Sequence record: PV467749.1 | Direction: 5' to 3' (one strand) | Origin: a phage | DNA length: 64,000 nt | Part shown: piece after piece, positions 1 through 64,000 of the stretch | How the letters are laid out: the number at the start of each line of letters is the position of its first letter | Position numbering within the stretch: the stretch's first letter is position 1 | Notes under the pieces: generated by a model | What the model was told of the DNA's origin: nothing | Seen by the model: the letters and a program-made list of their open reading frames with translations, nothing else | Database searches by the model: none | Program-made: the position numbers and the translations under genes

Positions 1-939
1 GAAGATAACAGTAGTGATTGTCAATTGTATGAAGAGAAAGGTACTGGAAAAGTTTTTATCACTGGTAACACGAAGGCATTCACTGGTGTAACTGATAGAA
101 AAACTTTGTGGACGGACTGTACTACGTGGATAACATCAAGTGGTATTAATGTTTCTGATATAAAATACATGAGTAGTTTTTATGATATGAAGGTGAATTT
201 GATAACAAACGATGGTACATTGTATTGTTGTGGAGCTAACAATATATCGAACATATCATCATTTGGTGATGGCACAAACATTAATTCTTTTAACACATTC
301 AAAAGAGTAGATACTATAACTTCGGTTAAAAAGGCTGTTGGTAACATTTATTTGCGAGAAGATAATACTTTATGGGGTTGTGGTTTTAACTATTACTACC
401 AGTTGGGCACGGGTAATCAAACTTCTATTACTGGGGTGACGATGATTTCTTCGGATGTTATAGATTTTAATGTAAGTTATCAGAGTACATTTTTTATCAA
501 ATCGGATAATAATTTGTACGCTTGTGGTAAACAGTTCGGTGCACAATATGGGAACGAATTTGGTACAGGTGGTACTTCCTCTTCTACTGATATACAATAT
601 AAAACTCCGACATTATTGAGTTCAGGAGTTTATACTCTATATACTTGTGTTGGTAACATGGCATCACATATTGTCAAAGCAGATGAAGTTCTATATGCTT
701 CTGGATCGAATAGGTTTGGGCAATTAGGTGTTGGTAATAATAATAATCAGTACTCCTATACTCCTTCATATACTTCGTTTAATACTTCGTGTAATTTGGT
801 ACGCACTCCATCTGGTTCACTTATACTTACTGACACTTCGAAGTTATATTATTCGGGTGCTTCATTTGTAGTAATGGGTGGTGGTGCTGGACAGAACGTT
901 CTTAATTATACCGAAGTCGATATGTCATTTGTGCAGTAA
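1..939 (+). CDS. RCC1-like beta-propeller repeat protein, array paralog 1 (5' end lies outside window)
   Basis: Frame is open from base 1 (ORF track starts at a TTG). Repeated RCC1-type motifs are present (LWGCGFNYYYQLGTGN, LYACGKQFGAQYGNEFGTGG, LYASGSNRFGQLGVGNN). It is followed by the conserved hairpin/promoter cassette. Confidence 0.8.
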   Translation, partial: EDNSSDCQLYEEKGTGKVFITGNTKAFTGVTDRKTLWTDCTTWITSSGINVSDIKYMSSFYDMKVNLITNDGTLYCCGANNISNISSFGDGTNINSFNTFKRVDTITSVKKAVGNIYLREDNTLWGCGFNYYYQLGTGNQTSITGVTMISSDVIDFNVSYQSTFFIKSDNNLYACGKQFGAQYGNEFGTGGTSSSTDIQYKTPTLLSSGVYTLYTCVGNMASHIVKADEVLYASGSNRFGQLGVGNNNNQYSYTPSYTSFNTSCNLVRTPSGSLILTDTSKLYYSGASFVVMGGGAGQNVLNYTEVDMSFVQ

Positions 940-1012
940 ATTAATATGCCAGTACTTGAGTACTGGCTTTTCTTTTTGTATTAAATATAGTATAATGAAT
1001 AAGGGAGGAAAT
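940..1012 (+). promoter_or_regulatory. Array cassette junction: hairpin terminator (gccagtacttgagtactggc, 948-967) + T-tract + conserved promoter block (TATAAT at 991-996) + SD AAGGGAGG
   Basis: Inverted repeat CCAGTACT..AGTACTGG followed by TTTTCTTTTT. The downstream block tattaaatatagtataatgaataagggaggaaat is conserved upstream of most array genes. Confidence 0.75.
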
Positions 1013-2122
1013 ATGTTACCTTTTGTAAGAATGGTTAAGTACGGGAATATTGCACCAGTACCGAAAAAAATAAAGAAAGTTATAGCAGGATATGATAATT
1101 TATATGTACTATATGGTGATGGTTCGCTATATGGTTGTGGAATCAATAACTATCAACAGTTAAATATTGATGGAACTGCTACACAAAATAATTGGGTACT
1201 AATTACCAATGGTGTTAGTAATGCATGGGCTGGTGGATACAATATTTTATATTTGAAAGAAGATAAATTTATAATGCACGGAACTAATGTCTCATTAGGT
1301 TTAGGAAATACTACAATTCCATTAGGTGGAGTAGATGTAACTTCTTCATTCCCAGATATCTCTAATATTAAAATGATATCCATTGGTTTTGATTCAATGC
1401 ACTATGTTAGTGCTGATGGTACAACTGTATATGGAAGAGGTATGAACACAAATGGTTCTGTTGGTTCAGGTAGTACTTACTCACAGAGTACTTTCACTTC
1501 AGTACTGAATAATGGAACTAATCAGGTTATTGATATATTTGGTAACGTTAATAATACAGTGCTTCTAACATCGAATGGTGAGCTTCGAGCATGTGGGACA
1601 AGTGCTTATGGTTCTATAGGAAATGAAACTGGTAAGTGGACATCGTTTGGTTTAAAATTATCTGGCACTAAAATAATGGGTGGTAATGGGTATAGTACGC
1701 TTGCATATACAAATTCGGGAATGTACCACTCAGGGTGGCAGTTAAATGGGGAACTAGGAAATGGTTTAAATACTAACGTACAGGTATATCCATTTCAATT
1801 TAACTCTAAAACGATAGATAGCAAGATAGATAAAATTGCCAAATCATCATCTGGGTCATATGTTAACATGTACTCAACAACAGAAGGAAAGATATATACG
1901 ACAGGTTCGTTTGGTAAAAACGGGTCAACTACTGCATTGAATTTGTTCACCAATACATTAACACTTATAAATTACAATCCAGATACCGCCTCGTTGTATA
2001 CGTGCACAAACTTCAGTGTTGTGTATGATGGTAATGAAACTATTGCTGTAAGTGGTAGTCCTACATATGTACCAGGGGGCGTTGCCGCTAATAGATGGAC
2101 TACAATTCCATTACCCAAGTAA
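1013..2122 (+). CDS. RCC1-like beta-propeller repeat protein, array paralog 2 (N-term MLPFVRMVKYGNIAP)
   Basis: ATG at 1013 lies 5 nt after SD AAGGGAGG. The ORF-track upstream extension (878-) reads through the promoter and is not credible. Motifs: LYGCGINNYQQLN, VYGRGMNTNGSVGSGS, LRACGTSAYGSIGNETG, MYHSGWQLNGELGNG. Confidence 0.85.
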   Translation: MLPFVRMVKYGNIAPVPKKIKKVIAGYDNLYVLYGDGSLYGCGINNYQQLNIDGTATQNNWVLITNGVSNAWAGGYNILYLKEDKFIMHGTNVSLGLGNTTIPLGGVDVTSSFPDISNIKMISIGFDSMHYVSADGTTVYGRGMNTNGSVGSGSTYSQSTFTSVLNNGTNQVIDIFGNVNNTVLLTSNGELRACGTSAYGSIGNETGKWTSFGLKLSGTKIMGGNGYSTLAYTNSGMYHSGWQLNGELGNGLNTNVQVYPFQFNSKTIDSKIDKIAKSSSGSYVNMYSTTEGKIYTTGSFGKNGSTTALNLFTNTLTLINYNPDTASLYTCTNFSVVYDGNETIAVSGSPTYVPGGVAANRWTTIPLPK

Positions 2123-2190
2123 TACTATGCCAGTACTTGATACTGGCTTTTTTTTGATTAAATATAGTATAATGAATAAAGGAGGGAATT
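2123..2190 (+). promoter_or_regulatory. Array cassette junction: hairpin terminator (2129-2147) + T8 + conserved promoter block (TATAAT 2168-2173) + SD AAAGGAGGG
   Basis: gccagtacttgatactggc tttttttt gattaaatatagtataatgaataaaggagggaatt ATG. Near-identical copies recur across the array. Confidence 0.8.
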
Positions 2191-3318
2191 ATGTTACCTT
2201 TTGTTAGAATGTTTGATTATGGGAATATAATCGAAGTTAATAATATAAAGAAAAGTGTTGTTAGTTACACTCTTGAAATGTTTCTAATGCAAGATGGCAC
2301 TGTATATGCACACGGTGAAGATTCAAACTATAATGCGGGTTTAAGTACACAGTTTGTATCGTTAGGAGCAGTTCAACAAATCACAACTGAAGTTGATGAC
2401 TTATGGTTAGGATCGTTTTCCGTTGTTATTAAAGGTGATAAAATATATGGTTCAGGTTCAACATATGCATTCACGAATTCTAATACTTTCCAACAAGGAT
2501 ATACTGACTGGGCTGTGTATTTCACTGGTATAGATGTTACCCAAATTAAAAAAATGTTATGTGGTTATACAGCATTTATATTAATGAAAGACGGAACACT
2601 TTATGGAAGAGGATGGAATCGAAGTGGTGCATTAGGTTTAGGACATAAAAATTATGTTTCAGCGTGGACTGTACTTGACACTAATGTGGATAATATATTT
2701 GGCGGTTACCTTGGCGATACATTGTTTAAGATTAAAAACGATGGAACTGTATATGGTTCAGGTTCAAATAACAGCTTTCAAGTTAAAGCAACATCGGGTG
2801 ATGCAACCACATTTGTTCCATTGTTTGATGATATATCTTATGATATAAAATGCAGTTTTGTTTCTGGTGTTGGTTTTGTAATGATAACATCTGATAATAA
2901 AATATATACAACTGGAACTACTTTTGCTGGTAGTGGTGCACATAGTAAAGTTTTTGATGTTGGTTTTACTATAGGTGATATGAGTAATATATATCATCCT
3001 GATTCGTTGGACTATTCGACTAGTGTTGTATTTTTAATTAATGCAGATACAAACAAACTAATAGCAACTGGGCATACCCCATTTACGGGAAGTAGTTCAA
3101 GTTCCCTTCCATATTTTACAGCATTTCAAGAATTCAATTTTACATCGTTCAATTCGAATACACGATATAGTGGGTCTTTATACTGGAATACATTTTACGA
3201 AGGTAATAATGTATGGATGAATGGATATAATCCTGAAAATACGGGTGGAAAGAATTTCTCATTGTGTTCAATACCGTTAGATACTATTATTACTAAGCAA
3301 ATTGATTTACCTTTTTGA
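2191..3318 (+). CDS. RCC1-like beta-propeller repeat protein, array paralog 3 (N-term MLPFVRMFDYGN)
   Basis: Strong SD with 8-nt spacing. Motifs: VYAHGEDSNYNAGLS, IYGSGSTYAFTNSNTFQQG, LYGRGWNRSGALGLGHKN, VYGSGSNNSFQV. Confidence 0.85.
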   Translation: MLPFVRMFDYGNIIEVNNIKKSVVSYTLEMFLMQDGTVYAHGEDSNYNAGLSTQFVSLGAVQQITTEVDDLWLGSFSVVIKGDKIYGSGSTYAFTNSNTFQQGYTDWAVYFTGIDVTQIKKMLCGYTAFILMKDGTLYGRGWNRSGALGLGHKNYVSAWTVLDTNVDNIFGGYLGDTLFKIKNDGTVYGSGSNNSFQVKATSGDATTFVPLFDDISYDIKCSFVSGVGFVMITSDNKIYTTGTTFAGSGAHSKVFDVGFTIGDMSNIYHPDSLDYSTSVVFLINADTNKLIATGHTPFTGSSSSSLPYFTAFQEFNFTSFNSNTRYSGSLYWNTFYEGNNVWMNGYNPENTGGKNFSLCSIPLDTIITKQIDLPF

Positions 3319-3388
3319 ATACTATGCCAGTACTTGATACTGGCTTTTTTTTTGATTAAATATAGTATAATGAATAAAGGAGGGAATT
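3319..3388 (+). promoter_or_regulatory. Array cassette junction: hairpin terminator (3326-3344) + T-tract + conserved promoter block + SD
   Basis: Same conserved sequence as 2123-2190. Confidence 0.8.
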
Positions 3389-4510
3389 ATGTTACCTTTT
3401 GTTAGAATGTTTGATTATGGAAATGAAGTACCTGATCCTAGTTCGGGATTTCGAATAATAAGTACAGGAGACGCATTACTATTAATTACTAAGAGTGGTG
3501 ATTTGTGGGTGCGTGGTTATAACCGTTATGGTAAGTTAGGTATAGGTAATAACACCACTACCTATGTACTTGATTGGACGAAGGTTAGAAGTGATGTAAA
3601 GTTTGCGTGTGGTAGTGGATTGGTAACAGTTATCTTTACTAAGGATAATCGCATATTGTACTGTGGTGACAAATGGTTTGAAACGGGTGGTGTTGGTAGT
3701 GCACAGATTTTCACATGGACAGATGTTACGCATCAATTTGGGGTAGTAGATTTGAGTACTGTAAGGGATATGAAAATATCTTATTACGCGATTGGGTTAG
3801 TTACTACTAATAATCAATTATACGCTAAGGGATTTGATAATAACCTATCATTTGGTGGGGTTACTAATAAGGCGACTGCTGTGTTTATTGCGAATAATGT
3901 ACAAGAGTTGTATACGAGTTTAGTTAGTACTATCTACGTTGATACAAGTGGTATATTACATCGTTGTGGCATGAGTGATAACGGTTCGTTGGGTAATAAT
4001 GGTAGTTTAACTTCGTATCTAAGTTATTCACAGACTGGTATGACGATTAAGGACATTGGAATGATGACTACGAACACTGGGTTATTATATACTGATTCTA
4101 GTGCACGCACGAGATATTTTATTGCTGGACAGAACTTGAATAAACAGATGGGTAATGCGGCGGGTGCGAGTGCCATTACGAGTACTTACACAGAGCTTTC
4201 TGGTAGTGTTGATAAGTTTTCTTCTTTATGGGAGAATGATGGGATATTGATGACATTTGCTGTGGGTAAGAACACTAATCAGTTATTTTATGCTGGGATG
4301 AATACTTTTCATGCGAGTGGTGGTGAATCTTCATATGCGGATACATATGAGTTAGTCCCGATGGTGTTTAATGACATACAGGAAGTGTTATGTGCACAGC
4401 GTTTATCGGTGGTACATGATTCTACGAAGTGGTATTACTGTGGTGATGCTAATTCAATGTATGGTTTACCGGACGTAAGTACTTTTACTGAGTTACCGTT
4501 GCCCTTTTAA
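3389..4510 (+). CDS. RCC1-like beta-propeller repeat protein, array paralog 4 (N-term MLPFVRMFDYGN)
   Basis: Motifs: LWVRGYNRYGKLGIGNNTT, LYCGDKWFETGGVGS, LHRCGMSDNGSLGNNGS, FIAGQNLNKQMGNAAG. Confidence 0.85.
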   Translation: MLPFVRMFDYGNEVPDPSSGFRIISTGDALLLITKSGDLWVRGYNRYGKLGIGNNTTTYVLDWTKVRSDVKFACGSGLVTVIFTKDNRILYCGDKWFETGGVGSAQIFTWTDVTHQFGVVDLSTVRDMKISYYAIGLVTTNNQLYAKGFDNNLSFGGVTNKATAVFIANNVQELYTSLVSTIYVDTSGILHRCGMSDNGSLGNNGSLTSYLSYSQTGMTIKDIGMMTTNTGLLYTDSSARTRYFIAGQNLNKQMGNAAGASAITSTYTELSGSVDKFSSLWENDGILMTFAVGKNTNQLFYAGMNTFHASGGESSYADTYELVPMVFNDIQEVLCAQRLSVVHDSTKWYYCGDANSMYGLPDVSTFTELPLPF

Positions 4511-4581
4511 TAATAGGTCAGTACTCAAGTACTGGCTTTTCTTTTTGATTAAATATAGTATAATGAATAAAGGAGGGAATT
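4511..4581 (+). promoter_or_regulatory. Array cassette junction: hairpin terminator (tcagtactcaagtactgg, ~4518-4537) + T-tract + conserved promoter block + SD
   Basis: Conserved cassette sequence. Confidence 0.8.
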
Positions 4582-5763
4582 ATGTTACCTTTTGTTAGAA
4601 TGTTTGATTATGGGAACGTCGTTGAGCCACCTGTGGGTACACGTTATACCTGTAGTGACTATAGTGCGACTTATAGTTTAATAAAGGATGGTGTGTTATA
4701 TGTATCTGGGATGAATAACTATTATCAGTTAGGTAATAACACTAACGTAACACGTTACAACGAGTGGTTAAAAGTTCCAGAGACTGATAGTGTTAAGTTT
4801 TGTAGTACTGGTTATAGTCAGACAATGTATCTGACTAACAATGGTAGGATAATGATAGCAGGTGAAGATCCTACTTCCAGTGCGACTTCGGTAAGTGTAA
4901 AGGTTTGGACGGATATAACTTCTAGATTTCGTGCAGTTGATACTAAAAAGATTGTTTATATTTCAATAGAACGCTTTGGTGTAATGATGATCATGGAAGA
5001 TGGTTCAGTATGGGCGTGTGGTGTTGATAATACTGGTTGGAGTGGACAAGGGAGTAAGACTGTTGGTTTCTTTACTTTCAGACAAATATACACCGGAAGT
5101 GCAGGAAGTGCAGTTGCTTGTACTGCTGGTACTGGTACTGCGAGAATTCTGTTAGCTAATGGAACAATCTTGTCCTCTGGTACTAATACATATCATCAAT
5201 GTAATGCTAGTACTAATCCGGCTGTTCTAACATTCACTGAATCATTCCCTGGGGTTGATCCTTCATTGATATATCAAATCAAGATGTGTAATAACAACTG
5301 TATTATATTTTTGAGTGATAAGAGATATTACGGTACTGGCTGGGGAAGTTTTGGTGCATTGGGTGATGGTGATATTACGGGTTCGAATAATAAATTCTAT
5401 GCAGGTACATTGTCAGTTGCTCCTAAAAACATGCGTGCTTATATGTCGTATCTATGTAGTTCTTCTGGGGATTCTAGTATGTACATAGGCGATGATAATT
5501 TCATATACACCTGCGGTTATCGTGGGAGGAACTTAATAAATGCCACTACAGATATTGGTACGTTCACGAAATGCATTCAAAGTGCACAAGGATACAAGAA
5601 TGGACTTATATATAGTGGGAATTATTGTGCTGTAGTTTTTGATCCAGATTTGGGTTCAGGAATGTCATATGCGGTTTCATCACCAAAATTGAATTCTCCA
5701 GCACCACAGGCTAGTGTTCCAGCATTGGGTATGAGTTCGTTACAATCTATCATTTTACCATAA
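4582..5763 (+). CDS. RCC1-like beta-propeller repeat protein, array paralog 5 (N-term MLPFVRMFDYGN)
   Basis: Motifs: LYVSGMNNYYQLGNNTN, VWACGVDNTGWSGQGS, YYGTGWGSFGALGDGD. Confidence 0.85.
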   Translation: MLPFVRMFDYGNVVEPPVGTRYTCSDYSATYSLIKDGVLYVSGMNNYYQLGNNTNVTRYNEWLKVPETDSVKFCSTGYSQTMYLTNNGRIMIAGEDPTSSATSVSVKVWTDITSRFRAVDTKKIVYISIERFGVMMIMEDGSVWACGVDNTGWSGQGSKTVGFFTFRQIYTGSAGSAVACTAGTGTARILLANGTILSSGTNTYHQCNASTNPAVLTFTESFPGVDPSLIYQIKMCNNNCIIFLSDKRYYGTGWGSFGALGDGDITGSNNKFYAGTLSVAPKNMRAYMSYLCSSSGDSSMYIGDDNFIYTCGYRGRNLINATTDIGTFTKCIQSAQGYKNGLIYSGNYCAVVFDPDLGSGMSYAVSSPKLNSPAPQASVPALGMSSLQSIILP

Positions 5764-5837
5764 ATGATACCAGTACTGAAATACGTACTGGTATTTTTTT
5801 GTAAATACATTATAATTATTATATGGAGATTTTAGTT
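5764..5837 (+). promoter_or_regulatory. Variant cassette junction: hairpin terminator (taccagtactgaaatacgtactggta) + T7 + variant promoter (ttgtaaatacattataatt) + SD GGAGA
   Basis: Uses the same AGTACT-type hairpin. The promoter block diverges but keeps TATAAT. Confidence 0.65.
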
Positions 5838-6968
5838 ATGTTACCTTTTGTTAGAATGTTTGATTATGGGAATACAGTGGCTGCTCCCACTGGTATAAAG
5901 GATTTCCAAGCAAATGGAAGCCACTGTATGGCACTAACATATAGTGGTGAGATGTGGGCTTATGGTACAAGTACAAGTGGATCAATGGGAACCGGATTCA
6001 CGGTGGGTGCTGCTGATAAGGGTTGGTACAAGTCTAACATTAGTAATGTTAAATCATTCAGTTCTAATATGCAGACTAGCACAGTGGCTTTGACAAATGA
6101 TGATAGAGTGCTAGTTTGTGGCTCAACTAGATTTGACAAATTCAGTACTCCAGATATTGCATCATCTAACCTTGATTGGTTGGATGTTACTGATCATATT
6201 CCACAGGAAGTTATTGATGCTGGGATGAAGCAAGTTATTAACCACGCATATTATGTTGCCATTTTTACTGAAAACAATCTATTATATAGTGTGGCATTAT
6301 CTTTGGGTAATACTAGTACTATAATAGATAGAACATGGCGAAGAAATACATTTGGTGATATACAAGTTGAACGTGTTGTTTCGTTGACACAAACCCCAAG
6401 TGGTCCTTTGTGTATAGTTCAAGATGCTGCCGGATACCAGTATGGTATTGGATATAATGGTAATAAGATTATTGATAATACTTCCACTAATTCATATTCT
6501 GTATATACCAAAATGGGTACACTTCCTTACAATGAATTTGCCATATCGAATAGCGGGAAATTCAGTTCAGCGGTATTATCAGATGGGAGAAGTGTTTATA
6601 GTGGTACATTTCCAAAGTCATTCAATGATAGTTTTGGTTCATTTTTGAAAGTTGGTGCGGTATCAAATACTGTGTTTGGTTTAGATGCAAAAAATATGCG
6701 TGGTCAATATGGTCAAAATCAATTACCAATTGCGTCGGCTGATAACAATGCAAGTAATGGCGTTGTGAGCCTTCGTAATGTTCCAGCGGGAACACAAACG
6801 AAAGACATTCGATTTATATGCGGAAATGATGTAAAGAACGTTTATATCATATACACAAATGAAGACGGCATTAGTTCATTTTATGGATTGGGACCAAACT
6901 TTGATCAAAATTCCTCAGCATATGCACAATTCGTCAAAGTGGATTTGCCAGGGGCATTACTAAATTAA
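5838..6968 (+). CDS. RCC1-like beta-propeller repeat protein, array paralog 6 (N-term MLPFVRMFDYGN), first of a 3-gene operon
   Basis: The ATG at 5838 starts the conserved MLPFVRMFDYGN. The ORF-track start at 5823 adds 5 residues and has no SD. The propeller motifs are divergent (MWAYGTSTSGSMGTG). Confidence 0.8.
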   Translation: MLPFVRMFDYGNTVAAPTGIKDFQANGSHCMALTYSGEMWAYGTSTSGSMGTGFTVGAADKGWYKSNISNVKSFSSNMQTSTVALTNDDRVLVCGSTRFDKFSTPDIASSNLDWLDVTDHIPQEVIDAGMKQVINHAYYVAIFTENNLLYSVALSLGNTSTIIDRTWRRNTFGDIQVERVVSLTQTPSGPLCIVQDAAGYQYGIGYNGNKIIDNTSTNSYSVYTKMGTLPYNEFAISNSGKFSSAVLSDGRSVYSGTFPKSFNDSFGSFLKVGAVSNTVFGLDAKNMRGQYGQNQLPIASADNNASNGVVSLRNVPAGTQTKDIRFICGNDVKNVYIIYTNEDGISSFYGLGPNFDQNSSAYAQFVKVDLPGALLN

Positions 6969-6978
6969 GGAGAGAAAT

Positions 6979-8181
6979 ATGTTACCTTTTGCGAGGATGG
7001 TTAAGTTCGGGAATATTGCACCAGGGCCAGAACCAATAGAGTTCTCAAATGTTTTACAACAACATTATACAAACTGTATGTATCTACATAGCCCAACTAA
7101 TACTTTATATGGTTATGGTAGTAATAACTTTTATCAATTTGGTCTTGGGAATTCAGCAGCAGTTGCGTCATTTACAGTACTTGCAACGCGATGTGCAGCC
7201 TTTTGGCTTGGTGTTCAAGGTTCATTGATGATTGATTTGGATAATAAAATATACTACACTGGGTCGGTTGGTGCATTTTCTGATTATGGAGATGCAACAC
7301 CTGTTAATGGTTATTTGAGAACATGGACTGATGTTACTGCTTCATTTAATAAAATTGGTGTTATGGCTAATATGATCAAGAGTGTATATATAGGTGAAAG
7401 TACTAGAATATTATTAACCGATGGTAGAGTAATTGCGTGTGGAAGAAATACCAATGGTGAATGTGGGTCTGGTAATCGAAATTCCATACCTACACTAACA
7501 GTTATGACTAATATGGGTGAAGTTACACATATGGCATGTTCATTACAAGGAACGCACTATATTAAATCAAATAAAAAGGCATGGTTTTGTGGTAAGGATA
7601 ACTTCGGTGAAAGTGGTTGTGGTGCTAGTTCTATGATATATTTGAACAAATATGTGATGAGTGATGTCGAACATATTAGTACTACATACGATGTTACTTG
7701 GTGGTTTACTACTGGTGGGCCTGTATATTATAGCGGGGCTAACAGTACTGGACAAGCTGGTAATGGTACGACTACATCGGTAAATCAGCTAACACCAATT
7801 AGGAACACATCGGTCACGGTTGATGTAAGTAAGTACAGTACTTTTATTTGTCCAAGTAATATGGGAAATGCATCAATTGGTGCACCTATGGCACAATACG
7901 CACCATATGTTAGAAGTAGTGGTGCTAACGGATACGGTCAAGAAGGTAATGGAACTAATACATTAGTTAGGACTTGGAATATTTTTAATCTTAATGCAAT
8001 AAGTGGTGGTTATGACAATGTTCTTATGGCATCTAAAGATTGGAGCAGAACCATAATAATTACTAAAGATTATAAATTATATGCATGTGGTGGCTGGAAT
8101 GGTAATGGTGGTAGATTGCCTGATGGCACTTATAGTATTACTACACTAACATTAATGCCAACGCAGTTATGGCAACAATAG
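6979..8181 (+). CDS. RCC1-like beta-propeller repeat protein, array paralog 7 (N-term MLPFARMVKFGNIAP)
   Basis: SD AAGGAGAG lies 10 nt after the stop of paralog 6. No terminator or promoter cassette intervenes. Motifs: LYGYGSNNFYQFGLGNS, VIACGRNTNGECGSGN, WFCGKDNFGESGCGAS, VYYSGANSTGQAGNG. Confidence 0.85.
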   Translation: MLPFARMVKFGNIAPGPEPIEFSNVLQQHYTNCMYLHSPTNTLYGYGSNNFYQFGLGNSAAVASFTVLATRCAAFWLGVQGSLMIDLDNKIYYTGSVGAFSDYGDATPVNGYLRTWTDVTASFNKIGVMANMIKSVYIGESTRILLTDGRVIACGRNTNGECGSGNRNSIPTLTVMTNMGEVTHMACSLQGTHYIKSNKKAWFCGKDNFGESGCGASSMIYLNKYVMSDVEHISTTYDVTWWFTTGGPVYYSGANSTGQAGNGTTTSVNQLTPIRNTSVTVDVSKYSTFICPSNMGNASIGAPMAQYAPYVRSSGANGYGQEGNGTNTLVRTWNIFNLNAISGGYDNVLMASKDWSRTIIITKDYKLYACGGWNGNGGRLPDGTYSITTLTLMPTQLWQQ

Positions 8182-8189
8182 GAGGAATT

Positions 8190-9299
8190 ATGTTACCTTT
8201 TGTAAGACTATTTGATTATGGGAATATTACCTCTGGTCCTAAAAATATAATTAAAGTTGGTGCTTCTACTCAAGGTCAATTCGTATTGACTGATTCACAT
8301 GAATTGTATTACATAGGCAGAAATCAAGGTGGTGAATCTGGAAATGGTAATAAAAACACGGTATCTTCTTGGACATTAGTAAGTGCAGATGTTTCTAATT
8401 TTTTCACTGGAGGACGAACACTTGTTATTATTAAAAATGACAATACGATATGGACATCAGGTGAAACATTTTGGTTCACATCATCATCAACAACTTCTTA
8501 CAGTACTACATTAGTTGATAGAACGGAGTGGTTTACAAATACAATTCCTGTGAATCAAATTGCTAATATTGTATGCAATGGTGGTGTAATATTTGTACTC
8601 AGTTCAAGTTCAGTACTCTATGGTGCTGGGGCTAATGGATACCGTGGTGTATTGGGGATTGGTTCTTCATCAATATATACATTAACACTATGTGCTTCTA
8701 ATGTGCGTAAAGTTATGTCTACTCCTAATGATAGTATGTATATTAGCATAGATAATAAGTTATATAGTTCAGGGTGGAATGACCGTGGATTACATGGCAC
8801 AGGGAACAGAACACAAGTTAACATTTGGGGACTGCGTAGTTCTGGTGTAATAGATGCAGCTATTGGTGGACATACACTCAATTACTATAATGGTACATCA
8901 TATTTCACATGTGGTACAACTCCAAACTTTCTTAGTTCAGATTCAACTACATTCAAAGCAGTTCCTGTAAGTACTTTACCTAATAATTCACCTTTGTTTA
9001 TGACAAATTCAGAGGCAACAAGCACGGCTACGCAAATTATATTAACTAGTGCATATCAGAAAGGTATTGGGGGAAACCGTGGTTTGGGATTAAACAATTC
9101 TCAAACGGGTGCTATCTATAGTGCTGCTAATTTACAATTACCTGTAGAAGTTAGTGAGATTAGTGATGTTGCTTTTAGTGACGGATTAACATCATTATTA
9201 ACCAAAGACGGGAATGTATATAGTACTGGATCGTATTACGCCATTCCAGGTGCAAGTGCAGATGTTGCAGTCTTTACTAAAATTGATTTACCAAAATAA
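8190..9299 (+). CDS. RCC1-like beta-propeller repeat protein, array paralog 8 (N-term MLPFVRLFDYGN)
   Basis: ATG at 8190 follows AGGAGGAATT. The region 8169-8189 overlaps the end of paralog 7. Motifs: LYYIGRNQGGESGNGN, LYGAGANGYRGVLGIGS, LYSSGWNDRGLHGTGN. Confidence 0.85.
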   Translation: MLPFVRLFDYGNITSGPKNIIKVGASTQGQFVLTDSHELYYIGRNQGGESGNGNKNTVSSWTLVSADVSNFFTGGRTLVIIKNDNTIWTSGETFWFTSSSTTSYSTTLVDRTEWFTNTIPVNQIANIVCNGGVIFVLSSSSVLYGAGANGYRGVLGIGSSSIYTLTLCASNVRKVMSTPNDSMYISIDNKLYSSGWNDRGLHGTGNRTQVNIWGLRSSGVIDAAIGGHTLNYYNGTSYFTCGTTPNFLSSDSTTFKAVPVSTLPNNSPLFMTNSEATSTATQIILTSAYQKGIGGNRGLGLNNSQTGAIYSAANLQLPVEVSEISDVAFSDGLTSLLTKDGNVYSTGSYYAIPGASADVAVFTKIDLPK

Positions 9300-9369
9300 C
9301 ATAATGCCAGTACAGAGTACTGGCTTTTCTTTTTGGTTAAATATAGTATAATGAATAAAGGAGGGAATT
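9300..9369 (+). promoter_or_regulatory. Array cassette junction: hairpin terminator (gccagtacagagtactggc) + T-tract + conserved promoter block + SD
   Basis: Conserved cassette sequence. Confidence 0.8.
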
Positions 9370-18861: not shown

Positions 18862-19233
18862 TTATAACATACGTTTTTTACGAATAGTATTGTGGATATT
18901 TTTTAAGTAGTTCACACCTTTACACAACCCATAAAATACACCAGCACATACACCAAATGCAGGTATCATACATGCAAACATCGTTATCAATTCCCACATC
19001 TCCATGCCATCTTGATTCGGTCCAAGGTCAAAGATAACAACCGAAACCAAACCTGTGATACTTAGCATATAATATGCCATGAAGATAATAAAAGAAACAA
19101 TACCAACATCAGAGCGAACTGAATTTAGCATATTATATACTGGGGTTACACAGAAGTAATACAATAACCAAATCAAAGAACCTAAACTAAACACAATAAT
19201 AGTAATGATCGAAAATATTTCACGATAACTCAT
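18862..19233 (-). CDS. Small polytopic membrane protein, family A paralog 1
   Basis: 123 aa with 3-4 hydrophobic helices and a basic C-terminus (RKKRML). It is one of 7 contiguous paralogs with overlapping or abutting starts and stops. Confidence 0.7.
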   Translation of the reverse strand: MSYREIFSIITIIVFSLGSLIWLLYYFCVTPVYNMLNSVRSDVGIVSFIIFMAYYMLSITGLVSVVIFDLGPNQDGMEMWELITMFACMIPAFGVCAGVFYGLCKGVNYLKNIHNTIRKKRML

Positions 19234-19234
19234 T

Positions 19235-19597
19235 TTAGTTCCTCTTACCTAAACGCTCATGGATTTCGGAAATCTTATTATACATCCATGCCAGCAACTC
19301 AACGGATGCACAGAGAATAACCACACACAGTGTTAGTGAACATACCATAATACCAAATGTTATAAAATTCGAACTCGATGTTAATAATGCAACCAGCATT
19401 AGAATAAAACCAAAATTGAATGCTGTACTCAACACAGTATATGCTGGACTATATCTCCTTTGTATTACATCATATATATTTGATAATGGTCGCTTATGGA
19501 AGTACTTCCCAATGCACACGAATGCATTCAGTGAGAAGATAAATGTATACGCCATTACCATTAATTGACCAATAAAAGATAATTCAATATTATTCAT
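19235..19597 (-). CDS. Small polytopic membrane protein, family A paralog 2
   Basis: 120 aa with TM helices. SD GAGGA. Confidence 0.7.
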   Translation of the reverse strand: MNNIELSFIGQLMVMAYTFIFSLNAFVCIGKYFHKRPLSNIYDVIQRRYSPAYTVLSTAFNFGFILMLVALLTSSSNFITFGIMVCSLTLCVVILCASVELLAWMYNKISEIHERLGKRN

Positions 19598-19598
19598 G

Positions 19599-19970
19599 TT
19601 ATCCTCGTTTGCGGTATTTGATGCTTTGGTGCATTCTCTGAAAATGTGGAACTAATACATATTGTACGGTTTGCCAAATTACCATCAGATTATGGACAGC
19701 ACCACCGAGTAGACCAAACACTACACAGATAATTGCCAGTACTGGATCACCATCTACCATACCCCATTTGAATATATGTAAAATCCATACAGTGATAAGT
19801 AGTAATAAACTAATCCAATACGTAGTAAAAAATCCTGCATGTAATTCATAGTCATCAGCAATTTCATCGTATACGGTTTCCAAGAAGGATACACAGAAGA
19901 ACTTGCCAATAATAATAATTGTACTAATAAACAACATAGCAGTTAATATAATAAGTGCAATTTCCATCAC
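19599..19970 (-). CDS. Small polytopic membrane protein, family A paralog 3
   Basis: 123 aa with TM helices. SD GAGGGA. Confidence 0.7.
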   Translation of the reverse strand: MMEIALIILTAMLFISTIIIIGKFFCVSFLETVYDEIADDYELHAGFFTTYWISLLLLITVWILHIFKWGMVDGDPVLAIICVVFGLLGGAVHNLMVIWQTVQYVLVPHFQRMHQSIKYRKRG

Positions 19971-20281
19971 ATCCCTCGTTTACGCTTTTGATTGCGTCTA
20001 AATTCGGTTAGCCCACGACTAATCGGTGGCATCAGACTACATAAAAAAATAACAGTTGTTGGTAATAACATGAAGTCAATCATTGCTGTATTAACAGGTG
20101 GATCACATACCAAATAATACAAACAAGTAATACTAATTATGGTTGACCCAATAAAAGGAATACAAAATTCTTTTATCTGTTTTTCAACATAATCAAACAT
20201 CTTCAATACAAATAAAAATCCAACCCAACACATAATAAAATAGAATGAATAAAGCGTGTAAATCAATGTTACGATATCCAT
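19967..20281 (-). CDS. Small polytopic membrane protein, family A paralog 4
   Basis: 104 aa with TM helices. 4-nt overlap with the neighbour. Confidence 0.7.
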   Translation of the reverse strand: MDIVTLIYTLYSFYFIMCWVGFLFVLKMFDYVEKQIKEFCIPFIGSTIISITCLYYLVCDPPVNTAMIDFMLLPTTVIFLCSLMPPISRGLTEFRRNQKRKRGM

Positions 20282-20619
20282 TAGTACCTCGCATCAGGAA
20301 CTTTAGCACGTAATTTATGAACGACTGGGAACAACAACAAACTTACATATGCAATAGTTGAACCCCAATAGAATACTAATATAATTGGTTCACCATTGGA
20401 ACGGAACCCTCTACTAATCATTGAGTAGTGAATAATAGGCATGAACATCGCCATACCAAACCATGCGTGTAATTTTAATTGCAGCATGTTATCAGAGATG
20501 AATACTGAAATTGGTCGTTTGAAGAACCACATCAGAAAGTAGAATCCAGCACTAAGGATATAGTACATAGTACTAACTTTCATATACCACGGCAGTAAGT
20601 GTAAAAAATATTCCATCAT
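20281..20619 (-). CDS. Small polytopic membrane protein, family A paralog 5
   Basis: 112 aa. C-terminal ...HKLRAKVPDARY. Confidence 0.7.
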   Translation of the reverse strand: MMEYFLHLLPWYMKVSTMYYILSAGFYFLMWFFKRPISVFISDNMLQLKLHAWFGMAMFMPIIHYSMISRGFRSNGEPIILVFYWGSTIAYVSLLLFPVVHKLRAKVPDARY

Positions 20620-20963
20620 TCCTCCGGTATCTTGTTTCGAAGTTCAATCATAACACAACAAAGTTTAATGGTCAAGTAAAAAACTACACATATCATACCC
20701 AATGTACCGTAAACTGCGGAGAATGCTGGCAGTACCTTTCCTGTGAGTGTTGCTACAATACATGCTATCAATGTTGATGCAAACAACGATTGATTAATGA
20801 AAGAATTCATAAAATCTTCACCATTACGCTTATAGAATTGTCGTTTAAAATACCATCCTAGAAACATAACTACCCAAAATGTTACATAACCTGTTAGAAT
20901 AATCCCTGCAATTGAATGTGCAACAGAACTACTCTTTAAAAACTCAAGATAAGATTCAAACAT
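20616..20963 (-). CDS. Small polytopic membrane protein, family A paralog 6
   Basis: 115 aa. C-terminal ...IELRNKIPEE. Confidence 0.7.
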   Translation of the reverse strand: MFESYLEFLKSSSVAHSIAGIILTGYVTFWVVMFLGWYFKRQFYKRNGEDFMNSFINQSLFASTLIACIVATLTGKVLPAFSAVYGTLGMICVVFYLTIKLCCVMIELRNKIPEE

Positions 20964-21301
20964 TAGAAGTCCCCACGAATTTTTGCTCTACCATTAATGA
21001 TGAGATTAAACAAGTATATCAGCACCCAAATTAGTAATCCAAGGAATACAATATATTGTGATATTGAGTTCAACTGTGGATTAGCACAATAAATTAAGTG
21101 TGCGATAAGACCAACAATTGCAAACATACCTTGGATAATAGTGAAAAGAAGTAGTGAAATGTTTCCATCTGGATACAGTTTGAAAACGATTTTCTTTTTA
21201 AAATACCATAGTACTACAACTAGTGCATGATAAAAGAAAAAACCAAACAGATAAATCAAAGTAATACTAAGCATTGTATCTGAATTAAAAAACTCAAGCA
21301 T
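20963..21301 (-). CDS. Small polytopic membrane protein, family A paralog 7
   Basis: 112 aa with TM helices. C-terminal ...GRAKIRGDF. Confidence 0.7.
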   Translation of the reverse strand: MLEFFNSDTMLSITLIYLFGFFFYHALVVVLWYFKKKIVFKLYPDGNISLLLFTIIQGMFAIVGLIAHLIYCANPQLNSISQYIVFLGLLIWVLIYLFNLIINGRAKIRGDF

Positions 21302-21368
21302 ATCGTATCTCCGGTGGTGAATATTAAGTTATAGTACTACACTATGGTAGTACTGTCAATACATGTAA

Positions 21369-22142
21369 TTAAATTTTCTCAAGGAACATGTTTTCTGCCA
21401 TTGACTCCCAATCATATGGAAATTTATTATACAGACCAGCGATCAGTACTGGCATACGCAGAGAAGGTGAACGCAGCTTTTCTTCGTTGTTCAGCATCCA
21501 GTTTAAGATAGCTTTACAACCATTTTTATTAACCCCATTGTTCTCAAGAATATTAGTCTTGTTCATGATGTTCTCAATGTGAATCATAACTTCTTCGTTA
21601 GTGAACAGTTGAAGATCAACAAAGATACTACGAGTAATCAGTGCATCAATGTGTGGTGCTAAACTGCTTTTACCTTTAGCAATCTGTGACAGGTTTTTGT
21701 TCGTCAGGAAGATTACCTTCCCACGGAATTCAAACTGCTTAGGAATACCCTGCTGTTCCAGGTACTTCCCAGAAGTTGCATAAGATACAACCCGCTTCTC
21801 TGAAGTATCCAGTACTGCTTTGAGCAAGTCAATGTTGGTTTCATCGCTGAAGATATCAACGTCATCAAGTAACAGTACTGAAGCGGCATGACGTGAACGA
21901 TACAGTGCTTCGTACAAACCCATAGTGGTTACTTTACCGCTGATCTTTTTGTAGTCGATTTCAAAGTTATCATCAGCTTTCTGTAAACGCTGGTCAACGT
22001 TGTAAGTTTTACCAACACCACCTTTACCAGATACAATCAGGGAATTGATTGAATTAGCTTGGGTATCAAGTAAACATTCCAAAGCTGCCATCATGCTGTT
22101 GAAGTTCTTTTCGATTTGGATTGCTTTCTCTGTACGGGTCAT
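21369..22142 (-). CDS. P-loop NTPase (Walker A SGKGGVGKT, Walker B VLLLDDVD)
   Basis: 257-aa ORF. Deviant Walker A KGGxGKT as in ParA/MinD-type ATPases. A hhhhDD Walker B is present. SD GAGAGGA. It is preceded by the promoter/terminator module at 22150-22205. Confidence 0.75.
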   Translation of the reverse strand: MTRTEKAIQIEKNFNSMMAALECLLDTQANSINSLIVSGKGGVGKTYNVDQRLQKADDNFEIDYKKISGKVTTMGLYEALYRSRHAASVLLLDDVDIFSDETNIDLLKAVLDTSEKRVVSYATSGKYLEQQGIPKQFEFRGKVIFLTNKNLSQIAKGKSSLAPHIDALITRSIFVDLQLFTNEEVMIHIENIMNKTNILENNGVNKNGCKAILNWMLNNEEKLRSPSLRMPVLIAGLYNKFPYDWESMAENMFLEKI

Positions 22143-22184
22143 GTATTCATCCTCTCGTCTTGATGAAATAATTATAGCAAAAAG

Positions 22185-22204
22185 GGCTGACCGAAGTCAA
22201 CCCT
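22185..22204 (-). terminator. UUCG-tetraloop hairpin terminator (GGGUUGACUUCGGUCAGCCC on minus strand) fused to extended -10 promoter (attata at 22172-22177 = TATAAT on minus)
   Basis: gggctgaccgaagtcaaccc is flanked by A5 and T6. The minus-strand reading GGGTTGACTtcggtcagccctttttGCTATAAT gives TTGACT-18-TGcTATAAT. Confidence 0.75.
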
Positions 22205-22610
22205 TTTTTCTTTCAATCAAACATAGTCTACCAGAATGTACCATGCGATGGTGATTAGAACAAAGAATCATACACTTTCGAATTTCATCTTTGATAGCAT
22301 CTCGACTTTTACTGAACATAGAACTTGGTGTATGTTCTTTGGTATTAGGGTCAAGATGGTGAAAGTCTAAACATTCTGGATACTTCATCATACAAACACT
22401 ACAACCATAAAATGATTTAACTCTGGTCATGAAATCTTTATTTTTTCTTTTGATTTCTTCAAGTTTTTTGACATCAGTTTTTTTATTTCTGGTTTTCTTA
22501 CTGGTAATATTACTACAACCTTTGCATGTATTTCTATGTTTCCCAGTATCACTTCTTATACCAAATTCACTAATGTCTTTTTCAATATTACACGTGATAC
22601 ACTTCTTCAT
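22197..22610 (-). CDS. HNH endonuclease
   Basis: 137 aa with Cys clusters (CITCN, CKGC, CSVC) and the HNH motif HHLDPNTKEH...CSNHHRMVH. Confidence 0.75.
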   Translation of the reverse strand: MKKCITCNIEKDISEFGIRSDTGKHRNTCKGCSNITSKKTRNKKTDVKKLEEIKRKNKDFMTRVKSFYGCSVCMMKYPECLDFHHLDPNTKEHTPSSMFSKSRDAIKDEIRKCMILCSNHHRMVHSGRLCLIERKKG

Positions 22611-22912
22611 TGTTTAATCCATTTATTCAACAATGCACCCAACTTCACAATCTCATACCCATCCAGATAGCCATAGGAACACTCAGGTGTTTCATAAGTT
22701 GAACCATCATGGATACCTTGGCATTGGCTTTTGGAACGTTCAAGCAATCGTTGCAGTACTGATACGTCATCAAGAACGTAATACAAGTTAGCATATGGGT
22801 CCGTCACAATACAGTACTTAAACATACCAAATGTATCAATCGATTTTTCAACCTTAGCAAATTGTTTCTTTTCTTTATTATACAGTGCGTACATATTAAT
22901 CTCCACAATCAA
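22607..22912 (-). CDS. Hypothetical protein
   Basis: 101-aa ORF in the colinear minus-strand block. 4-nt overlap with the downstream gene. Confidence 0.55.
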   Translation of the reverse strand: MIVEINMYALYNKEKKQFAKVEKSIDTFGMFKYCIVTDPYANLYYVLDDVSVLQRLLERSKSQCQGIHDGSTYETPECSYGYLDGYEIVKLGALLNKWIKQ

Positions 22913-23267
22913 GTTTAACTAACTTACCACCCAGATACCCAAAGTTTTCTGGCTTCGCATCTGAATAGAAGAAGTCAGTACTCAACTCTGAATCCAATGC
23001 TAAAGCACACAACTCCACCCAAAATAAACCCCTATGTTGTACTGGCTTACAACGTTTCTGTACAGTTACTAGTCCAGTACATGATGACCACAACGTAGGG
23101 CAGATACCACTATCACTACGCTTGGAGTACTGCATCCAAGAACGTTCATTGAGGTTAGCTATCATCCCTGTTAAGAATAGCTTCCAACTTTTAAAGGTTG
23201 GAATCTTGATAGCATATTCCCCAATGAGTATGACAGTTCGGGTTGCACCTTTCAAATCTATATTCAT
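22896..23267 (-). CDS. Hypothetical protein
   Basis: 123-aa ORF in the colinear minus-strand block. Confidence 0.55.
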   Translation of the reverse strand: MNIDLKGATRTVILIGEYAIKIPTFKSWKLFLTGMIANLNERSWMQYSKRSDSGICPTLWSSCTGLVTVQKRCKPVQHRGLFWVELCALALDSELSTDFFYSDAKPENFGYLGGKLVKLDCGD

Positions 23268-23276
23268 ATTTTTTAA

Positions 23277-23528
23277 TTAGAAGAACACAAACCAAGTCCA
23301 GAATAAATTCCACACTACAAATAAAGACATAGTGGTTTTATGTACAATATCAGCAGTACTGGTCCATCCTCCACCGTGTCCTATTCCATTTATGAATAGA
23401 ACTAAGAACAAGATACCATTTACTACAATAGTACATAGTAAGTACACAAACACATTCCATGCAAGTTCAGGGGATACTAACGTAAATGGTAAAACAATTA
23501 GTAGTATTAGAACTAATAAAATTTTCAT
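23277..23528 (-). CDS. Small membrane protein
   Basis: 83 aa with two long hydrophobic segments. Confidence 0.55.
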   Translation of the reverse strand: MKILLVLILLIVLPFTLVSPELAWNVFVYLLCTIVVNGILFLVLFINGIGHGGGWTSTADIVHKTTMSLFVVWNLFWTWFVFF

Positions 23529-23556
23529 TTATCGCCTCACTTAATTAACGTGACAA

Positions 23557-23733
23557 TTAGTACGAATCAGATTCCCAGTACTCGATTGCTTCTTTCAGCA
23601 ATTCTTTAGCACGTTGTTTTGCAATGCGAGCGGGTAACAGATATGTGTACATTAACTGACGCTTCACTTCATTCAGTGAAAGCTGTTCATGGTACAGTGC
23701 ATCCATCAGTCGATTACGAGTACGTAGTTTCAT
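23557..23733 (-). CDS. Hypothetical small protein (58 aa, below ORF-track cutoff)
   Basis: Manual translation reads MKLRTRNRLMDALYHEQLSLNEVKRQLMYTYLLPARIAKQRAKELLKEAIEYWESDSY. It fills the gap between neighbours. Confidence 0.45.
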   Translation of the reverse strand: MKLRTRNRLMDALYHEQLSLNEVKRQLMYTYLLPARIAKQRAKELLKEAIEYWESDSY

Positions 23734-23744
23734 ATAAGTTATCC

Positions 23745-24347
23745 TTATTTCAAAGAATCATAGTAAGCAGTGTCAAAGATTGGAGTCATAATAACATAGT
23801 CAATACGGTCAATGTAAGTTGAACTCCACATTTCTGGTTTGTCATAAAATTGACGCTCGCGTTCATTCATACGAGTCAGTACTTCTTCCAATTTACTACG
23901 TGAAGCCATCAATGTATTACGCGATCCATAAGTGAAGTACTCAGTCCATTGATATTCATATTCAGTACTGATAGATTGAATAGTACCATCTTTGAAATGA
24001 GCTAAGGCATATCCTTTCTCTACAAAGTTATCAGGTGGAAGAACACTATCTGGATTAGTTTTCAATGCTTTGGTTAACTTTTCTTTAATTTCAGTTAACG
24101 TGCATACTGAACGAATGTTCTTCAGGTTTGATACTTGAAAATCACTGTACTTTCCAAAGAAAAATACACGCCAATCTTTAGGTTCATTATCAGATACGGT
24201 AATATTCGGATGATGGGCGAGTAAACGAAGAAGGCCAGCTTTGTGACCGTTAATGTAGATCTCATGGATGTGGTTAGCAGTTTTCTTAAAAGTAATCATG
24301 ACAATTCCTCGATTGTGGGATGAGAAGTTCATCCCCTTGATAAACAT
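23745..24347 (-). CDS. Hypothetical protein
   Basis: 200-aa ORF with no recognisable motif. Confidence 0.6.
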   Translation of the reverse strand: MFIKGMNFSSHNRGIVMITFKKTANHIHEIYINGHKAGLLRLLAHHPNITVSDNEPKDWRVFFFGKYSDFQVSNLKNIRSVCTLTEIKEKLTKALKTNPDSVLPPDNFVEKGYALAHFKDGTIQSISTEYEYQWTEYFTYGSRNTLMASRSKLEEVLTRMNERERQFYDKPEMWSSTYIDRIDYVIMTPIFDTAYYDSLK

Positions 24348-24374
24348 TATACAGTACTGAATGAGTTTGTCAAC

Positions 24375-24755
24375 TCAAAATAAATTCATTTCATGTGCGT
24401 ATTGTGGTTCAAGATGCGATAAGTTTTTGAAGCTTTCTTTCAACTCAGCATCATCTACATACACCGTGCCTGGTACATTCCCCATAGTGAAACCTACCCA
24501 CACAGTCATGTCACCAGTCCCTAAGCGTGGCATTGATAGCGAACCATCAGGTGAAACATCAAACGCTACACTGAAGTCATCAGTAACAACGTCAGAACCA
24601 TTTTCGAGAATAATACATCCACTATCTTTAAGCTTCTGAATGTGGATAGCAGCCTCTACAGCACGTTTGAAGTTATAGTAAGACTCTTTATCCTCAAACA
24701 TTGATTGTTTAATCAGACGCTTGTTTAGCTCGGTTACTTTGTGCATTTGACGCAT
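24375..24755 (-). CDS. Hypothetical protein
   Basis: 126-aa ORF. Confidence 0.55.
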   Translation of the reverse strand: MRQMHKVTELNKRLIKQSMFEDKESYYNFKRAVEAAIHIQKLKDSGCIILENGSDVVTDDFSVAFDVSPDGSLSMPRLGTGDMTVWVGFTMGNVPGTVYVDDAELKESFKNLSHLEPQYAHEMNLF

Positions 24756-25012
24756 TACTTATCCATCTCCCACAGTTGTAGAATTTCATAAGAGCCTGGT
24801 GGTGCTGGATTCCTGATCTCAGGGAATTGAGTACTTTTAGGATTTCCACCAGCATTAAATTCGTCAAGTAATGATTCCAGTTCGCGACGATCCTGAACAA
24901 CATAAACACAATCACCTGAACCTTCTTCGAGAATCATTTCACTTCCTGCACAATCCCATACTGTTGAGATACATAGAATCTCTTTTGTATTTTTATTACG
25001 CAATGCAAACAT
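24755..25012 (-). CDS. Hypothetical protein
   Basis: 85-aa ORF abutting the upstream gene. Confidence 0.5.
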   Translation of the reverse strand: MFALRNKNTKEILCISTVWDCAGSEMILEEGSGDCVYVVQDRRELESLLDEFNAGGNPKSTQFPEIRNPAPPGSYEILQLWEMDK

Positions 25013-25020
25013 AGCACCCC

Positions 25021-25389
25021 CTATCGATTTGGCATTTTATCTCGTAATCTAATGAGATAATCAACCACAGACCATGTTGAAATGAAAGTGATATAAGTAC
25101 CGAAGAATCCTACCAGAATAAAGGCAACAAGTGTACTCCCATTTGGATCTTCAGCTTTAATACCGATGATACCATCAAATACAGTGAAAAATGTAGACAT
25201 ACACGTTAAACAGATGTACATCACCAATAAGAATTCATGTTTCAATGATGGATATAAACGGTCAAAGAGTTTATAAAATTTAAAGTACAGTAGGAGTATA
25301 CCAACAAAGACATAGAAAGTAAACAGTGTTGTTATGATATATGATATTAAATTTAAATTATACATCTCAACGCTCCGGTAGATTATCAC
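25021..25389 (-). CDS. Small polytopic membrane protein, family A paralog 8
   Basis: 122 aa with TM helices. C-terminal ...LIRLRDKMPNR. Confidence 0.7.
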   Translation of the reverse strand: MIIYRSVEMYNLNLISYIITTLFTFYVFVGILLLYFKFYKLFDRLYPSLKHEFLLVMYICLTCMSTFFTVFDGIIGIKAEDPNGSTLVAFILVGFFGTYITFISTWSVVDYLIRLRDKMPNR

Positions 25390-25714
25390 GTAATGTTTTG
25401 ATTCGATTATACAATTTCATTGCTACATTTCCAAATAAACCAAAACCCATTACTAAAATGTATGCGATGATCATAGTAATAATTACAATAGTACCTAGAC
25501 TGTAATGTACTGCACTGATACCCATTATTGTTTCTACAATGATGTGAGCAACAGAAATAATCAAAAGTACTACTACAATTGGATGATTTGGATACATTCG
25601 GTTAAACAATGTTTTGTACTTAAAGAAGTACAGTACTCCACCAAATAAGAAGTACACAATGTAGATTGATGCAACTGCATAAGCAAACGCATTAGTGTAA
25701 AAAATCATTATCAA
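25367..25714 (-). CDS. Small polytopic membrane protein, family A paralog 9
   Basis: 115 aa. C-terminal ...IKTLRDNLPER. Confidence 0.7.
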   Translation of the reverse strand: MIMIFYTNAFAYAVASIYIVYFLFGGVLYFFKYKTLFNRMYPNHPIVVVLLIISVAHIIVETIMGISAVHYSLGTIVIITMIIAYILVMGFGLFGNVAMKLYNRIKTLRDNLPER

Positions 25715-25717
25715 TCC

Positions 25718-26056
25718 TTACTTTTCAGGGATTTTATTACGCCACTCATCGATGCGATGAAGCAGTTTAAAGAGCAAAAATATCGGAACAGTAGCTATCA
25801 TAGTAGCAATTGTTAGTAATGTCAACACCGATACGAGATTTAATTCGTCAGTACTATATCCACATACCAGTGCTTCAATTATCCCCCACGTACATACACT
25901 GAACATCAAAAATGAAATTGGTGCATCGTAGTATATGCGTTGATACAAGGTCGTGTATCGGAAGAATGCAATAATGTAACAAAACATGTAATACACCCAA
26001 ATTAACGATACTACATAAAATGATACCTTATTAATTAATTCAAAATGATGTTCCAT
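25718..26056 (-). CDS. Small polytopic membrane protein, family A paralog 10
   Basis: 112 aa. C-terminal ...IDEWRNKIPEK. Confidence 0.7.
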   Translation of the reverse strand: MEHHFELINKVSFYVVSLIWVYYMFCYIIAFFRYTTLYQRIYYDAPISFLMFSVCTWGIIEALVCGYSTDELNLVSVLTLLTIATMIATVPIFLLFKLLHRIDEWRNKIPEK

Positions 26057-26065
26057 TTTTACCCC

Positions 26066-26368
26066 CTACATATATTCTAAGAATAATGTATTAGCTTCGT
26101 CTATGTTCTTAAGATAATACATGTAATACAGATTTGGTTGTCCGTCTTTTGAACTCAAATCAAAGTACTTTAAACTATGCACCTTCATGACAAAAACAAA
26201 TAATGACTTAAAACCAATCTCACCGTACTTAATAAACAGTTCATCTAAATGAATGTAACTCTTAGTTTCAGATAATTCCTTCACATCATCTTCAATTTCT
26301 TGTAAGCGAAGTTTACCGATTAAGTTTTCAAATGAACGCATGATGTTGTTCCTTATGCTGGTACACAA
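26066..26368 (-). CDS. Hypothetical protein
   Basis: 100-aa ORF. Confidence 0.5.
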   Translation of the reverse strand: MCTSIRNNIMRSFENLIGKLRLQEIEDDVKELSETKSYIHLDELFIKYGEIGFKSLFVFVMKVHSLKYFDLSSKDGQPNLYYMYYLKNIDEANTLFLEYM

Positions 26369-26766
26369 TTTTTTATAATGAATACACGTTTCATGAATGA
26401 ACTTTCATATACGTACTTCAGTTTACCATTTTCACGCATACGATGAAACACATCTTTACCGCTAGTACTCCATGTTGAACCAGTCTCTGCATCAACATTG
26501 TTCATTACACCAGATGTTACATTCACCCCGTACTTGAAGCTAAAGGTACTACCTTCTTCTACTAGAGGGATTGGTGTACTACGTTCATGTTCCAGTACAA
26601 GTTTACTGCCGATGATGTTGTACGAAGTTAGCTTGCATTTTAAAACACCCATCTCTTGTGCAGTTGGGTAATTCTTCTCAAATAAATCAGATACTTCATT
26701 TGCATAACAAACTGAACTAATCATAAGAAGTAATGAACTGATAGAACGGAAAATAACTTTTAACAT
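26353..26766 (-). CDS. Secreted protein (N-terminal signal peptide)
   Basis: 137 aa. N-terminus MLKVIFRSISSLLLMISSVCYA/NEV is signal-peptide-like. Confidence 0.6.
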   Translation of the reverse strand: MLKVIFRSISSLLLMISSVCYANEVSDLFEKNYPTAQEMGVLKCKLTSYNIIGSKLVLEHERSTPIPLVEEGSTFSFKYGVNVTSGVMNNVDAETGSTWSTSGKDVFHRMRENGKLKYVYESSFMKRVFIIKNCVPA

Positions 26767-26805
26767 GTTTGCCTCCAGTAGTTGATGAAATGATTATAGC
26801 AAAAA

Positions 26806-26825
26806 GGGCCGACCGAAGTCAACCC
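26806..26825 (-). terminator. UUCG-hairpin terminator/promoter module (copy 2)
   Basis: gttgatgaaatgattatagcaaaaagggccgaccgaagtcaaccc tttt. It is near-identical to the element at 22160-22205. Confidence 0.75.
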
Positions 26826-26832
26826 TTTTCTT

Positions 26833-27207
26833 TTATATTTTACATGTCATGTCTGGTTTTGGCTTTTCATTCTTTGGCTTTTCAAATGGATTTGGCTTAG
26901 GGGACTTTTTATCTTTGTCATCTTTAGCTTTCTTTTTGTTTTCTTTTTTATCCGATTTGTCAGCTTTGTCTTTCTTATCTTTTGAATCTTTGTCAGCTTT
27001 AGATTGTGGTTCCTCACATACAGCAGTTTTTGGCTCCGGCATATCACATGAGTTATCCACTGGTTTAATGAACTCTTTACAGTTGTAGAAGTATAAACTT
27101 TCATTGGTAGTAAGATTGTGGAATCTAAAGGTATTTTCACCATTAGTATATACTTTCTTAGTACTCTCAATATCATTACACATTGCAACTGTGTCACCGG
27201 AATTCAT
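26833..27207 (-). CDS. Hypothetical protein with Lys/Asp-rich low-complexity C-terminus
   Basis: 124 aa. C-terminal KADKDSKDKKDKADKSDKKENKKKAKDDKDKK. Confidence 0.55.
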   Translation of the reverse strand: MNSGDTVAMCNDIESTKKVYTNGENTFRFHNLTTNESLYFYNCKEFIKPVDNSCDMPEPKTAVCEEPQSKADKDSKDKKDKADKSDKKENKKKAKDDKDKKSPKPNPFEKPKNEKPKPDMTCKI

Positions 27208-27445
27208 GCTCGATACCTATTACATCCGACTTACGTTCAGATAGTATTCCAGACGTATATCGATCTTTGTTATCAAATGCATTGAACCCTATAGTTTTAT
27301 TATTGTCATGTACCAATCCTCTAGTGTAAGACTTGGTATAGAACTCACCGTTTCTAAACTCCTGTCTAGCAATGGAGCACTGGTATTCAGTACTATAAAC
27401 TATATCAGTAAACAATACAAGTGAAAATAAAACATATTTAAACAT
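27194..27445 (-). CDS. Small secreted protein
   Basis: 83 aa with N-terminal hydrophobic signal MFKYVLFSLVLFTDIVYS. Confidence 0.55.
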   Translation of the reverse strand: MFKYVLFSLVLFTDIVYSTEYQCSIARQEFRNGEFYTKSYTRGLVHDNNKTIGFNAFDNKDRYTSGILSERKSDVIGIEHEFR

Positions 27446-27487
27446 TGCATTACCTCTTATAAAACCCTCTACAATATTTACAAAAAA

Positions 27488-27507
27488 AGGTTGACCGAAG
27501 TCAACCT
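27488..27507. terminator. Perfect palindromic hairpin terminator AGGTTGACCGAAGTCAACCT (copy 3, bidirectional)
   Basis: Perfect 8-bp stem with a CGAA/UUCG loop, flanked by A7 and T4. Confidence 0.75.
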
Positions 27508-27516
27508 TTTAAATGT

Positions 27517-29028
27517 TTATTTTTTATCCTTTCCAACACCACGGTCGTACTCTTTGAATGAGTTATCAAGTGTAGTTAGTGCATACTCATATGCTTCTGG
27601 TGATTCAATGTCAACATCATCTGCACCATTTACTAAATCAGCCCAAGCCTTTTGAAGTTTACGAGCATTGTTACCAACATTATCTTTAATCCAACTAATA
27701 TTTTTGTTGATACTTTTACTATCAGCACCTGCTTTTTTACCAATCTCGGATATCCACATCATTAACTTTTGAAGTTCATGAATTGATTTATCAGTCATTT
27801 CAAGATGTTCTTCTTCCATACCGTCAGAATCAGATGAACCAACGTCAATTCCATGTTTAGCTAATAGTTTACCAAGTTCAAAGAATGCAGCTTCAGCAGG
27901 GAAGTCATAACCTTTGTCTTTGTAGTTATTCCATGCACTATCAAACTCGTCAACAAAACGGTTAGCATAATCTGGATTTTTAACTAATGCTTTATATACT
28001 GCCATTGCATGTTCAAAACCTTCTTTATCTGACCCAAACTCTTCCATCTCAGGACGATGAATATATCCATCCATATCAACGGTATCAGGTAGATCTTCTT
28101 GTTCAGGTTCTACATCTTTCTGTTCAACTGCACCTTCTTCATCTGCACGCTTTAGATAACCATCTGGTGTTACCTTCTCACCATGTTCTGCTTCATACTT
28201 TTTCATAGTGTTGAATGCAGCATCCATAGCTGTTACGAAGCGACTTTTCTCACCTTGTACATAAGATTTAAGTGCACTGTTAACTGCATCTGATACGAGC
28301 TTAACCTTATCGTCTTTACCTTCTAAACGGTTTTCAAGTTTAGCCAGTACATTCTTGATTTGCTGGGCATTAGCACGGTCTGCTTTACCAATACTATCAA
28401 AAGTTTTAAGAATACCATCAAGACTTGCTTCACCCTGTTCAGGTTCTTTCGAATCTTCTTTGTGTGTACCTTCAAGTGCACGCATGATAGTACTGAATAC
28501 TTCAGTGGGTTCAGTACTCTTATTACCTTTCATTGCATCAAGTACAGCTTGTGCTTTACCTTTGAGTTCTTCTTTAGGAACTGCCTGTAGTGCTTTGACA
28601 ATACCCTGAATCAACTGTGGTTTGTTAGCAAAGATCTTACCTAAGTTATCAGATAACTCTTTAACAGGGTTAGCTGCTTTAGGAGCTTCTGGTTTTGGTT
28701 CTTCTTTAGGAACTGCTTGTTCTTTCTCAGCACGTTCCATATCAGCAAGGCGTTGTTTCTGTGTTGCGTTAAGAAGACCTAATGAGTTAACATAACGTAG
28801 CTTTTCTAGCTCAGTCATGTTCTCAGTACTCTTAACTTCACCTGCTTCTGCGTTTGCCTTACCAGCTAAACCTGTCCCTTGATTACGTGAACCACGTGAC
28901 CCCTGTCCTGCTTGGTAGCTATTTTGACGACGATTGCGTTCACTCCATTTATCAGAGTGACCTGCCATGTTCCCGCCATTTTTATCAGTAAATTGACCTG
29001 GCATTTGATTTCTCTCCATAGATTTCAT
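27517..29028 (-). CDS. Large highly charged hypothetical protein (503 aa)
   Basis: Long ORF. It is Lys/Glu-rich and helix-like. The N-terminal region LEKLRYVNSLGLLNATQKQRL resembles KYLDSLGLLKPDQS of 29861..30259. Confidence 0.7.
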   Translation of the reverse strand: MKSMERNQMPGQFTDKNGGNMAGHSDKWSERNRRQNSYQAGQGSRGSRNQGTGLAGKANAEAGEVKSTENMTELEKLRYVNSLGLLNATQKQRLADMERAEKEQAVPKEEPKPEAPKAANPVKELSDNLGKIFANKPQLIQGIVKALQAVPKEELKGKAQAVLDAMKGNKSTEPTEVFSTIMRALEGTHKEDSKEPEQGEASLDGILKTFDSIGKADRANAQQIKNVLAKLENRLEGKDDKVKLVSDAVNSALKSYVQGEKSRFVTAMDAAFNTMKKYEAEHGEKVTPDGYLKRADEEGAVEQKDVEPEQEDLPDTVDMDGYIHRPEMEEFGSDKEGFEHAMAVYKALVKNPDYANRFVDEFDSAWNNYKDKGYDFPAEAAFFELGKLLAKHGIDVGSSDSDGMEEEHLEMTDKSIHELQKLMMWISEIGKKAGADSKSINKNISWIKDNVGNNARKLQKAWADLVNGADDVDIESPEAYEYALTTLDNSFKEYDRGVGKDKK

Positions 29029-29069
29029 ATTGTTTATTCTCTATGACTATATTTATAGTATAAAGAAAA

Positions 29070-29089
29070 GGTTGACCGAAGTCAACCCT
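29070..29089 (-). terminator. UUCG-hairpin terminator/promoter module (copy 4)
   Basis: aaaggttgaccgaagtcaaccc. The minus-strand reading continues into TTTATACTATAAAT upstream of the 27517..29028 gene. Confidence 0.7.
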
Positions 29090-29109
29090 ATTTTCACTGT
29101 ACTATACCA

Positions 29110-29436
29110 TTAGTAGTTACAGTCAGCTTTCGCTGTGAATGTTTTACTTTCACCTCGTTGTGTGGTGATTCGTCCGAGTAAAGTAGTTTTGTCAATAGTC
29201 ATTGTAGTTAGTACTGGAACATTACCTTCAAAGTCAATAGCTTTGAAATTGTAGGTGGTTTCATTCTCCACTACACTTGGACCAAAGAGTTCATATGTGT
29301 TGATTTCAAGTGTGTCACCATCTGAACGCAACAGTGTGCAGTCCAGATTAGGAGTAGCCAGTACTGGGAAAGCCAAACACATCATCATTACAATAATTAA
29401 TTTCATTTCACTTCTCCTGTTTTTTCTTAGGATCAA
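29110..29436 (-). CDS. Secreted protein (signal peptide)
   Basis: 108 aa. N-terminus MKLIIVMMMCLAFPVLATPNLDC. Confidence 0.6.
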   Translation of the reverse strand: MILRKNRRSEMKLIIVMMMCLAFPVLATPNLDCTLLRSDGDTLEINTYELFGPSVVENETTYNFKAIDFEGNVPVLTTMTIDKTTLLGRITTQRGESKTFTAKADCNY

Positions 29437-29665
29437 CCAATGACCAAATGAAGAATCCGAGAATTACAAGTACCCACAGAATCATGATAAAGAAAGCAAA
29501 CAGTACAATAGTATTTGTCAAAAAGAAATACAATAGAATGTTCGACCCAATACTACATACAATCAATGCAGCTTCATGTTTAACAACACGAATGGCTGTA
29601 ATGAGTGCGGGAAGAAATCCGACAAATAACAGTACTAATGCATATAGTGATAATGTTTCAGCCAT
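29408..29665 (-). CDS. Small membrane protein
   Basis: 85 aa with 2-3 TM helices and C-terminal KKKQEK. Confidence 0.55.
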   Translation of the reverse strand: MAETLSLYALVLLFVGFLPALITAIRVVKHEAALIVCSIGSNILLYFFLTNTIVLFAFFIMILWVLVILGFFIWSLVDPKKKQEK

Positions 29666-29847
29666 GATATCCCTTATTTGGTTTGTTCAACACTAGGTGT
29701 ATTGATATAGGTGTCAATTGAATAACATACTGTACCCACTACAACAGCAGCGATTAGGGCAGTGATGATGAATTTAGTACCTTGCATAATTTAATACCTC
29801 ACGTTGTTTGTATTTTGTATCACTTGATGAAAATATTATACGACAAA

Positions 29848-29867
29848 GGGCTGACTGAAGTCAACCC
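29848..29867 (-). terminator. UUCG-hairpin terminator/promoter module (copy 5, loop variant CUGA)
   Basis: gggctgactgaagtcaacccc. The minus-strand downstream sequence TTTGTCGTATAATATTTTCATC carries a -10. Confidence 0.7.
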
Positions 29868-30259
29868 CTTTTAATTATTTTTTTAAACTTATGTTTTTCG
29901 CCTTCAATAGAGTTCACGATGTCATCATGAATCTTGCGAAGGTTATGAGTTTTCTTTAGTGCTTCATGTAGTGCACGGAATGCTGCGTGTACTGTTGCCT
30001 TGAAGTGCTCTTTAGGAGTCACTTTAAGTTTCTCAATGATATCACGTACATAAATTGGATGATCTTCAAATACACGATTCAATTCATGGCCTAGTGATTC
30101 TAGACTGAAAGCTTTTTCACGTGAAGGACGATCATGTGCAAGACTTTGGTCAGGCTTTAGTAGACCTAGTGAATCAAGATACTTATGCTTATGTGCATTA
30201 TCAATTCCAGAAATATCCACATCATGCGATGGATCTTTCTTATTCCATTTATCAACCAT
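29861..30259 (-). CDS. Hypothetical protein sharing SLGLL N-terminal motif with the 503-aa protein
   Basis: 132 aa. Contains KHKYLDSLGLLKPDQS. Confidence 0.6.
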   Translation of the reverse strand: MVDKWNKKDPSHDVDISGIDNAHKHKYLDSLGLLKPDQSLAHDRPSREKAFSLESLGHELNRVFEDHPIYVRDIIEKLKVTPKEHFKATVHAAFRALHEALKKTHNLRKIHDDIVNSIEGEKHKFKKIIKRG

Positions 30260-30370
30260 TTCATACTCCTTAAAGAGATAAATTACTTTAATATTTATAC
30301 TTCATGTGCTGTTTATTTCAACAGACACTTAAGATTATATCACATATGAAATGGTTGTTCCAACGTCAAA

Positions 30371-30814
30371 TCAGTACTGTTTAAGTTCTGAACTGAAGAT
30401 AAAGGAATCCATATCTTCTAGTGTTAACTTCAAGTTCGGTGTGTACTTTAATATCACACATTCAGGTTTCTTAATGGCAGCTTGATAGGCAGCAATTGCC
30501 AACTGTTGAAGCTGCTCTGGTGTGTAGTTCATGCGTTCTGCATTGAATACGATGTTCTTAATATCACCACCTGGCAGCTTCTCAAACTCACGCATAACAG
30601 CAGCCATCACATCATCAGATGTATTCTTATAAGCCCAATGAGGTAGTTGCATAACGTCATAAATCTCGCCATTGTCGTTCATAAGAGAGATCCATTTTTT
30701 ACCGTCCGATGAACTAAACAGACGACCTTTAATAGCAATGTTCTCTACCAAATTAACAAAGGCAAATATGTCTTGCTCATTTAGCTCAATGCTATTAACG
30801 TTAATCCAACCCAT
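30371..30814 (-). CDS. Hypothetical protein
   Basis: 147-aa ORF. Confidence 0.6.
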   Translation of the reverse strand: MGWINVNSIELNEQDIFAFVNLVENIAIKGRLFSSSDGKKWISLMNDNGEIYDVMQLPHWAYKNTSDDVMAAVMREFEKLPGGDIKNIVFNAERMNYTPEQLQQLAIAAYQAAIKKPECVILKYTPNLKLTLEDMDSFIFSSELKQY

Positions 30815-30827
30815 ACTTCATCTCCAG

Positions 30828-31400
30828 TTATAAATCACGAACGACATTCATTAAACACAATTTGGGCTTTATCGCATTCAAAACCCATATGCATTCTTTG
30901 TAAGTTGCTATTATAGCATCTAAATGCTCAGTTACAATGCTTTCTTGAAAATATTCTTCTTCATTGAGCTTTGCTAAATTAGTTACATCACATGTAGGTA
31001 CTATAGGTCTGGATTGTACACCCATTCCATTATTGATATTGGTAAAATGTAAAAAATTGTACTTCACCACACCTTTATCTACATTTATGATACATGACAA
31101 ATGTTCCAACTCAGTTAGTTCTGTATTACAAGTGACATTAATGAATCCAGCATTATAGGCTCTATAATCATCTACTGATATCTCAAAATCATTACGTTCA
31201 AATATAAGTGAAATGAGTTTGTCTTGTGGTTTAACCTTCTGAAATTTTACCGAATTTACGTATGATACGTTAATCTTAGATGAAATTATCTTTTTACTAA
31301 GTGCAGTTAATTCTTCTTTAGCCTTAAAAGTTAAAGTTATAGGTCTAAATCTAGAACTTTTGTTCTTCTTTGATACTTTGAACTTACCTTTTCTATTCAT
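30828..31400 (-). CDS. Hypothetical protein
   Basis: 190-aa ORF with a basic N-terminus. Confidence 0.6.
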   Translation of the reverse strand: MNRKGKFKVSKKNKSSRFRPITLTFKAKEELTALSKKIISSKINVSYVNSVKFQKVKPQDKLISLIFERNDFEISVDDYRAYNAGFINVTCNTELTELEHLSCIINVDKGVVKYNFLHFTNINNGMGVQSRPIVPTCDVTNLAKLNEEEYFQESIVTEHLDAIIATYKECIWVLNAIKPKLCLMNVVRDL

Positions 31401-31454
31401 TAATTAAACCCCACATAAAGTAAAAGGGATGGCATATTACCAACCCTATATCTT

Positions 31455-31691
31455 TTATTTTTTAATAGATTCATAAAGCAGAAACAACCAAATAAACATT
31501 GATGAACAAACTACTACTGGGATTAATGTAAATTCAGTAAAGAATAAAAGTATTCCATAAGTTAGTATGCAACATAAGTTTACGTACATAATTGCTTCTG
31601 CATTTTTATTTTTCATTTTATATGCAATGAATGTTGGTGACCACATTACCAAAAATGCAAACAACGCACATATGATGATTATAGTTTCCAT
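31455..31691 (-). CDS. Small membrane protein
   Basis: 78 aa with 3 hydrophobic helices. Confidence 0.55.
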   Translation of the reverse strand: METIIIICALFAFLVMWSPTFIAYKMKNKNAEAIMYVNLCCILTYGILLFFTEFTLIPVVVCSSMFIWLFLLYESIKK

Positions 31692-31761
31692 ATTACACCT
31701 CCGTAAAATAATGTTCTGTACTGCTATTATTTACAGAGAATATCTGAAAAATTGATCTAGA

Positions 31762-31986
31762 TCAATTTTTAGTCACTTTACAATTTGAATCTTTTTTGTA
31801 CTGAACAATCACATTGTTCTTAAGGAAGATGATGGTCCCATAGGAACCTTGGGCTGCAACTTCAACAATATGGTTCTTATATGTTTCAGTATACCCTTCC
31901 ATCTCGTTGATACACACTACATGATACTTTGGTTTAGCACATACAACAGTACTCAAGAATAGCAGTACTAGTACTAGATATTTCAT
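31762..31986 (-). CDS. Small secreted protein
   Basis: 74 aa. Signal peptide MKYLVLVLLFLSTVVCA. Confidence 0.55.
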   Translation of the reverse strand: MKYLVLVLLFLSTVVCAKPKYHVVCINEMEGYTETYKNHIVEVAAQGSYGTIIFLKNNVIVQYKKDSNCKVTKN

Positions 31987-32036
31987 TTTATTACCTTATA
32001 AACAAGAACAGGAATCCTTTTACGGATTCCTATAAT

Positions 32037-32330
32037 TTAGTCCTTTAATGTACCATTGTGTAAACGATTATACACATCATTGCGACGCAATTCAACAATA
32101 TCTTCAGCGTACTTCATTGTAAACGCCCATGCTTTTGGATGCACATTAAGCTTCATACGAATGCGATTCTTCATCAATTCACCGCTTAGGCGAACAAACT
32201 CATGAACACCACGACTTCCGTACTCTGAAATCAAATCATTGATGTACATGTTGCGAAGGGTTTCGTCTGTACATTCTTTAACCATTTCTACGTCTGCCAC
32301 GATGCTTGCATTTACTGAAGTACTGATCAT
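32037..32330 (-). CDS. Hypothetical protein
   Basis: 97-aa ORF. Confidence 0.55.
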   Translation of the reverse strand: MISTSVNASIVADVEMVKECTDETLRNMYINDLISEYGSRGVHEFVRLSGELMKNRIRMKLNVHPKAWAFTMKYAEDIVELRRNDVYNRLHNGTLKD

Positions 32331-32341
32331 TTTAAGTTACC

Positions 32342-32608
32342 TTATTTGAATTGGACTGTAATTTTATCACCTTCAACTACGAACTTACAGTCGTAGCGAC
32401 GGGCCATATCCATATACATATGCTCAGAATACCACGGAACATCAATAACTGGATGCTCTGCGTATTGTAGCACTTCACGGTCACCAACAGTAGTGATGAC
32501 GAAAGGAATGTTCATCTCTCGCAAAAACAACTCAGCACCTGGTGAACGATTGACAAACTCAGTGTCGTTACGCAAAGTAAAACCATTGTATTGTAATTTA
32601 AGCTTCAT
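32342..32608 (-). CDS. Hypothetical protein
   Basis: 88-aa ORF. Confidence 0.55.
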   Translation of the reverse strand: MKLKLQYNGFTLRNDTEFVNRSPGAELFLREMNIPFVITTVGDREVLQYAEHPVIDVPWYSEHMYMDMARRYDCKFVVEGDKITVQFK

Positions 32609-32622
32609 GATTATCCTCTAAG

Positions 32623-32979
32623 TTAATACCATTCTTTTAAACCATCAAGTTCGGCTATGTGAGTAATTATAACACAGATAACACTCAGGTCAAGCATTAT
32701 TTGCTCATAATTTAATTTTATTCTATCATCATTGTATGCTCGAAAAACAACATCAAAGTCAAAGTAGTTATCGTTTTCATCATTCATTGGAATGATTCTA
32801 TATCTACGTCTACCATCATCATTGAATACAGTCAAACACTGTTTGAATTTCTTCATTAACTGTGTAGTCAATGCATTGTAATATGCAACATCATATTGTG
32901 TACAACGTGGGTCATTGGGTAGATAAAACGATACAAATTTTTTTAATTCTATTTGAGTCTTATCCATATACAGCCTCAT
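32623..32979 (-). CDS. Hypothetical protein
   Basis: 118-aa ORF. Confidence 0.55.
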   Translation of the reverse strand: MRLYMDKTQIELKKFVSFYLPNDPRCTQYDVAYYNALTTQLMKKFKQCLTVFNDDGRRRYRIIPMNDENDNYFDFDVVFRAYNDDRIKLNYEQIMLDLSVICVIITHIAELDGLKEWY

Positions 32980-33400
32980 GTATTACTCTTTTACTTTGGC
33001 GGTACTCATCCTTTGCTTCTCTCACTGACATGATACGAACCAGATTGGCACTACCACAATAGTACTGAACCTGACTACGACCAATGTCAACATGATTATC
33101 AGGAACTTCATATACTGATACAGCAAACCCTGCACGATGTAATTTACCCAAGTCCATAGTAAAGAACTTAAACAAATCATTCAAACTCTGACAGCCAAAT
33201 GCCCAGCCACGTTTGATTGAATAGATTCCATCTTCAGTTGGTTCTGGTTGGAATTGCGAAGGCGTGGTCATGCACAAACGGTCAAATCCATTTTTAGTAC
33301 TGTATCGTGAAGAGTACCGTGCGAACGGACCTACTGTTTTTGCTGGATCTAAGTTAGGTTCAATATAACTGAATTTAAGTTCAAAACGATATACGTACAT
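32960..33400 (-). CDS. Hypothetical protein
   Basis: 146-aa ORF. It is preceded by the promoter/terminator module at 33418-33462. Confidence 0.6.
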   Translation of the reverse strand: MYVYRFELKFSYIEPNLDPAKTVGPFARYSSRYSTKNGFDRLCMTTPSQFQPEPTEDGIYSIKRGWAFGCQSLNDLFKFFTMDLGKLHRAGFAVSVYEVPDNHVDIGRSQVQYYCGSANLVRIMSVREAKDEYRQSKRVIHEAVYG

Positions 33401-33442
33401 AATTAAAATCCCCAGTATTTGATGAAATAATTATAACAAAAA

Positions 33443-33462
33443 AGGCTGACCGAAGTCAACCT
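33443..33462 (-). terminator. UUCG-hairpin terminator/promoter module (copy 6)
   Basis: tttgatgaaataattataacaaaaaaggctgaccgaagtcaacct tt. The stretch 33418-33462 is near-identical to the 22160-22204 module. Confidence 0.75.
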
Positions 33463-33677
33463 TTATTTTGAAGTTCTTGAACTAATTGTCGTACTTCTTT
33501 GATGTTATGACACTGCTTTACAGTGAAGTAATCATACTTACGACCATAGGTTCTTGGGTCATCACCTTCCATATACTGCTGCACATCAAAGATTTGTAAG
33601 TAGGGATGCTGCATAACACGAATGTTATCACATTGGTAAATCAACATATGTTTAGTCCTCATATTTACACAAGCCAC
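33456..33677 (-). CDS. Hypothetical protein
   Basis: 73-aa ORF. Confidence 0.45.
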   Translation of the reverse strand: MACVNMRTKHMLIYQCDNIRVMQHPYLQIFDVQQYMEGDDPRTYGRKYDYFTVKQCHNIKEVRQLVQELQNKG

Positions 33678-34002
33678 CGAATGTTGCCTGTTTTGCTGCC
33701 TTACGCATCATCACAAGTTTAACATACTGTTCACCATTACTTTCTTCATATACATCAACTTGAAGAAATGCAAGCATATTGGGATCAGTATCATTCGAGT
33801 ACTGCGTAAAACTAATGTCACCTACAGTATGTTCTTTAACAAAATTATACACTTCACCATCGATATAAACGATAGTATGGTCATCGCTATCACCTTGGTA
33901 AATGTGTTTAATATCACCTTCAGTACAGACTAGTCCAGGTAATGGTTCTGCATAAGACATACCACATATAATCATACAAACAAAAAACAAAATTACTTTC
34001 AT
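33652..34002 (-). CDS. Secreted protein, family B paralog
   Basis: 116 aa with signal peptide MKVILFFVCMIICGMSYA. The motif DGEVYNFVKEH is shared with 34393..34788 (DNEVYRFRAES). Confidence 0.6.
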   Translation of the reverse strand: MKVILFFVCMIICGMSYAEPLPGLVCTEGDIKHIYQGDSDDHTIVYIDGEVYNFVKEHTVGDISFTQYSNDTDPNMLAFLQVDVYEESNGEQYVKLVMMRKAAKQATFGGLCKYED

Positions 34003-34382
34003 GATTTGTTTCCTTTGGATAAAATGGATTTCTTCACTTTGTACTGCTTGTAGTTATTATACCAAACATCGATTACATAAATCAAGTACCAAAGTGATGG
34101 ATATAATGATAGACCAATAAAAACTGAAAAAATACTTGTATTAATAAAACCAATACAGTGCAGTGTAAATGCAACGATTAGAATACCAATCGTAATCATA
34201 CTAGCTGAATATGGTACACTATCAGATGCGAACCATGAATCAACCTTACTAATTAAAGTATACTTCCCAGTACTAACAGCATAAACAATTGCTACTATAC
34301 CAAATAATGCCATTGAAATAGTTATTACTGAGTTAATAAGAATCGGAGTAATTAATACATAAAGCATTACATCGTTTATCAT
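33999..34382 (-). CDS. Membrane protein
   Basis: 127 aa with 4 hydrophobic helices. Confidence 0.6.
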   Translation of the reverse strand: MINDVMLYVLITPILINSVITISMALFGIVAIVYAVSTGKYTLISKVDSWFASDSVPYSASMITIGILIVAFTLHCIGFINTSIFSVFIGLSLYPSLWYLIYVIDVWYNNYKQYKVKKSILSKGNKS

Positions 34383-34392
34383 TTGTTATACC

Positions 34393-34788
34393 TTAAAGTT
34401 CACAATGAATATTCAATTTATCAATATCCTGATCTCGTTTGTTCGACGAATCTTGATAAATGACTATGTAAATATCCCCATCCTTTGTCTTGGGGTCCAC
34501 TATCAATATTACATTTGCTATTATACCAGCATCTGATTTATATGTCGATACCTTTTTATTCCCAATCAAACTCTCGGCCCTGAAACGGTAAACCTCATTA
34601 TCTACGACAATATTGTTTCCATTTTGTGGGTCATTAGAAAGTACATGCCATGTTCCATCGTTTCCCATACAATCAAGGTAAGCAGGTACGGCTGTACTGA
34701 ACCTTGAATAAAGCATGAATACTACAAACACCATTATCATTCTTATATATTTTTTCATTATAACCTCTAACGAGCAATACTTCTGCAC
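34393..34788 (-). CDS. Secreted protein, family B paralog
   Basis: 131 aa with signal peptide MKKYIRMIMVFVVFMLYSRFSTA. Confidence 0.6.
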   Translation of the reverse strand: MQKYCSLEVIMKKYIRMIMVFVVFMLYSRFSTAVPAYLDCMGNDGTWHVLSNDPQNGNNIVVDNEVYRFRAESLIGNKKVSTYKSDAGIIANVILIVDPKTKDGDIYIVIYQDSSNKRDQDIDKLNIHCEL

Positions 34789-34836
34789 ATATTATTTGTA
34801 CAGAAGTATTTAATACTATTAGAGACTTTTTGAACG

Positions 34837-35163
34837 TTACTTCTTACTAGTTAGTTTATCTTTCAAGATATCAAACCAAATGGAAACTTTACCAGCAAAC
34901 AATGCATTAGTAAACCACACAATACCAACAATATTCTCAACTAAATTCATAATTGAAACAAATGGTCCAATTGGTAATACAAAACTTACTAACCATGACA
35001 GTACTGAAATAAGTACTACAACGAAGAAGATTCGTGCAATGGGTGAGTCTAACATAAACAACTCACGAAACTCATCACGCTCGGTTTCGTCTTTAATGAA
35101 GAATTCGAAAACCATAACCCATAAAAGAATTAGAGCAGGAATTGAAATTAGAACTGATAACAT
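34837..35163 (-). CDS. Membrane protein
   Basis: 108 aa with 3 TM helices. Confidence 0.55.
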   Translation of the reverse strand: MLSVLISIPALILLWVMVFEFFIKDETERDEFRELFMLDSPIARIFFVVVLISVLSWLVSFVLPIGPFVSIMNLVENIVGIVWFTNALFAGKVSIWFDILKDKLTSKK

Positions 35164-35221
35164 GTTTTATATCCTCAAGTTTAAGTATTAAGTTTCAGAC
35201 TACAAGAACCATTATACAGTA

Positions 35222-35464
35222 CTACAAACGTTTGTCAACAGGTTTTTCTTCAATAAGCATAAGATAACTGAAGACGAATAGTAATACAGATGCCATATCA
35301 ATAACCGTAAAGCTCACGGGAATGATAATAGACACTAGAACGAGTGCCACGTTTAGCAAGAATACAGTAGTGATATCCACCAGCTTTCGTTTAGTGGCTA
35401 CTGCTACTAGTGTAGGGTAGAACATAAACAATAATGCAACTACAAAACTCAATACTAGATACAT
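35222..35464 (-). CDS. Small membrane protein
   Basis: 80 aa with 2-3 TM helices. Confidence 0.55.
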   Translation of the reverse strand: MYLVLSFVVALLFMFYPTLVAVATKRKLVDITTVFLLNVALVLVSIIIPVSFTVIDMASVLLFVFSYLMLIEEKPVDKRL

Positions 35465-36117
35465 TTCTTTTTCACCTTAAGAAAATTATAACATAAAACA
35501 ACCTCAACATCTGGCTCATCATACAAGTACTCAAAGCGTTCTTTACTACGCTTAGTACCGATGTACTCACCATTCTTATGCCAACGCCACCCACCACTCT
35601 CTGGTTGGTCAGACTTCAGTACTGGATGATAGCACATGACAATTTCTTCTGGACCTTCAATAAGGTTCTTGTACTTCGTCAAAATCTGTTCAAGCGTATC
35701 TGCTACACCATAAGACGGGTGCATAAGATAAGACTCAGGGCGTGGACGACCACTTGGTAGAATGTCATCAGTACTATTAAAGATAGCACGGAAGTCTTCT
35801 GACGTGTATAAACTTCCATCTTCATGGATCATTGGATACTCATCTACTACATCATAATCAGTGAAGTGTTCAATCGCATGTCCTGGTCTGTAACCTGCGA
35901 GGATACCTGTATGTTTCGTCTGTACAATAGTCATAACAGATGTACTATTGTTTACATTAGGATCATGAATTTCAGCCCAAAAAGGATGATGAGGATCAAA
36001 TTTAGCATTAACTAAAGTACAATCACCAATGTAGTCGAAATTAGTTTCTTTAAAGTTCAAAGAAACACCACGCAATGCCCAATCAGGAGAAGTGATGAAA
36101 TTAAGATTAACTAACAT
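35455..36117 (-). CDS. Hypothetical protein (220 aa)
   Basis: Long ORF with no recognisable motif. Confidence 0.65.
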   Translation of the reverse strand: MLVNLNFITSPDWALRGVSLNFKETNFDYIGDCTLVNAKFDPHHPFWAEIHDPNVNNSTSVMTIVQTKHTGILAGYRPGHAIEHFTDYDVVDEYPMIHEDGSLYTSEDFRAIFNSTDDILPSGRPRPESYLMHPSYGVADTLEQILTKYKNLIEGPEEIVMCYHPVLKSDQPESGGWRWHKNGEYIGTKRSKERFEYLYDEPDVEVVLCYNFLKVKKKCI

Positions 36118-36150
36118 AGTATCCTCAGTTGCAGTTGTTTTTTGATGTAG

Positions 36151-36366
36151 TTATTGTATCAAAGACGTGTCAATTTGTACAACATTTATTGTAACTATTT
36201 CGTACATATATTCAATTGCATTGAACTCTGCATACCACTCTACAATCTCACAAGCAGCATCAACTTGGGTTTTCGCATTAACACGTCTGGCATAGGTACT
36301 GCTCATTTTGAATCTACCATATTCATAGACATTGTAGACACCATGACACCACCACATCTTAGTCAT
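36151..36366 (-). CDS. Hypothetical protein (start trimmed to internal Met MTKMWW to avoid 116-nt overlap)
   Basis: The ORF-track 36151..36474 overlaps 36359..36577 in another frame. The internal start gives an 8-nt overlap, typical of this block. Confidence 0.4.
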   Translation of the reverse strand: MTKMWWCHGVYNVYEYGRFKMSSTYARRVNAKTQVDAACEIVEWYAEFNAIEYMYEIVTINVVQIDTSLIQ

Positions 36367-36577
36367 TAATGCTAGGCCATACAGTGAATTGTAAGTCTTG
36401 GTATTCAAATTTACCAATATCATTCTTCTTACGGAATGATTCTTCAACCTGAATTTCTGCGTCGTACTGACCATCGGCCTTTACTACGTACTTAAAATAT
36501 TCTACATGTGAAAAACGATACCCTTCTCCGTCTTGCTTGGATACTTGTACTGACCCTTCAACTAGATATAAATTCAT
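36359..36577 (-). CDS. Hypothetical protein
   Basis: 72-aa ORF. Confidence 0.45.
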   Translation of the reverse strand: MNLYLVEGSVQVSKQDGEGYRFSHVEYFKYVVKADGQYDAEIQVEESFRKKNDIGKFEYQDLQFTVWPSIND

Positions 36578-36580
36578 TTG

Positions 36581-36802
36581 TCATTCTCCATCATATTCAG
36601 TGAGTATTACACTATGTACGGTTTCAATATAGCGTTGTGTTTTTGATGTGTTGTACTTAGTTACTTCATCAAACAATTTAAATAGTGCATGTGTTGGACT
36701 TAATGCACGAACAAATACATCAATCTTCTGTACTTCTTTCTTATAACCACGTACATTATTAAACTCAGATACATGCTCATACACAATGTAGTAACGATTC
36801 AT
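36581..36802 (-). CDS. Hypothetical protein
   Basis: 73-aa ORF. Confidence 0.5.
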   Translation of the reverse strand: MNRYYIVYEHVSEFNNVRGYKKEVQKIDVFVRALSPTHALFKLFDEVTKYNTSKTQRYIETVHSVILTEYDGE

Positions 36803-37314
36803 ATATTAAGTAGTTCCATAAATTCATCGATCAAGGAAGTTCTAATGCACATAACAAATTCAAAATCAACATCGATAGTATCGAGTAGTTTGAACAACTT
36901 TGGTACATTTGGATCATTCAACTGGAAGTTATGAATCAAGCTCTGTTGAAACACACTTTCTTCAGTACTGTAATCAATAACAAAATATTCAGCTACACCT
37001 GGAGGTGAATAAACATCATATAATATCTGACGTTTATTGTGTGTTTCTGAACCAGGACAATATATAAGTTCTATTTCATATGAACCTGCCGAGGATCTAT
37101 CATAAAACACAATTTCAGTACTGATTATTTCACTACCATCACTTCGTTCATGAAAACATACATCGGCATATCGTTTGCCATTTGGCTTCAAAATCTCATG
37201 AGTTGTTTTACCATAACATTTATCAGTTTCAATGTGAATTTTGTCTTGATATTCAGAACGTCTTACATCATTTCCACGATTAAACAATAAGATCAACAAC
37301 TCATTAATATCCAT
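36799..37314 (-). CDS. Hypothetical protein, EExFQxS-motif family member
   Basis: 171 aa. Contains ...YFVIDYSTEESVFQQSLIHNFQLNDPNVPKLFKLL. Confidence 0.6.
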   Translation of the reverse strand: MDINELLILLFNRGNDVRRSEYQDKIHIETDKCYGKTTHEILKPNGKRYADVCFHERSDGSEIISTEIVFYDRSSAGSYEIELIYCPGSETHNKRQILYDVYSPPGVAEYFVIDYSTEESVFQQSLIHNFQLNDPNVPKLFKLLDTIDVDFEFVMCIRTSLIDEFMELLNI

Positions 37315-37571
37315 TATTTCGCCTCGATAACCTTAAGGTTAACAAAATCACCTTTTACTTTCATGCATTTGAATTCAGTGCGAGTTTCATCCCCACTATC
37401 GCGAGGCCAATGAGTAGCAGAGTAGCACTGGTCTGGTGTTTTATATACACCTTCACCAATAGTACGAGTGATTTCACCATTGGTGAGAACTACTGCGAGA
37501 TATAAAGTAAACATGATATTCGCCTTAGAATAATTTATTAATAATAATAGCACCCAACGCAAGAACTGCAA
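37314..37571 (-). CDS. Small protein with N-terminal hydrophobic segment
   Basis: 85-aa ORF. Confidence 0.5.
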   Translation of the reverse strand: MQFLRWVLLLLINYSKANIMFTLYLAVVLTNGEITRTIGEGVYKTPDQCYSATHWPRDSGDETRTEFKCMKVKGDFVNLKVIEAK

Positions 37572-37667
37572 TAATTACAGATACCCACATTACTGCATTC
37601 ACTGTACCAGTTAGTTCTTTATCAAACTCCCTGCACTTCTTACGGTACTCTTCCCACTCTTTGTTAT

Positions 37668-37883
37668 TCACACTGCCGCTCCTAATAGGTCGGTAGCTTT
37701 CTTCAGTACTACGTCAATTGTTTCCAGTACTGCACCTTTGTGTTCAATTGATACAATATTATTATAAGTATCAAGGTCCAAGTACTCCATGTATTCAGTT
37801 TTGAATACACGAACATCAGTACTAGTGATTTTAATATCACAACCTTTATCCCAAATAACCTGCATCATTTCATTGGTAGTCAT
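37668..37883 (-). CDS. Hypothetical protein
   Basis: 71-aa ORF. Confidence 0.5.
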   Translation of the reverse strand: MTTNEMMQVIWDKGCDIKITSTDVRVFKTEYMEYLDLDTYNNIVSIEHKGAVLETIDVVLKKATDLLGAAV

Positions 37884-38158
37884 TATTCAACCTTATCATA
37901 AACAAGTTTGTGTGTGCTTAGTACTTTGTTGAGATGTCCAGGGCATTCATATACATACAATCTCTCCTGACGTTTTTCCCAACCACCACAGATACGACCT
38001 GATTGTGTACATACCTCATACTCGTTAATAAAAGACTTACCTGTGAATGTACAATCCTGACGAACTAAGTCTTTTGCACTAAACCTGCCGTCATCATTAC
38101 ATGCTGTAAGAAACATTGTACAGAATACAAAGACAACTGTCAATAGTTTTTTAATCAT
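37883..38158 (-). CDS. Putative lipoprotein
   Basis: 91 aa. Signal peptide with lipobox MIKKLLTVVFVFCTMFLTAC. Confidence 0.6.
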   Translation of the reverse strand: MIKKLLTVVFVFCTMFLTACNDDGRFSAKDLVRQDCTFTGKSFINEYEVCTQSGRICGGWEKRQERLYVYECPGHLNKVLSTHKLVYDKVE

Positions 38159-38523
38159 TGAACATCACCCCAACGGAAACCTTTCATATAATTCAAATTC
38201 ACCTCAACGAGTTCATGTGTTTTTGTGCACCAAATGGAGAGAGTTTTTGTAACATCACCAGGTTCAGATTCATAATTCACACAATAACCTTCAATGCGTA
38301 GAGTTTTGTTAGTCCAATGTTCCCACTCAATCCAAATTTCATTTGGATAATAAACCATATCTTCTTTGAACGTATGGAATTGATCCATTGGTAAATGACC
38401 TTTAACTTCAATTACTTCAGCACTTCGAGCCAGTTTTTCAAGCTTGTACTTTATTTCAGCAAGATATTCTTCATCATTCAGACGAGTTAATAAATCTGTT
38501 GCACGGGTTGTATCAAGGCTCAT
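38155..38523 (-). CDS. Hypothetical protein
   Basis: 122-aa ORF. Confidence 0.55.
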   Translation of the reverse strand: MSLDTTRATDLLTRLNDEEYLAEIKYKLEKLARSAEVIEVKGHLPMDQFHTFKEDMVYYPNEIWIEWEHWTNKTLRIEGYCVNYESEPGDVTKTLSIWCTKTHELVEVNLNYMKGFRWGDVQ

Positions 38524-38771
38524 TGTTGTACTCCATTAATCACTGAAGTATTGATTCGTGTTTTACCGCTGCTGTATCCAGTACTGGTATTTGCATTAGG
38601 GCAATAAACTGTATACAAGGTTACACCAGCACCGTCCTTTTGCATACGATAAATCTTACATCCTGCTTCTTGTAATTCAATAGGGAGAATAAAATCACTT
38701 GTGCGTTCTTTTGTTGAAGCGTCACATGCAGTGAGTAAAAATGCAACGAGTACTGCTACGATATATTTCAT
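38520..38771 (-). CDS. Putative lipoprotein
   Basis: 83 aa. Signal peptide with lipobox MKYIVAVLVAFLLTAC. Confidence 0.6.
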   Translation of the reverse strand: MKYIVAVLVAFLLTACDASTKERTSDFILPIELQEAGCKIYRMQKDGAGVTLYTVYCPNANTSTGYSSGKTRINTSVINGVQQ

Positions 38772-39079
38772 TAACGAACCTCCACTTCTTGAGAAAGAGC
38801 ATGAGTCAGTGCATTTGAATTCGAACTATTCATTTCACGCTGACATACAAACATAATGGCATCTTGTACTGAACCTGCGATTTCATACTCACGACCTTCT
38901 GGATCAGTTACCAGATGTTCAACGATACAACCACCACGCAGTACAGAAGCACCAGTACTTACACTAATCCTGTAACCTAAAAAATCAAACTGCATACATG
39001 CGTCAGTAGGTTTCATCCAATAACCGCTGTTTTGATTCAAATCGATGATTACAAAACCTTGAGTGTTAGTTTGAAACAT
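38771..39079 (-). CDS. Hypothetical protein
   Basis: 102-aa ORF. Confidence 0.55.
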   Translation of the reverse strand: MFQTNTQGFVIIDLNQNSGYWMKPTDACMQFDFLGYRISVSTGASVLRGGCIVEHLVTDPEGREYEIAGSVQDAIMFVCQREMNSSNSNALTHALSQEVEVR

Positions 39080-39296
39080 AGTTAATTCCTCATTTAATTT
39101 AAAAGGGTGGAAACGCAGTGACGAGTACGATTATGCTGTCTTTCCTTTCACTGCATTCCCTTTGATATAAACATTATACAGTACTGATATCTTATGTCAA
39201 GTATTAATCACCAAAAATCATCAGATACCCAAACCAACCCACACAGACGACTAAGCTAACAATACCAAAGACAATCTCTAAAGTCATGTTGCATCC

Positions 39297-39497
39297 TTAA
39301 TCAATGATTTTATATTCACGATGACCATAGAATCCAGCCTCAAGGATGCGATTACCATCAGCATCTTCCAAATCCCACCCACGGGATGTTTCGGCAATAA
39401 TAGTCATGATGTGACCTCTTGGGAAAATTCCACTCATGGTGGATACATCTTCAAGTAATTGAACCTTCTTACCAACATTTGTATTTGATTTAAACAT
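39297..39497 (-). CDS. Hypothetical protein
   Basis: 66-aa ORF. Confidence 0.45.
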   Translation of the reverse strand: MFKSNTNVGKKVQLLEDVSTMSGIFPRGHIMTIIAETSRGWDLEDADGNRILEAGFYGHREYKIID

Positions 39498-39506
39498 ACT
39501 TTACCC

Positions 39507-39689
39507 TTATTCGTTGATTACGTCAAGTACTTTGTCCAGTTTCTTACCAATACTATCCTTTGGTTTCTCACCATTCTGGAATACATTAGTACTGCAATAC
39601 TCAGGACGGGTATTAGGGAACTTCTCGTTCATCCAGGAGTGACCATATACACCAAGAATGATACCTACGATAAGAATGATGATTTGCAT
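39507..39689 (-). CDS. Small protein with N-terminal TM segment
   Basis: 60-aa ORF. Confidence 0.45.
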   Translation of the reverse strand: MQIIILIVGIILGVYGHSWMNEKFPNTRPEYCSTNVFQNGEKPKDSIGKKLDKVLDVINE

Positions 39690-39703
39690 GATATATCCTC
39701 TAA

Positions 39704-40498
39704 TTAAATTACATATGGTTTATAGTAATGAATCTCGTTTGATATTGCAGCGAAGACTTTGTTATTAAATCTTTCACCATAATCACGAAGAGATTCACCT
39801 TCTTCGCTTTCAATAAAGTAATTATATACTGGTAGACGTGCGGTGTCAACACCTATAAATGATTTCATGTAAATTTGTACTAAACGATTCATTCCTTCAT
39901 TTAAGCATTGCACCTCAAAGTGCTTGATACCTTTGTCTAAATGTTTGAATGCATTAATGATACCACGTTTAAAATCACGCTGCATAGTACTGAATAGATT
40001 CTCAGGGAACACTGTAATAGGTGACATTGATTTAAGAATGTATGTATCTTTAGCATTCTTAATATACTCAATGAAGCAGTAGTTAACGTCAGGCTCGATA
40101 GAACGATCAGCGTTATGATACCAGTACTTAAACTCACTGTACTCAGCAAACTTATGCTGGCGTAATGCGTTACAATCCTCACACAGTGCAGTCATGTTCT
40201 CTTTATCATTGCCACCCTGGAGACAGTCCAGTACATTATGGTCTAACGTCATGCGTACAAGGCGTTTACCTTTAAGTACATAAGGTCTGAATTTATAACG
40301 GTCTTTAGTACTGTGCTTATGTAAAGTGAATACCACATTGGATTCACCACAACAATCACATTTAAAGCCATCGCGTGACATTACATGAATGAGTTTTCGA
40401 GTATTTGGGCCGAACTCAGATTTAGTAATGTTGCCAACAATTTCTGATGGGTCGTAGTATTTTGAATTCCGGCGAATCAATTCATCTATAGTGCTCAT
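39704..40498 (-). CDS. HNH homing-endonuclease-like protein
   Basis: Cys cluster DGFKCDCCGES and HNH core RMTLDHNVLDCLQGGNDKENMTALCEDCN. The start is placed at the internal Met (MSTIDELIRRN) to avoid an 89-nt overlap. The ORF-track start is 40588. Confidence 0.7.
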   Translation of the reverse strand: MSTIDELIRRNSKYYDPSEIVGNITKSEFGPNTRKLIHVMSRDGFKCDCCGESNVVFTLHKHSTKDRYKFRPYVLKGKRLVRMTLDHNVLDCLQGGNDKENMTALCEDCNALRQHKFAEYSEFKYWYHNADRSIEPDVNYCFIEYIKNAKDTYILKSMSPITVFPENLFSTMQRDFKRGIINAFKHLDKGIKHFEVQCLNEGMNRLVQIYMKSFIGVDTARLPVYNYFIESEEGESLRDYGERFNNKVFAAISNEIHYYKPYVI

Positions 40499-40499
40499 T

Positions 40500-40727
40500 T
40501 TATATTTCTCCAGCAAGACACTCAAAAGTGACTTTTTTAACTTCGATAACTCGTACCAAATAGTATCCATGAAAGAAATTAAAACCAATCATTTGTGATA
40601 ATGCATCTGCTTCAGATTTTGCACGGATACATGATAGATATAGTTCTCGTATATCGCCATCCAACGATGCTTGTTTCTCGTCATTGATAACAATAGAACG
40701 AATCTCAAAACGAACACCATAACTCAT
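40500..40727 (-). CDS. Hypothetical protein
   Basis: 75-aa ORF. Confidence 0.45.
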   Translation of the reverse strand: MSYGVRFEIRSIVINDEKQASLDGDIRELYLSCIRAKSEADALSQMIGFNFFHGYYLVRVIEVKKVTFECLAGEI

Positions 40728-40933
40728 TCTGTTTGTCCAACAATTAGTTTCTCTTTAGTATTACTATTATAACACCACATTAATTCTTCACCAACTGTTC
40801 TAAGTGAAACGCTGTTTACTTGTTCATATGTACTGTCACGTACTGCAATACATTGATTCATTGAATTCATTGGGGTGATTTGTACACCAGATTGTGGTGA
40901 AAGAGCAATAATTAAAAAGATTACTGAATTCAT
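40724..40933 (-). CDS. Small protein with signal-like N-terminus
   Basis: 69-aa ORF. Confidence 0.45.
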   Translation of the reverse strand: MNSVIFLIIALSPQSGVQITPMNSMNQCIAVRDSTYEQVNSVSLRTVGEELMWCYNSNTKEKLIVGQTE

Positions 40934-40979
40934 TAGATATTCCTCGATGGTTAATCATCCATCTCTTCGAGATGTCTGT

Positions 40980-41560
40980 TCGCTTCTAATACTACGTATT
41001 CTACGCGAATGAATCATAACTGTCAAGGACTTTTAATATTGACGGGATTTGAGGAAGGGATTTTTCTTCCCCCCGCACGGAGGGAAATTTGACGCTGATG
41101 GTATCAGAGCTATTGCATTGAAGATTACTCATAACGAGTGCGAAAGCGGGTCATCCTGTTTCTCTCTACTTCAGTTTCATATGACGGTCTACACTTTTAA
41201 ACATAGTGTATCTTCATTAAGTATCTATGCAATCAAATACTTAATGTGAGTACTCAAATTTTGGACGCAACTTTCCTGTACAAAATTCGATAACTCTCCC
41301 TTAGATAATTCGTAAGGTGTTATCCTTATATGTCTATCGAGGAACCACCAGCTATCCTAACGTGGTTCTTTATACAGCCGCATTGCCGTGAGGGGTTCAA
41401 ACTATGCCCACATCTAACGGGTTTCTTTTGCTGTTCGCTACAATGAAAAGCTCATCTATCCTTTACATTTTCAAGTGAAGTAGGGGAAGATTGTCAGTAC
41501 CAGTACTGTCATTGTGATTGTACATAGATCATTGTATCACCATTAATAAATTTGTCCCAT
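40980..41560. ncRNA. Long ORF-free structured region (candidate ncRNA / regulatory element), strand undetermined
   Basis: About 580 nt without a credible ORF, in an otherwise gap-free genome. It contains strong local hairpins (ggaaccaccagctatcctaacgtggttc; ttcttccccccgcacggagggaa). Confidence 0.35.
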
Positions 41561-41566
41561 AAAAAA

Positions 41567-41587
41567 AGGCTGACCGAAGTCAACCCT
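41567..41587 (-). terminator. UUCG-hairpin terminator (copy 7) downstream of sigma-factor gene
   Basis: aaaaaaaggctgaccgaagtcaaccc ttt, immediately 3' of the stop at 41594. Confidence 0.75.
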
Positions 41588-41593
41588 TTAATC

Positions 41594-42559
41594 TTAAAAA
41601 TCTTCGAACTCATAACCTTTTGTCTTAACCATCTTACGCAGTCGTTCCATTGCTTCAGAGTACTTACGGTGCAATGAAGAACGAGCAGTCATGACCTTAC
41701 CCTTCTCATCTTCAAAACCACTCTCAATGATTTCTCGTAGCGTTTCTGGTTCAGAATAAGAACCAATACCATGTACACGTTCAATCAATTCACGGTCTTT
41801 GGCAGATAGGTTACTCATCATTTCTGCAATACTTTGTACCAGTGGGGTACTGACAGTTTCTACGCCTAAGTTGTAATCAGGTTCAACTGAAGTAACAATG
41901 TCAGATAATGTACTTTCTGAATCATTACTCATTTTCATATTCAATGCTACATAAGTGTTATTGTAAGTTAGACAATTCTTAACGTGTTGAATCTCAATAC
42001 CAGTCTCTTTTGACACCATCTCAGGAGTTGGGTATTTACCATGTTTCCTTTGATACTCTTCTACACAACGTTTCACATAAATGTTATTAACACTCATATA
42101 ACGTGGGAAATGCACTAGATAATTAGCATCCGCACTTTCGTTATAGATTGTCATGTACACAGTTGTTGTTGCATATGTAATGAACTTAACATTTTTGGTA
42201 GTGTCGAACGTATGAATTGCTCGCATTAAACCTTCAACACCATAAGAAATCTTATCTTCAAATGGGATAAAACATGTACACTTACGTGCAACACTTACTA
42301 CCATTGGATAGTTGTAGCGAACCAAAAGGTCAATGTTCTTTTCAACGTCAATACCATCACGCACTGCTTGGATGAGCATTTCATTCGTTATCCCTTTAGG
42401 GCGAGTTAAGCTGATACCTGTTTTTGGTTTCTCAAACTTGTGACCGTCATGTTCTTCTTCTTCGACGGAATCAAGAGCCTCTAATACGTTGACTTCTTCA
42501 CTAGCAAAACACTCATCCAGTACTTCTTCAGAAATTGCATTTAAATCAAGCTTTTTCAC
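41594..42559 (-). CDS. Sigma-70 family RNA polymerase sigma factor (phage-encoded)
   Basis: 321 aa. Region-2-like segment KFITYATTTVYMTIYNESADANYLVHFPRYM. Region-4-like HTH LSAKDRELIERVHGIGSYSEPETLREIIE. Confidence 0.7.
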   Translation of the reverse strand: MKKLDLNAISEEVLDECFASEEVNVLEALDSVEEEEHDGHKFEKPKTGISLTRPKGITNEMLIQAVRDGIDVEKNIDLLVRYNYPMVVSVARKCTCFIPFEDKISYGVEGLMRAIHTFDTTKNVKFITYATTTVYMTIYNESADANYLVHFPRYMSVNNIYVKRCVEEYQRKHGKYPTPEMVSKETGIEIQHVKNCLTYNNTYVALNMKMSNDSESTLSDIVTSVEPDYNLGVETVSTPLVQSIAEMMSNLSAKDRELIERVHGIGSYSEPETLREIIESGFEDEKGKVMTARSSLHRKYSEAMERLRKMVKTKGYEFEDF

Positions 42560-42581
42560 TTACTTCTCCTAATGAATGAAA

Positions 42582-43079
42582 TCAAAAACGGTATACATTA
42601 ATATTATCATCGGTATAGATATCATGGTTATGAACATCCATGAAGGTATCAAATACCTTATCAAGAAGAGTATTATACTCTTCATGTACTGCTGCATCAA
42701 GCATGTATTCACCACCACTACCCATAAAGAATGTATAATCATTATGGAGATAATCAATCTTCTTGGTAAACTTACCCTTATTAACGATTAAGTGAATGAT
42801 GTAATCTTTTGACACAAGAACACAGTGACAACTCGCCTTGCGGTCTGGTATCACAGTCTCTTGTGAAATCAAGTATCTCAGTACTTTGTTAATTTCACTA
42901 ACTTCACCGCAAGCACTAAACAGTCGGTCGTGTACATACAATGTTTTTTGTGAAACTACACCATAACTAAGTTTTGGTTTCAACGGGAATAGGTTCAAAA
43001 ATGAACGTTGCTCAGTTGATGTCACTTTTGAATCAGTAAGTAATACTCCCAAGCGTTTATCAATATAAACAGTCGTCAT
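42582..43079 (-). CDS. Hypothetical protein
   Basis: 165-aa ORF. Confidence 0.6.
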   Translation of the reverse strand: MTTVYIDKRLGVLLTDSKVTSTEQRSFLNLFPLKPKLSYGVVSQKTLYVHDRLFSACGEVSEINKVLRYLISQETVIPDRKASCHCVLVSKDYIIHLIVNKGKFTKKIDYLHNDYTFFMGSGGEYMLDAAVHEEYNTLLDKVFDTFMDVHNHDIYTDDNINVYRF

Positions 43080-43080
43080 A

Positions 43081-43500
43081 TTAAACCTTATCTAAAAATT
43101 TATCATAGATATAAAATTCTTTATCGTTGAATACATTAATTCTAGTATCGAAGCGTTGTAGTGTATTCATGTATAATGTTCTTTTTAAATAAAAATACAA
43201 TGCAACAAATTCAGATATATGCATATTCTTTTTATTATTACATAAATTCTTTAGCATTTCAATGCTATCAAAATCATCTTTATCATACCTATACTGGTAA
43301 AAATTATATCTATTGAACTGACACTCATAGATACGAAGTGCCATTATGTCAATACATGCTTTAGATTTACAGTACTTATTCAATACGTCATAATCACCCA
43401 CACATAATGCTACGAAGATTTTATGTGCAAGTGTTGCTTTGCCTTCAATCGTATAATAGCCAAAAAATTTAATGATTAAGTAATGTATAAATCTAAGCAT
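43081..43500 (-). CDS. Hypothetical protein
   Basis: 139-aa ORF. Confidence 0.6.
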   Translation of the reverse strand: MLRFIHYLIIKFFGYYTIEGKATLAHKIFVALCVGDYDVLNKYCKSKACIDIMALRIYECQFNRYNFYQYRYDKDDFDSIEMLKNLCNNKKNMHISEFVALYFYLKRTLYMNTLQRFDTRINVFNDKEFYIYDKFLDKV

Positions 43501-43505
43501 TGGAT

Positions 43506-43766
43506 TTAGAATTTCTCCGAAATTACAAGTGTATCATCATAGTCATCAGCAACGGAGTTCAGTACTTCCAAATTACTTTCACCAGAAATACTTTGTACTT
43601 CGTTCAAAAGATAGTTTAGATCAACTTTAGTTACTTTTTCTGAATCAAACACACAGAAAGTCAATTCAGCGTTTGGACAGATCTTCTTCAGATTATCAGC
43701 AACAACTTGTTTGAAGTTAAAAGATGGGGAAGCAACCAGGTTAACTGCAACGAGAATAGATTTCAT
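43506..43766 (-). CDS. Hypothetical protein
   Basis: 86-aa ORF. Confidence 0.5.
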   Translation of the reverse strand: MKSILVAVNLVASPSFNFKQVVADNLKKICPNAELTFCVFDSEKVTKVDLNYLLNEVQSISGESNLEVLNSVADDYDDTLVISEKF

Positions 43767-43840
43767 AATGTTTTCCTTTTTAGCTGATAATTAAATTAGG
43801 AGCACATTGTACTCCATGTTATTGGTTAAGTCAAATACTT

Positions 43841-44092
43841 TTAGATACCGAGTACTGAATTCAATTCTTTACGCTTGTTATATGAATCAGATTCAAACTT
43901 ACTTTTCTTATTGAAAAGGGATTCGATATCCTTATAGATAGCTTCGATGGATTTAGTTACAACCCATTCGGATTCCTGAAGCATAGCTTGAAGACGTGCG
44001 TACTCAACTTTGATAGTACTGCGAAGTTCTTCACAAGCTTCTTCGTTCTTAATTAGTGCTTCACTAAGTTCTTTGACCTTATCGATGTTCAT
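43841..44092 (-). CDS. Hypothetical protein
   Basis: 83-aa ORF, coiled-coil-like. Confidence 0.5.
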   Translation of the reverse strand: MNIDKVKELSEALIKNEEACEELRSTIKVEYARLQAMLQESEWVVTKSIEAIYKDIESLFNKKSKFESDSYNKRKELNSVLGI

Positions 44093-44151
44093 AAGTTCCT
44101 TACCATTTCCCAGTTTTGATGTAATAATTATATATGACTCAATAACTCACG

Positions 44152-44577
44152 TCAACTGTTTTCCGTACCTTTCTCTGCCATTTTGGTGATGTGCCATTTG
44201 AGTACTGATTTGTGTACCATAAAAAATGTGAATGCAAAGACTGTAATGGCTGCTGAAGTAACACTATTAGATAAAGACCCAAGTTGGATGTTAGTACCTA
44301 AAATAACAATAAATGGATACAACACAATCAATCTACTGTAAGGTTCGTCTCCAGTATCACGGATAAATCCCAGCCTTTCATGATCAGTATCCATAGTGAC
44401 AATTGGACAGAACATAAGTGCAGACATAACAGCAATACCAATTTGTGCTACATTGGCAATTGTAAACCACAAAGGATTTAAACCATATGAAATGTTGTTT
44501 TCAGTACAGTAATATCCAAATGTATTGATTGCACAAACTAAAAATACAAAAATACAAATCTTATTGTATCCCCTCAT
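44152..44577 (-). CDS. Membrane protein
   Basis: 141 aa with 4 TM helices. Confidence 0.6.
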   Translation of the reverse strand: MRGYNKICIFVFLVCAINTFGYYCTENNISYGLNPLWFTIANVAQIGIAVMSALMFCPIVTMDTDHERLGFIRDTGDEPYSRLIVLYPFIVILGTNIQLGSLSNSVTSAAITVFAFTFFMVHKSVLKWHITKMAEKGTENS

Positions 44578-45011
44578 TTGTTTAGCTCCGTTAATTTTCG
44601 TTTAACTTCAAGATCATAATACTCATCAGCATATGAGTTTTGAACAGTTCTTGTATATTCCAACATAACAAACATAGAACCACACACCCACAGATAAGTA
44701 TAGTAATCAAATACAAAAGCATAGATAATACATGGTATTAAAATAAATGTAAACACAAAACTATATCTCTTAGTACCGAATACTTTAACAAAAAGCTGAC
44801 GGCGGCAATCACGTGCAAATGTATGAATACATATAGAAAATATAATCAATGAATACCATGAAATGCCCTGGATTACACCTGAAACATTTACAAGTTTATG
44901 TCCGTCTGGAAACCCCAGTGCATTAAGCACTGGAGCCATCACCCAACCAATAATAGCAATAAGAAATAGATACTTTGCATTGCTAAGTGTGAACATTATT
45001 TCAGTCCCCAT
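44574..45011 (-). CDS. Membrane protein
   Basis: 145 aa with 4 TM helices. Confidence 0.6.
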   Translation of the reverse strand: MGTEIMFTLSNAKYLFLIAIIGWVMAPVLNALGFPDGHKLVNVSGVIQGISWYSLIIFSICIHTFARDCRRQLFVKVFGTKRYSFVFTFILIPCIIYAFVFDYYTYLWVCGSMFVMLEYTRTVQNSYADEYYDLEVKRKLTELNK

Positions 45012-45454
45012 GCCTTTTTAATAGCATCCACTGCGTTCTGGTCTACGACTTCCTGTTTAGTAGCACTGGTTTGTAGTTTATCAATTACATAGTTCTTAGC
45101 ATCTTTTTCAATCATAAACTTACCATCAACTAAACACCCAAATACTTTAGAGTTACGTGCTGGGTATGTCCCGATTTCATCAAGAGTACGAACTTTCTTA
45201 TCAACTACAATTGCTTTGATGTAACCAGTTTCCAGTACTGTAGTGATGACAGTCATTTCGATTGCAATTGGTGACTCTTCCCAGAATGCAATCCACTTGG
45301 TGAAGCTGCGGTCCGGTGAATCTTTTGTTGGCTTCAGTTTAATTGCACTGTTGAAAATGTACTGCTTGAATCCATCTTCAACCACTTCACTGATACTTAG
45401 GTAACCTTCGCGTTCTTCTGCGTTGCGTTTGAATTGAGTAGCTAATACGTCCAT
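44996..45454 (-). CDS. Hypothetical protein
   Basis: 152-aa ORF. Confidence 0.6.
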   Translation of the reverse strand: MDVLATQFKRNAEEREGYLSISEVVEDGFKQYIFNSAIKLKPTKDSPDRSFTKWIAFWEESPIAIEMTVITTVLETGYIKAIVVDKKVRTLDEIGTYPARNSKVFGCLVDGKFMIEKDAKNYVIDKLQTSATKQEVVDQNAVDAIKKAWGLK

Positions 45455-45507
45455 CGTTAATTCCTCTTGTCAGTTATTGCGGTACGAAGCTATTATACTG
45501 CCATTTA

Positions 45508-45951
45508 CTATTTGGAGTCAACACATTTCAACAAGTATTTTTCTATGTATCTTATATGTGATGGTGGTAACAGTAAGTTTTCGTATCTAACCCTGTACAC
45601 ACTACAATCGCCTAGATGAAAGTGACTGGTAGGATACAAGTCAGTTCTAATACTAACACGTTTACGATTATCAGTAAAGTTAATTAATGATTTTGGATTG
45701 TTATTAGCATGAGTTCTTACAAAGTATTCAATTTCATTGAGTGCTTTTTCGTCGTATACATACTTGTCAAACACACCTAGTGTAAAGTACCTTGGATGGT
45801 ACATATATGAGAATAACAATGCAGGAATATACTTCTTTATCCCTTCGTGTTTTGCAATAGCTGAAGCATATGCAAAATGTGATGCATCAGAGAAGATGTT
45901 AAGAAAAATGAAATATGACACTAATAAACCTAGAATCAGCAAAAGTGTCAT
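45508..45951 (-). CDS. Hypothetical protein with N-terminal TM/signal segment
   Basis: 147-aa ORF. Confidence 0.55.
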   Translation of the reverse strand: MTLLLILGLLVSYFIFLNIFSDASHFAYASAIAKHEGIKKYIPALLFSYMYHPRYFTLGVFDKYVYDEKALNEIEYFVRTHANNNPKSLINFTDNRKRVSIRTDLYPTSHFHLGDCSVYRVRYENLLLPPSHIRYIEKYLLKCVDSK

Positions 45952-46412
45952 TCAAAACCTCTGTATTTTTCATATACTTCAACACATTCCATGATCTTGT
46001 CATCATCGGTCATGTCATAACCCTGAAGAAATTCTTCTTTATCAACCTTAGCAGCCATCATGTCATCATCCGAGATCCTCGAATCATAGAATGTGTACAT
46101 ATCTTTATAGTACTGCTTGTTGTGCTGTTCATCCTTAACCTTAGCATACCCAGCACAAAACGATGGCGATTTGACTACATTCCATTTATGCTTTTTGATA
46201 GGCTTATCATTAGCATGTTTTTCACGGTATTGCTGGCGGTAACGTTCACGCATCTCAGGCATGTATTCTTCAGCAGTACGTTTTGGTTGGGCTTTCCCTG
46301 TTCCAATCGTCTTGATTGTTTGACGCTGGTCTTCCGCATGTACTGGTGCAACAAAGCAGGAAGTACTGAATACAACAGCAGTGATTACTAGAAAGTGTTT
46401 AAACATAATCAA
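45948..46412 (-). CDS. Secreted protein
   Basis: 154 aa. Signal peptide MIMFKHFLVITAVVFSTSCFVAPVHA. Confidence 0.6.
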   Translation of the reverse strand: MIMFKHFLVITAVVFSTSCFVAPVHAEDQRQTIKTIGTGKAQPKRTAEEYMPEMRERYRQQYREKHANDKPIKKHKWNVVKSPSFCAGYAKVKDEQHNKQYYKDMYTFYDSRISDDDMMAAKVDKEEFLQGYDMTDDDKIMECVEVYEKYRGFE

Positions 46413-46636
46413 ACCTCTTTTACAATAATGTCGATTTGCACAGGAATAGCAATCTCACTGTTGCATGAATAAACATCTGCACAGTACTCAATATCTAGTA
46501 CTTCATAGTATTTTTCAAAGCCACAGATTGTAAGATTCAACGTAGCACCAATAGCTGGCAATACGGGAAAGGATAAAAATGCAATTTTAGAATTAAATTC
46601 TTCATTAATATCTTGATATACAGTGGCAGTAATCAT
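46409..46636 (-). CDS. Hypothetical protein
   Basis: 75-aa ORF. Confidence 0.5.
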   Translation of the reverse strand: MITATVYQDINEEFNSKIAFLSFPVLPAIGATLNLTICGFEKYYEVLDIEYCADVYSCNSEIAIPVQIDIIVKEV

Positions 46637-47217
46637 AATGGTAACTCCTGAAGTGGTTTAATAATACTCAGTACTGGGTGATTTTCAATCATTGGTCGCC
46701 CTGGTACACCTGTTAGCACAACTGGAATCGAACTAATGTCTTTTACATAGTTGAATCCCTCAAATGTGAATTCTTGCTTTTTCTCATTATACAATACCCA
46801 CAGAATAACGTCAGCTTTTTTCTGTATATTTTTTAACTGTCGAGTACTAACACATGGACCAAAGTCTGTCCACGATTTGTACTTGATGCCTTTCACTTCA
46901 ATTCTTAAGTTGTTTACTTTGATATCACATTCACCATCACGACCATCACTTTGGAACGCTGGATCGATGTTAAGTGCAATACCTGAATAGTTTTCAATTT
47001 CATTAAAAAGTACAAATGAAGCATGTTCACATACCATACCAACAAAATGACTGTGAGCGTGATTAAACCCATACGGCGATTTACTTGCAGGTGCAAGAAT
47101 TTTATATCGTTCGGATTTCTCAATTGCTTTAGCCATAAAAGAATCAGCTTCATCTTTGTATAGCTTAACAGTCATTTTACCATTTTTCAGTACTAAACGT
47201 TTTTCTACAACACTCAT
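46633..47217 (-). CDS. Hypothetical protein, possible PD-(D/E)xK-like nuclease motif
   Basis: 194 aa. Contains DGRDGECDIKVNNLRIEVKGIKY (a D...EVK arrangement). The motif call is weak. Confidence 0.55.
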   Translation of the reverse strand: MSVVEKRLVLKNGKMTVKLYKDEADSFMAKAIEKSERYKILAPASKSPYGFNHAHSHFVGMVCEHASFVLFNEIENYSGIALNIDPAFQSDGRDGECDIKVNNLRIEVKGIKYKSWTDFGPCVSTRQLKNIQKKADVILWVLYNEKKQEFTFEGFNYVKDISSIPVVLTGVPGRPMIENHPVLSIIKPLQELPL

Positions 47218-47333
47218 AAAATCCCCTTATTGATATTCCATTTAAGTATACGTCAAAAACACAACTCAGTCAAGGTGCTTTTTTACCTATCTAGAATAAA
47301 TACGTTATAATAATTATACCAATGGAGGGATGA

Positions 47334-64000: not shown

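Follow-up and report, generated by a model that had tools for sequence, protein, structure and literature searches.

The segment at positions 2123–2226 of the window, that is, of the whole 64,000-nucleotide stretch of phage DNA analysed here (sequence record PV467749.1), is probably a composite linker between gene cassettes, in which a terminator, a TAAATA late promoter, an RBS and the codons of an N-terminal tag are combined in a scaffold for homologous recombination. Its hairpin and T tract would act as an intrinsic terminator closing the upstream gene, and would be followed by a -35-less promoter, formed by a TAAATA box of the T4-late type and an A/T-rich TATAAT 3 nt further on, then by a strong RBS and by 12 codons for a predicted disordered tag, M-L-P-F-x-R-M-x-x-Y-G-N. 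As the linker would supply terminator, promoter, RBS and tag, each cassette looks like a self-contained transcription unit, and the tagged proteins are probably expressed late. Since the cassette bodies lack DNA similarity, the linker would also be the only homology available to the T4-type recombination system of the phage. Crossovers within it would delete, insert, replace or reorder whole cassettes between co-infecting relatives while keeping genes and expression intact, and the same recombination would homogenise the linker copies, including the synonymous sites of the tag codons.

The source phage is an Asteriusvirus jumbo coliphage (host E. coli), with flanks 98–99% identical to WPEC3, fEgEco12 and EC.P1. 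The ORF list and repeat families delimit a tandem array on the + strand (25..18825) of 14 complete cassettes and one cut by the window edge, with start codons at 1013, 2191, 3389, 4582, 5838, 6979, 8190, 9370, 10613, 11864, 13113, 14368, 15788 and 17701. All array genes in the window encode RCC1-like beta-propellers of 369–449 aa: Pfam assigns RCC1/WD40_RLD to the array proteins, and the AlphaFold model of an array protein is a propeller (pLDDT 88.7) for which Foldseek matches UVR8, RCC1 and HERC2. The gene 3' of the 2123–2226 junction, cassette 'W' (2191..3318, + strand; ORF list, Pfam and AlphaFold), encodes 375 aa. Kelch propellers and a glycine-rich protein are also found among the tagged cassettes in relatives. 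The gene behind ATG 10613 carries a frameshift. Neither the array junctions nor the motif CAGTACT was found described in the literature searched; an Rfam search of 1..20000 returned no family at its gathering score, and an exact IMG/VR search with the promoter block matched only 121Q and one 7-kb contig.

All elements of the junction lie on the + strand. Behind the stop codon of the upstream gene (2120–2122), the terminator-like scan and folding locate a hairpin at 2129..2147 (GCCAGTACTTGATACTGGC; arms GCCAGTA and TACTGGC, loop CTTGA), and a tract of eight T (2148..2155) completes the shape of an intrinsic terminator and overlaps the position of a would-be -35 hexamer. TTGATT (2154–2159) is followed after an 8-nt spacer by TATAAT (2168–2173), which forms, with the preceding TTAAATA, a bipartite promoter-like block, TTAAATA-tag-TATAAT (2158..2173), that lacks a -35 element and is invariant in the 10 full junctions. 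A Shine-Dalgarno sequence, AGGAGGG (2180..2186), lies 4 nt 5' of the ATG at 2191; the N-terminal tag (MLPFVRMFDYGN, 2191..2226) is encoded by the first 12 codons, which form the coding part of the repeat. The elements named in the original prediction were thus all recovered in their places, 8-nt spacer included, and its statement that the repeat extends 36 nt into the ORFs also held, as the 36-nt block 2191–2226 recurs at other cassette starts. At no more than one mismatch the 23-nt promoter/SD core occurs 10 times (none expected from shuffles), and at no more than three mismatches the 36-nt ORF start occurs 8 times (none expected); over its first 40 nt, the ORF start is 73–100% identical across all 14 array genes.

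The full unit of hairpin, T tract, TTAAATA-tag-TATAAT, RBS and 12 codons is present at 10 of the 13 array junctions. Besides the junction under study, full copies (+ strand) are located at 948..1048 (ATG 1013), 3326..3424 (ATG 3389), 4515..4617 (ATG 4582), 9306..9405 (ATG 9370), 10547..10648 (ATG 10613), 11797..11899 (ATG 11864), 13047..13148 (ATG 13113), 14304..14403 (ATG 14368; left hairpin arm damaged, -5.4 kcal/mol) and 15724..15823 (ATG 15788). The copy at 4515..4617 is a chimera with its crossover within the hairpin: it shares its left arm, GGTCAGTACT, with the variant junction present at the same place in EC.P1, EcMJ, Turkey3 and fEgEco12 (the I>B junction), and the rest is canonical. 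The other junctions, all on the + strand, depart from this pattern in different ways. That of ATG 5838 (5766..5873) has a longer hairpin (ATACCAGTAC..GTACTGGTAT), the block GTAAATA-cat-TATAAT and a different leader. Two tight junctions have neither hairpin nor promoter: that of ATG 6979 (6966..7014) consists only of RBS and tag codons and still bounds cassette exchange, with homology ending at K+12..+40, and that of ATG 8190 (8177..8225) has no intergenic part and only the RBS and 36 nt in common. An orphan junction (16943..16988), with hairpin, T tract and the degenerate block TACATATTATATAAT, has no + strand gene behind it and forms the right-hand boundary of an N/D cassette replacement. The last cassette, whose position is invariant in 8 of 8 genomes of the window's clade, has a diverged junction (17669..17736, ATG 17701) with TTAAATA-aag-TATAAC and the tag MLPFVLLFDYGN; past this cassette lies a terminator hairpin (18830..18856, z = -5.3) with the same CCAGTACT..AGTACTGG stem as the junctions.

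From -76 to +36, pairwise identity among the 10 full junctions is 84% (77–93%), and identity in the 112 nt adjoining them is 25% on the upstream side and 36% on the downstream side; for a pair of junctions, the longest stretch of exact identity is 33 nt in the median and never exceeds 75 nt. The original description of about 110 bp of near-identical sequence flanking each cassette therefore applies to the 10 full junctions, although at 84% its wording is a little generous, and it does not extend to every cassette, since the junctions of ATG 5838 and 17701 are diverged and those of ATG 6979 and 8190 lack the intergenic part. The cassette bodies share no DNA similarity, and the amino acid identity of the array proteins is 83% in residues 1–12 versus 19% in the remainder. 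Identical synonymous codons make up 79% in the tag versus 44.5% elsewhere, and the homogenised tag codons use the non-preferred CCT and GGG. Orthologous junctions differ by 4.3–6.0 per 100 nt, flanking coding DNA by 1.25–3.2 and tag codons by 0.72. It had been proposed that the invariance of the N-terminus partly reflects conservation at the DNA level. Homogenisation of DNA does occur in this group, but it is not the main cause, given that a distant array keeps the tag peptide while its synonymous codons vary freely; the pattern M[LI]PFx[RK][MI]xxYGN is retained down to 45% orthologue identity.

In 1..20000, 25 terminator-like sites were found versus 8.4 expected, with one at each full junction, where a G+C-containing stem-loop precedes a T run on the transcribed strand, as in intrinsic terminators; the junctions are on this basis predicted to terminate transcription. 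The stem is retained at -10 to -17 kcal/mol in 11 phages, with a few compensatory variants (TGTCAGTACT/AGTACTGACA, GGTCAGTAC/GTACTGACC and CTTGTACT/AGTACAAG) and G-U-compatible changes; as it is mostly invariant and these variants are few, covariation support is anecdotal. Among 136 internal junctions, 76% have their own promoter-like block and terminator. CAGTACT, the building block of the hairpin stems, is 20-fold over-represented genome-wide, and the hairpin loops are present in both orientations.

At the junctions, the -35 position is occupied by the T tract or by a hairpin arm (CTTTTC/GGCTTT). A sigma-70 scan of 1..20000 returned 89 sites versus 103 expected, and a standard sigma-70 promoter was rejected because the -35 element is absent and no junction is among the best 60 of the 89 sites, as the original prediction had anticipated. 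On the other hand, the upstream half of the block resembles the late promoters predicted for related phages: CBB and GAP32 are predicted to use ATAAATA (PMC5259590), and in phAPEC6 this box lies 25–60 nt 5' of the genes for the major capsid protein, scaffold, baseplate and other virion proteins, with 3 of 3 occurrences in the phAPEC6 region 1–50 kb preceding virion genes detected by mass spectrometry. The window contains 11 copies of ATAAATA, all on the strand that is coding locally, versus 39 ± 6 expected; TAAATA is depleted 3.3- to 4-fold, whereas TATAAT and controls of the same composition occur at expectation. The junction box, TTAAATA or GTAAATA, is one base off the ATAAATA of the structural genes, and the junction sequence ATTAAATA matches the T4 late promoter TATAAATA, which is read by gp55, at 6 of 8 positions, with the core TAAATA exact and no -35. 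The junctions resemble T4-type late promoters in a putative A/T box at -10 only, placed 25–45 nt ahead of virion-gene start codons, and the genus encodes a gp55-like sigma factor: gp237c of phAPEC6, outside this window, is annotated as a gp55-like 'sigma factor for late transcription' and adjoins gp46/47 homologues. The difference is that TATAAT always follows 3 nt after the junction box, and the genus has no TATAAT at this position in its ordinary late promoters.

The informative promoter element is thus probably the upstream TAAATA box and not the 'perfect TATAAT' singled out originally, which occurs at chance frequency, even though the -35-less character of the promoter had been recognised correctly. 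The alternative, which is that of the original prediction, takes TATAAT as the -10 of a -35-less promoter read at middle or late times by the phage sigma-70-family factor encoded at 41594..42559 (- strand), with TAAATA as an upstream extension touched by sigma region 3. It is rather unlikely. In the factor Pfam finds regions 2 and 3 and no region 4, which suits a promoter without -35, and TATAAT is strictly kept at its 3-nt distance in the junctions, in distant metagenomic arrays with different leaders (TTAAATA-N3-TATA(A/T)T) and before one further gene, the other late promoters lacking it. This gene is 47334..48491, a homologue of the phAPEC6 virion protein gp077 (PMC7247149, Table 1); the bipartite block 5' of it (ATAAATA-cgt-TATAAT, 47296..47311, + strand), in a plausible promoter context, is the only one in the window apart from those of the array, and the remaining near-matches outside the array look like chance. 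As the other late promoters do not share this spacing, the array promoters form a distinguishable subclass. Against TATAAT as the decisive element speak its chance frequency beside the depletion of TAAATA, and the short leader that it would impose, since a start 7 nt past it leaves only about 11 nt, beginning at the RBS. The homologous sigma of CBB is reported to have region 4 as well and, like the 41594..42559 gene within its small-gene region, lies in a part of the genome predicted to be early by the CBB paper; moreover, the predicted middle promoters of CBB have TGAAACG at -35, which is absent in the junctions, and the array products are virion proteins, like those of the genes behind ATAAATA boxes. 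Because TAAATA is depleted elsewhere and placed 5' of virion genes, a gp55-like late sigma is favoured over the 41594..42559 factor as the reader. The late timing predicted for the array fits the detection of its proteins in phAPEC6 virions (PMC7247149). Promoter activity, timing and the identity of the sigma factor are here deduced from sequence, and the depletion of (A)TAAATA provides a cheap and testable definition of the late promoters of this genus.

The recombination substrate proposed originally is borne out by the comparison of relatives. At 90% identity, the 136 genes of 11 arrays form 48 clusters, none of them duplicated within a genome, and array order differs in every pair of the 11 relatives. 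Fifteen clusters are found in a single genome and 33 in at least two phages, and 25 of these 33 have at least two different downstream neighbours. Arrays vary in content and order even between genomes whose flanks are 98–99% identical. Collinear segments, taken at ≥95% identity, end within -110..+45 of a cassette ATG in 86% of 156 left and 94% of 144 right ends, although this zone covers only about 13% of the sequence; the binomial P of about 1e-94 treats segment ends as independent, which they are not, and is indicative only. Since Blast segments run to the outer edge of a shared repeat, the clustering shows that whole cassettes are exchanged, and a crossover can be assigned to the shared block but to no finer position. 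Exchanges are also bounded by the tight junctions that lack hairpin and promoter, at +12..+40, and for the same gene pair in different phages the loop, T tract, GATT/GTATT, spacer and tag class reassort. The CMSTMSU record was left out of the comparisons owing to the many frameshifts in its array. The varied cassette numbers and orders, together with about 90% of homology breakpoints in the unit, support its reading as a recombination scaffold, and RecA-like, gp46/47-like and EndoVII-like genes are present in the genus. On these comparisons, the mechanism would be homologous and not site-specific recombination.

The array was earlier read as a tandem duplication (PMC7247149, PMC5646251), and the junctions could in that case be relics of paralogues copied with their terminator, promoter, RBS and N-terminus and maintained by selection, with no special role in recombination. 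Most conserved non-coding positions do fall in recognisable functional elements, the function of terminator, promoter and RBS alone could be enough for much of the non-coding identity, and the tag is under selection at the protein level. Such an origin is nevertheless improbable as the whole explanation. It does not account for the homogenised synonymous sites of the tag codons, with their non-preferred CCT and GGG, for neutral features (loop sequence, T-tract length, spacers) that reassort among copies and genomes, or for arrays that differ in content and order between nearly identical flanks with most boundaries in the repeat. Recent duplicates are absent from all arrays, and the duplication of an RCC1-like gene cannot yield the Kelch and glycine-rich genes that carry the same tag and junction.

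Equally small is the likelihood of an integron-like, site- or structure-specific exchange, in which a phage nuclease or recombinase would cut and rejoin at the CCAGTACT..AGTACTGG stem or at a cruciform. The stem sequence is kept more strictly than a terminator requires and is made of the over-represented CAGTACT, the loops are found in either orientation, in one chimera the crossover falls within the hairpin, and the genus encodes nucleases of the HNH and EndoVII types. However, hairpin-less tight junctions exchange too, bounded by tag codons; homology lies on both sides of the putative site, and no fixed breakpoint is evident among the junctions. The integron-like logic originally invoked shares with the array single-gene cassettes that end in an inverted repeat and a content and order that vary between close relatives, but the analogy fails on each of the three features checked. 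With regard to the integrase, 11 genomes show no intI-type tyrosine recombinase, nor any other site-specific recombinase, within or next to the array (a check at the level of annotation). Integron attC sites measure 57–141 nt, whereas the near-perfect array hairpins span 19–30 nt and, with the T tract behind them, have the shape of a terminator. Finally, one Pc promoter serves promoterless integron cassettes, whereas the array has a promoter-like block and a terminator for each cassette; its exchange boundaries, unlike those of integrons, are not at a fixed site. That short-read assemblers mis-joined cassettes across the 110-nt repeats and so mimicked shuffling is scarcely credible, for although small-k assemblies can be misled by 33–75 identical nt recurring at 1.2-kb intervals, the CMSTMSU record is visibly error-ridden and order differences, unlike content differences, could in principle include some misassembly, typical reads are longer than the repeats, many sub-orders are shared by genomes obtained independently in different countries and laboratories, and no such artefact can produce 48 cassette types or 15 single-genome clusters in 11 genomes.

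The closest precedent for the homologous-recombination linker proposed here is not the integron but the PeSL. PeSLs (promoter-early stem-loops), described in T4-type phages by Arbiol et al. (2010, PMC2839356) and Comeau et al. (2014, PMC4122927), are composite cassettes of terminator and promoter and are proposed to be homologous-recombination linkers that keep each module transcriptionally insulated; a further criterion for the class is the formation of cassette mini-circles during infection. Like the junction, the PeSL is a conserved unit of about 100 bp with stem-loop terminator, promoter and RBS, located between variable genes (in its case, of a hyperplastic region), with the boundaries of gain, loss and replacement in the element; crossovers have been mapped to its loop, its A/T-rich portion and the stretches between -10, SD and ATG, a picture similar to that of the chimera at 4515..4617. 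The two differ in the promoter, which in PeSLs is early, strong and sigma-70-like, with a -35, and in the junction has a late-like box and no -35, and in the stem, which is GGGG..CCCC in PeSLs and CCAGTACT..AGTACTGG here. PeSLs flank unrelated small ORFans, whereas the junction enters the genes by 36 nt and tags large virion-associated proteins; their hosts are T4-like phages, with which the Asteriusvirus jumbo phage has only some T4-type core functions in common. The idea of a regulatory element that is also a recombination linker would thus apply to jumbo phages as well as to T4-like ones, and to large virion-associated proteins, probably late, as well as to early ORFans; the junction is a case of such a linker that enters the coding sequence, where it supplies a protein tag. 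The orphan toxin/immunity arrays of CDI/Rhs systems and silent pilin or VSG cassettes likewise have a short conserved coding start that provides homology for swaps. In those systems cassettes are swapped into a single expression site, whereas in the array every cassette is apparently expressed independently and exchange takes place between genomes.

The same 12-residue tag is found on proteins of the RCC1-like, Kelch and glycine-rich families; in other phage lineages, the glycine-rich protein has homologues that begin with MLELL or MIELL instead. In the AlphaFold prediction, residues 1–15 have a pLDDT below 50 in an otherwise confident propeller, which suggests a disordered tag; a role as the closing 'Velcro' strand of the propeller was rejected since these residues lie outside the fold. 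Eight array proteins were detected in phAPEC6 particles, with 1–5 peptides each (PMC7247149, Table 1). A tentative reading, plausible without being the probable one, is that the array forms a 'tagged cargo' system in which the tag is a lineage-specific signal for docking to or incorporation into the virion and the linker lets phages trade cargos, a fast-evolving repertoire for host interaction or anti-defence. Possible sites for such cargo are the hairy decorations of capsid and tail, or the proteins might be ejected. The internal proteins of T4 carry a capsid targeting sequence (review PMC3012670) and, like the array proteins, are diverse, have only a short N-terminal sequence in common, come from a variable locus and are in the virion. 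They are, though, small and basic, whereas array proteins are beta-propellers of 30–50 kDa, and a protease-cleaved targeting sequence was rejected for the array: no conserved Glu or (L/I)xE motif follows the tag in 13 window paralogues, unlike the T4 sequence, to which similarity is not established. The array proteins could equally be surface decorations as be located in the head. Genes known under the label 'DNA condensation/RCC1' would be reinterpreted as hypervariable tagged beta-propellers, with 48 types in 11 genomes and three domain families, a pattern often met in loci for host interaction or counter-defence. Should the tag direct incorporation into the virion, it would offer a simple means of loading a jumbo phage with foreign proteins. 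The CAGTACT(G) motif could also belong to the biology of such tagged cargo, for example as a binding or recombination signal.

By megablast the window groups with the Asteriusvirus jumbo coliphages (121Q, PBECO4 and phAPEC6 relatives), and downstream of the array it is 98–99% identical to WPEC3, EC.P1, fEgEco12 and vB_Ec-M-J; coverage of the array itself is merely 17–69%. The array (25..18825, plus strand) is a head-to-tail series of genes of 369–449 aa, RCC1-like according to Pfam, and earlier work has regarded them as products of tandem duplication or as 'DNA condensation' proteins. The protein of the 2191 cassette is modelled with confidence as a beta-propeller (pLDDT 88.7, pTM 0.88), with UVR8, RCC1 and HERC2 domains as closest structural matches, and eight array proteins (gp003, 005, 006, 007, 009, 010, 549 and 551) are listed in the phAPEC6 virion proteome (PMC7247149 Table 1). 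At the junction of 2123–2226, read on the plus strand, the upstream ORF ends at 2122 and is followed by the hairpin GCCAGTA-CTTGA-TACTGGC (2129–2147), directly by eight T (2148–2155), by TTGATT (2154–2159) 8 nt ahead of TATAAT (2168–2173), by AGGAGGG (2180–2186) ahead of the ATG at 2191, and by a 36-nt block that opens the next ORF (2191–2226). Sequence reading and copy counts confirmed these elements, as well as the original observation that the repeat reaches 36 nt into the ORFs. A 23-nt core of promoter and ribosome site occurs in the window in ten copies at no more than one mismatch, with none expected, and the first 40 nt are common to 14/14 array genes (identity 73–100%). The full unit is found at ten junctions; the remaining plus-strand forms are a diverged variant (ATG 5838), two tight junctions (ATG 6979 and 8190) with the ribosome site and 36 nt in common and nothing more, and the diverged copy of the last cassette (ATG 17701). 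Identity among the ten full junctions is 84% over −76..+36, against 25% and 36% in the adjoining 112 nt on each side, and the array proteins fall from 83% identity in residues 1–12 to 19% thereafter. Each full junction scored as terminator-like (25 such sites in 1..20000 vs 8.4 expected). Across 11 phages the promoter block is present at 104 of 136 internal junctions, nearly always behind a hairpin (−10 to −17 kcal/mol) whose stem hardly varies in sequence, apart from a few changes that are compensatory or G-U-compatible.

Arrays were taken from 11 relatives, of which the poor-quality CMSTMSU record was left out of clustering. Clustered at 90% identity, the window and the other ten relatives together gave 136 genes with the tag, in 48 clusters (designated here by single letters), 15 of them singletons. 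Array order is unique in every genome, with 8 to 16 tag-bearing genes per array; the same cluster never occurs twice within one genome, and 25 of the 33 clusters found in at least two phages have at least two different downstream neighbours. Breakpoints were defined as the ends of collinear segments at ≥95% identity in pairwise array alignments. The zone −110..+45 around a cassette ATG makes up ~13% of the array and holds 86% of 156 distinct left ends, which cluster at −80..−60 (the hairpin start) or, at tight junctions, at −20..0, and 94% of 144 right ends, which cluster at +20..+45; BLAST segments always reach the edge of the shared repeat, so that these ends place crossovers in the block but not at positions within it, nor are the ends independent events. 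By this clustering, exchange proceeds by whole cassettes with the shared block as boundary, a role for which the ribosome site plus tag codons suffice at tight junctions. Cassette E, for example, has K, L, l, u or O next in different phages, with homology stopping at +12..+40. The window shows one exchange event directly: at junction 4515–4617 the left hairpin arm matches the variant junction that four relatives have there, and canonical sequence follows. Neutral junction details (loop, T-tract length, GATT vs GTATT, spacer and tag class) reassort between phages even at an identical gene pair, and orthologous junctions differ more (4.3–6.0 per 100 nt) than flanking coding DNA (1.25–3.2). The cassette that never moves is the last one, whose junction is also the most diverged; this cassette is cut off from the others by a minus-strand gene (phrog_34359, function unassigned; 16973..17623), which separates the final two cassettes in every genome of the clade and stands, in place of a cassette, behind an orphan plus-strand junction at 16943 with hairpin, T tract and degenerate promoter block. 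The proposal that the repeat is a recombination scaffold is thus supported by comparative sequence data, the cassette variation and the breakpoints in the repeat being those by which it was to be judged.

No published description of these junctions was found in the literature. By analogy, the closest known system is PeSL of T4-type phages, a conserved ~100-bp terminator/promoter/ribosome-site unit that drives modular shuffling in hyperplastic regions, with crossovers mapped to the loop, to the A/T-rich part and between −10, SD and ATG (PMC2839356, PMC4122927). The junction unit would function in a similar way, as a terminator/promoter/ribosome-site linker for cassette shuffling. However, PeSL has a sigma-70 early promoter, which the junction unit lacks, and resides in T4-like phage rather than Asteriusvirus, and the junction unit carries a coding tag in addition; with two defining features failing and one added, it is better regarded as a PeSL variant than as a member. 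The integron-like logic originally suggested yields to this comparison, since no integrase is annotated in or beside the array in 11 genomes, attC sites are lacking and every cassette has its own promoter-like block.

Neither a −35 element nor a TG extension is present at the junction, which bears out the original view that the junction does not carry a standard sigma-70 promoter. The conserved core has two parts, TTAAATA-N3-TATAAT; distant arrays retain it with a different leader behind it, and it also precedes the first array gene of relatives, there without a hairpin. In phAPEC6, ATAAATA lies 25–60 nt upstream of many virion genes, including major capsid, scaffold, protease, baseplate, gp035c, gp037c and gp077; each of the three copies in its 1–50 kb precedes a virion gene whose product was found by mass spectrometry, and in 130–180 kb 14 of 16 copies have a gene starting no more than 90 nt downstream. 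ATAAATA late promoters have been predicted in the related phages CBB and GAP32 (PMC5259590). The window holds 11 copies vs 39 ± 6 expected (3.6-fold depleted), all on the locally coding strand: those at 29050, 30292 and 47296 precede the homologues of gp035c, gp037c and gp077, and the others are at 52658, 54260, 54439, 56159, 57120, 58885, 59628 and 60336. These scattered copies are likely late promoters amid small, early-looking genes. Of 21 TTAAATA occurrences in the window, 11 are junction blocks, and a gp55-like 'sigma factor for late transcription' is annotated in the genus beside gp46/47 homologues. We therefore read the junction as carrying a predicted late-type promoter, probably recognized by the gp55-like factor. 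The sigma-70-family factor at 41594..42559 (minus strand), originally proposed as its reader, would act through TATAAT, which is invariant in the junctions and not accounted for by a late-type model; the junction box also differs by one base from the ATAAATA consensus. These two points keep that assignment in play, but as an unlikely one: it is the hexamer TAAATA that is depleted (3.3–4-fold), whereas TATAAT and same-composition controls occur at expectation, and the sigma-70-like factor of CBB is located in a predicted early region (PMC5259590). From a predicted late-type promoter, transcription starting inside the TATAAT block would leave a leader of ~20 nt. Several full junctions (2148–2190 and others) have predicted folds in which the T tract, a pyrimidine run, is base-paired to the purine-rich ribosome site, with 14 pairs at the junction before 14368, for instance, and weak z-scores; speculatively, such pairing could mask the ribosome site in read-through transcripts and restrict translation to transcripts from the cassette's own promoter.

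The idea that the invariant N-terminus partly reflects DNA conservation holds for synonymous sites. Over codons 1–12 in the window, identical amino acids share identical codons in 79% of pairs vs 44.5% elsewhere, and the tag codons include the non-preferred CCT and GGG, which points to homogenization at the DNA level. DNA conservation does not account for the peptide in a distant metagenomic array, where intergenic gaps are mostly 10–13 nt and most junctions have no non-coding repeat: MIPF(T/A)(R/K)I(L/I)xYGN is retained there with codons varying freely. M[LI]PFx[RK][MI]xxYGN is kept in orthologues down to 45% identity, and the tag peptide is also under protein-level selection. Residues 1–15 are the sole low-confidence part of the 2191 model and lie outside the propeller. 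Tag and junction are also carried by other folds, in separate PHROG families: Kelch propellers of about 300 aa in clusters c, u and v (Pfam E values 1e-11 to 1e-27), and a glycine-rich protein of 245 aa (PF21722-type) in cluster G. Such cassettes occur in the relatives L002 (at 27074), L003, L005 (EcMJ_585), L006 (121Q gp243), L010 and L011. Glycine-rich homologues from other phage lineages have a conserved MLELL/MIELL start instead, and no tag was found outside the array across 250 kb of scanned Asteriusvirus sequence. The tag thus seems to behave as a portable, lineage-specific N-terminal signal. A parallel pattern, a common tag on diverse bodies, is that of T4 internal proteins with their capsid targeting sequence (PMC3012670); in the 13 window paralogues, however, no cleavage motif is conserved.

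Hairpin loops occur in both orientations on otherwise identical stems (TTGA vs TCAA, 949–966 and 16947–16964; AGA vs TCT, 9307–9323 and 15725–15741), which makes them loop inversions of the kind expected of recombination or template switching between arms. The stem consists of two inverted copies of CAGTACT, a motif with 174 copies in the window vs 8.7 ± 2.8 expected (e.g. 1500, 5771, 19737, 21444 and 60450), in every reading frame and both orientations, 21% of them intergenic. It often lies within the 8-bp palindrome CAGTACTG (37 copies), and the commonest 8-mer of the window is TCAGTACT; GGTACC and CGTACG have zero copies there. CAGTACT is just as abundant in phAPEC6 and distant metagenomic relatives (also L012, L013, L014 and L015, the last with 56 copies in 6.6 kb) and resembles the cyanobacterial highly iterated palindrome HIP1; no literature on the motif was found. 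The cassette at 10613–11792, behind junction 10547–10648, is frameshifted: reading stops after 59 codons, and the ORF picks up at 10716 in another frame, the options being pseudogene, sequencing error and recoding site. WPEC3 has the equivalent tag-bearing start (25741), and its annotated ORF starts ~100 nt further downstream. Beside the array, seven back-to-back minus-strand genes (18862–21301) encode small hydrophobic membrane-like proteins of 104–123 aa with weak mutual similarity, and are a second, far more diverged tandem family.

Follow-up and report, generated by a model that had tools for sequence, protein, structure and literature searches.

The locus described here raises the question of whether ten short minus-strand ORFs, arranged in two tandem clusters in a jumbo phage of the 121Q/PBECO4 type (Asteriusvirus) infecting E. 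coli, encode one family of membrane proteins, and what such a family could do for the phage. The ten ORFs were recovered at the coordinates originally predicted, with products of 104 to 123 aa (Table 1), and an HMM scan of the window, i.e. the whole 64-kb stretch of DNA analysed, found no eleventh member. They are real, constrained genes, since dN/dS lies between 0.10 and 0.58 in nearly all orthologue comparisons. Three starts called for a choice. The ORF m3 can also be read from a GTG at 19970 (span 19599-19970 in the ORF list), while the TTG start at 25714 given for m9 in the mechanical ORF list (25367-25714) and the GTG start at 25389 for m8 (25021-25389) appear unlikely; the database homologues of m8 have 114 aa, in line with the ATG at 25365.

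Table 1. Genes of the two arrays, their neighbours and associated transcription signals, with the residues following TM1 and the C-terminal tails of the array proteins
Feature	Position	Strand	After TM1	Tail	Remarks
m10	25718..26056	-	AFFRYT	WRNKIPEK	First gene of cluster A; core type; 112 aa
m9	25367..25708	-	YFFKYK	LRDNLPER	Cluster A; core type; 113 aa from ATG
m8	25021..25365	-	LYFKFYK	LRDKMPNR	Cluster A; core type; 114 aa from ATG
m7	20963..21301	-	WYFKKK	GRAKIRGDF (Pro-less variant)	First gene of cluster B; core type; 112 aa; 3 TM
m6	20616..20963	-	WYFKRQ	LRNKIPEE	Cluster B; core type; 115 aa; 3 TM
m5	20281..20619	-	WFFKRP	LRAKVPDARY	Cluster B; core type; 112 aa
m4	19967..20281	-		...FRRNQKRKRGM	Cluster B; divergent single-copy subtype; 104 aa; 3 TM
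m3	19599..19967	-	IGKFFCV	...MHQSIKYRKRG	Cluster B; m1-3 subtype; 122 aa from ATG
m2	19235..19597	-	GKYFHKRP	...IHERLGKRN	Cluster B; m1-3 subtype; 120 aa
m1	18862..19233	-	LLYYFCVTP	...IHNTIRKKRML	Last gene of cluster B; m1-3 subtype; 123 aa
P-loop NTPase	21369..22142	-			257 aa; T4 NrdC.10 homologue (phrog_1250, no function assigned); upstream neighbour of m7
RCC1-like gene	17701-18825	+			Convergent to m1
Sigma-70-type promoter	21331..21359	-			TTGACA-17-TACTAT; in the 67-nt gap upstream of m7
Sigma-70-type promoter	26793..26822	-			TTGACT-18-TATAAT; intergenic; 11/12, extended -10 TG
Hairpin terminator	18830..18856	.			Bidirectional, 12-bp stem; between m1 and the RCC1-like gene

Cluster B forms one compact unit, with a promoter, coupled stops and starts, and a bidirectional terminator. 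The promoter upstream of m7 is conserved in six of seven Asteriusvirus loci, and its spacer contains the inverted repeat GTACTAC-N5-GTAGTAC. Within the cluster the genes are separated by -1, -4, -1, -4, +1 and +1 nt, and the Shine-Dalgarno site of the next gene lies inside the tail codons of the preceding one; the final codons of m6, CCG GAG GAA TGA, thus hold this site and overlap the start of m5. The overlapping stops and starts and the translational coupling originally proposed for both clusters therefore hold for cluster B. They do not extend to cluster A, where the gaps are 9 and 1 nt when computed with the ATG starts used by the database homologues (m9 from 25708, m8 from 25365). The promoter at 26793..26822 could drive 26766, g206 and then m10–m8. 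On the minus strand from 18.8 to 27.5 kb, four sigma-70 matches reach at least 11/12 and three of these are located in short intergenic gaps, but the total of promoter-like sites does not exceed chance (52, with 56.6 expected). The T4-type late promoter TATAAATA occurs less often than chance predicts (3 matches, with 11.5 expected) and precedes neither array. Early expression of cluster B is plausible, to judge from the promoter consensus, because the conserved upstream promoter is of the sigma-70 type and no T4-type late promoter accompanies it.

In each protein an N-terminal helix is followed by three TM helices and, at the C-terminus, by a basic helix. The hydropathy and the K/R distribution gave three TM helices per protein rather than up to four as had been supposed, although in m5 they appear only with a lowered hydropathy threshold. 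The positive-inside analysis predicted an N-out/C-in orientation for all ten, and in the record of Klebsiella phage Muenster the annotators' TMHMM calls read '3 TMDs, N-out, C-in' for five of eight homologues. The AF2 model of m6 (pLDDT 79.9) has helices at residues 2-11, 13-38, 42-53, 55-73 and 81-110.

At its cytoplasmic end TM1 carries an aromatic-aromatic-F-K/R motif, complete in m5–m10 and degenerate in m1–m4 (YYFCV, KYFHKRP, KFFCV and KMFDY). As for the C-terminal motif, the tails quoted in the original prediction are correct, but R-x-[KN]-[IVLM]-P occurs in five of the ten proteins only (m5, m6, m8, m9 and m10). This type of tail, in its fuller form [LIW]-R-x-[KN]-[IL]-P-[EDN], defines a core subfamily and not the whole superfamily, since m7 lacks the proline and the m1–m4 branch carries a separate basic tail, [FIM]-[HR]-x-x-[IL]...K-R. 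Two residues, both predicted to be cytoplasmic, are invariant across 101 core sequences, namely F in the W-F-F-K-R that follows TM1 and R in L-R-x-K-I-P, whereas TM2, loop 2 and TM3 are poorly conserved. The conserved chassis is made up of the N-terminal helix, TM1, W-[FY]-F-K-[RK] and the tail L-R-x-K-I-P-[ED], which in the m1–m4 branch is replaced by that branch's own tail. The L-R-x-K-I-P tail recurs in metagenomic relatives at less than 25% identity, and by this sequence evidence it is a true family signature.

The ten ORFs might be unrelated hydrophobic proteins, or even non-coding, and alike only in their TM composition. Most pairwise BLAST E-values among them exceed 0.01, kinship being visible only for m8, m9 and m10 and weakly for m6 and m7, and PHROGs divides the proteins into eight or more families. 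Profile–profile comparison leads elsewhere. Scores in hhalign of 31 to 83 join m5–m10 (49.5 for m5–m6) and scores of 34 to 41 join m1–m3 (40.8 for m2–m3), well above a null that preserves topology and composition, in which columns were permuted within each TM or loop segment (1,125 trials; mean 13.5, maximum 30.2). The merged m1-3 profile matched the 101-sequence core profile with a probability of 93.9% and a score of 44.6, with 105 columns in register. For m4 the score was 26.6 against the core profile (null maximum 24.7) and 31.7 against the m1-3 profile, and m4-type proteins of distant phages match the m4, m1-3-type and core HMMs, so acting as bridging sequences between the subfamilies. With these results, the two invariant residues at fixed positions, dN/dS below 1 and orthologues in many phages, mere likeness of composition is extremely unlikely, and for m1–m3 and m5–m10 unrelatedness is refuted. 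The predicted relatedness beyond hydrophobicity thus holds at the profile level: the comparisons argue strongly for one superfamily as far as m5–m10 and m1–m3 are concerned, and with moderate confidence for m4, the weakest link of the ten.

Database searches gave the proteins no name. None of the ten matched Pfam, even at E up to 1, and there was no match in NCBIfam, PADLOC or the structure libraries; the sequence and fold searches likewise linked the proteins to no characterised protein, Imm and Sie included. PHROG membership was counted for nine of the ten proteins (E 1e-46 to 1e-61), the families being 19285, 19046, 19454, 27396, 33258, 26405 and 27618, without function, and 16874 ('membrane protein'); m8 matched weakly (4e-4) and m2 had no clear family. 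These families are kept separate and unannotated in PHROGs, whereas here they are joined by motifs, topology and conserved gene order. The array proteins match no described protein family. We define a RaK2/121Q-like 3-TM array family, with a length of 100–125 aa, an N-terminal helix, three TM helices and the motif at the end of TM1, all of which are found in m5–m10.

The order of subtypes, from core types through m4 and m3/m2 to m1, is kept in Asteriusvirus, Alcyoneusvirus and uncultured jumbo-phage contigs, and the window shows it, as do 121Q, ph0011, UE-S1, JNE01, A4, Muenster, L007 and L010-L012. The orthologues are genes 207-209 and 224-232 in 121Q, and those of Muenster, a RaK2-like phage, were found with E-values of 7e-15 (m7), 1.7e-24 (m5) and 2.8e-36 (m1). 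In every lineage examined, the T4 NrdC.10-like NTPase gene lies directly upstream of the array. In the best explanation, the family is specific to RaK2/121Q-like jumbo phages. The copies are ancient, diverged paralogues in a fixed order across phage genera and not as a recent expansion, so the striking degree of amplification first suspected was not borne out. The number of copies does vary, however: cluster A has one, three or four genes depending on the phage, and some phages carry duplicates of m7 and m4 while others lack them. In the 121Q record m4 is frameshifted within a T-run, which could be a sequencing error, and m6 of Salmonella phage SD-2_S15 has an in-frame deletion of 147 nt. The block around the arrays contains many other genes for small membrane and signal-peptide proteins, and in one relative a nearby gene is annotated as 'immunity to superinfection'.

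The arrays are also far more divergent than their surroundings. Compared with JNE01/A4, the array proteins are 25–65% identical and the products of the genes between the clusters 93–100%; the NTPase is 99% identical to that of JNE01, and m7–m5 only 31–54%. Values of dS differ about 10-fold between neighbouring array genes, which indicates recombination breakpoints inside the arrays, and a further breakpoint lies between the NTPase gene and m7. Since the high divergence is accompanied by high dS, it points to old alleles and recombination rather than to demonstrated positive selection. The pooled regional dN/dS was 0.40–0.51 for TM2 and 0.26–0.42 for TM3, against 0.10–0.26 for the N-terminus, TM1 and each of loops 1 and 2, and the TM2–TM3 hairpin is the fastest-evolving part; no hypervariability is seen in the periplasmic segments (omega about 0.17).

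We tentatively propose, with a probability of about 0.3, that the arrays encode early inner-membrane blockers serving exclusion and/or counter-defence. Host RNA polymerase would transcribe them early in infection, and the proteins would enter the inner membrane in roughly equal amounts. The common cytoplasm-facing chassis may provide insertion, orientation or a shared contact, while the divergent membrane-embedded TM2–TM3 surface of each copy would bind and block a different inner-membrane target. The slow-growing infected cell would then be protected at its membrane, with superinfecting phages excluded and/or membrane-acting host defences neutralised. Their mode of action would resemble that of T4 Imm and other Sie proteins, to which they are not homologous, and they would not be lysis proteins. 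Like Imm and the Sie proteins, the array proteins are small, polytopic and located in the inner membrane, and they come from a lytic myovirus related to T4; their genes occupy a non-structural accessory region, are probably read from early promoters of the host type and are individually dispensable. Imm has two TM helices and 83 aa, whereas the array proteins have three and are longer; there is no similarity in sequence or fold, nor did any of the ten match Pfam Imm_superinfect or a PHROG so annotated, and seven to ten ordered paralogues stand against a single gene. In favour of the blocker function we count the early-type promoter and the tight coupling of cluster B, the conserved cytoplasmic motifs beside a faster-evolving TM2–TM3 hairpin, the variation in copy number and the damaged m4 and m6 copies, which suggest an accessory, individually dispensable character, the divergence and mosaicism of the arrays, and the neighbouring small membrane genes with the nearby superinfection annotation. 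It is weakened by the negative homology and fold searches, by the chance-level total of promoter-like sites, by the high dS that accompanies the divergence, by the periplasmic face, for which a contest with incoming phage parts might predict hypervariability, and by the retention of every subtype in order across genera, which fits non-redundant subunits of a complex at least equally well.

Such a complex would be a hetero-oligomeric inner-membrane channel, scaffold or translocation device built by the phage, with the paralogues as distinct subunits, their ratios fixed by translational coupling and W-F-F-K and R-x-K-I-P as an inter-subunit or cytoplasmic docking face. The stop/start overlaps with ribosome-binding sites in tail codons, the purifying selection on all copies and the constant neighbourhood of the P-loop NTPase gene are in its favour, together with the conserved order in Asteriusvirus, Alcyoneusvirus and uncultured contigs. 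However, the inconstant copy number, the viable isolates with a frameshifted m4 or an internally deleted m6, and breakpoints that separate array genes from each other and from the NTPase gene speak against co-adapted subunits, and we consider it unlikely. Its more specific form, an early-assembled machine of 7–10 non-redundant three-helix subunits in fixed ratios, possibly with the NrdC.10-like NTPase, is quite unlikely; if true, it could be a membrane conduit or scaffold for handling a 350-kb genome, or serve to re-organise the envelope. Equally unlikely as the complex in general are host-takeover factors, each of which would inhibit or redirect some function of the host inner membrane (transport, respiration, division, membrane proteases such as FtsH, or Sec/YidC) to serve the phage's long replication cycle and would not be directed at competitors or defences. 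The membrane location and promoters of the early type would suit them, and the conserved cytoplasmic motifs could touch a conserved host factor; orthologues are kept between E. coli and Klebsiella phages, whose hosts have similar inner-membrane proteomes. On the other hand, some viable isolates have lost single copies or carry damaged ones, database searches gave no similarity to known host-takeover proteins, and high allelic divergence with mosaicism is more typical of conflict loci than of the targeting of conserved machinery.

A holin/antiholin system of RaK2-like phages, in which class-I-like holins would permeabilise the inner membrane, so releasing or activating a SAR-type endolysin, and paralogues would tune the timing of lysis, is very unlikely, although the proteins resemble the class I holins, of which lambda S105 is the archetype (with P22 gp13 of the same type), in having about 105–120 aa, three TMDs, the N-out/C-in orientation and a C-terminus that is short, cytoplasmic and highly charged. 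The usual partners of SAR endolysins are 2-TMD pinholins, however, and we know of no holin with W-F-F-K and R-x-K-I-P motifs, such as those of the array proteins, nor of a precedent for seven to ten ordered holin paralogues. In favour of a holin role, T4 holin T and antiholin RI have no homologues in RaK2 (PMC3622015), and 121Q gp532, predicted in silico and the only candidate endolysin published for the group, has an N-terminal TMD (PMC5259590). The arrays (121Q genes 207-232) are far from gp532, however, and no lysozyme gene was found among the flanking genes examined. No holin family in Pfam, NCBIfam or PHROG was matched, cluster B is preceded by a conserved promoter of the sigma-70 type and neither array by a T4-type late promoter, and the curators of Muenster, specialists in lysis, named the homologues only 'putative membrane protein'. 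The holin or antiholin role that had been suggested for the family is thus disfavoured. Of the other roles suggested, exclusion, immunity or a decoy function may apply.

In its genomic organization the locus recalls the hyperplastic accessory regions of T4-like genomes and the 'accordion' loci of tandem gene amplification, as a mosaic, recombination-prone block of small genes whose copy number differs between isolates. It differs from them in that its paralogues are ancient and subfunctionalised and keep their order from genus to genus, instead of being near-identical products of recent amplification.

The ten minus-strand ORFs m1-m10 were found exactly where they had been predicted, seven contiguous (cluster B) and three further upstream (cluster A). 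Genome comparison places the window among the ~350-kb jumbo myoviruses of the 121Q/PBECO4/phAPEC6 group (genus Asteriusvirus), and Escherichia phage WPEC3 presents 98.5% identity to this region. The GC content (~35%) is even throughout, and the GC-skew changes sign near 18 kb, where the leftward and rightward transcribed blocks meet.

Kyte-Doolittle analysis showed three transmembrane (TM) helices in each protein, which for m5 appear only below the usual hydropathy threshold; of the three to four helices in the original prediction, the fourth was not found. Lysine and arginine are abundant in loop 1 and the C-terminal tail of m1-m10 and nearly missing from the N-terminus and loop 2, which indicates an N-out/C-in topology. 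For the array homologues of Klebsiella phage Muenster, independent TMHMM notes by the curators read '3 TMDs; N-out, C-in' in five of eight genes. An AlphaFold2 model of m6 built from a 52-sequence alignment (pLDDT 79.9, pTM 0.61), used instead of an earlier mediocre one from 24 sequences (pLDDT 68), has helices at 2-11, 13-38, 42-53, 55-73 and 81-110; the predicted cytoplasmic helix extends TM3 and ends just before the tail Pro. The tail R-x-[KN]-[IVLM]-P, at first attributed to the family as a whole, is present in m5, m6, m8, m9 and m10, while m7 ends in RAKIRGDF and the tails of m1-m4 are basic and Pro-less. Database homologues indicate internal ATGs as the true starts of m8 and m9, not the listed GTG/TTG.

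Coordinates of the arrays and neighbouring features in the window
Feature	Position	Strand
Cluster B (m7 to m1)	18862-21301	-
Cluster A (m10 to m8)	25021-26056	-
m8 start	25365	-
m9 start	25708	-
Gap upstream of m7	21302-21368	
m7 promoter	21331-21359	-
Inverted repeat in spacer	21337-21353	-
Sigma-70-like match	22200	-
Sigma-70-like match	24373	-
Sigma-70-like match	26822	-
TATAAATA match	29050-29057	-
TATAAATA match	30292-30299	-
TATAAATA match	56159-56166	-
Terminator after m1	18830-18856	
Second terminator hairpin	16943-16968	
Terminator-like hairpin after 503-aa gene	27485-27510	
216-aa protein gene	16973-17623	
P-loop NTPase gene	21369-22142	-
HNH-like gene	22197-22610	
123-aa protein gene	22896-23267	-
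503-aa protein gene	27517-29028	
Small membrane protein gene	23277-23528	-
Small membrane protein gene	29408-29665	-
Small membrane protein gene	31455-31691	-
Signal-peptide protein gene	26353-26766	-
Signal-peptide protein gene	27194-27445	-
Signal-peptide protein gene	29110-29436	-
Signal-peptide protein gene	31762-31986	-

Pairwise BLAST among the ten proteins supported only m8/m9/m10 (E 1e-9 to 1e-12) and a weak m6-m7 link, and BLAST and phmmer within the ten were too weak to settle relatedness. Profiles of the ten orthologue groups, drawn from six Asteriusvirus genomes, were compared by hhalign against a null in which columns were shuffled inside each TM or loop segment, so that topology and composition were retained (mean 13.5, maximum 30.2 in 1,125 trials). 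Links over the null join the core type m5-m10 (m8-m9-m10 60-83, m5-m6 49.5, m7-m8 44, m6-m10 42, m6-m8 38, m6-m7 and m7-m10 31) and the m1-3 subtype (m2-m3 41, m1-m3 34). The merged m1-m3 profile aligned with a 101-sequence core profile over 105 columns in register (probability 93.9%, score 44.6), and the divergent m4 scored 26.6 against the core (null maximum 24.7) and 31.7 against m1-3. Bridging proteins occur in distant phages: m4-type proteins match the m4, m1-3 and core HMMs, and one m2-type protein matches those of m10 and m5. The claim of a paralogous family is thereby upheld, and we conclude from these sequence relationships that m1-m10 form a single superfamily, with m4 as the least secure member.

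Exactly two residues are invariant among the 101 core sequences, the second F in the motif W-[FY]-F-K-[RK], where TM1 reaches the cytoplasm, and the R in the L-R-x-K-I-P-[ED] tail; TM2, loop 2 and TM3 are poorly conserved. When the tail motif was sought in other phages, both motifs were found in metagenomic members at less than 25% identity (for example ...LWFFKRP... and ...LRSKIPNRWE). Of 5.8 billion proteins searched through a word index, only 37 clusters matched, and exhaustive HMMER over 1.84 billion representatives gave 37 at E <= 1e-3, all of 100-121 aa and matched at full length. No significant match or functional annotation for the ten proteins was obtained from Pfam, NCBIfam or PADLOC, PHROGs scatters them over several families of unknown function, and structure searches found no structural relative. 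The consulted papers on Sharanji, fEgEco12, UE-S1, phAPEC6, Muenster, CBB and RaK2 do not describe the family, nor do two jumbo-phage reviews. Some members (P0002, P0010) have database entries as hypothetical proteins of 'Escherichia coli', in one case from a ~348-kb contig; bacterial assemblies therefore include whole Asteriusvirus genomes, either from a carrier state or as contamination.

The degree of amplification had been called striking, but a recent expansion is ruled out by orthologues in the same order in other genera. The window order m7, m6, m5, m4, m3, m2, m1 corresponds in Muenster (RaK2-like, genus Alcyoneusvirus) to two m6-like genes, m7 (7e-15), m5 (2e-24), m4 (1e-21), m3 (4e-14) and m1 (3e-36). 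Among uncultured jumbo-phage contigs, L010 (324 kb) presents three core genes, m4, m3, m2, an ambiguous m4/m3-type copy and m1, with an m10-type gene ~5 kb upstream that mirrors cluster A, and L007 presents three core genes, m4, m2, m3 and two weak matches (m3-like, m2-like). In every lineage the array is directly preceded by a P-loop NTPase of ~255 aa, ~40% identical to T4 NrdC.10. Convergent RCC1/WD40-like genes close the array in Asteriusvirus and in the metagenomic relatives; in Muenster it is followed by genes for a putative outer-membrane lipoprotein and a ClpP-like protease (L014 10603-11840), and the counterpart position in Asteriusvirus holds a 216-aa protein of unknown function. Such an array is absent from T4, in which the genes downstream of nrdC.10 do not encode TM proteins and have no match to the family HMMs, and also after the NTPase of PA5oct, a relative with RNA-seq data.

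The 67 nt that separate m7 from the gene before it contain a promoter TTGACA-17-TACTAT, which is conserved at six of the seven related loci. Four sigma-70-like matches of at least 11/12 lie on the minus strand from 18.8 to 27.5 kb, three of them in short intergenic gaps, but the overall number of promoter-like sites is at chance level. The T4-type late promoter TATAAATA is strongly under-represented, with 3 matches where 11.5 would be expected, and none lies upstream of either array. We infer that the arrays are probably expressed early, since sigma-70-type signals are present and the late type is absent. The late match at 29050 lies just upstream of a 503-aa gene. In vB_Ec-M-J the equivalent of this gene carries a virion structural protein annotation, and in the window a palindromic terminator-like hairpin follows it. 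After m1 there is a bidirectional terminator with a 12-bp stem, which has the core CCAGTACT...AGTACTGG in common with a second terminator hairpin, and the m7-promoter spacer contains the inverted repeat GTACTAC-N5-GTAGTAC. These palindromes may be a recurring regulatory element, or an operator overlapping the promoter.

The proposed stop/start overlaps were seen in cluster B, in part as simple abutment (-1, -4, -1, -4, +1, +1 nt), and there the Shine-Dalgarno of each downstream gene sits within the last tail codons of the preceding one (m6 CCG GAG GAA TGA/ATG; m4 CGA GGG ATG TGA; m2 AAG AGG AAC TAA). The post-Pro residues and the K-R-G ends are therefore under a dual protein and ribosome-binding constraint, and this double role can account for what follows the Pro (E-E, A-R-Y, R-G, K-R-N). 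The R-x-K-I-P core as a Shine-Dalgarno by-product was rejected, since R, K and I precede the Shine-Dalgarno and m10 and m5 use non-Shine-Dalgarno codons for P-[ED].

Nearly all orthologue pairs presented dN/dS of 0.10-0.58. Pooled by region, values were lowest in the N-terminal helix, TM1, loop 1 and loop 2 (0.10-0.26) and highest in TM2 (0.40-0.51) and TM3 (0.26-0.42); an arms race on the periplasmic side was rejected, given an omega of ~0.17 for the periplasmic segments. Array genes of JNE01 and A4 are 25-65% identical to those of the window, against 93-100% for the genes between the clusters, and neighbouring array genes show ~ten-fold differences in dS, which indicates recombination breakpoints inside the arrays. 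The NTPase is 99% identical to that of JNE01 and only 59% to that of 121Q, while for m7-m5 the pattern is reversed (31-54% and 81-95%), and a breakpoint is therefore placed at the NTPase/array junction. Copy number also varies: cluster A has one, three or four copies depending on the phage, second copies of m7 and m4 occur in some phages, and in m6 of Salmonella phage SD-2_S15 an in-frame 147-nt deletion joins TM1 to TM3. In 121Q as deposited, m4 is frameshifted by +1 within a T-run, which may be a sequencing error.

The anatomy and evolution of the arrays are secure, whereas their function is not. We tentatively favour, at a probability of about 30%, that the proteins would be early inner-membrane blockers acting in exclusion or counter-defence, with a common cytoplasm-facing chassis and a membrane-embedded TM2-TM3 surface as the variable part of each. 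The fixed order and the retention of every subtype would also suit a hetero-oligomeric complex, which we consider somewhat less likely, and a general takeover of the host membrane is about as likely as the complex. A holin/antiholin role is unlikely: the topology is that of class I holins, and neither holin T nor antiholin RI of T4 has a homologue in RaK2 (PMC3622015), but the predicted endolysin of the group, the SAR-like enzyme 121Q gp532, is distant from the 121Q array genes 207-232 (PMC5259590), and the promoter data favour early expression.

Some ten 'hypothetical proteins' in each genome now constitute one defined superfamily, directly testable given its topology, two invariant residues to mutate, and conserved promoter and gene order. 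Jumbo phages of the RaK2/121Q group are under development for therapy, yet over 80% of their genes lack a known function. If the proposed blockers keep out other phages or neutralise membrane-acting defences, they would be relevant to phage-cocktail design and to how a slow, large phage keeps its infected cell. A complex would be a new type of viral membrane machine, and if the proteins were the missing holins, the mode of host lysis in the group would be settled.

The HNH-like gene directly abuts the NTPase in the window, and WPEC3 and vB_Ec-M-J have ~2.7-2.9 kb extra there, with denV (endonuclease V) and another HNH endonuclease among the additional genes; on comparison of window 22143-22610 with 8535-12663 of the related locus L013, the length difference is an indel associated with homing endonucleases. 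A T7-kinase-like gene lies upstream of cluster A in 121Q and metagenomic relatives and is absent there in the window phage. The window's 123-aa protein contains a D-A-K-P-E-N motif that resembles a protein-kinase catalytic loop, and aligns with positions 40-167 of phrog_4301 (225 positions; function unknown). Several further small membrane proteins, of 78-85 aa, are encoded in the leftward block of the arrays, as are signal-peptide proteins; none of these is related to the array family. The 85-aa protein has no PHROG match at 1e-3, and a nearby 87-aa gene in vB_Ec-M-J carries the annotation 'immunity to superinfection'.

Follow-up and report, generated by a model that had tools for sequence, protein, structure and literature searches.

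Seven times along one strand of a 64-kb stretch of phage DNA (64,000 nucleotides of sequence record PV467749.1; hereafter the window), a short hairpin sequence recurs between or at the ends of small genes, and at 22.2 kb it runs directly into what resembles a promoter, raising the question of whether such a site ends transcription of one gene, starts that of the next, or does both. The window comes from a 121Q/RaK2-like jumbo coliphage and matches the genus Asteriusvirus, with 98.5% identity to Escherichia phage WPEC3 and approximately 90% identity to phage 121Q. A search of the window for GGGTTGACTTCGGTCAGCCC, with up to three mismatches allowed, returned exactly seven sites, all on the minus strand (Table 1, hairpin column); a chance origin of the repeats was rejected, as none was expected or found in shuffled sequence. 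An initial annotation of this DNA had claimed at least seven near-identical minus-strand copies, a number that holds, and five of its positions were exact while two (now 22184 and 29069) were off by one base. The version of about 45 bp that it described as occurring three times was also recovered, the 42-mer quoted there being present at 22162, 26784 and 33421 with 0, 2 and 3 mismatches, respectively; TATAATnATTTCATCAA is present at four elements and in one hairpin-less copy at 44116-44132. The seven copies span 22.2-41.6 kb, a 19.4-kb tract of small hypothetical ORFs; all are co-oriented with the genes, and each is intergenic or overlaps the stop codon of the upstream ORF. In phage 121Q, whose genome measures 348 kb, seven of eight exact copies fall inside a stretch of about 14 kb, and in RaK2 every exact copy falls inside about 25 kb.

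Table 1. Predicted elements and the gene cassette in the window; coordinates are those of the window, and promoter and terminator parts are sequence-based predictions.
Feature	Span	Strand	Hairpin	-35	-10	Leader and start signals	Setting
Copy 1 (index), composite cassette	22143-22215	minus	22184-22203; GGGTTGAC UUCG GUCAGCCC; U-tract and TG at 22178-22183	TTGACT 22195-22200	TATAAT 22171-22176	predicted +1 at A22164; SD GAGAGGA; ATG at 22142	order: A-tract, hairpin, U-tract and TG, -10, +1, SD, ATG; upstream ORF 22197-22610 (HNH-like) ends at TGA inside TTGAC
Copy 2, composite cassette	26767-26835	minus	26806-26825; two G-U pairs	26817-26822	TATAAT 26793-26798, TG-extended	leader CATTTCATCAA; SD GGAGG; ATG at 26766	
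Copy 3, terminator only	27446-27516	minus	27488-27507; perfect palindrome AGGTTGAC UUCG GUCAACCU, then 7 U		sole candidate TAAATA, poor		after 503-aa gene 27517-29028; also scores as plus-strand terminator
Copy 4, composite cassette	29029-29100	minus	29069-29088	29080-29085	TATACT 29057-29062; 17-nt spacer, no TG extension		direct repeat at the downstream boundary of the 29.1-29.8 kb cassette; homology breakpoints 29094/29095
Gene cassette, ~750 bp	29089-29847	minus					ORFs 29110-29436, 29408-29665 and 29674-29787; bounded by copies 4 and 5
Copy 5, composite cassette	29788-29880	minus	29848-29867; UUCA loop; weak U-tract UUUGUCGU	29859-29864	TATAAT 29835-29840, no TG extension	leader TTTTCATCAA	stop of upstream ORF is TGA of TTGAC
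Copy 6, composite cassette	33401-33475	minus	33443-33462; A-U closing pair replacing G-C	33454-33459	TATAAT 33430-33435, TG-extended	leader TATTTCATCAA; SD GGGGA; ATG at 33400	stop of upstream ORF is TGA of TTGAC
Copy 7, terminator only	41555-41593	minus	41567-41586, then 7 U		none at right spacing		directly after sigma-factor-like gene 41594-42559
Half element	44093-44151	minus	none	none	present	-10 and leader TATAATTATTACATCAA, 44116-44132; SD	

When folding was computed on 46-nt segments, the sense RNAs of all seven copies adopted the predicted hairpin (-13.9 to -19.8 kcal/mol; z -3.4 to -5.8), with copy 1 at -19.8 kcal/mol (z -5.4) and copy 2 at -19.1 kcal/mol. The 8-bp stem originally described is present throughout, although with zero to two G-U pairs per copy rather than one, and both the UUCG loop and the U-tract hold for six of the seven copies, the exception in each case being the copy at 29848. 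Judged by the features of intrinsic terminators (a G+C-rich stem 5-14 bp long with a 3-8-nt loop and, immediately after it, a U-rich tract, in the sense orientation downstream of a gene), six of the seven copies fit, copy 5 falling short by its weak U-tract. Terminators assigned by ARNOLD in the GenBank record of phage G17 are the orthologous hairpins (-13.5 to -17 kcal/mol), and Table S8 of the paper on phage CBB lists these hairpins as terminators, GGGTTGACTTCGGTCAGCCC appearing there as Torf515, Torf518 and Torf520 (Buttimer et al. 2017, PMC5259590). No Rfam 15 family was matched at any of the seven sites when the whole window was searched at gathering thresholds; the matches in the window were tRNAs and a group I intron only, away from the elements. 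Across 185,579 bacterial and archaeal genomes, the exact 20-mer yielded only nine matches, against approximately one expected by chance by our own calculation, and these were mostly plain terminators with long T-tracts, which argues against the element being a signal of general use in bacteria.

Five of the seven copies are composite, in that the putative terminator hairpin carries a sigma-70-like -35 hexamer and a -10 box lies beyond it, often of the extended type; both their sequence and the comparison with other phages support this assignment. They agree with the sigma-70 consensus at 10-11 of 12 positions, with spacers of 17-18 nt, and their -10 boxes read TATAAT in four cases and TATACT in one. 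An 18-nt spacer is one base above the optimum. The general arrangement TTGACT-N18-TATAAT proposed in the initial annotation is found at 22184, 26806, 29848 and 33443, but 29069 has N17 and TATACT, and neither 27488 nor 41567 has a usable -10 box; these last two, with tracts of 7 U, were for that reason classed as terminators only, and the description as a fused terminator-promoter accordingly applies to five copies and not to all seven. A TG extension, likewise attributed to the element, is confined to 22184, 26806 and 33443 (three of the five composite copies), and because these promoters have a good -35 box as well, we regard it as an addition and not as a defining feature. Because the TG and the -10 box must come next, composite copies have only a short U-tract of 4-6 U, and copy 5 almost none, and termination at these copies may therefore be only partial. 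Stop codons lie 0-21 nt before the hairpin or inside it, the region upstream of the hairpin has the consensus aaaaAAa, and an SD and ATG lie 20-45 nt after the -10 in every composite copy. AGCCCAYAGGGTGC, which follows the element promoters in some relatives, is absent from the window. The gene preceding copy 7 is annotated in WPEC3 as 'RNA polymerase sigma factor FliA'.

A wider family was assembled from other phages by scripted extraction, giving 142 unique TTGAC hairpins at 50 loci; exact TTGAC was required, as a scan with one mismatch in this motif had mostly caught the antisense strand (CTGAC, CGAA loop). A -10-like box stood at the correct offset in 115 of the 142 hairpins, against 11-40 at shifted control offsets, and in 108 of these 115 the spacer was 17-18 nt. 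TG occupied -15/-14 in 88 of the 115, against 0-3 at control offsets, and after the -10 box the sixth base was Y (96%) and the seventh A (83%), the canonical start position. The conserved start and leader of the module consist of Y-A at +1 followed by AUCGAAAC or AUCAA. Were the hairpins terminators only, so that no initiation takes place and the AT-richness of the genome accounts for the TTGAC of the stem and the TATAAT-like bases, neither this spacing (108 of all 142 hairpins) and enrichment of TG, nor a Y-A conserved exactly 7 nt after the -10, would be expected; the same applies to the start signals downstream of every composite copy and to a 5' arm that is invariant while the loop and 3' arm vary. 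We therefore hold that reading to be very improbable, although the G17 record and the CBB paper (PMC5259590) list the hairpins just as terminators, two window copies have no -10 box, and the nine bacterial copies are mostly of the plain kind.

The stem itself is conserved at the level of RNA. Compensatory changes were found in its three outer pairs (19, 9 and 8 sequences), variation at the five TTGAC pairs was confined to the 3' side, via G-U wobble, and 96.9% of cells in the stem alignment were paired, a value that none of 500 shuffles reached. Part of the comparative set was picked by the hairpin sequence itself, so that conservation looks inflated; a scan anchored on the 3' side, in which the 5' arm was not used for selection, reduces this bias without removing it, and here 24 of 25 sense hairpins carried exact TTGAC, with 16 different loops. 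UNCG and GNRA tetraloops, which stabilize RNA, dominate the family. These observations bear on the proposal that the inverted repeat acts as DNA and not as an RNA terminator, being either an operator laid over the -35 for a dimeric phage or host regulator, or an extruded hairpin promoter like that of N4. Its overlap with the -35, a frequent place of repressor binding, and the perfect palindromes at 27488 and 29069 would suit such a role; however, about three-quarters of the family breaks the DNA palindrome with a T-G combination, which can pair in the sense RNA alone, as G-U, and the antisense fold is weaker (-14.1 versus -19.8 kcal/mol). The dominance of RNA-stabilizing loops, the U-tract after the stem, and the freedom of the outer stem bases to change as long as they remain paired, unlike those of a sequence-specific protein site, likewise render this proposal extremely improbable.

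The same module is also present in Straboviridae and Vequintavirinae. Candidate lineages for its exchange are the RaK2-like jumbo phages, the Vequintavirinae, and the KVP40-like and Aeromonas Straboviridae. This wide spread among other large phages, and the link with gene-cassette indels described below, had both been missed in the initial annotation.

We consider it probable, at roughly 80%, that the repeats are cassettes of the promoter-early stem-loop (PeSL) type, through which the early genes of the phage would be served by the sigma-70 RNA polymerase of the host. In RNA arriving from upstream promoters, the 8-bp G+C-rich hairpin with its C(UUCG)G tetraloop and the 4-7 U that follow would act as an intrinsic terminator or attenuator, ending or damping the upstream unit. 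In duplex DNA, the A-tract upstream of the hairpin may resemble an UP element, and stem bases 4-8 together with the first loop base would form the -35 hexamer TTGACT; the remainder of the loop, the 3' arm and the U-tract would then make up the spacer of 17-18 nt, its last bases supplying the TG extension. Next comes the predicted -10 box, with transcription presumably starting at the conserved Y-A 7 nt further on and a short leader with an SD preceding the next ORF. With terminator and promoter in one cassette, transcription would thus be reset for the next gene or gene group, and since the element recurs between co-oriented small genes of the putative early region, that region would be divided into units of 0.7-8 kb, in agreement with the early block of short transcription units envisaged in the initial annotation.

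The overlap of the two signals could further mean that termination and initiation are coupled, either because the nascent hairpin gates the -35, as was originally suggested, or because an RNA polymerase that ends at the U-tract stays and restarts at, or occludes, the overlapping promoter. The predicted release site does lie inside the promoter, the U-tract preceding the next +1 by about 13 bp, and E. coli RNA polymerase that has terminated intrinsically reportedly remains DNA-bound and reinitiates from promoters close by (PMC11347151). Gating by the hairpin lacks a mechanism, because an RNA hairpin cannot mask duplex DNA: the hairpin would form in RNA from upstream promoters, whereas sigma-70 reads the duplex, and transcripts from the element's own promoter would start about 40 nt downstream of the hairpin, so that it is not in them. 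Any coupling would therefore have to run via occupancy or recycling of the polymerase. An overlap is also expected from genome compaction and cassette-type evolution alone, and the five stem-loop positions known in PeSLs argue against a need for one precise geometry, so that we regard coupling as rather unlikely. A more far-reaching proposal, in which the TTGAC-UUCG module with its start and leader is one cassette swapped across unrelated large-phage lineages, and the overlap hands RNA polymerase from the U-tract to the embedded promoter as a terminate-and-restart relay keeping the host polymerase on early phage DNA, seems to us distinctly improbable.

The elements also mark places at which closely related genomes differ in gene content. 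Compared with WPEC3, the window is without a 2.6-kb cassette that carries endoV and an endonuclease, and copy 1 is a chimeric element made up of the two copies that border this cassette in WPEC3, with an upstream flank from WPEC3 copy B and, on its other side, the gene that lies downstream of copy A. Five genomes display five different cassette arrangements at this 22.2-kb locus, with elements bounding every cassette. In phage G17, a single ORF of 114 nt is all that lies between the orthologues of copies 4 and 5, and phage ph0011 has one element and no cassette at the counterpart of 29.1-29.8 kb. Junctions inside elements were located in three relatives (22205-22207, 29094/29095 and 29824-29845) and other indel junctions of the same region outside them (26355, 31400 and 31874), in pairwise genome comparisons that share ancestry and do not represent independent events. 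Because approximately 45-70 bp are common to the copies, the PeSL-type cassettes would be preferred joints for homologous recombination, by which gene cassettes may be inserted, deleted or swapped between related phages.

The indels might instead stem from homing endonucleases, for which the HNH and other endonuclease ORFs are candidates, or from random illegitimate recombination, with the elements as bystanders. The HNH-like ORF abuts copy 1, an endonuclease gene is part of the WPEC3 insertion and the annotations of relatives place HNH genes close by, so that the 22.2-kb hotspot carries possible independent drivers of mobility; some junctions, moreover, lie away from elements. Yet the 22.2-kb junction falls inside the shared element and leader, with flanks that match different parental copies, which is the signature of homologous exchange, and the 29.1-29.8 kb cassette is bounded by elements although it has no endonuclease gene, one relative having a single element there. 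We take the bystander account to be possible but unlikely, and favor recombination at the shared cassettes as the probable cause.

For annotation, it follows that sites of this kind in 121Q/RaK2-like jumbo phages, now entered as terminators only or in separate lists, should be marked as terminator plus promoter, which alters the operon map predicted for the early region. In evolutionary terms, they indicate where cassettes (endoV, a methyltransferase, endonucleases and ORFans) are gained and lost between phages that are otherwise 90-99% identical, and the PeSL shuffling model would be extended beyond T4-like phages. Nearly every base of the module can be assigned to one of two functions, and a C at the end of the -35 hexamer is a natural starting point for a C(UUCG)G tetraloop, so that the module may offer a compact natural insulator-plus-promoter part, as well as a clean natural substrate for studying reinitiation by a terminating RNA polymerase at an overlapping promoter. 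None of these findings overturns current understanding.

The architecture had been presented in the initial annotation as a discovery, but this kind of cassette is already described: it matches the published PeSL class of T4-like phages, which Arbiol et al. (2010, PMC2839356) described in RB49 and phi1. Promoter and terminator activity was demonstrated there with lacZ fusions and PeSL mini-circles were shown experimentally in both phages, and the stem-loops take five positions relative to the promoter, one subclass overlapping the -35 box. In the literature on RaK2, GAP32, 121Q and Asteriusvirus we found no statement on fused terminator-promoters, and the fEgEco12 paper holds no promoter or terminator analysis. 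The RaK2-like sources (the G17 record and the CBB paper, PMC5259590) list terminators and RpoD-like promoters apart and do not discuss their overlap or a role in shuffling. In CBB, the promoter Porf_41 has its TTGAC embedded in a hairpin, and the region of the listed hairpins is proposed to be early (PMC5259590).

Another related set is formed by the PeSLs of the Vibrio phages KVP40 and nt-1, whose published stem-loop consensus is A3-4 G3-loop-C3 T3-4 (Comeau et al. 2014, PMC4122927), a description that the AAAGGG[TTGAC..GTCAG]CCCTTT of the element fits. The -35 consensus published there for this pair of phages, TTGYVH, does not match TTGACT, so that the published set may not be the same as the present element (PMC4122927). 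Near-identical copies such as GAAAAGGGTTGACTGCGGTCAGCCCTTTCGCGTATTAT do occur in KVP40 and VH7D, where the leader that comes next is CATCAA or GAAAC, with only 2-4 such copies per KVP40-like genome by BLAST. The half element of the window is comparable to the 'degraded (1/2) PeSLs' of the same report (Comeau 2014, PMC4122927).

The DNA-level conservation of the repeat that characterizes an N4-type hairpin promoter or an operator palindrome is not seen here. Lambdoid morons are likewise self-contained promoter-gene-terminator units that can be added without disturbing neighboring genes (discussed in PMC2839356), but their regulatory ends are neither conserved repeats nor credited with a part in insertion, whereas here a repeated module contains the junctions. 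With the RB49 and phi1 PeSLs, the elements share a sigma-70 promoter combined with a stable, overlapping terminator stem-loop, an AT-rich upstream region, a place between stop codon and SD/ATG, many copies clustered among the small ORFans of a variable region, and indels between close relatives at the elements. They differ in that RB49 PeSLs have polyG/polyC stems at variable positions, whereas the present elements follow a single fixed design in which the stem contains TTGAC and the loop is UUCG, and in that activity in RB49 and phi1 is experimental while the window copies are known from their sequence. The class was defined in T4-like myoviruses (Straboviridae), where Asteriusvirus is not placed; this mismatch is one of lineage and not of function.

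Read on the minus strand, positions 22150-22205 carry gaaagaaaaaaGGGTTGACTTCGGTCAGCCCtttttgcTATAATtatttcatcaagacgagaggatgaatacATG. The initial annotation claimed at least seven near-identical minus-strand copies of the 20-nt repeat; a search allowing up to 3 mismatches located exactly seven sites in the window, 7/7 on the minus strand, against none in 100 shuffles. A 42-nt version said to occur three times was likewise found three times, with 0-3 mismatches each, and a repeat finder recovered the same repeat families at lengths of up to 71 nt. The seven-copy observation is real and far beyond chance. All seven copies are intergenic between co-oriented minus-strand ORFs or overlap the stop codon of one; in three (22184, 29848 and 33443), the upstream ORF stops at the TGA within TTGAC. 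Across this region, sequence identity is 98.5% to Escherichia phage WPEC3 and ~90% to phage 121Q of the genus Asteriusvirus, a member of the RaK2-like jumbo myoviruses with genomes of ~350-385 kb. Genes at 19-45 kb are nearly all small hypothetical ORFs on a single strand, and this block includes a sigma-factor-like gene; the equivalent region of phage CBB, with a sigma factor and many RpoD-like promoters after UP-like elements, has been proposed as an early region (PMC5259590).

When 46-nt segments were folded, the sense-strand RNA of every copy formed the expected 8-bp hairpin, with energies of -13.9 to -19.8 kcal/mol and z-scores of -3.4 to -5.8. A promoter scan placed a -35 and a -10 box at five copies (see table), three of them with TG ahead of the -10 box. 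No usable -10 box is present at the copies at 27488 and 41567; since these also have the longest U-tracts (7 U) and lie downstream of a 503-aa gene and of the sigma-like gene, respectively, I read them as plain terminators. For five of the seven copies, sequence and comparative evidence lends good support to the proposal that the hairpin is a terminator fused to a promoter. In the copy at 22184, a base count resolves the 18-nt spacer into three loop bases, the 3' arm (eight bases) and TTTTTGC, so that RNA release is predicted ~13 bp upstream of the +1 predicted at A22164. The C(UUCG)G tetraloop is unusually stable, and exactly this closing pair arises when a -35 hexamer with a final C is followed by its own complement starting with G; in consequence, nearly all bases of the module are fixed by one function or the other.

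Scanning IMG/VR for the exact pattern gave 47 loci, and 180 GenBank phage records matched the 66-nt module by BLAST. These included RaK2-like jumbo phages of Escherichia, Klebsiella, Salmonella, Cronobacter, Serratia, Erwinia and Yersinia, each genome matching at 6-11 places; two groups of Straboviridae, namely KVP40-like Vibrio phages and Aeromonas phage 65; and Certrevirus (Vequintavirinae). Of 142 unique hairpins whose 5' arm contains TTGAC, 115 had a -10-like hexamer at the right place, versus 11-40 at shifted control offsets; the spacer was 17-18 nt in 108 of these 115, and TG occupied -15/-14 in 88 hairpins versus 0-3 in controls. Bases 6 and 7 after the -10 box were a pyrimidine (96%) and A (83%), which is the start position and base preference of E. 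coli RNA polymerase. The initial transcribed sequence, beginning with the +1 A, is also conserved across phage families: many RaK2-like, 146-153 kb (Certrevirus-sized) and KVP40-like contigs continue with UCGAAAC(GAAAC), and the window with UCAA (22164, 26786 and others); the explanation could be common descent of the cassette or some role of the leader. Some element promoters of relatives (contigs L003, L013, L017, L022, L023, L031 and L040, from 121Q, CBB-like and other RaK2-like phages) are followed ~25 nt past the -10 box by a conserved AGCCCAYAGGGTGC forming a small hairpin, which suggests a conserved non-coding transcript or leader; the motif is absent from the window.

Over 64 distinct stem sequences, a set that had been selected for pairing, 96.9% of cells were paired, a value reached by 0/500 shuffles. 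The three outer stem pairs exhibited double (compensatory) changes in 19, 9 and 8 sequences, giving GGG/CCC, AGG/CCU, UGG/CCA, UAC/GUA, CUA/UAG and other variants; in the five TTGAC pairs, changes were confined to the 3' side and led to G-U. Because the first set had been chosen for pairing, the analysis was repeated on hairpins anchored only on the 3' side (YYY-T-tract-G-N-TAnnnT), with matches to the fetch pattern excluded; 24 of 25 sense hairpins had exactly TTGAC, combined with 16 different loops that included UNCG and GNRA types. The antisense fold reached -14.1 versus -19.8 kcal/mol for the sense fold; a frequent T-G position weakens the antisense fold, retains the RNA stem and converts the antisense TTGAC to CTGAC. 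By virtue of this weaker fold and the lost antisense TTGAC, the element would be one-directional.

The further suggestion that folding of the nascent hairpin could modulate access to the -35 box lacks a mechanism, as folded RNA cannot shield duplex DNA from sigma-70. Only RNA started at upstream promoters contains the hairpin, and the element's own predicted transcripts begin downstream of it. Stop codons lie inside the stem or within 21 nt of it, and a ribosome trailing to such a codon could interfere with hairpin formation. After intrinsic termination, E. coli RNA polymerase has been reported to stay bound to the DNA and to start again from promoters close by (PMC11347151); coupling via polymerase occupancy or recycling is conceivable.

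Other features were recorded in the window. A second repeated promoter family, TTGACA-N16-TATAAT, is hairpin-less and matches the consensus at 12/12 positions; directly ahead of its -10 box, the spacer holds a conserved palindromic CAGTACTG, which could serve as a site for a regulator. A TGATATAAT-type promoter-like motif lacking a -35 box, often adjacent to GTACTG, precedes tRNA genes and small ORFs at 49-64 kb and may represent a different temporal class. A long imperfect hairpin closely precedes a hairpin-less promoter, TTGACA-N16-TGCTATAAT (59643-59655), whose spacer end and -10 box are common to the composite elements. At least six paralogous plus-strand genes share a near-identical SD/start region. 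In one tRNA gene, the anticodon loop is split by a group I intron (RF00028, 99 bits, E 2e-24); with introns allowed, ARAGORN predicted a 76-nt tRNA and a 230-nt intron, and under the U(-1)/terminal-G splice rule the anticodon is CAT (Met or Ile2). PBECO4, A4 and SD-1_S14 have an intron-less tRNA-Met in the corresponding place, and the full intron-containing stretch occurs in only seven phage records, where it is unannotated. We know of no report of a group I intron in a phage tRNA gene.

Comparison of relatives revealed clear signs of gene-cassette shuffling at the elements. Two WPEC3 alignments overlap at window positions 22135-22207, so that the single copy of the window corresponds to two in WPEC3; in a three-way alignment, the window copy has its upstream flank, UUCG loop and leader in common with WPEC3 copy B, and the coding sequence from ATGAC onward in common with copy A, whose loop is ACUA and whose -35 box is TTGACA. 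The 22.2-kb locus has five different arrangements in five genomes, and each cassette in them is bounded by elements. At 29.1-29.8 kb, three small ORFs separate the window copies at 29069 and 29848; G17 has a 114-nt ORF between the orthologous copies, and ph0011 has one element at this position. Junctions at 26355, 31400 and 31874 are located off elements; because of these, and because the genomes compared share ancestry, enrichment of junctions at elements is treated as qualitative. Two unrelated intergenic terminator-like hairpins without promoter parts flank a segment differing from G17 and ph0011.

Features of the window and arrangements of the 22.2-kb locus in five genomes
Feature	Position	Strand	Detail
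20-nt repeat sites	22184, 26806, 27488, 29069, 29848, 33443, 41567	minus	search with up to 3 mismatches
TTGACT-N18-TATAAT	22184, 26806, 29848, 33443	minus	promoter scan, 11/12
TTGACT-N17-TATACT	29069	minus	promoter scan, 10/12
TTGACA-N16-TATAAT family	24340-24373, 35205-35238, 39167-39200	minus	promoter scan and repeat finder
TGATATAAT-type motif	~49840-49858, 56940-56961, 57695-57720, 58850-58870, 61803-61830, 63615-63630	minus	intergenic
Long imperfect hairpin GCGGCATC...GACATGCCGC, ~75 nt	59609-59757	minus	
Paralogues with AGGAGGGAATTATGTTACCTTTTGTTAGAAT SD/start region	3394, 4587, 5843, 10618, 11869, 14373	plus	WPEC3 annotation: RCC1-like 'regulator of chromosome condensation'
Intron-containing tRNA gene	56387-56692	minus	Rfam hit 56433-56747
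Sigma-factor-like gene	41594-42559	minus	within the one-strand 19-45 kb gene block
Terminator-like hairpin GGGTTGGTAATATGCCATCCC, T-tract after	31401-31454	minus	
Terminator-like hairpin AGGAATCCGTAAAAGGATTCCT, T-tract after	31987-32036	minus	
Window	22.2-kb locus		single element
WPEC3	22.2-kb locus		three elements; the outer two enclose endoV, the third element, an endonuclease gene and two small ORFs (2.6 kb)
EC.P1	22.2-kb locus		element-endoV-element
G17	22.2-kb locus		three elements and five genes
ph0011	22.2-kb locus		three elements around endoV and a 3.4-kb block with a DNA adenine methyltransferase

In a literature search of incomplete coverage, no description of the composite turned up for RaK2-like phages. 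The hairpins are already predicted as terminators in the G17 GenBank record and in the CBB supplement, the latter also listing one hairpin-embedded promoter; neither mentions the overlap of terminator and promoter. In the T4-like phages RB49 and phi1, promoter-early stem-loops (PeSLs) are strong sigma-70-like promoters joined to transcription-terminating stem-loops, with an AT-rich upstream region, located in hyperplastic regions full of ORFans; they mediate gene insertion, deletion and replacement, their five listed stem-loop positions include overlap with the -35 box, and lacZ fusions showed both promoter and terminator activity (Arbiol et al. 2010, PMC2839356). PeSLs were extended to the T4/PST and KVP40/nt-1 pairs, the latter with the stem-loop consensus A3-4 G3-loop-C3 T3-4, and degraded half elements were described among them (Comeau et al. 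2014, PMC4122927). The element is best classified as a PeSL-type cassette from a lineage without an earlier explicit description of the class; near-identical copies of the window's module are present in KVP40 and VH7D.

Follow-up and report, generated by a model that had tools for sequence, protein, structure and literature searches.

The window analysed here is a 64,000-nt stretch of phage DNA (record PV467749.1), to which all positions refer. An earlier note, made from the sequence alone, had described the interval 40980-41560, 3' of a sigma-factor gene, as holding no credible gene, and this was borne out by the ORF list, by protein family scans and by the lack of a conserved reading frame. 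ORFs of ≥ 30 aa in 40980-41560 were listed, and scanning all ORFs of this region against Pfam and PHROG gave no match, while the same scans did recognise the flanking genes (sigma-70 regions 2/3, two small PHROG families and an HNH endonuclease, the last with no Pfam match at E ≤ 0.01). In a six-frame check of 30 homologous copies, the longest open frame measured 50–128 aa and was conserved in none. A frameshifted but otherwise intact protein gene spanning the region was also looked for in the frames and in Pfam and PHROG, and none was found. The features of the locus and the ORFs of the stretch are as follows:

41594-42559, minus strand: sigma-factor gene with Sigma70_r2/r3 domains
41561..41589, minus strand: intrinsic terminator, AAAGGGUUGAC-UUCG-GUCAGCCUUU and a U-run (fold z = -3.7), 5' boundary of the proposed RNA unit
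41531..41559, minus strand: predicted promoter P1 of the RNA, a promoter-scan match with TG extension
41559..41553, minus strand: -35-like box of promoter P1, TGGGACA, with a 13-nt spacer to the extended -10
41539..41531, minus strand: extended -10 of promoter P1, TGATACAAT, predicted start at about 41523-41525
41089..41525, minus strand: putative structured RNA body of about 437 nt with helices P1-P12 and pseudoknots PK-A, PK-B and PK-C (alignment, pair counts, strand test, HMM)
41030..41088, minus strand: conserved 3' extension with P13 and box 2 (alignment), no terminator before it in the window copy
within 41030..41088, minus strand: box 2, AAAUCCCGUCAAUAUU, containing CGUCAA at 41044..41039
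40998..41026, minus strand: RpoD-like promoter P2 (TTGACA, 17 nt, TAGAAT), outside the RNA core
40933..40724, minus strand: gene downstream of the element, served by its own promoter P2
39704-40498, minus strand: HNH homing-type endonuclease gene (264 aa, phrog_35175), two genes downstream of the element
41001-41132, minus strand: ORF of 43 aa, no Pfam/PHROG match
41049-41249, plus strand: ORF of 66 aa, no Pfam/PHROG match
41330-41446, plus strand: ORF of 38 aa, no Pfam/PHROG match
41509-41613, minus strand: ORF of 34 aa, no Pfam/PHROG match

The UUCG terminator belongs to the upstream sigma-factor gene, and near-copies of it were found at 22179, 26801, 27482, 29060, 29845 and 33438. The stretch had been said to end at a copy of this terminator; the terminator and its repeats are real, but in the reading sense it precedes the element on the 5' side and is not its end. 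At the other edge, the next gene has its promoter in 40980-41029, outside the element core. Promoter P2 was the best promoter-scan match (11/12 positions), and its CBB homologue, promoter Porf_524, is placed immediately 3' of the CBB copy in Table S5 of PMC5259590. The minus strand of the window carries many P2-like promoters.

A family of ancient paralogs at conserved positions

The family HMM had a single match in the window (41530..41030, minus strand, E = 4e-103), and the comparison of sequences confirmed that the element is conserved, noncoding and read in the minus-strand sense, with its core at 41030-41530. The stretch is present in about 60 phage records, and the family numbers at least 68 unique full-length copies, carried by Asteriusvirus, Mimasvirus, Eneladusvirus, Rak2, Munch-like phages and metagenomic relatives. 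Each Asteriusvirus genome has 4 copies, and the Rak2-like jumbo phages have four to six: 121Q carries 4 (at 90, 193, 247 and 327 kb), EC.P1 has copies at 57, 170, 255 and 307 kb, and about 5 each are found in GAP32, CBB, fHe-Yen9-04 and Serratia BF. Copies within a genome are dispersed, co-oriented and syntenic across genera, the window copy being one of four dispersed paralogs and the only one inside the window. Since the core is about 70% identical and sited in ORF-free gaps of distant genera, the absence of conservation in relatives, which the earlier note would have counted against its proposal, was not observed, and the family is clade-wide.

The copies cluster by paralog type across genera, and the nearest relative lies in the same genome for only 1 of the 68. 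An all-against-all comparison of neighbouring ORFs gave orthologous synteny within each paralog type and no protein family common to the neighbourhoods of all types; the HNH gene is a neighbour of the sigma-adjacent copies and of one further paralog type only. Pattern scans of bacterial genomes and metagenomes were followed by HMM filtering, in which the family HMM separated true from chance matches and GC-rich chance matches were removed; among the matches listed, 0 bacterial-genome loci and at least 6 metagenome loci were real. By these comparisons the family is shown to consist of ancient paralogs at conserved genomic positions, and the data suggest that each paralog is under selection.

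Conserved fold, strand and predicted transcription signals

All structure statistics refer to a 30-copy alignment. As RNAalifold recovered only a partial structure from the raw MAFFT alignment, helices were assembled from column-pair statistics, which supported 17 helices, 99 pairs and three pseudoknots. Over these 99 pairs and 30 copies, 91.6% of cells were paired, compared with 37–42% when partners were slid; changes on both sides were seen at 73 of the 99 pairs, and the covariation score was 0.457 (0.06–0.11 with slid partners), a value reached by 0 of 500 shuffles. The search for covariation in related phages, a check proposed in the earlier note, thus found helices that keep pairing through compensatory changes, and PK-A, PK-B and PK-C all covary. 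The predicted parts of the fold, all on the minus strand, are:

41515..41508 / 41446..41440: helix P1
41483..41473 / 41463..41456: helix P2
41434..41430 / 41378..41374: P3
41420..41417 / 41389..41386: P4
41414..41407 / 41395..41390: P4a
41368..41363 / 41347..41342: P5
41357..41353 / 41307..41303: PK-A
41328..41324 / 41317..41313: P6
41296..41248: P7
41246..41215: P8
41233..41227 / 41118..41112: PK-B
41211..41189: P9
41185..41181 / 41154..41150: PK-C
41173..41169 / 41123..41119: P10
41166..41162 / 41146..41142: P11
41107..41089: P12 hairpin and box 1 (CGUCAA)
41086..41064: P13, a C-rich/G6 hairpin with the G-run at 41074..41069

Both hairpins quoted in the earlier note proved real and conserved. 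One, ggaaccac-N13-gtggttc, is helix P5 (41341-41368), among the best covarying helices with 6 of 6 pairs changing on both sides; the other, ttcttccccccgcacggagggaa (41064-41086), is helix P13, which is 96% paired with one-sided variation only and an invariant G-run. The G6-run motif occurs once in the window. UUCG or GAAA tetraloops cap P4 where P4a is absent, one peripheral module shifts between P7 and the P11a hairpin across paralog types, and boxes 1 and 2 change in concert, reading CUUCAAG in Rak2 and CGUCAR in most copies. Insertions and deletions among copies correspond to entire hairpins, and substitutions keep base pairs, not codons.

The assignment to the minus strand rests on comparative evidence, because folding of the single sequence was uninformative or contrary (z = -1.4, unremarkable, for the minus strand and z = -3.1, better, for the plus strand). 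Inside helices read in the minus sense, 191 G-U cells were counted against 48 A-C cells, and G-U pairs occur within the best helices. A 'symmetric' count, which extended helices into invariant flanks, gave a misleading A-C excess that came from A-rich unpaired segments, and it was therefore dropped and replaced by the within-helix counts. The predicted promoter and terminators also agree with the minus strand, and the element points the same way as the neighbouring genes.

An extended -10 promoter (TGnTAYAHT) lies upstream of 64 of 67 unique copies and is accompanied in 57 of those 64 by a -35-like box, mostly TGRRAC; in the window, a promoter of the P1 type also precedes a tRNA gene (58883..58855). 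The TGAAACG-type promoter class has been described for CBB and GAP32, and reported upstream of DNA-synthesis genes in CBB (PMC5259590). An intrinsic terminator was found between P12 and the 3' extension in 37 of 67 copies, the window copy having none, so that the RNA of the latter may form the 5' portion of a transcript that extends farther. In terminator-bearing copies transcription would have to read through the terminator to produce the G6 hairpin and box 2 as RNA, since both lie 3' of it. The terminator stem of type-D copies shares GUCAGA with P12/box 1, while copies of the other types either lack a terminator or have one distinct from P12. Convergent genes follow the Munch copy, which hence cannot be a leader. 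Taken as predictions, these signals would have transcription start at the TGRRAC/extended -10 promoter just past the sigma-gene terminator and stop, in most family members, at the intrinsic terminator after P12; in the window copy it would probably continue through the G6 hairpin toward the next promoter.

A candidate noncoding RNA and its alternatives

A structured ncRNA, one of several candidates put forward in the earlier note, is strongly supported by the covariation, the pseudoknots, the tetraloop caps and the element's own predicted promoter and terminators. We consider it fairly likely, on sequence grounds, that the stretch is the gene for a large, compact noncoding RNA on the minus strand, with a core of about 440 nt and, when the 3' extension is included, a length of at most about 500 nt. 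The RNA is probably free-standing, in favour of which stand the terminators in 37 of 67 copies, the Munch copy, the own promoters of the downstream genes and the likeness to the promoter of a tRNA gene. The product would act as a folded RNA itself, as a ribonucleoprotein scaffold, a decoy or possibly a catalyst; the modelled architecture is as complex as that of known ribozymes, and a ribozyme nature is possible. We infer that the element serves neither as an mRNA leader nor as a protein gene or DNA site. The retention of four to six position-specific paralogs, each with the G6 hairpin, the second box and the downstream promoter, is no less compatible with a role in cis, or one that depends on position, than with a diffusible RNA. 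A more far-reaching proposal, which we put forward tentatively, is a large functional RNA of a new class on which the whole Rak2-like clade depends, either a ribozyme or RNA machine with paralog-specific specificity loops, or a structured primer RNA with 4–6 origins firing co-directionally with transcription.

The Rfam/Infernal check suggested earlier was run as a cmscan against Rfam 15 (4227 families), with gathering scores and permissive E-values, on the window region and 10 other copies, and no known family was matched. At the gathering score the window region had no match, including to GOLLD, ROOL, OLE, raiA, RNase P, 6S and riboswitches, and permissive E-values gave scattered chance-level matches in the 11 copies, none of them common between copies. 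ARAGORN predicted 0 tRNA or tmRNA genes in 40800-41800, where the Rfam tRNA and tmRNA models had no match either. A search of the literature on noncoding RNAs of jumbo phages or of Rak2/Asteriusvirus returned only the PA5oct study. The family appears to be new, with no match in Rfam 15, the tRNA/tmRNA searches, Pfam or PHROG and no record found in the literature.

GOLLD and ROOL are large structured ncRNAs associated with phages and prophages and represented in Rfam, which lie near tRNA genes and form multimers. The element resembles them in its several hundred nucleotides, its many helices and pseudoknots, its carriage by phages and its seemingly independent transcription units, but it has no Rfam 15 match in 11 copies, is not beside tRNA genes, and exists as 4–6 ancient paralogs per genome in enterobacterial Rak2-like jumbo phages. 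RNA-seq of the related jumbo phage PA5oct revealed abundant ncRNAs of 236–619 nt, among them the highly expressed ncRNA002 (451 nt, 'putative lncRNA'), which is of the same size as the element and has its layout: a sigma-70-type promoter, an ORF-free RNA, a terminator and the next promoter (PMC7318152). In a search for homology to PA5oct ncRNA001/002, the family HMM had no match, and none of the family's invariant blocks was present.

To our knowledge, few large RNAs have conserved helices, pseudoknots and invariant nucleotides in such number, and those of known function are mostly ribozymes, riboswitches and ribonucleoprotein cores. Four to six ancient, non-interchangeable copies are kept throughout a clade of phages with 350-kb genomes, whose hosts include E. 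coli, Salmonella, Klebsiella, Yersinia and Erwinia, and such retention implies that the RNA is important during infection. In the Rak2-like group, > 80% of the proteins have no known function, and the elements are its first candidate function-bearing noncoding genes. They are experimentally accessible, with tractable hosts, an RNA of about 440 nt and paralog-specific loop-loop pairings as handles for mutate-and-rescue designs.

A cis-acting transcriptional element is a somewhat improbable alternative, in which the nascent RNA from the TGRRAC-type promoter would act on its own transcription complex or transcript, as a put/EAR-like antiterminator or a processing/stability element, and polymerases from promoter P1, but not those from P2, would pass both the terminator that follows P12 and the many terminators farther along the downstream operon. 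It would account for the position of every copy between a terminator and a promoter, heading a transcription unit, for the position-specific retention of the paralogs, and for a conserved G6 hairpin and box 2 that are made only by read-through. The region downstream in the window is dense in terminator-promoter units, and the GUCAGA shared by the type-D terminator stem and P12 recalls the expression platform of a riboswitch, although this overlap is limited to one paralog type. Judged by position, most copies would share a transcript with the terminators and genes under their control and precede them on it. Like the HK022 put/EAR RNAs, the element directly follows a promoter (predicted here) and precedes terminator-rich operons, with a terminator next in many copies; it differs from them in being 4–6 times larger, in having no sequence relation and in having one conserved copy, of the Munch type, with no co-oriented gene after it. 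Known antiterminator RNAs measure 70–120 nt, against 440 nt with three pseudoknots here, and the downstream genes have promoters of their own, which argues against this role.

Less likely is an origin transcript of the kind of T4 oriF/oriG or ColE1 RNA II, which are promoter-driven untranslated RNAs that form a persistent RNA-DNA hybrid near the 3' end and prime DNA synthesis. Here a hybrid at the invariant rG6/dC6 would prime the leading strand, and the 4–6 copies would be the phage origins. The element would share with these transcripts a comparable length, the lack of translation and a dedicated promoter (predicted here, and conserved), and it has a G-run that could anchor the hybrid; its conserved fold recalls RNA II and its several dispersed copies recall the T4 origins. 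Such a role would suit the dispersed, co-oriented and position-fixed copies of 121Q and EC.P1, a promoter class like that upstream of the CBB DNA-synthesis genes, and an invariant G6 run that has no second occurrence in the window and sits between two boxes co-varying as direct repeats. On the other side, 37 of 67 copies have the intrinsic terminator ahead of the G-run, and we know of no primer RNA with such a compact, pseudoknotted fold. The earlier suggestion of a replication origin or packaging site gained no direct support: there was no GC-skew turn across 30-52 kb, DnaA-box matches were at chance level with none within the region, and no tandem iteron array occurs in the RNA region, each of these being a weak test for T4-like replication. 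The sole short repeat found is a 9-bp one in the downstream ORF (40847-40872).

Very unlikely is an element acting at the DNA level (a site of packaging or recombination, an array bound by proteins or cruciforms, for instance), in which the complementarity would operate in DNA. Helices are by nature complementary on both strands, and the plus strand alone folds slightly better, but the pseudoknots, the tetraloop caps, the within-helix preponderance of G-U over A-C, the A-rich unpaired segments and the flanking predicted promoter and terminator all point to an RNA in the minus sense; moreover, these phages carry long terminal repeats and the copies lie away from the genome ends.

A remnant of a mobile element, either a group I/II intron or an RNA that partners a homing or RNA-guided endonuclease (HEARO/omega-RNA-like), is scarcely tenable. 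It would fit the multiple copies, the HNH gene at 39704-40498 and the presence of a genuine group I intron elsewhere in the window (56433-56747, RF00028, 99 bits). However, RF00028 had no match in 40700-41800 at E ≤ 10 or in the 10 other copies at E ≤ 5, in agreement with the earlier remark that the canonical group I P7 is missing. HEARO/omega-RNAs of IscB, IsrB and TnpB were likewise rejected, with RF02033 unmatched and the phrog_35175 HNH as the sole nuclease nearby; no Rfam intron or HEARO match was obtained in any of the 11 copies. The element has group I features in its size, its core with pseudoknots, its helices capped by tetraloops, its movable peripheral modules and its phage setting, but it interrupts no gene, being flanked by the sigma-gene terminator and a promoter on one side and a promoter on the other, not by exons. 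Read from the pair table, its strands run PK-C 5', P10 5', P11 5', PK-C 3', P11 3', hairpin, P10 3', and not in the group I order P3-P7-P3'-P8-P7'. Neighbours vary between copies with no protein family in common, and the copies are syntenic across genera, not variably present.

Least credible of all is a protein-coding origin, whether as the heavily decayed gene of the earlier note, rejected here, or as a frameshifted gene or several very small protein genes, since the short ORFs of the stretch show no conserved frame and no Pfam or PHROG match, insertions and deletions add or remove whole hairpins, and paired substitutions are compensatory. Several GenBank records nevertheless place 3–5 'hypothetical protein' CDSs across the copies, and the annotation of these loci should be corrected.

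The RNA locus downstream of the sigma-factor gene

The stretch 3' of the sigma-factor gene appears to carry one member of a previously undescribed family of large structured RNAs that occurs throughout the clade, in several copies per genome. The region shares 99–100% identity with Escherichia phages EC.P1 and Ecwhy_1 and 88–97% with the majority of the other Asteriusvirus coliphages, among them 121Q, PBECO4 and phAPEC6; the phages named and their kin are Rak2-like jumbo phages of ~350 kb. The local gene direction is the minus strand, with the order sigma factor, ORF-free stretch, two small ORFs and HNH endonuclease.

Features of the RNA locus in the window
41594-42559, minus strand: sigma-70-like factor gene (Sigma70_r2/r3 domains)
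41561-41589, minus strand: UUCG hairpin and U-run, terminator of the sigma gene (fold z = -3.7)
41559..41553, minus strand: -35-like box TGGGACA
41539..41531, minus strand: extended -10 box TGATACAAT
41530..41030, minus strand: the only match of the family profile HMM in the window (E = 4e-103)
41026..40998, minus strand: RpoD-like promoter of the downstream genes, TTGACA-17-TAGAAT, after the 3' extension
40933-40724 and 40727-40500, minus strand: two small conserved phage ORFs
39704-40498, minus strand: HNH endonuclease gene (phrog_35175, E = 2.5e-148)

The absence of a credible gene from 40980-41560, claimed in the earlier note, was confirmed, as the stretch holds just four short ORFs (34–66 aa), none of which matched Pfam or PHROG. 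Both hairpins quoted there exist, and of the candidates proposed a structured noncoding RNA was the right one. Among the neighbouring genes, the HNH gene, two genes downstream of the RNA, had no Pfam match at E <= 0.01; as listed, its ORF has an upstream TTG start (40588), overlapping the gene before it; the ATG at 40498 agrees with 262-aa homologs. The small ORF at 40724-40933 contains a 9-bp tandem repeat, AATTCATTG x3, at 40847-40872.

A conserved, pseudoknotted fold in a multi-copy family

Thirty copies were aligned in the minus-strand sense (alignment A1), helices were derived from column-pair statistics and written as one structure, and pairs were counted. The proposed structure comprises 17 helices and 99 pairs, in which 91.6% of the cells form standard pairs versus 37–42% when the 3' partners are slid by 1–3 columns. 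The check for covariation among related phages suggested by the earlier note came out clearly: 73 pairs change on both sides (24–32 when slid), with a covariation score of 0.457 versus 0.06–0.11, and shuffles reached the observed values in 0/500 cases for four of five measures and in 4/500 for the remaining one, further pair types. Pairing is complete (100% in 30/30 sequences) in helices P3, P10 and P11 and in pseudoknot PK-C, where both partners are exchanged at several positions. The structure also has three long-range pairings that run across other helices: in PK-A the P5 loop pairs with the segment preceding the invariant UAAGGGAG, in PK-B all but one of the eight nucleotides in the P8 loop pair with a segment 3' of P10, and PK-C crosses P10 and P11. 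The PK-B sequence is specific to the paralog type (AUUGUAU/AUACAAU, UUCAUGU/ACAUGAA, GUCGAAU/AUUCGAC, CUGAAUU/AAUUCAG). These data show that the minus strand specifies a compact RNA fold with pseudoknots and that this fold is conserved.

In diverged copies that lack the P4a hairpin, a UUCG tetraloop (CCCGUUCGCGG) or, in the Rak2 copy, a GAAA tetraloop (CCCGAAAGG) caps P4 itself. Some paralog types carry a conserved module, AAUUUUG-UACAAUAUAGAUCCGUCC-AAAAUUUG, on P7, and others have it on the hairpin after P11. Such caps and the moving module are classical RNA signatures; transplantation of peripheral modules of the same kind is known in RNase P RNA and in group I/II introns.

On comparative evidence, the minus strand is judged to be the functional one. 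Helices contain 191 G-U cells versus 48 A-C cells in the minus sense, and G-U pairs lie mid-helix in the best helices (e.g., the centre of P11 in 15/30 sequences), where a plus-strand reading would give A-C mismatches. Unpaired segments are A-rich in the minus sense, flanking genes run in the same direction as the element at nearly all loci, and the predicted promoter and terminators are compatible with the minus strand only. Single-sequence folding energies (z = -1.4 for the minus and -3.1 for the plus strand) weigh against reliance on thermodynamics, not against an RNA.

The core (41030-41530) retains ~70% DNA identity in distant genera, within ORF-free gaps of roughly 600 nt. Homologs were found in Mimasvirus (Pectobacterium phage CBB, Cronobacter phage GAP32, Xanthomonas phage XbC2), in Erwinia phage Kaldavass (record without genus), in Eneladusvirus (Serratia phage BF, Yersinia phage fHe-Yen9-04, Erwinia pEa_SNUABM phages), in Salmonella phage Munch and its relatives, and in EJP2. 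Two independent pattern scans of IMG/VR gave several copies per genome, and the family HMM yielded 84 matches (74 full length, 68 unique). Among the matches listed for the first pattern, HMM filtering left six genuine loci in metagenomes and none in bacterial genomes. There are four copies in 121Q (90, 193, 247 and 327 kb), ~5 in GAP32, CBB, fHe-Yen9-04, Serratia BF and several metagenomic jumbo phages, and at least two, more diverged, in Klebsiella phage Rak2; in 121Q and EC.P1 (57, 170, 255 and 307 kb) the four lie far apart, every one on the main coding strand. Copies group by paralog type, the nearest relative being in the same genome for just 1/68, thus the paralogs are old, not homogenised and each maintained. 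Each type retains its own syntenic neighbours across genera; no protein family common to the neighbourhoods of all types was found, and the HNH gene is not a companion of the family as a whole.

Predicted promoter, terminators and 3' extension

An extended -10 box (TGnTAYAHT) was present in 64/67 unique copies with upstream sequence, preceded in 57 of those 64 by a TGRRAC- or TTGAM-type -35-like box. In the window these boxes lie directly 3' of the sigma-gene terminator and agree with the 'TGAAACG plus TATA' promoter class of CBB and GAP32, which is concentrated upstream of a region including DNA-synthesis genes (PMC5259590). The CBB counterpart of the RpoD-like downstream promoter is Porf_524 (PMC5259590). 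Promoters of the RNA type (TGRRAC/extended -10) also occur elsewhere in the window:

58855-58883, minus strand: directly precedes a tRNA gene
63617-63645, minus strand: RNA-type promoter
30334-30362, minus strand: RNA-type promoter; beyond 30334 the sequence opens with a hairpin-like stretch

A canonical hairpin with U-run stands between P12 and the next element in 37/67 copies, including the sigma-adjacent ortholog of phage ph0011, and in one paralog type its stem overlaps P12; in the window copy no such terminator was found after P12. Beyond this position every copy keeps P13, an 11-bp C-rich/G6 hairpin with invariant G-run, and box 2, the second CGUCAA-like box. Box 2 co-varies with box 1, which lies 3' in P12 (both read CGUCAR in most phages, CUUCAAG in Rak2). 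The G6 motif occurs once in the whole window.

The paralog type near DNA methyltransferase/cytidyltransferase genes (L015, L017, L028, L014, L024, L035, L004, L005, L047) has a hairpin and U6 between the -10 box and P1, e.g., TATAATGTATAGGACAGTATGATGTACTGTCCTTTTTT. Placed right at the start of the predicted transcript, it resembles an intrinsic terminator and may end transcription of the upstream gene, act as an attenuator or protect the 5' end. The UUCG copy that the earlier note placed at the end of the stretch is a good terminator with near-copies at six further places in the window. Repeated UUCG/UUCA hairpins (22171-22200, 26793-26822, 29835-29864 and 33430-33459, minus strand; also 27482 and 29060) form combined terminator-promoter units, with TTGACT within the stem and TATAAT at promoter spacing after it, e.g., AAGGGTTGACTTCGGTCAGCCCTTTTTGCTATAAT; the sigma-gene terminator belongs to this group, without the -10 box.

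Probable mode of action and relation to known RNAs

The RNA is predicted to be transcribed from its own promoter and, in most copies, to terminate after P12, and its product would function directly as a folded RNA. A free-standing RNA is favoured because of the terminators, the separate downstream promoter, the promoter type shared with a tRNA gene and the Munch-type copy, which is conserved even though the genes that follow it run in the opposite, converging direction. In Munch (L010, 1248-1930), ~160 nt of hairpin-rich noncoding sequence follow the copy, then the opposing gene's terminator. Three facts argue against a simple diffusible RNA, namely the 4–6 position-specific paralogs, the constant company of G6, box 2 and promoter, and the P12-terminator overlap, and two rivals were therefore kept. 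A role in transcription that acts in cis (put-like antitermination or processing) is unlikely, and an origin-primer role, similar to T4 oriF/G or ColE1 RNA II, is more doubtful still. The origin considered in the earlier note found no direct backing, with no GC-skew turn and, within the RNA region, neither DnaA box nor tandem iteron. Also very unlikely are a DNA-only element, the remnant of a mobile element, and the decayed or frameshifted gene raised in that note; no conserved reading frame was found across the RNA copies.

Rfam 15 (4227 families) gave no match to the window copy or ten other copies, in line with the lack of a group I core noted earlier, and a genuine group I intron at 56433-56747 was easily found. 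No tRNA or tmRNA was found in the RNA region. The intron (minus strand, 99 bits) sits within a cluster of five tRNA genes:

54302-54372, minus strand: tRNA gene
56081-56153, minus strand: tRNA gene
56850-56936, minus strand: tRNA gene
58672-58750, minus strand: tRNA gene
58758-58844, minus strand: tRNA gene

As an RNA family, this class appears to be new. Text searches, in literature mostly outside subscription journals, found no description of the element, and the main text of the CBB, UE-S1 and fEgEco12 genome papers does not mention it. Closest in kind are GOLLD and ROOL, both large RNAs associated with phages, together with the ncRNAs that RNA-seq defined in Pseudomonas phage PA5oct, a related jumbo phage (PMC7318152); none of these has sequence or model similarity to the family. 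One of the PA5oct RNAs, ncRNA002 (L050, 952-1402; 451 nt), has the same promoter-RNA-terminator-promoter layout without detectable sequence similarity. In several GenBank records (PV611058, PV654397, OR699181-OR699188, PP886230, PQ330092 and others) 2–6 short 'hypothetical protein' CDSs, probably spurious, are annotated across RNA copies, covering all four loci; the same sequence is left unannotated in other records and is partly a 'repeat_region' in UE-S1.

Follow-up and report, generated by a model that had tools for sequence, protein, structure and literature searches.

A phage sigma-70-family factor and the promoters it may read in relatives of Escherichia phage fEgEco12

A 64,000-nucleotide stretch of phage DNA (record PV467749.1, hereafter the window) encodes a 321-aa sigma-70-like protein within a block of predicted early genes and, on the other strand, an array of RCC1-like (propeller) genes whose promoters differ from those of the early block. 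This raises the question of which promoters the phage sigma reads, and in particular whether the array belongs to it, as the initial annotation of this DNA had proposed by suggesting that the factor redirects RNA polymerase to the array and makes it a temporally separate regulon. Taken alone, the gene is no novelty, being annotated in dozens of genomes. An experimental assignment of promoters to the phage sigma factors, in contrast, would describe for the first time how transcription is programmed in a large group, comprising coliphages and Klebsiella phages, that is used in therapy; it would also supply a natural series of sigma/-35-box specificity pairs and reveal when the RCC1-like array is expressed, thereby constraining the function of the array proteins. 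In the literature that we searched there was no experimental work, on expression or on biochemistry, concerning the sigma factors of RaK2-like phages, and no transcriptome or expression timing from phages that possess an RCC1-like array.

The sigma gene and the family of its product

The sigma gene is the last gene of a four-gene operon, in which it follows genes for proteins of 86, 139 and 165 aa (Table 1). The 165-aa protein is annotated as HslV-like, and none of the three products, this one included, has a match in Pfam. The class II promoter of host type that lies nearest 5' of the operon is the putative early promoter of the sigma gene. On its downstream side the sigma terminator is adjoined by a class III promoter, from which an ORF-free conserved element is predicted to be read; the element is one of four paralogues within the fEgEco12 genome, and its comparison with Rfam gave no family match.

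Table 1. Position of the sigma gene, its neighbouring signals and the promoters discussed in the text
Feature	Position	Strand	Sequence or context	Basis
Sigma-70-family factor CDS	41594..42559	-	321 aa; start codon GTG at 42559	ORF and translation
Shine-Dalgarno	42566..42570	-	AGGAG, 6 nt 5' of the sigma GTG	direct sequence reading
Intrinsic terminator	41561..41586	-	GGTTGAC-TTCG-GTCAGCC + T7, directly past the sigma stop codon	direct reading
Class II host-type promoter	43806..43834	-	TTGACT-N17-TACAAT, nearest one 5' of the sigma operon	predicted
Class III 'middle-type' promoter	41531..41558	-	GGGACA-N16-TACAAT, TGA before -10 (TGATACAAT)	
ORF-free conserved element, candidate structured RNA	40950..41525	-	read from the class III promoter 41531..41558	predicted
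Class III-type promoter	58855..58882	-	GGAACA-N16-TATAAT, TGA before -10 (TGATATAAT)	
tRNA-Ser	58755-58844		promoter 58855..58882 directly upstream	
Twelve RCC1-like array promoters	982..17684	+	(T/G)TAAATA-N3-TATAAT (last copy TATAAC); starts 1-6: 982, 2159, 3357, 4550, 5802, 9338; starts 7-12: 10581, 11832, 13082, 14336, 15757, 17670	
Composite A-TAAATA-CGT-TATAAT	47297..47311	+	before the only + strand gene within the - strand block	

The window shares 99.1% DNA identity with Escherichia phage fEgEco12, in which the orthologue of the sigma gene is g519, annotated 'RNA polymerase sigma factor' and preceded by the HslV-like g518. Other orthologues are 121Q gp167, RaK2 ORF244 and CBB_513, together with those of phAPEC6 and GAP32, and in a tblastn search the number of RaK2/121Q/CBB-like jumbo phages with a full-length, intact orthologue came to at least 71, with identities of 36-99% and, in most cases, a sigma factor annotation. 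The window's sigma has 36-60% protein identity to the orthologues of the other clades, which occupy the same position among the small genes of the early block, and nothing material sets the window's sigma apart from its orthologues in RaK2-like jumbo phages. The gene is mentioned in papers on CBB, phAPEC6 and fEgEco12 and in comparative jumbo-phage work (PMC5259590, PMC7247149, PMC13070987, PMC7824862), and its identity is already known, as annotation. The CBB paper placed the sigma orthologue within a predicted early region, predicted three comparable promoter classes in CBB, two of whose motifs are also found in GAP32, and largely anticipated the sigma relay discussed below (PMC5259590). According to a comparative analysis, 'group 2' jumbo phages encode an RpoD-like sigma and, in addition, a minimal gp55-like one. 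The element that appears to be new here is the covariation of the -35 box with region 4.2.

The 321-aa ORF is a genuine sigma-70-family protein. The initial annotation had recognised regions 2 and 4 in the peptides KFITYATTTVYMTIYNES and LSAKDRELIERVHGIGSYSEPETLREIIE, which correspond to aa 125-142 and aa 251-279 of the translation, and this assignment was confirmed by Pfam, PHROG, alignment and an AlphaFold (AF2) model. In Pfam, Sigma70_r2 (PF04542) matches aa 79-141 with 37.2 bits against a cut-off of 24, and Sigma70_r3 (PF04539) matches aa 162-224 with 44.9 bits against 25.3; the sole PHROG matched is 351, 'RNA polymerase sigma factor' (E 3.8e-48). Of the two HMMs by which it had been suggested to classify the product, Sigma70_r2 was therefore found, while Sigma70_r4 (PF04545) had no match in the 321 aa. 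Despite this, the helix-turn-helix of region 4 is present: the TIGR02393 alignment reaches aa 296, alignments with sigma factors of the PDB extend to aa 308-319, MAFFT pairs the GK motif and the recognition helix with sigma-70 residues 577-600, and the AF2 model has four helices over aa 233-313 (pLDDT 73-88) with a short insertion in the turn.

Sequence matches in the PDB are SigB, SigA, RpoS and RpoD, with E between 1e-17 and 1e-14 over aa 63-319. The structural model, for which 19 family members served as input, shows the sigma-2, sigma-3 and sigma-4 domains with confidence (pLDDT 72-88) and leaves the acidic N-terminus disordered; Foldseek matched it best to sigma-S, SigA and sigma-70, over 240-280 columns. 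Along the chain an acidic extension (aa 1-55) comes first, followed by a segment resembling region 1.2 and by regions 2, 3 and 4. The NCBIfam sigma models all align, but far under their curated cut-offs: 96 bits against 354 for RpoD_Cterm, 82 against 379 for RpoS and 83 against 464 for SigB. Two more specific identities were considered and rejected. The relative WPEC3 has its protein annotated as FliA, and the FliA/sigma-28 model TIGR02479 gives 61.4 bits where the cut-off is 189.6; an identity of T4 gp55 type is rejected because the ORF matches PHROG 351 only and the gp55-like protein is encoded by a separate gene, g336.

Promoter classes and the candidate reader of class III

The whole fEgEco12 genome was assembled, its genes were called and the regions upstream of them were examined, from which four promoter classes emerged. 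Class I, AAAAAG-TACTTGCA-N17-TATAAT-GTTTTACATC, is found in the terminal repeats, outside the window, and is tightly conserved over its 36 copies in fEgEco12. Class II is the near-consensus TTGAC(A/T)-N16-18-TAnnAT, of which the window contains 20 (0.7 expected). Nineteen of these are on the - strand, that of the sigma gene, and one stands ahead of its operon, in agreement with the earlier view that the early block is served by host-like promoters. A built-in sigma-70 promoter scan of the window returned 59 matches when 63 were expected; only the near-consensus subset is enriched and strand-biased. Class III is formed by G(A/G)GACA or AGGACA, exactly 16 bp, and TA(T/C)AAT, with TGn nearly always found before the -10. 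With the strict box, 19 sites at N16 are present in fEgEco12, all on the coding strand (0.3 expected), and with a relaxed box 24 are on the coding strand and 1 is on the other. Class III is a real promoter class, and the genes behind it are the DNA polymerase operon, clamp, gp32, primase, exonuclease, Dda-like helicase and topoisomerase II, as well as nucleotide-metabolism genes, a tRNA gene, the four copies of the non-coding element and the gp55-like g336. Class IV, (A/C)TAAATA, is the T4-type late motif and precedes capsid, portal, sheath, tube, fibre, baseplate and holin genes.

These classes are divided between the two strands of fEgEco12, with 36/0 sites for class I, 92/3 for class II and 24/1 for class III. 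The opposite strand carries tail fibre, baseplate, virion, holin and RCC1 genes; TAAATA starts 26 of its 29 transcription units (13 of 16 without the array), and none of the 29 has a class II or class III promoter. The arrangement resembles that of T4, in which the early and middle transcripts have one polarity and only among the late ones are both polarities found (PMC2988020). A gp55-like late sigma is encoded outside the window by fEgEco12 g336 (phrog_12791, E 1e-152; phrog_234, E 1.5e-16), and a sliding clamp is annotated in the same genome as g359.

From the promoter classes and the genes associated with them we infer which factor serves which class, and when, in the form of a cascade for which we see about an even chance. 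Host sigma-70 would read class II, the phage sigma-70-like factor class III, and the gp55-like sigma the TAAATA promoters. The phage sigma would be made early, from a promoter of host sigma-70 type, as the last gene of its operon, and it is predicted to bind host core RNA polymerase and to direct promoter-specific initiation, its most likely targets being the class III promoters, G(A/G)GACA-N16-TGnTA(T/C)AAT. The output of class III would include the gene for the gp55-like late sigma, which would then read the TAAATA late promoters, those of the RCC1-like array among them, so that the array would depend on the 321-aa sigma gene only indirectly, via the cascade. The phage sigma is connected with class III because a sigma factor with a region 4 is expected to use an element at the -35 position, and class III has such an element at a fixed spacing. 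In Bacillus phage SPO1 the host sigma transcribes early genes that include the one for gp28, a factor of the sigma-70 family that turns the host core towards middle promoters, from which the late specificity factor (gp33/34) is in turn supplied. The cascade proposed here has the same logic as that of SPO1; unlike it, it is deduced from sequence, and its late factor would be a minimal sigma of T4 gp55 type and not a second sigma-70-like pair.

The alternative that survives best, although we regard it as rather unlikely, is that host sigma-70 reads class III through the extended -10, alone or with a phage activator in the manner of T4 MotA/AsiA, and that the phage sigma has another job: it might read the terminal-repeat class (AAAAAG-TACTTGCA-N17-TATAAT) or compete for core and shut off host transcription. 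Class III combines a strong extended -10 (TGn) with 4 of 6 matches to the -35 consensus, and host sigma-70 could probably use it unaided. In favour of such a use, TGn is nearly universal in class III and the phage sigma is without the region 3.0 residues by which sigma-70 reads TG (H455 is replaced by Y and E458 by V); AsiA, moreover, was reported by Iyer et al. in some group-2 jumbo phages. In fEgEco12, however, neither MotA nor AsiA is found among the 670 annotated CDS (deposited annotation only), and gp33 is likewise missing from that annotation. The other job suggested for the phage sigma meets a similar balance, since conservation among the 36 terminal-repeat promoters of fEgEco12 is very tight, but the genes of this class would normally be transcribed first, before any phage sigma.

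The position of the class III box also bears on this question. T4 middle promoters have a sigma-70 -10 element and a phage-specific upstream box, the MotA box, which is centred at -30. Class III is similar in having an extended sigma-70-like -10 and a phage-specific upstream box, but this box is at the canonical -35 with a fixed 16-bp spacing, as would be expected for sigma region 4 and unlike the box of MotA. The likeness to T4 goes further, since this T4-related phage has, besides its TAAATA late promoters, both a gp55-like protein and a sliding clamp; the difference is that it possesses a complete sigma-70-like factor, whereas T4 is without one.

A further argument comes from the comparison of clades (Table 2), since the class III box differs by clade at orthologous promoters, and among the clades compared no clade's box was found in the sequence of another. 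Host sigma-70 is essentially invariant across these enterobacterial hosts, so that a clade-specific box implies a phage-encoded reader. The identity of the box, moreover, tracks the putative base-contacting residues of the phage sigma, which also speaks against host sigma-70 as the reader of class III. EJP2 shares the GAGACA box, and its sigma is 39% identical to that of fEgEco12, with backbone proteins 65-84% identical. It should be noted, however, that the covariation of sigma and box is inseparable from an effect of the host or of a third factor, because there are only three specificity groups and the box also tracks the host genus (E. coli, Klebsiella, Pectobacterium).

Table 2. Class III -35 box and residues of the sigma recognition helix by clade; in the RaK2 row the promoters were counted in the RaK2-like genome OU509535, whereas the sigma residues are those of RaK2
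Phage	Host	-35 box	Class III promoters	Sigma residues 584/588/589
fEgEco12	E. coli	G[AG]GACA	9 per 100 kb	R/H/R
121Q-like	E. coli	G[AG]GACA	9 per 100 kb	R/H/R
EJP2	E. coli	GAGA[CT]A	7 per 50 kb	R/H/R
RaK2-like	Klebsiella	TGAACA	8 per 100 kb	R/H/Y
CBB	Pectobacterium	GAAAC[GA]	7 per 50 kb	K/S/R

Returning to the cascade, it is possible to hypothesize, with slightly less confidence than an even chance, that in RaK2/121Q-like phages a relay of three sigma factors replaces the appropriation by MotA/AsiA. An RpoD-like sigma, with R584/H588/R589 and a beta-hairpin insertion, would read the clade-specific -35 box, and this factor and the promoters it serves would have diverged together from the host TTGACA. 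The boxes considered in this co-evolution are GAGACA for the E. coli phages, TGAACA for RaK2 and GAAACG for CBB.

Promoters of the RCC1-like array

The array had been described initially as possessing a conserved block of its own. The 20-mer TTGATTAAATATAGTATAAT by which this block was represented has 4 exact and 7 near copies in the window, all on the + strand between 977 and 17684 (0.09 expected), and an invariant core, TAAATA-N3-TAT(A/G)AT, is found at 12 of 12 array promoters in the window, 13 of 13 in fEgEco12 and 12 of 12 in EJP2, whereas the 3-nt spacer varies. The description of the block is therefore right as far as this core is concerned. Its 'TTGATT' portion is a different matter, since it differs among copies (TTGAT, TGTAT, TTTAT, TTGGT, TTTTG, GGGG) and, not being conserved between them, does not qualify as a -35 element. 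At 17 bp 5' of the array TATAAT one finds instead the T-run of the preceding terminator: 11 of the 12 array promoters stand directly after a terminator hairpin (the exception is the one at 17670), and each lies 17-22 nt before an ATG, with a Shine-Dalgarno next downstream. The composite TAAATA-N3-TATAAT is also present before the tail-tube gene g298 in fEgEco12, and the + strand gene that follows the composite within the - strand block of the window (Table 1) has g507 as its orthologue in fEgEco12, where it is annotated 'structural protein'.

T4 late promoters are defined by a TAAATA core, at -11 to -6 of TATAAATA, by the lack of a conserved -35 and by an AT-rich downstream sequence (PMC2988020). 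The array promoters have the TAAATA core and no conserved -35. They differ from the phage's other late sites in the base directly before TAAATA, which is T in 10 and G in 3 of the 13 array promoters of fEgEco12, while the 43 late-type sites outside the array have A (26) or C (10) more often than G (6) or T (1); across phages of the T4 family it is this base that varies more (PMC2988020). A flank-only weight matrix trained on non-array TAAATA sites did not separate the array from random TAAATA sites (array scores -1.9 to -4.4, control mean -4.2, training mean +0.2), and we therefore do not claim the array motif as a canonical late promoter. Its TATAAT shows the conservation pattern expected of a sigma-70-type -10 element. 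The late assignment of the array draws instead on the TAAATA core, on the presence of the composite at structural genes and on strand polarity, and with these in view the array promoters are fairly likely to be of late, gp55 type. The array is probably a temporally separate regulon, as proposed, but probably not a private regulon of the 321-aa sigma.

The proposal that the 321-aa sigma drives the array promoters is unsupported, and among the options considered it has the weakest support. The T4-type late core TAAATA also stands before the genes for capsid, portal, sheath, tube, fibre, baseplate and holin; the strand of the array is opposite to that of classes I-III, and on it 13 of 16 non-array units start with TAAATA; relatives encode a gp55-like late sigma; and class III, with a true box at the -35 position, suits a region 4-bearing sigma better. 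In a direct reading of the array, the sigma-70-like factor would use TATAAT as its -10 and TAAATA as a non-canonical upstream element, which would give it a private regulon, and this we consider improbable. It is true that TATAAT is invariant or nearly so, its variants TATGAT and TATAAC differing from it at positions that matter least or most for a -10 of sigma-70 type, and that the T or G before TAAATA is atypical of the phage's late promoters; but the composite also stands at the tail-tube gene and the 'structural protein' gene, and the array is on a strand with TAAATA-type units only. The phage sigma retains the pocket for -11A (F419 and Y430, with E420 changed to D and R423 to K), and PRYMSV, a conserved family-specific motif of region 3.0, could read an unusual extended element. 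At the array, however, the -35 position is empty, though the factor has a conserved region 4, and the 'TTGATT' half of the block varies between copies. The sigma of EJP2, finally, is 39% identical, yet its array is about 89% DNA-identical over matched stretches and has the same TAAATA-N3-TATAAT core.

Divergence from sigma-70

The phage sigma was aligned with E. coli RpoD from MG1655. Region 2 retains F419, K426, F427, T429 and Y430 and has conservative swaps at E420 (D) and R423 (K), and region 2.2 is partly kept, with D403, I405, G408, G411, L412 and M413 present and Q406, E407 and N409 changed. The melting dyad W433/W434 of region 2.3 is TT in the window's sigma, and it is missing across the whole phage sigma family, which has TT, SS, SA or VS instead. 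In regions 2.3/2.4, R436/Q437 are replaced by YM, T440 by Y and R441 by N, and the protein therefore has neither the W433/W434 dyad of primary sigma factors nor the -12 readers Q437 and T440. In region 4.2, a 7-residue insertion, modelled as a small beta-hairpin, precedes the conserved GK motif; in the recognition helix R584 is an R as in sigma-70, and E585 is changed to S, R586 to S, R588 to H and Q589 to R. Since W433/W434, Q437, T440, H455 and E458 are all replaced, the way in which the phage sigma reads a -10 or extended -10 is not predictable from sigma-70.

Cellular sigma factors of groups 1 and 2 (RpoD, RpoS, mycobacterial SigA/SigB) are the best sequence and fold matches of the phage sigma. 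It shares with them a region 1.2-like segment and regions 2.1-4.2 in the same order, the residues F419, K426, F427, T429, Y430 and R584, and the GK motif before the recognition helix of region 4.2. Unlike them, it is without region 1.1, in the place of which there is a 55-aa acidic, family-specific N-terminus; it has W433/W434, Q437, T440, H455, E458, E585, R588 and Q589 replaced; and it contains the 7-residue insertion in the helix-turn-helix of region 4.2.

The residues that replace those of sigma-70 are themselves conserved in the family, as for PRYMSV in region 3.0, the GK motif of region 4.2 and H297, which suggests a diverged specificity rather than decay, and the divergence as a whole looks like altered specificity. 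It is highly improbable that the gene is a decaying or non-functional relic: the canonical residues of regions 2.3/2.4 and 4.2 are indeed missing (W433/W434 to TT, Q437 to M, T440 to Y, R441 to N, E585 to S, R588 to H) and Pfam Sigma70_r4 has no match, but the ORF is intact, with a good Shine-Dalgarno and the same length across at least 71 genomes, the substituted residues are family-conserved, and all three sigma domains fold confidently in the AF2 model. Several alternative sigma factors, for example sigma-28 in group 3 and those of group 4, are also without the W dyad. Within the phage sigma family the N-terminal motif MKxLDLNxIxEEVLDECF is conserved as well.

Promoter and terminator architecture

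At four positions on the minus strand of the window a terminator and a promoter overlap. In these modules the hairpin, GGGTTGAC-TTCG-GTCAGCCC followed by a T-run, supplies the TTGACT -35 of the promoter from its 5' arm, and the -10, TG(C/T)TATAAT, lies immediately 3' of the T-run. The terminator of the sigma gene has an identical hairpin, but what comes next there is a class III promoter (middle-type, G(A/G)GACA-N16-TGnTA(T/C)AAT).

Another promoter class, AAAAAG-TACTTGCA-N17-(G)TATAAT-GTTTTACATC, occurs in 36 copies in the fEgEco12 genome, 18 per terminal repeat, and its -35 is not the same as TTGACA. Each copy is followed on its 3' side by a 5'-UTR hairpin and then by one small gene.

Features located in the window and in fEgEco12 (L numbers are pieces of the fEgEco12 genome with local coordinates)
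Feature	Location	Strand	Remark
Terminator + promoter module	window 33459-33430	-	overlapping
Terminator + promoter module	window 29864-29835	-	overlapping
Terminator + promoter module	window 26822-26793	-	overlapping
Terminator + promoter module	window 22200-22171	-	overlapping
Terminal-repeat promoters	fEgEco12 1-21 kb and 355-374 kb (L002, L008)		outside window
Non-coding element	window 40950-41525	-	660-bp ORF-free stretch after sigma gene
Paralogue of element	fEgEco12 L003:9850-10400		
Paralogue of element	fEgEco12 L004:10630-11100		
Paralogue of element	fEgEco12 L005:45725-46190		
HslV-annotated gene	window 42582-43079	-	'ATP-dependent protease subunit HslV' in fEgEco12
g336, gp55-like late sigma gene	L005:40974-41912		fEgEco12
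Group I intron	window 56433-56747	-	RF00028, 99 bits, full model length

A family of non-coding elements

The fEgEco12 genome carries four paralogous non-coding elements of ~430-480 nt, which have long invariant blocks in common and each of which has a class III promoter directly 5' of it. RNAalifold predicted 71 pairs, 30 of them with compensatory double changes, although the alignment holds only four copies. An Rfam search of the element gave no match, and we consider the family a candidate new structured RNA. In the related phage PA5oct four ncRNAs have been defined by RNA-seq.

Neighboring genes and gene starts

The HslV-annotated gene is directly upstream of the sigma gene, and the two are predicted to be co-transcribed as an operon. 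Its product begins with MTTV, which is similar to the N-terminal Thr of HslV; a Pfam search of this product gave no match. Concerning g336, the annotated start overlaps the gene's own class III promoter (record positions 190988-191015) and the PHROG match in the product starts only at residue 36; the true start is probably 191073. The group I intron sits inside a tRNA gene cluster (54.3-58.8 kb of the window) comprising tRNA-Thr, tRNA-Asn and two tRNA-Ser.

Distribution in related phages

The fEgEco12 paper lists Gp519, the sigma factor, as absent from Ecwhy_1 (PMC13070987). Contrary to this listing, BLAST found the sigma region in Ecwhy_1 (MH791411.1) at 98.6% identity, annotated there as 'similar to RNA polymerase sigma factor'.

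An RCC1-like array, compared here with window 1-13041, is also present in phage EJP2 (316.7-338.6 kb), where the megablast match to the window's array gave 35% coverage of the 20-kb query at ~89% DNA identity. Identity is lower elsewhere in EJP2, at 65-84% for the proteins of replication and no more than 39% for the sigma factor, and these values suggest that the array was exchanged horizontally, and recently, between clades.
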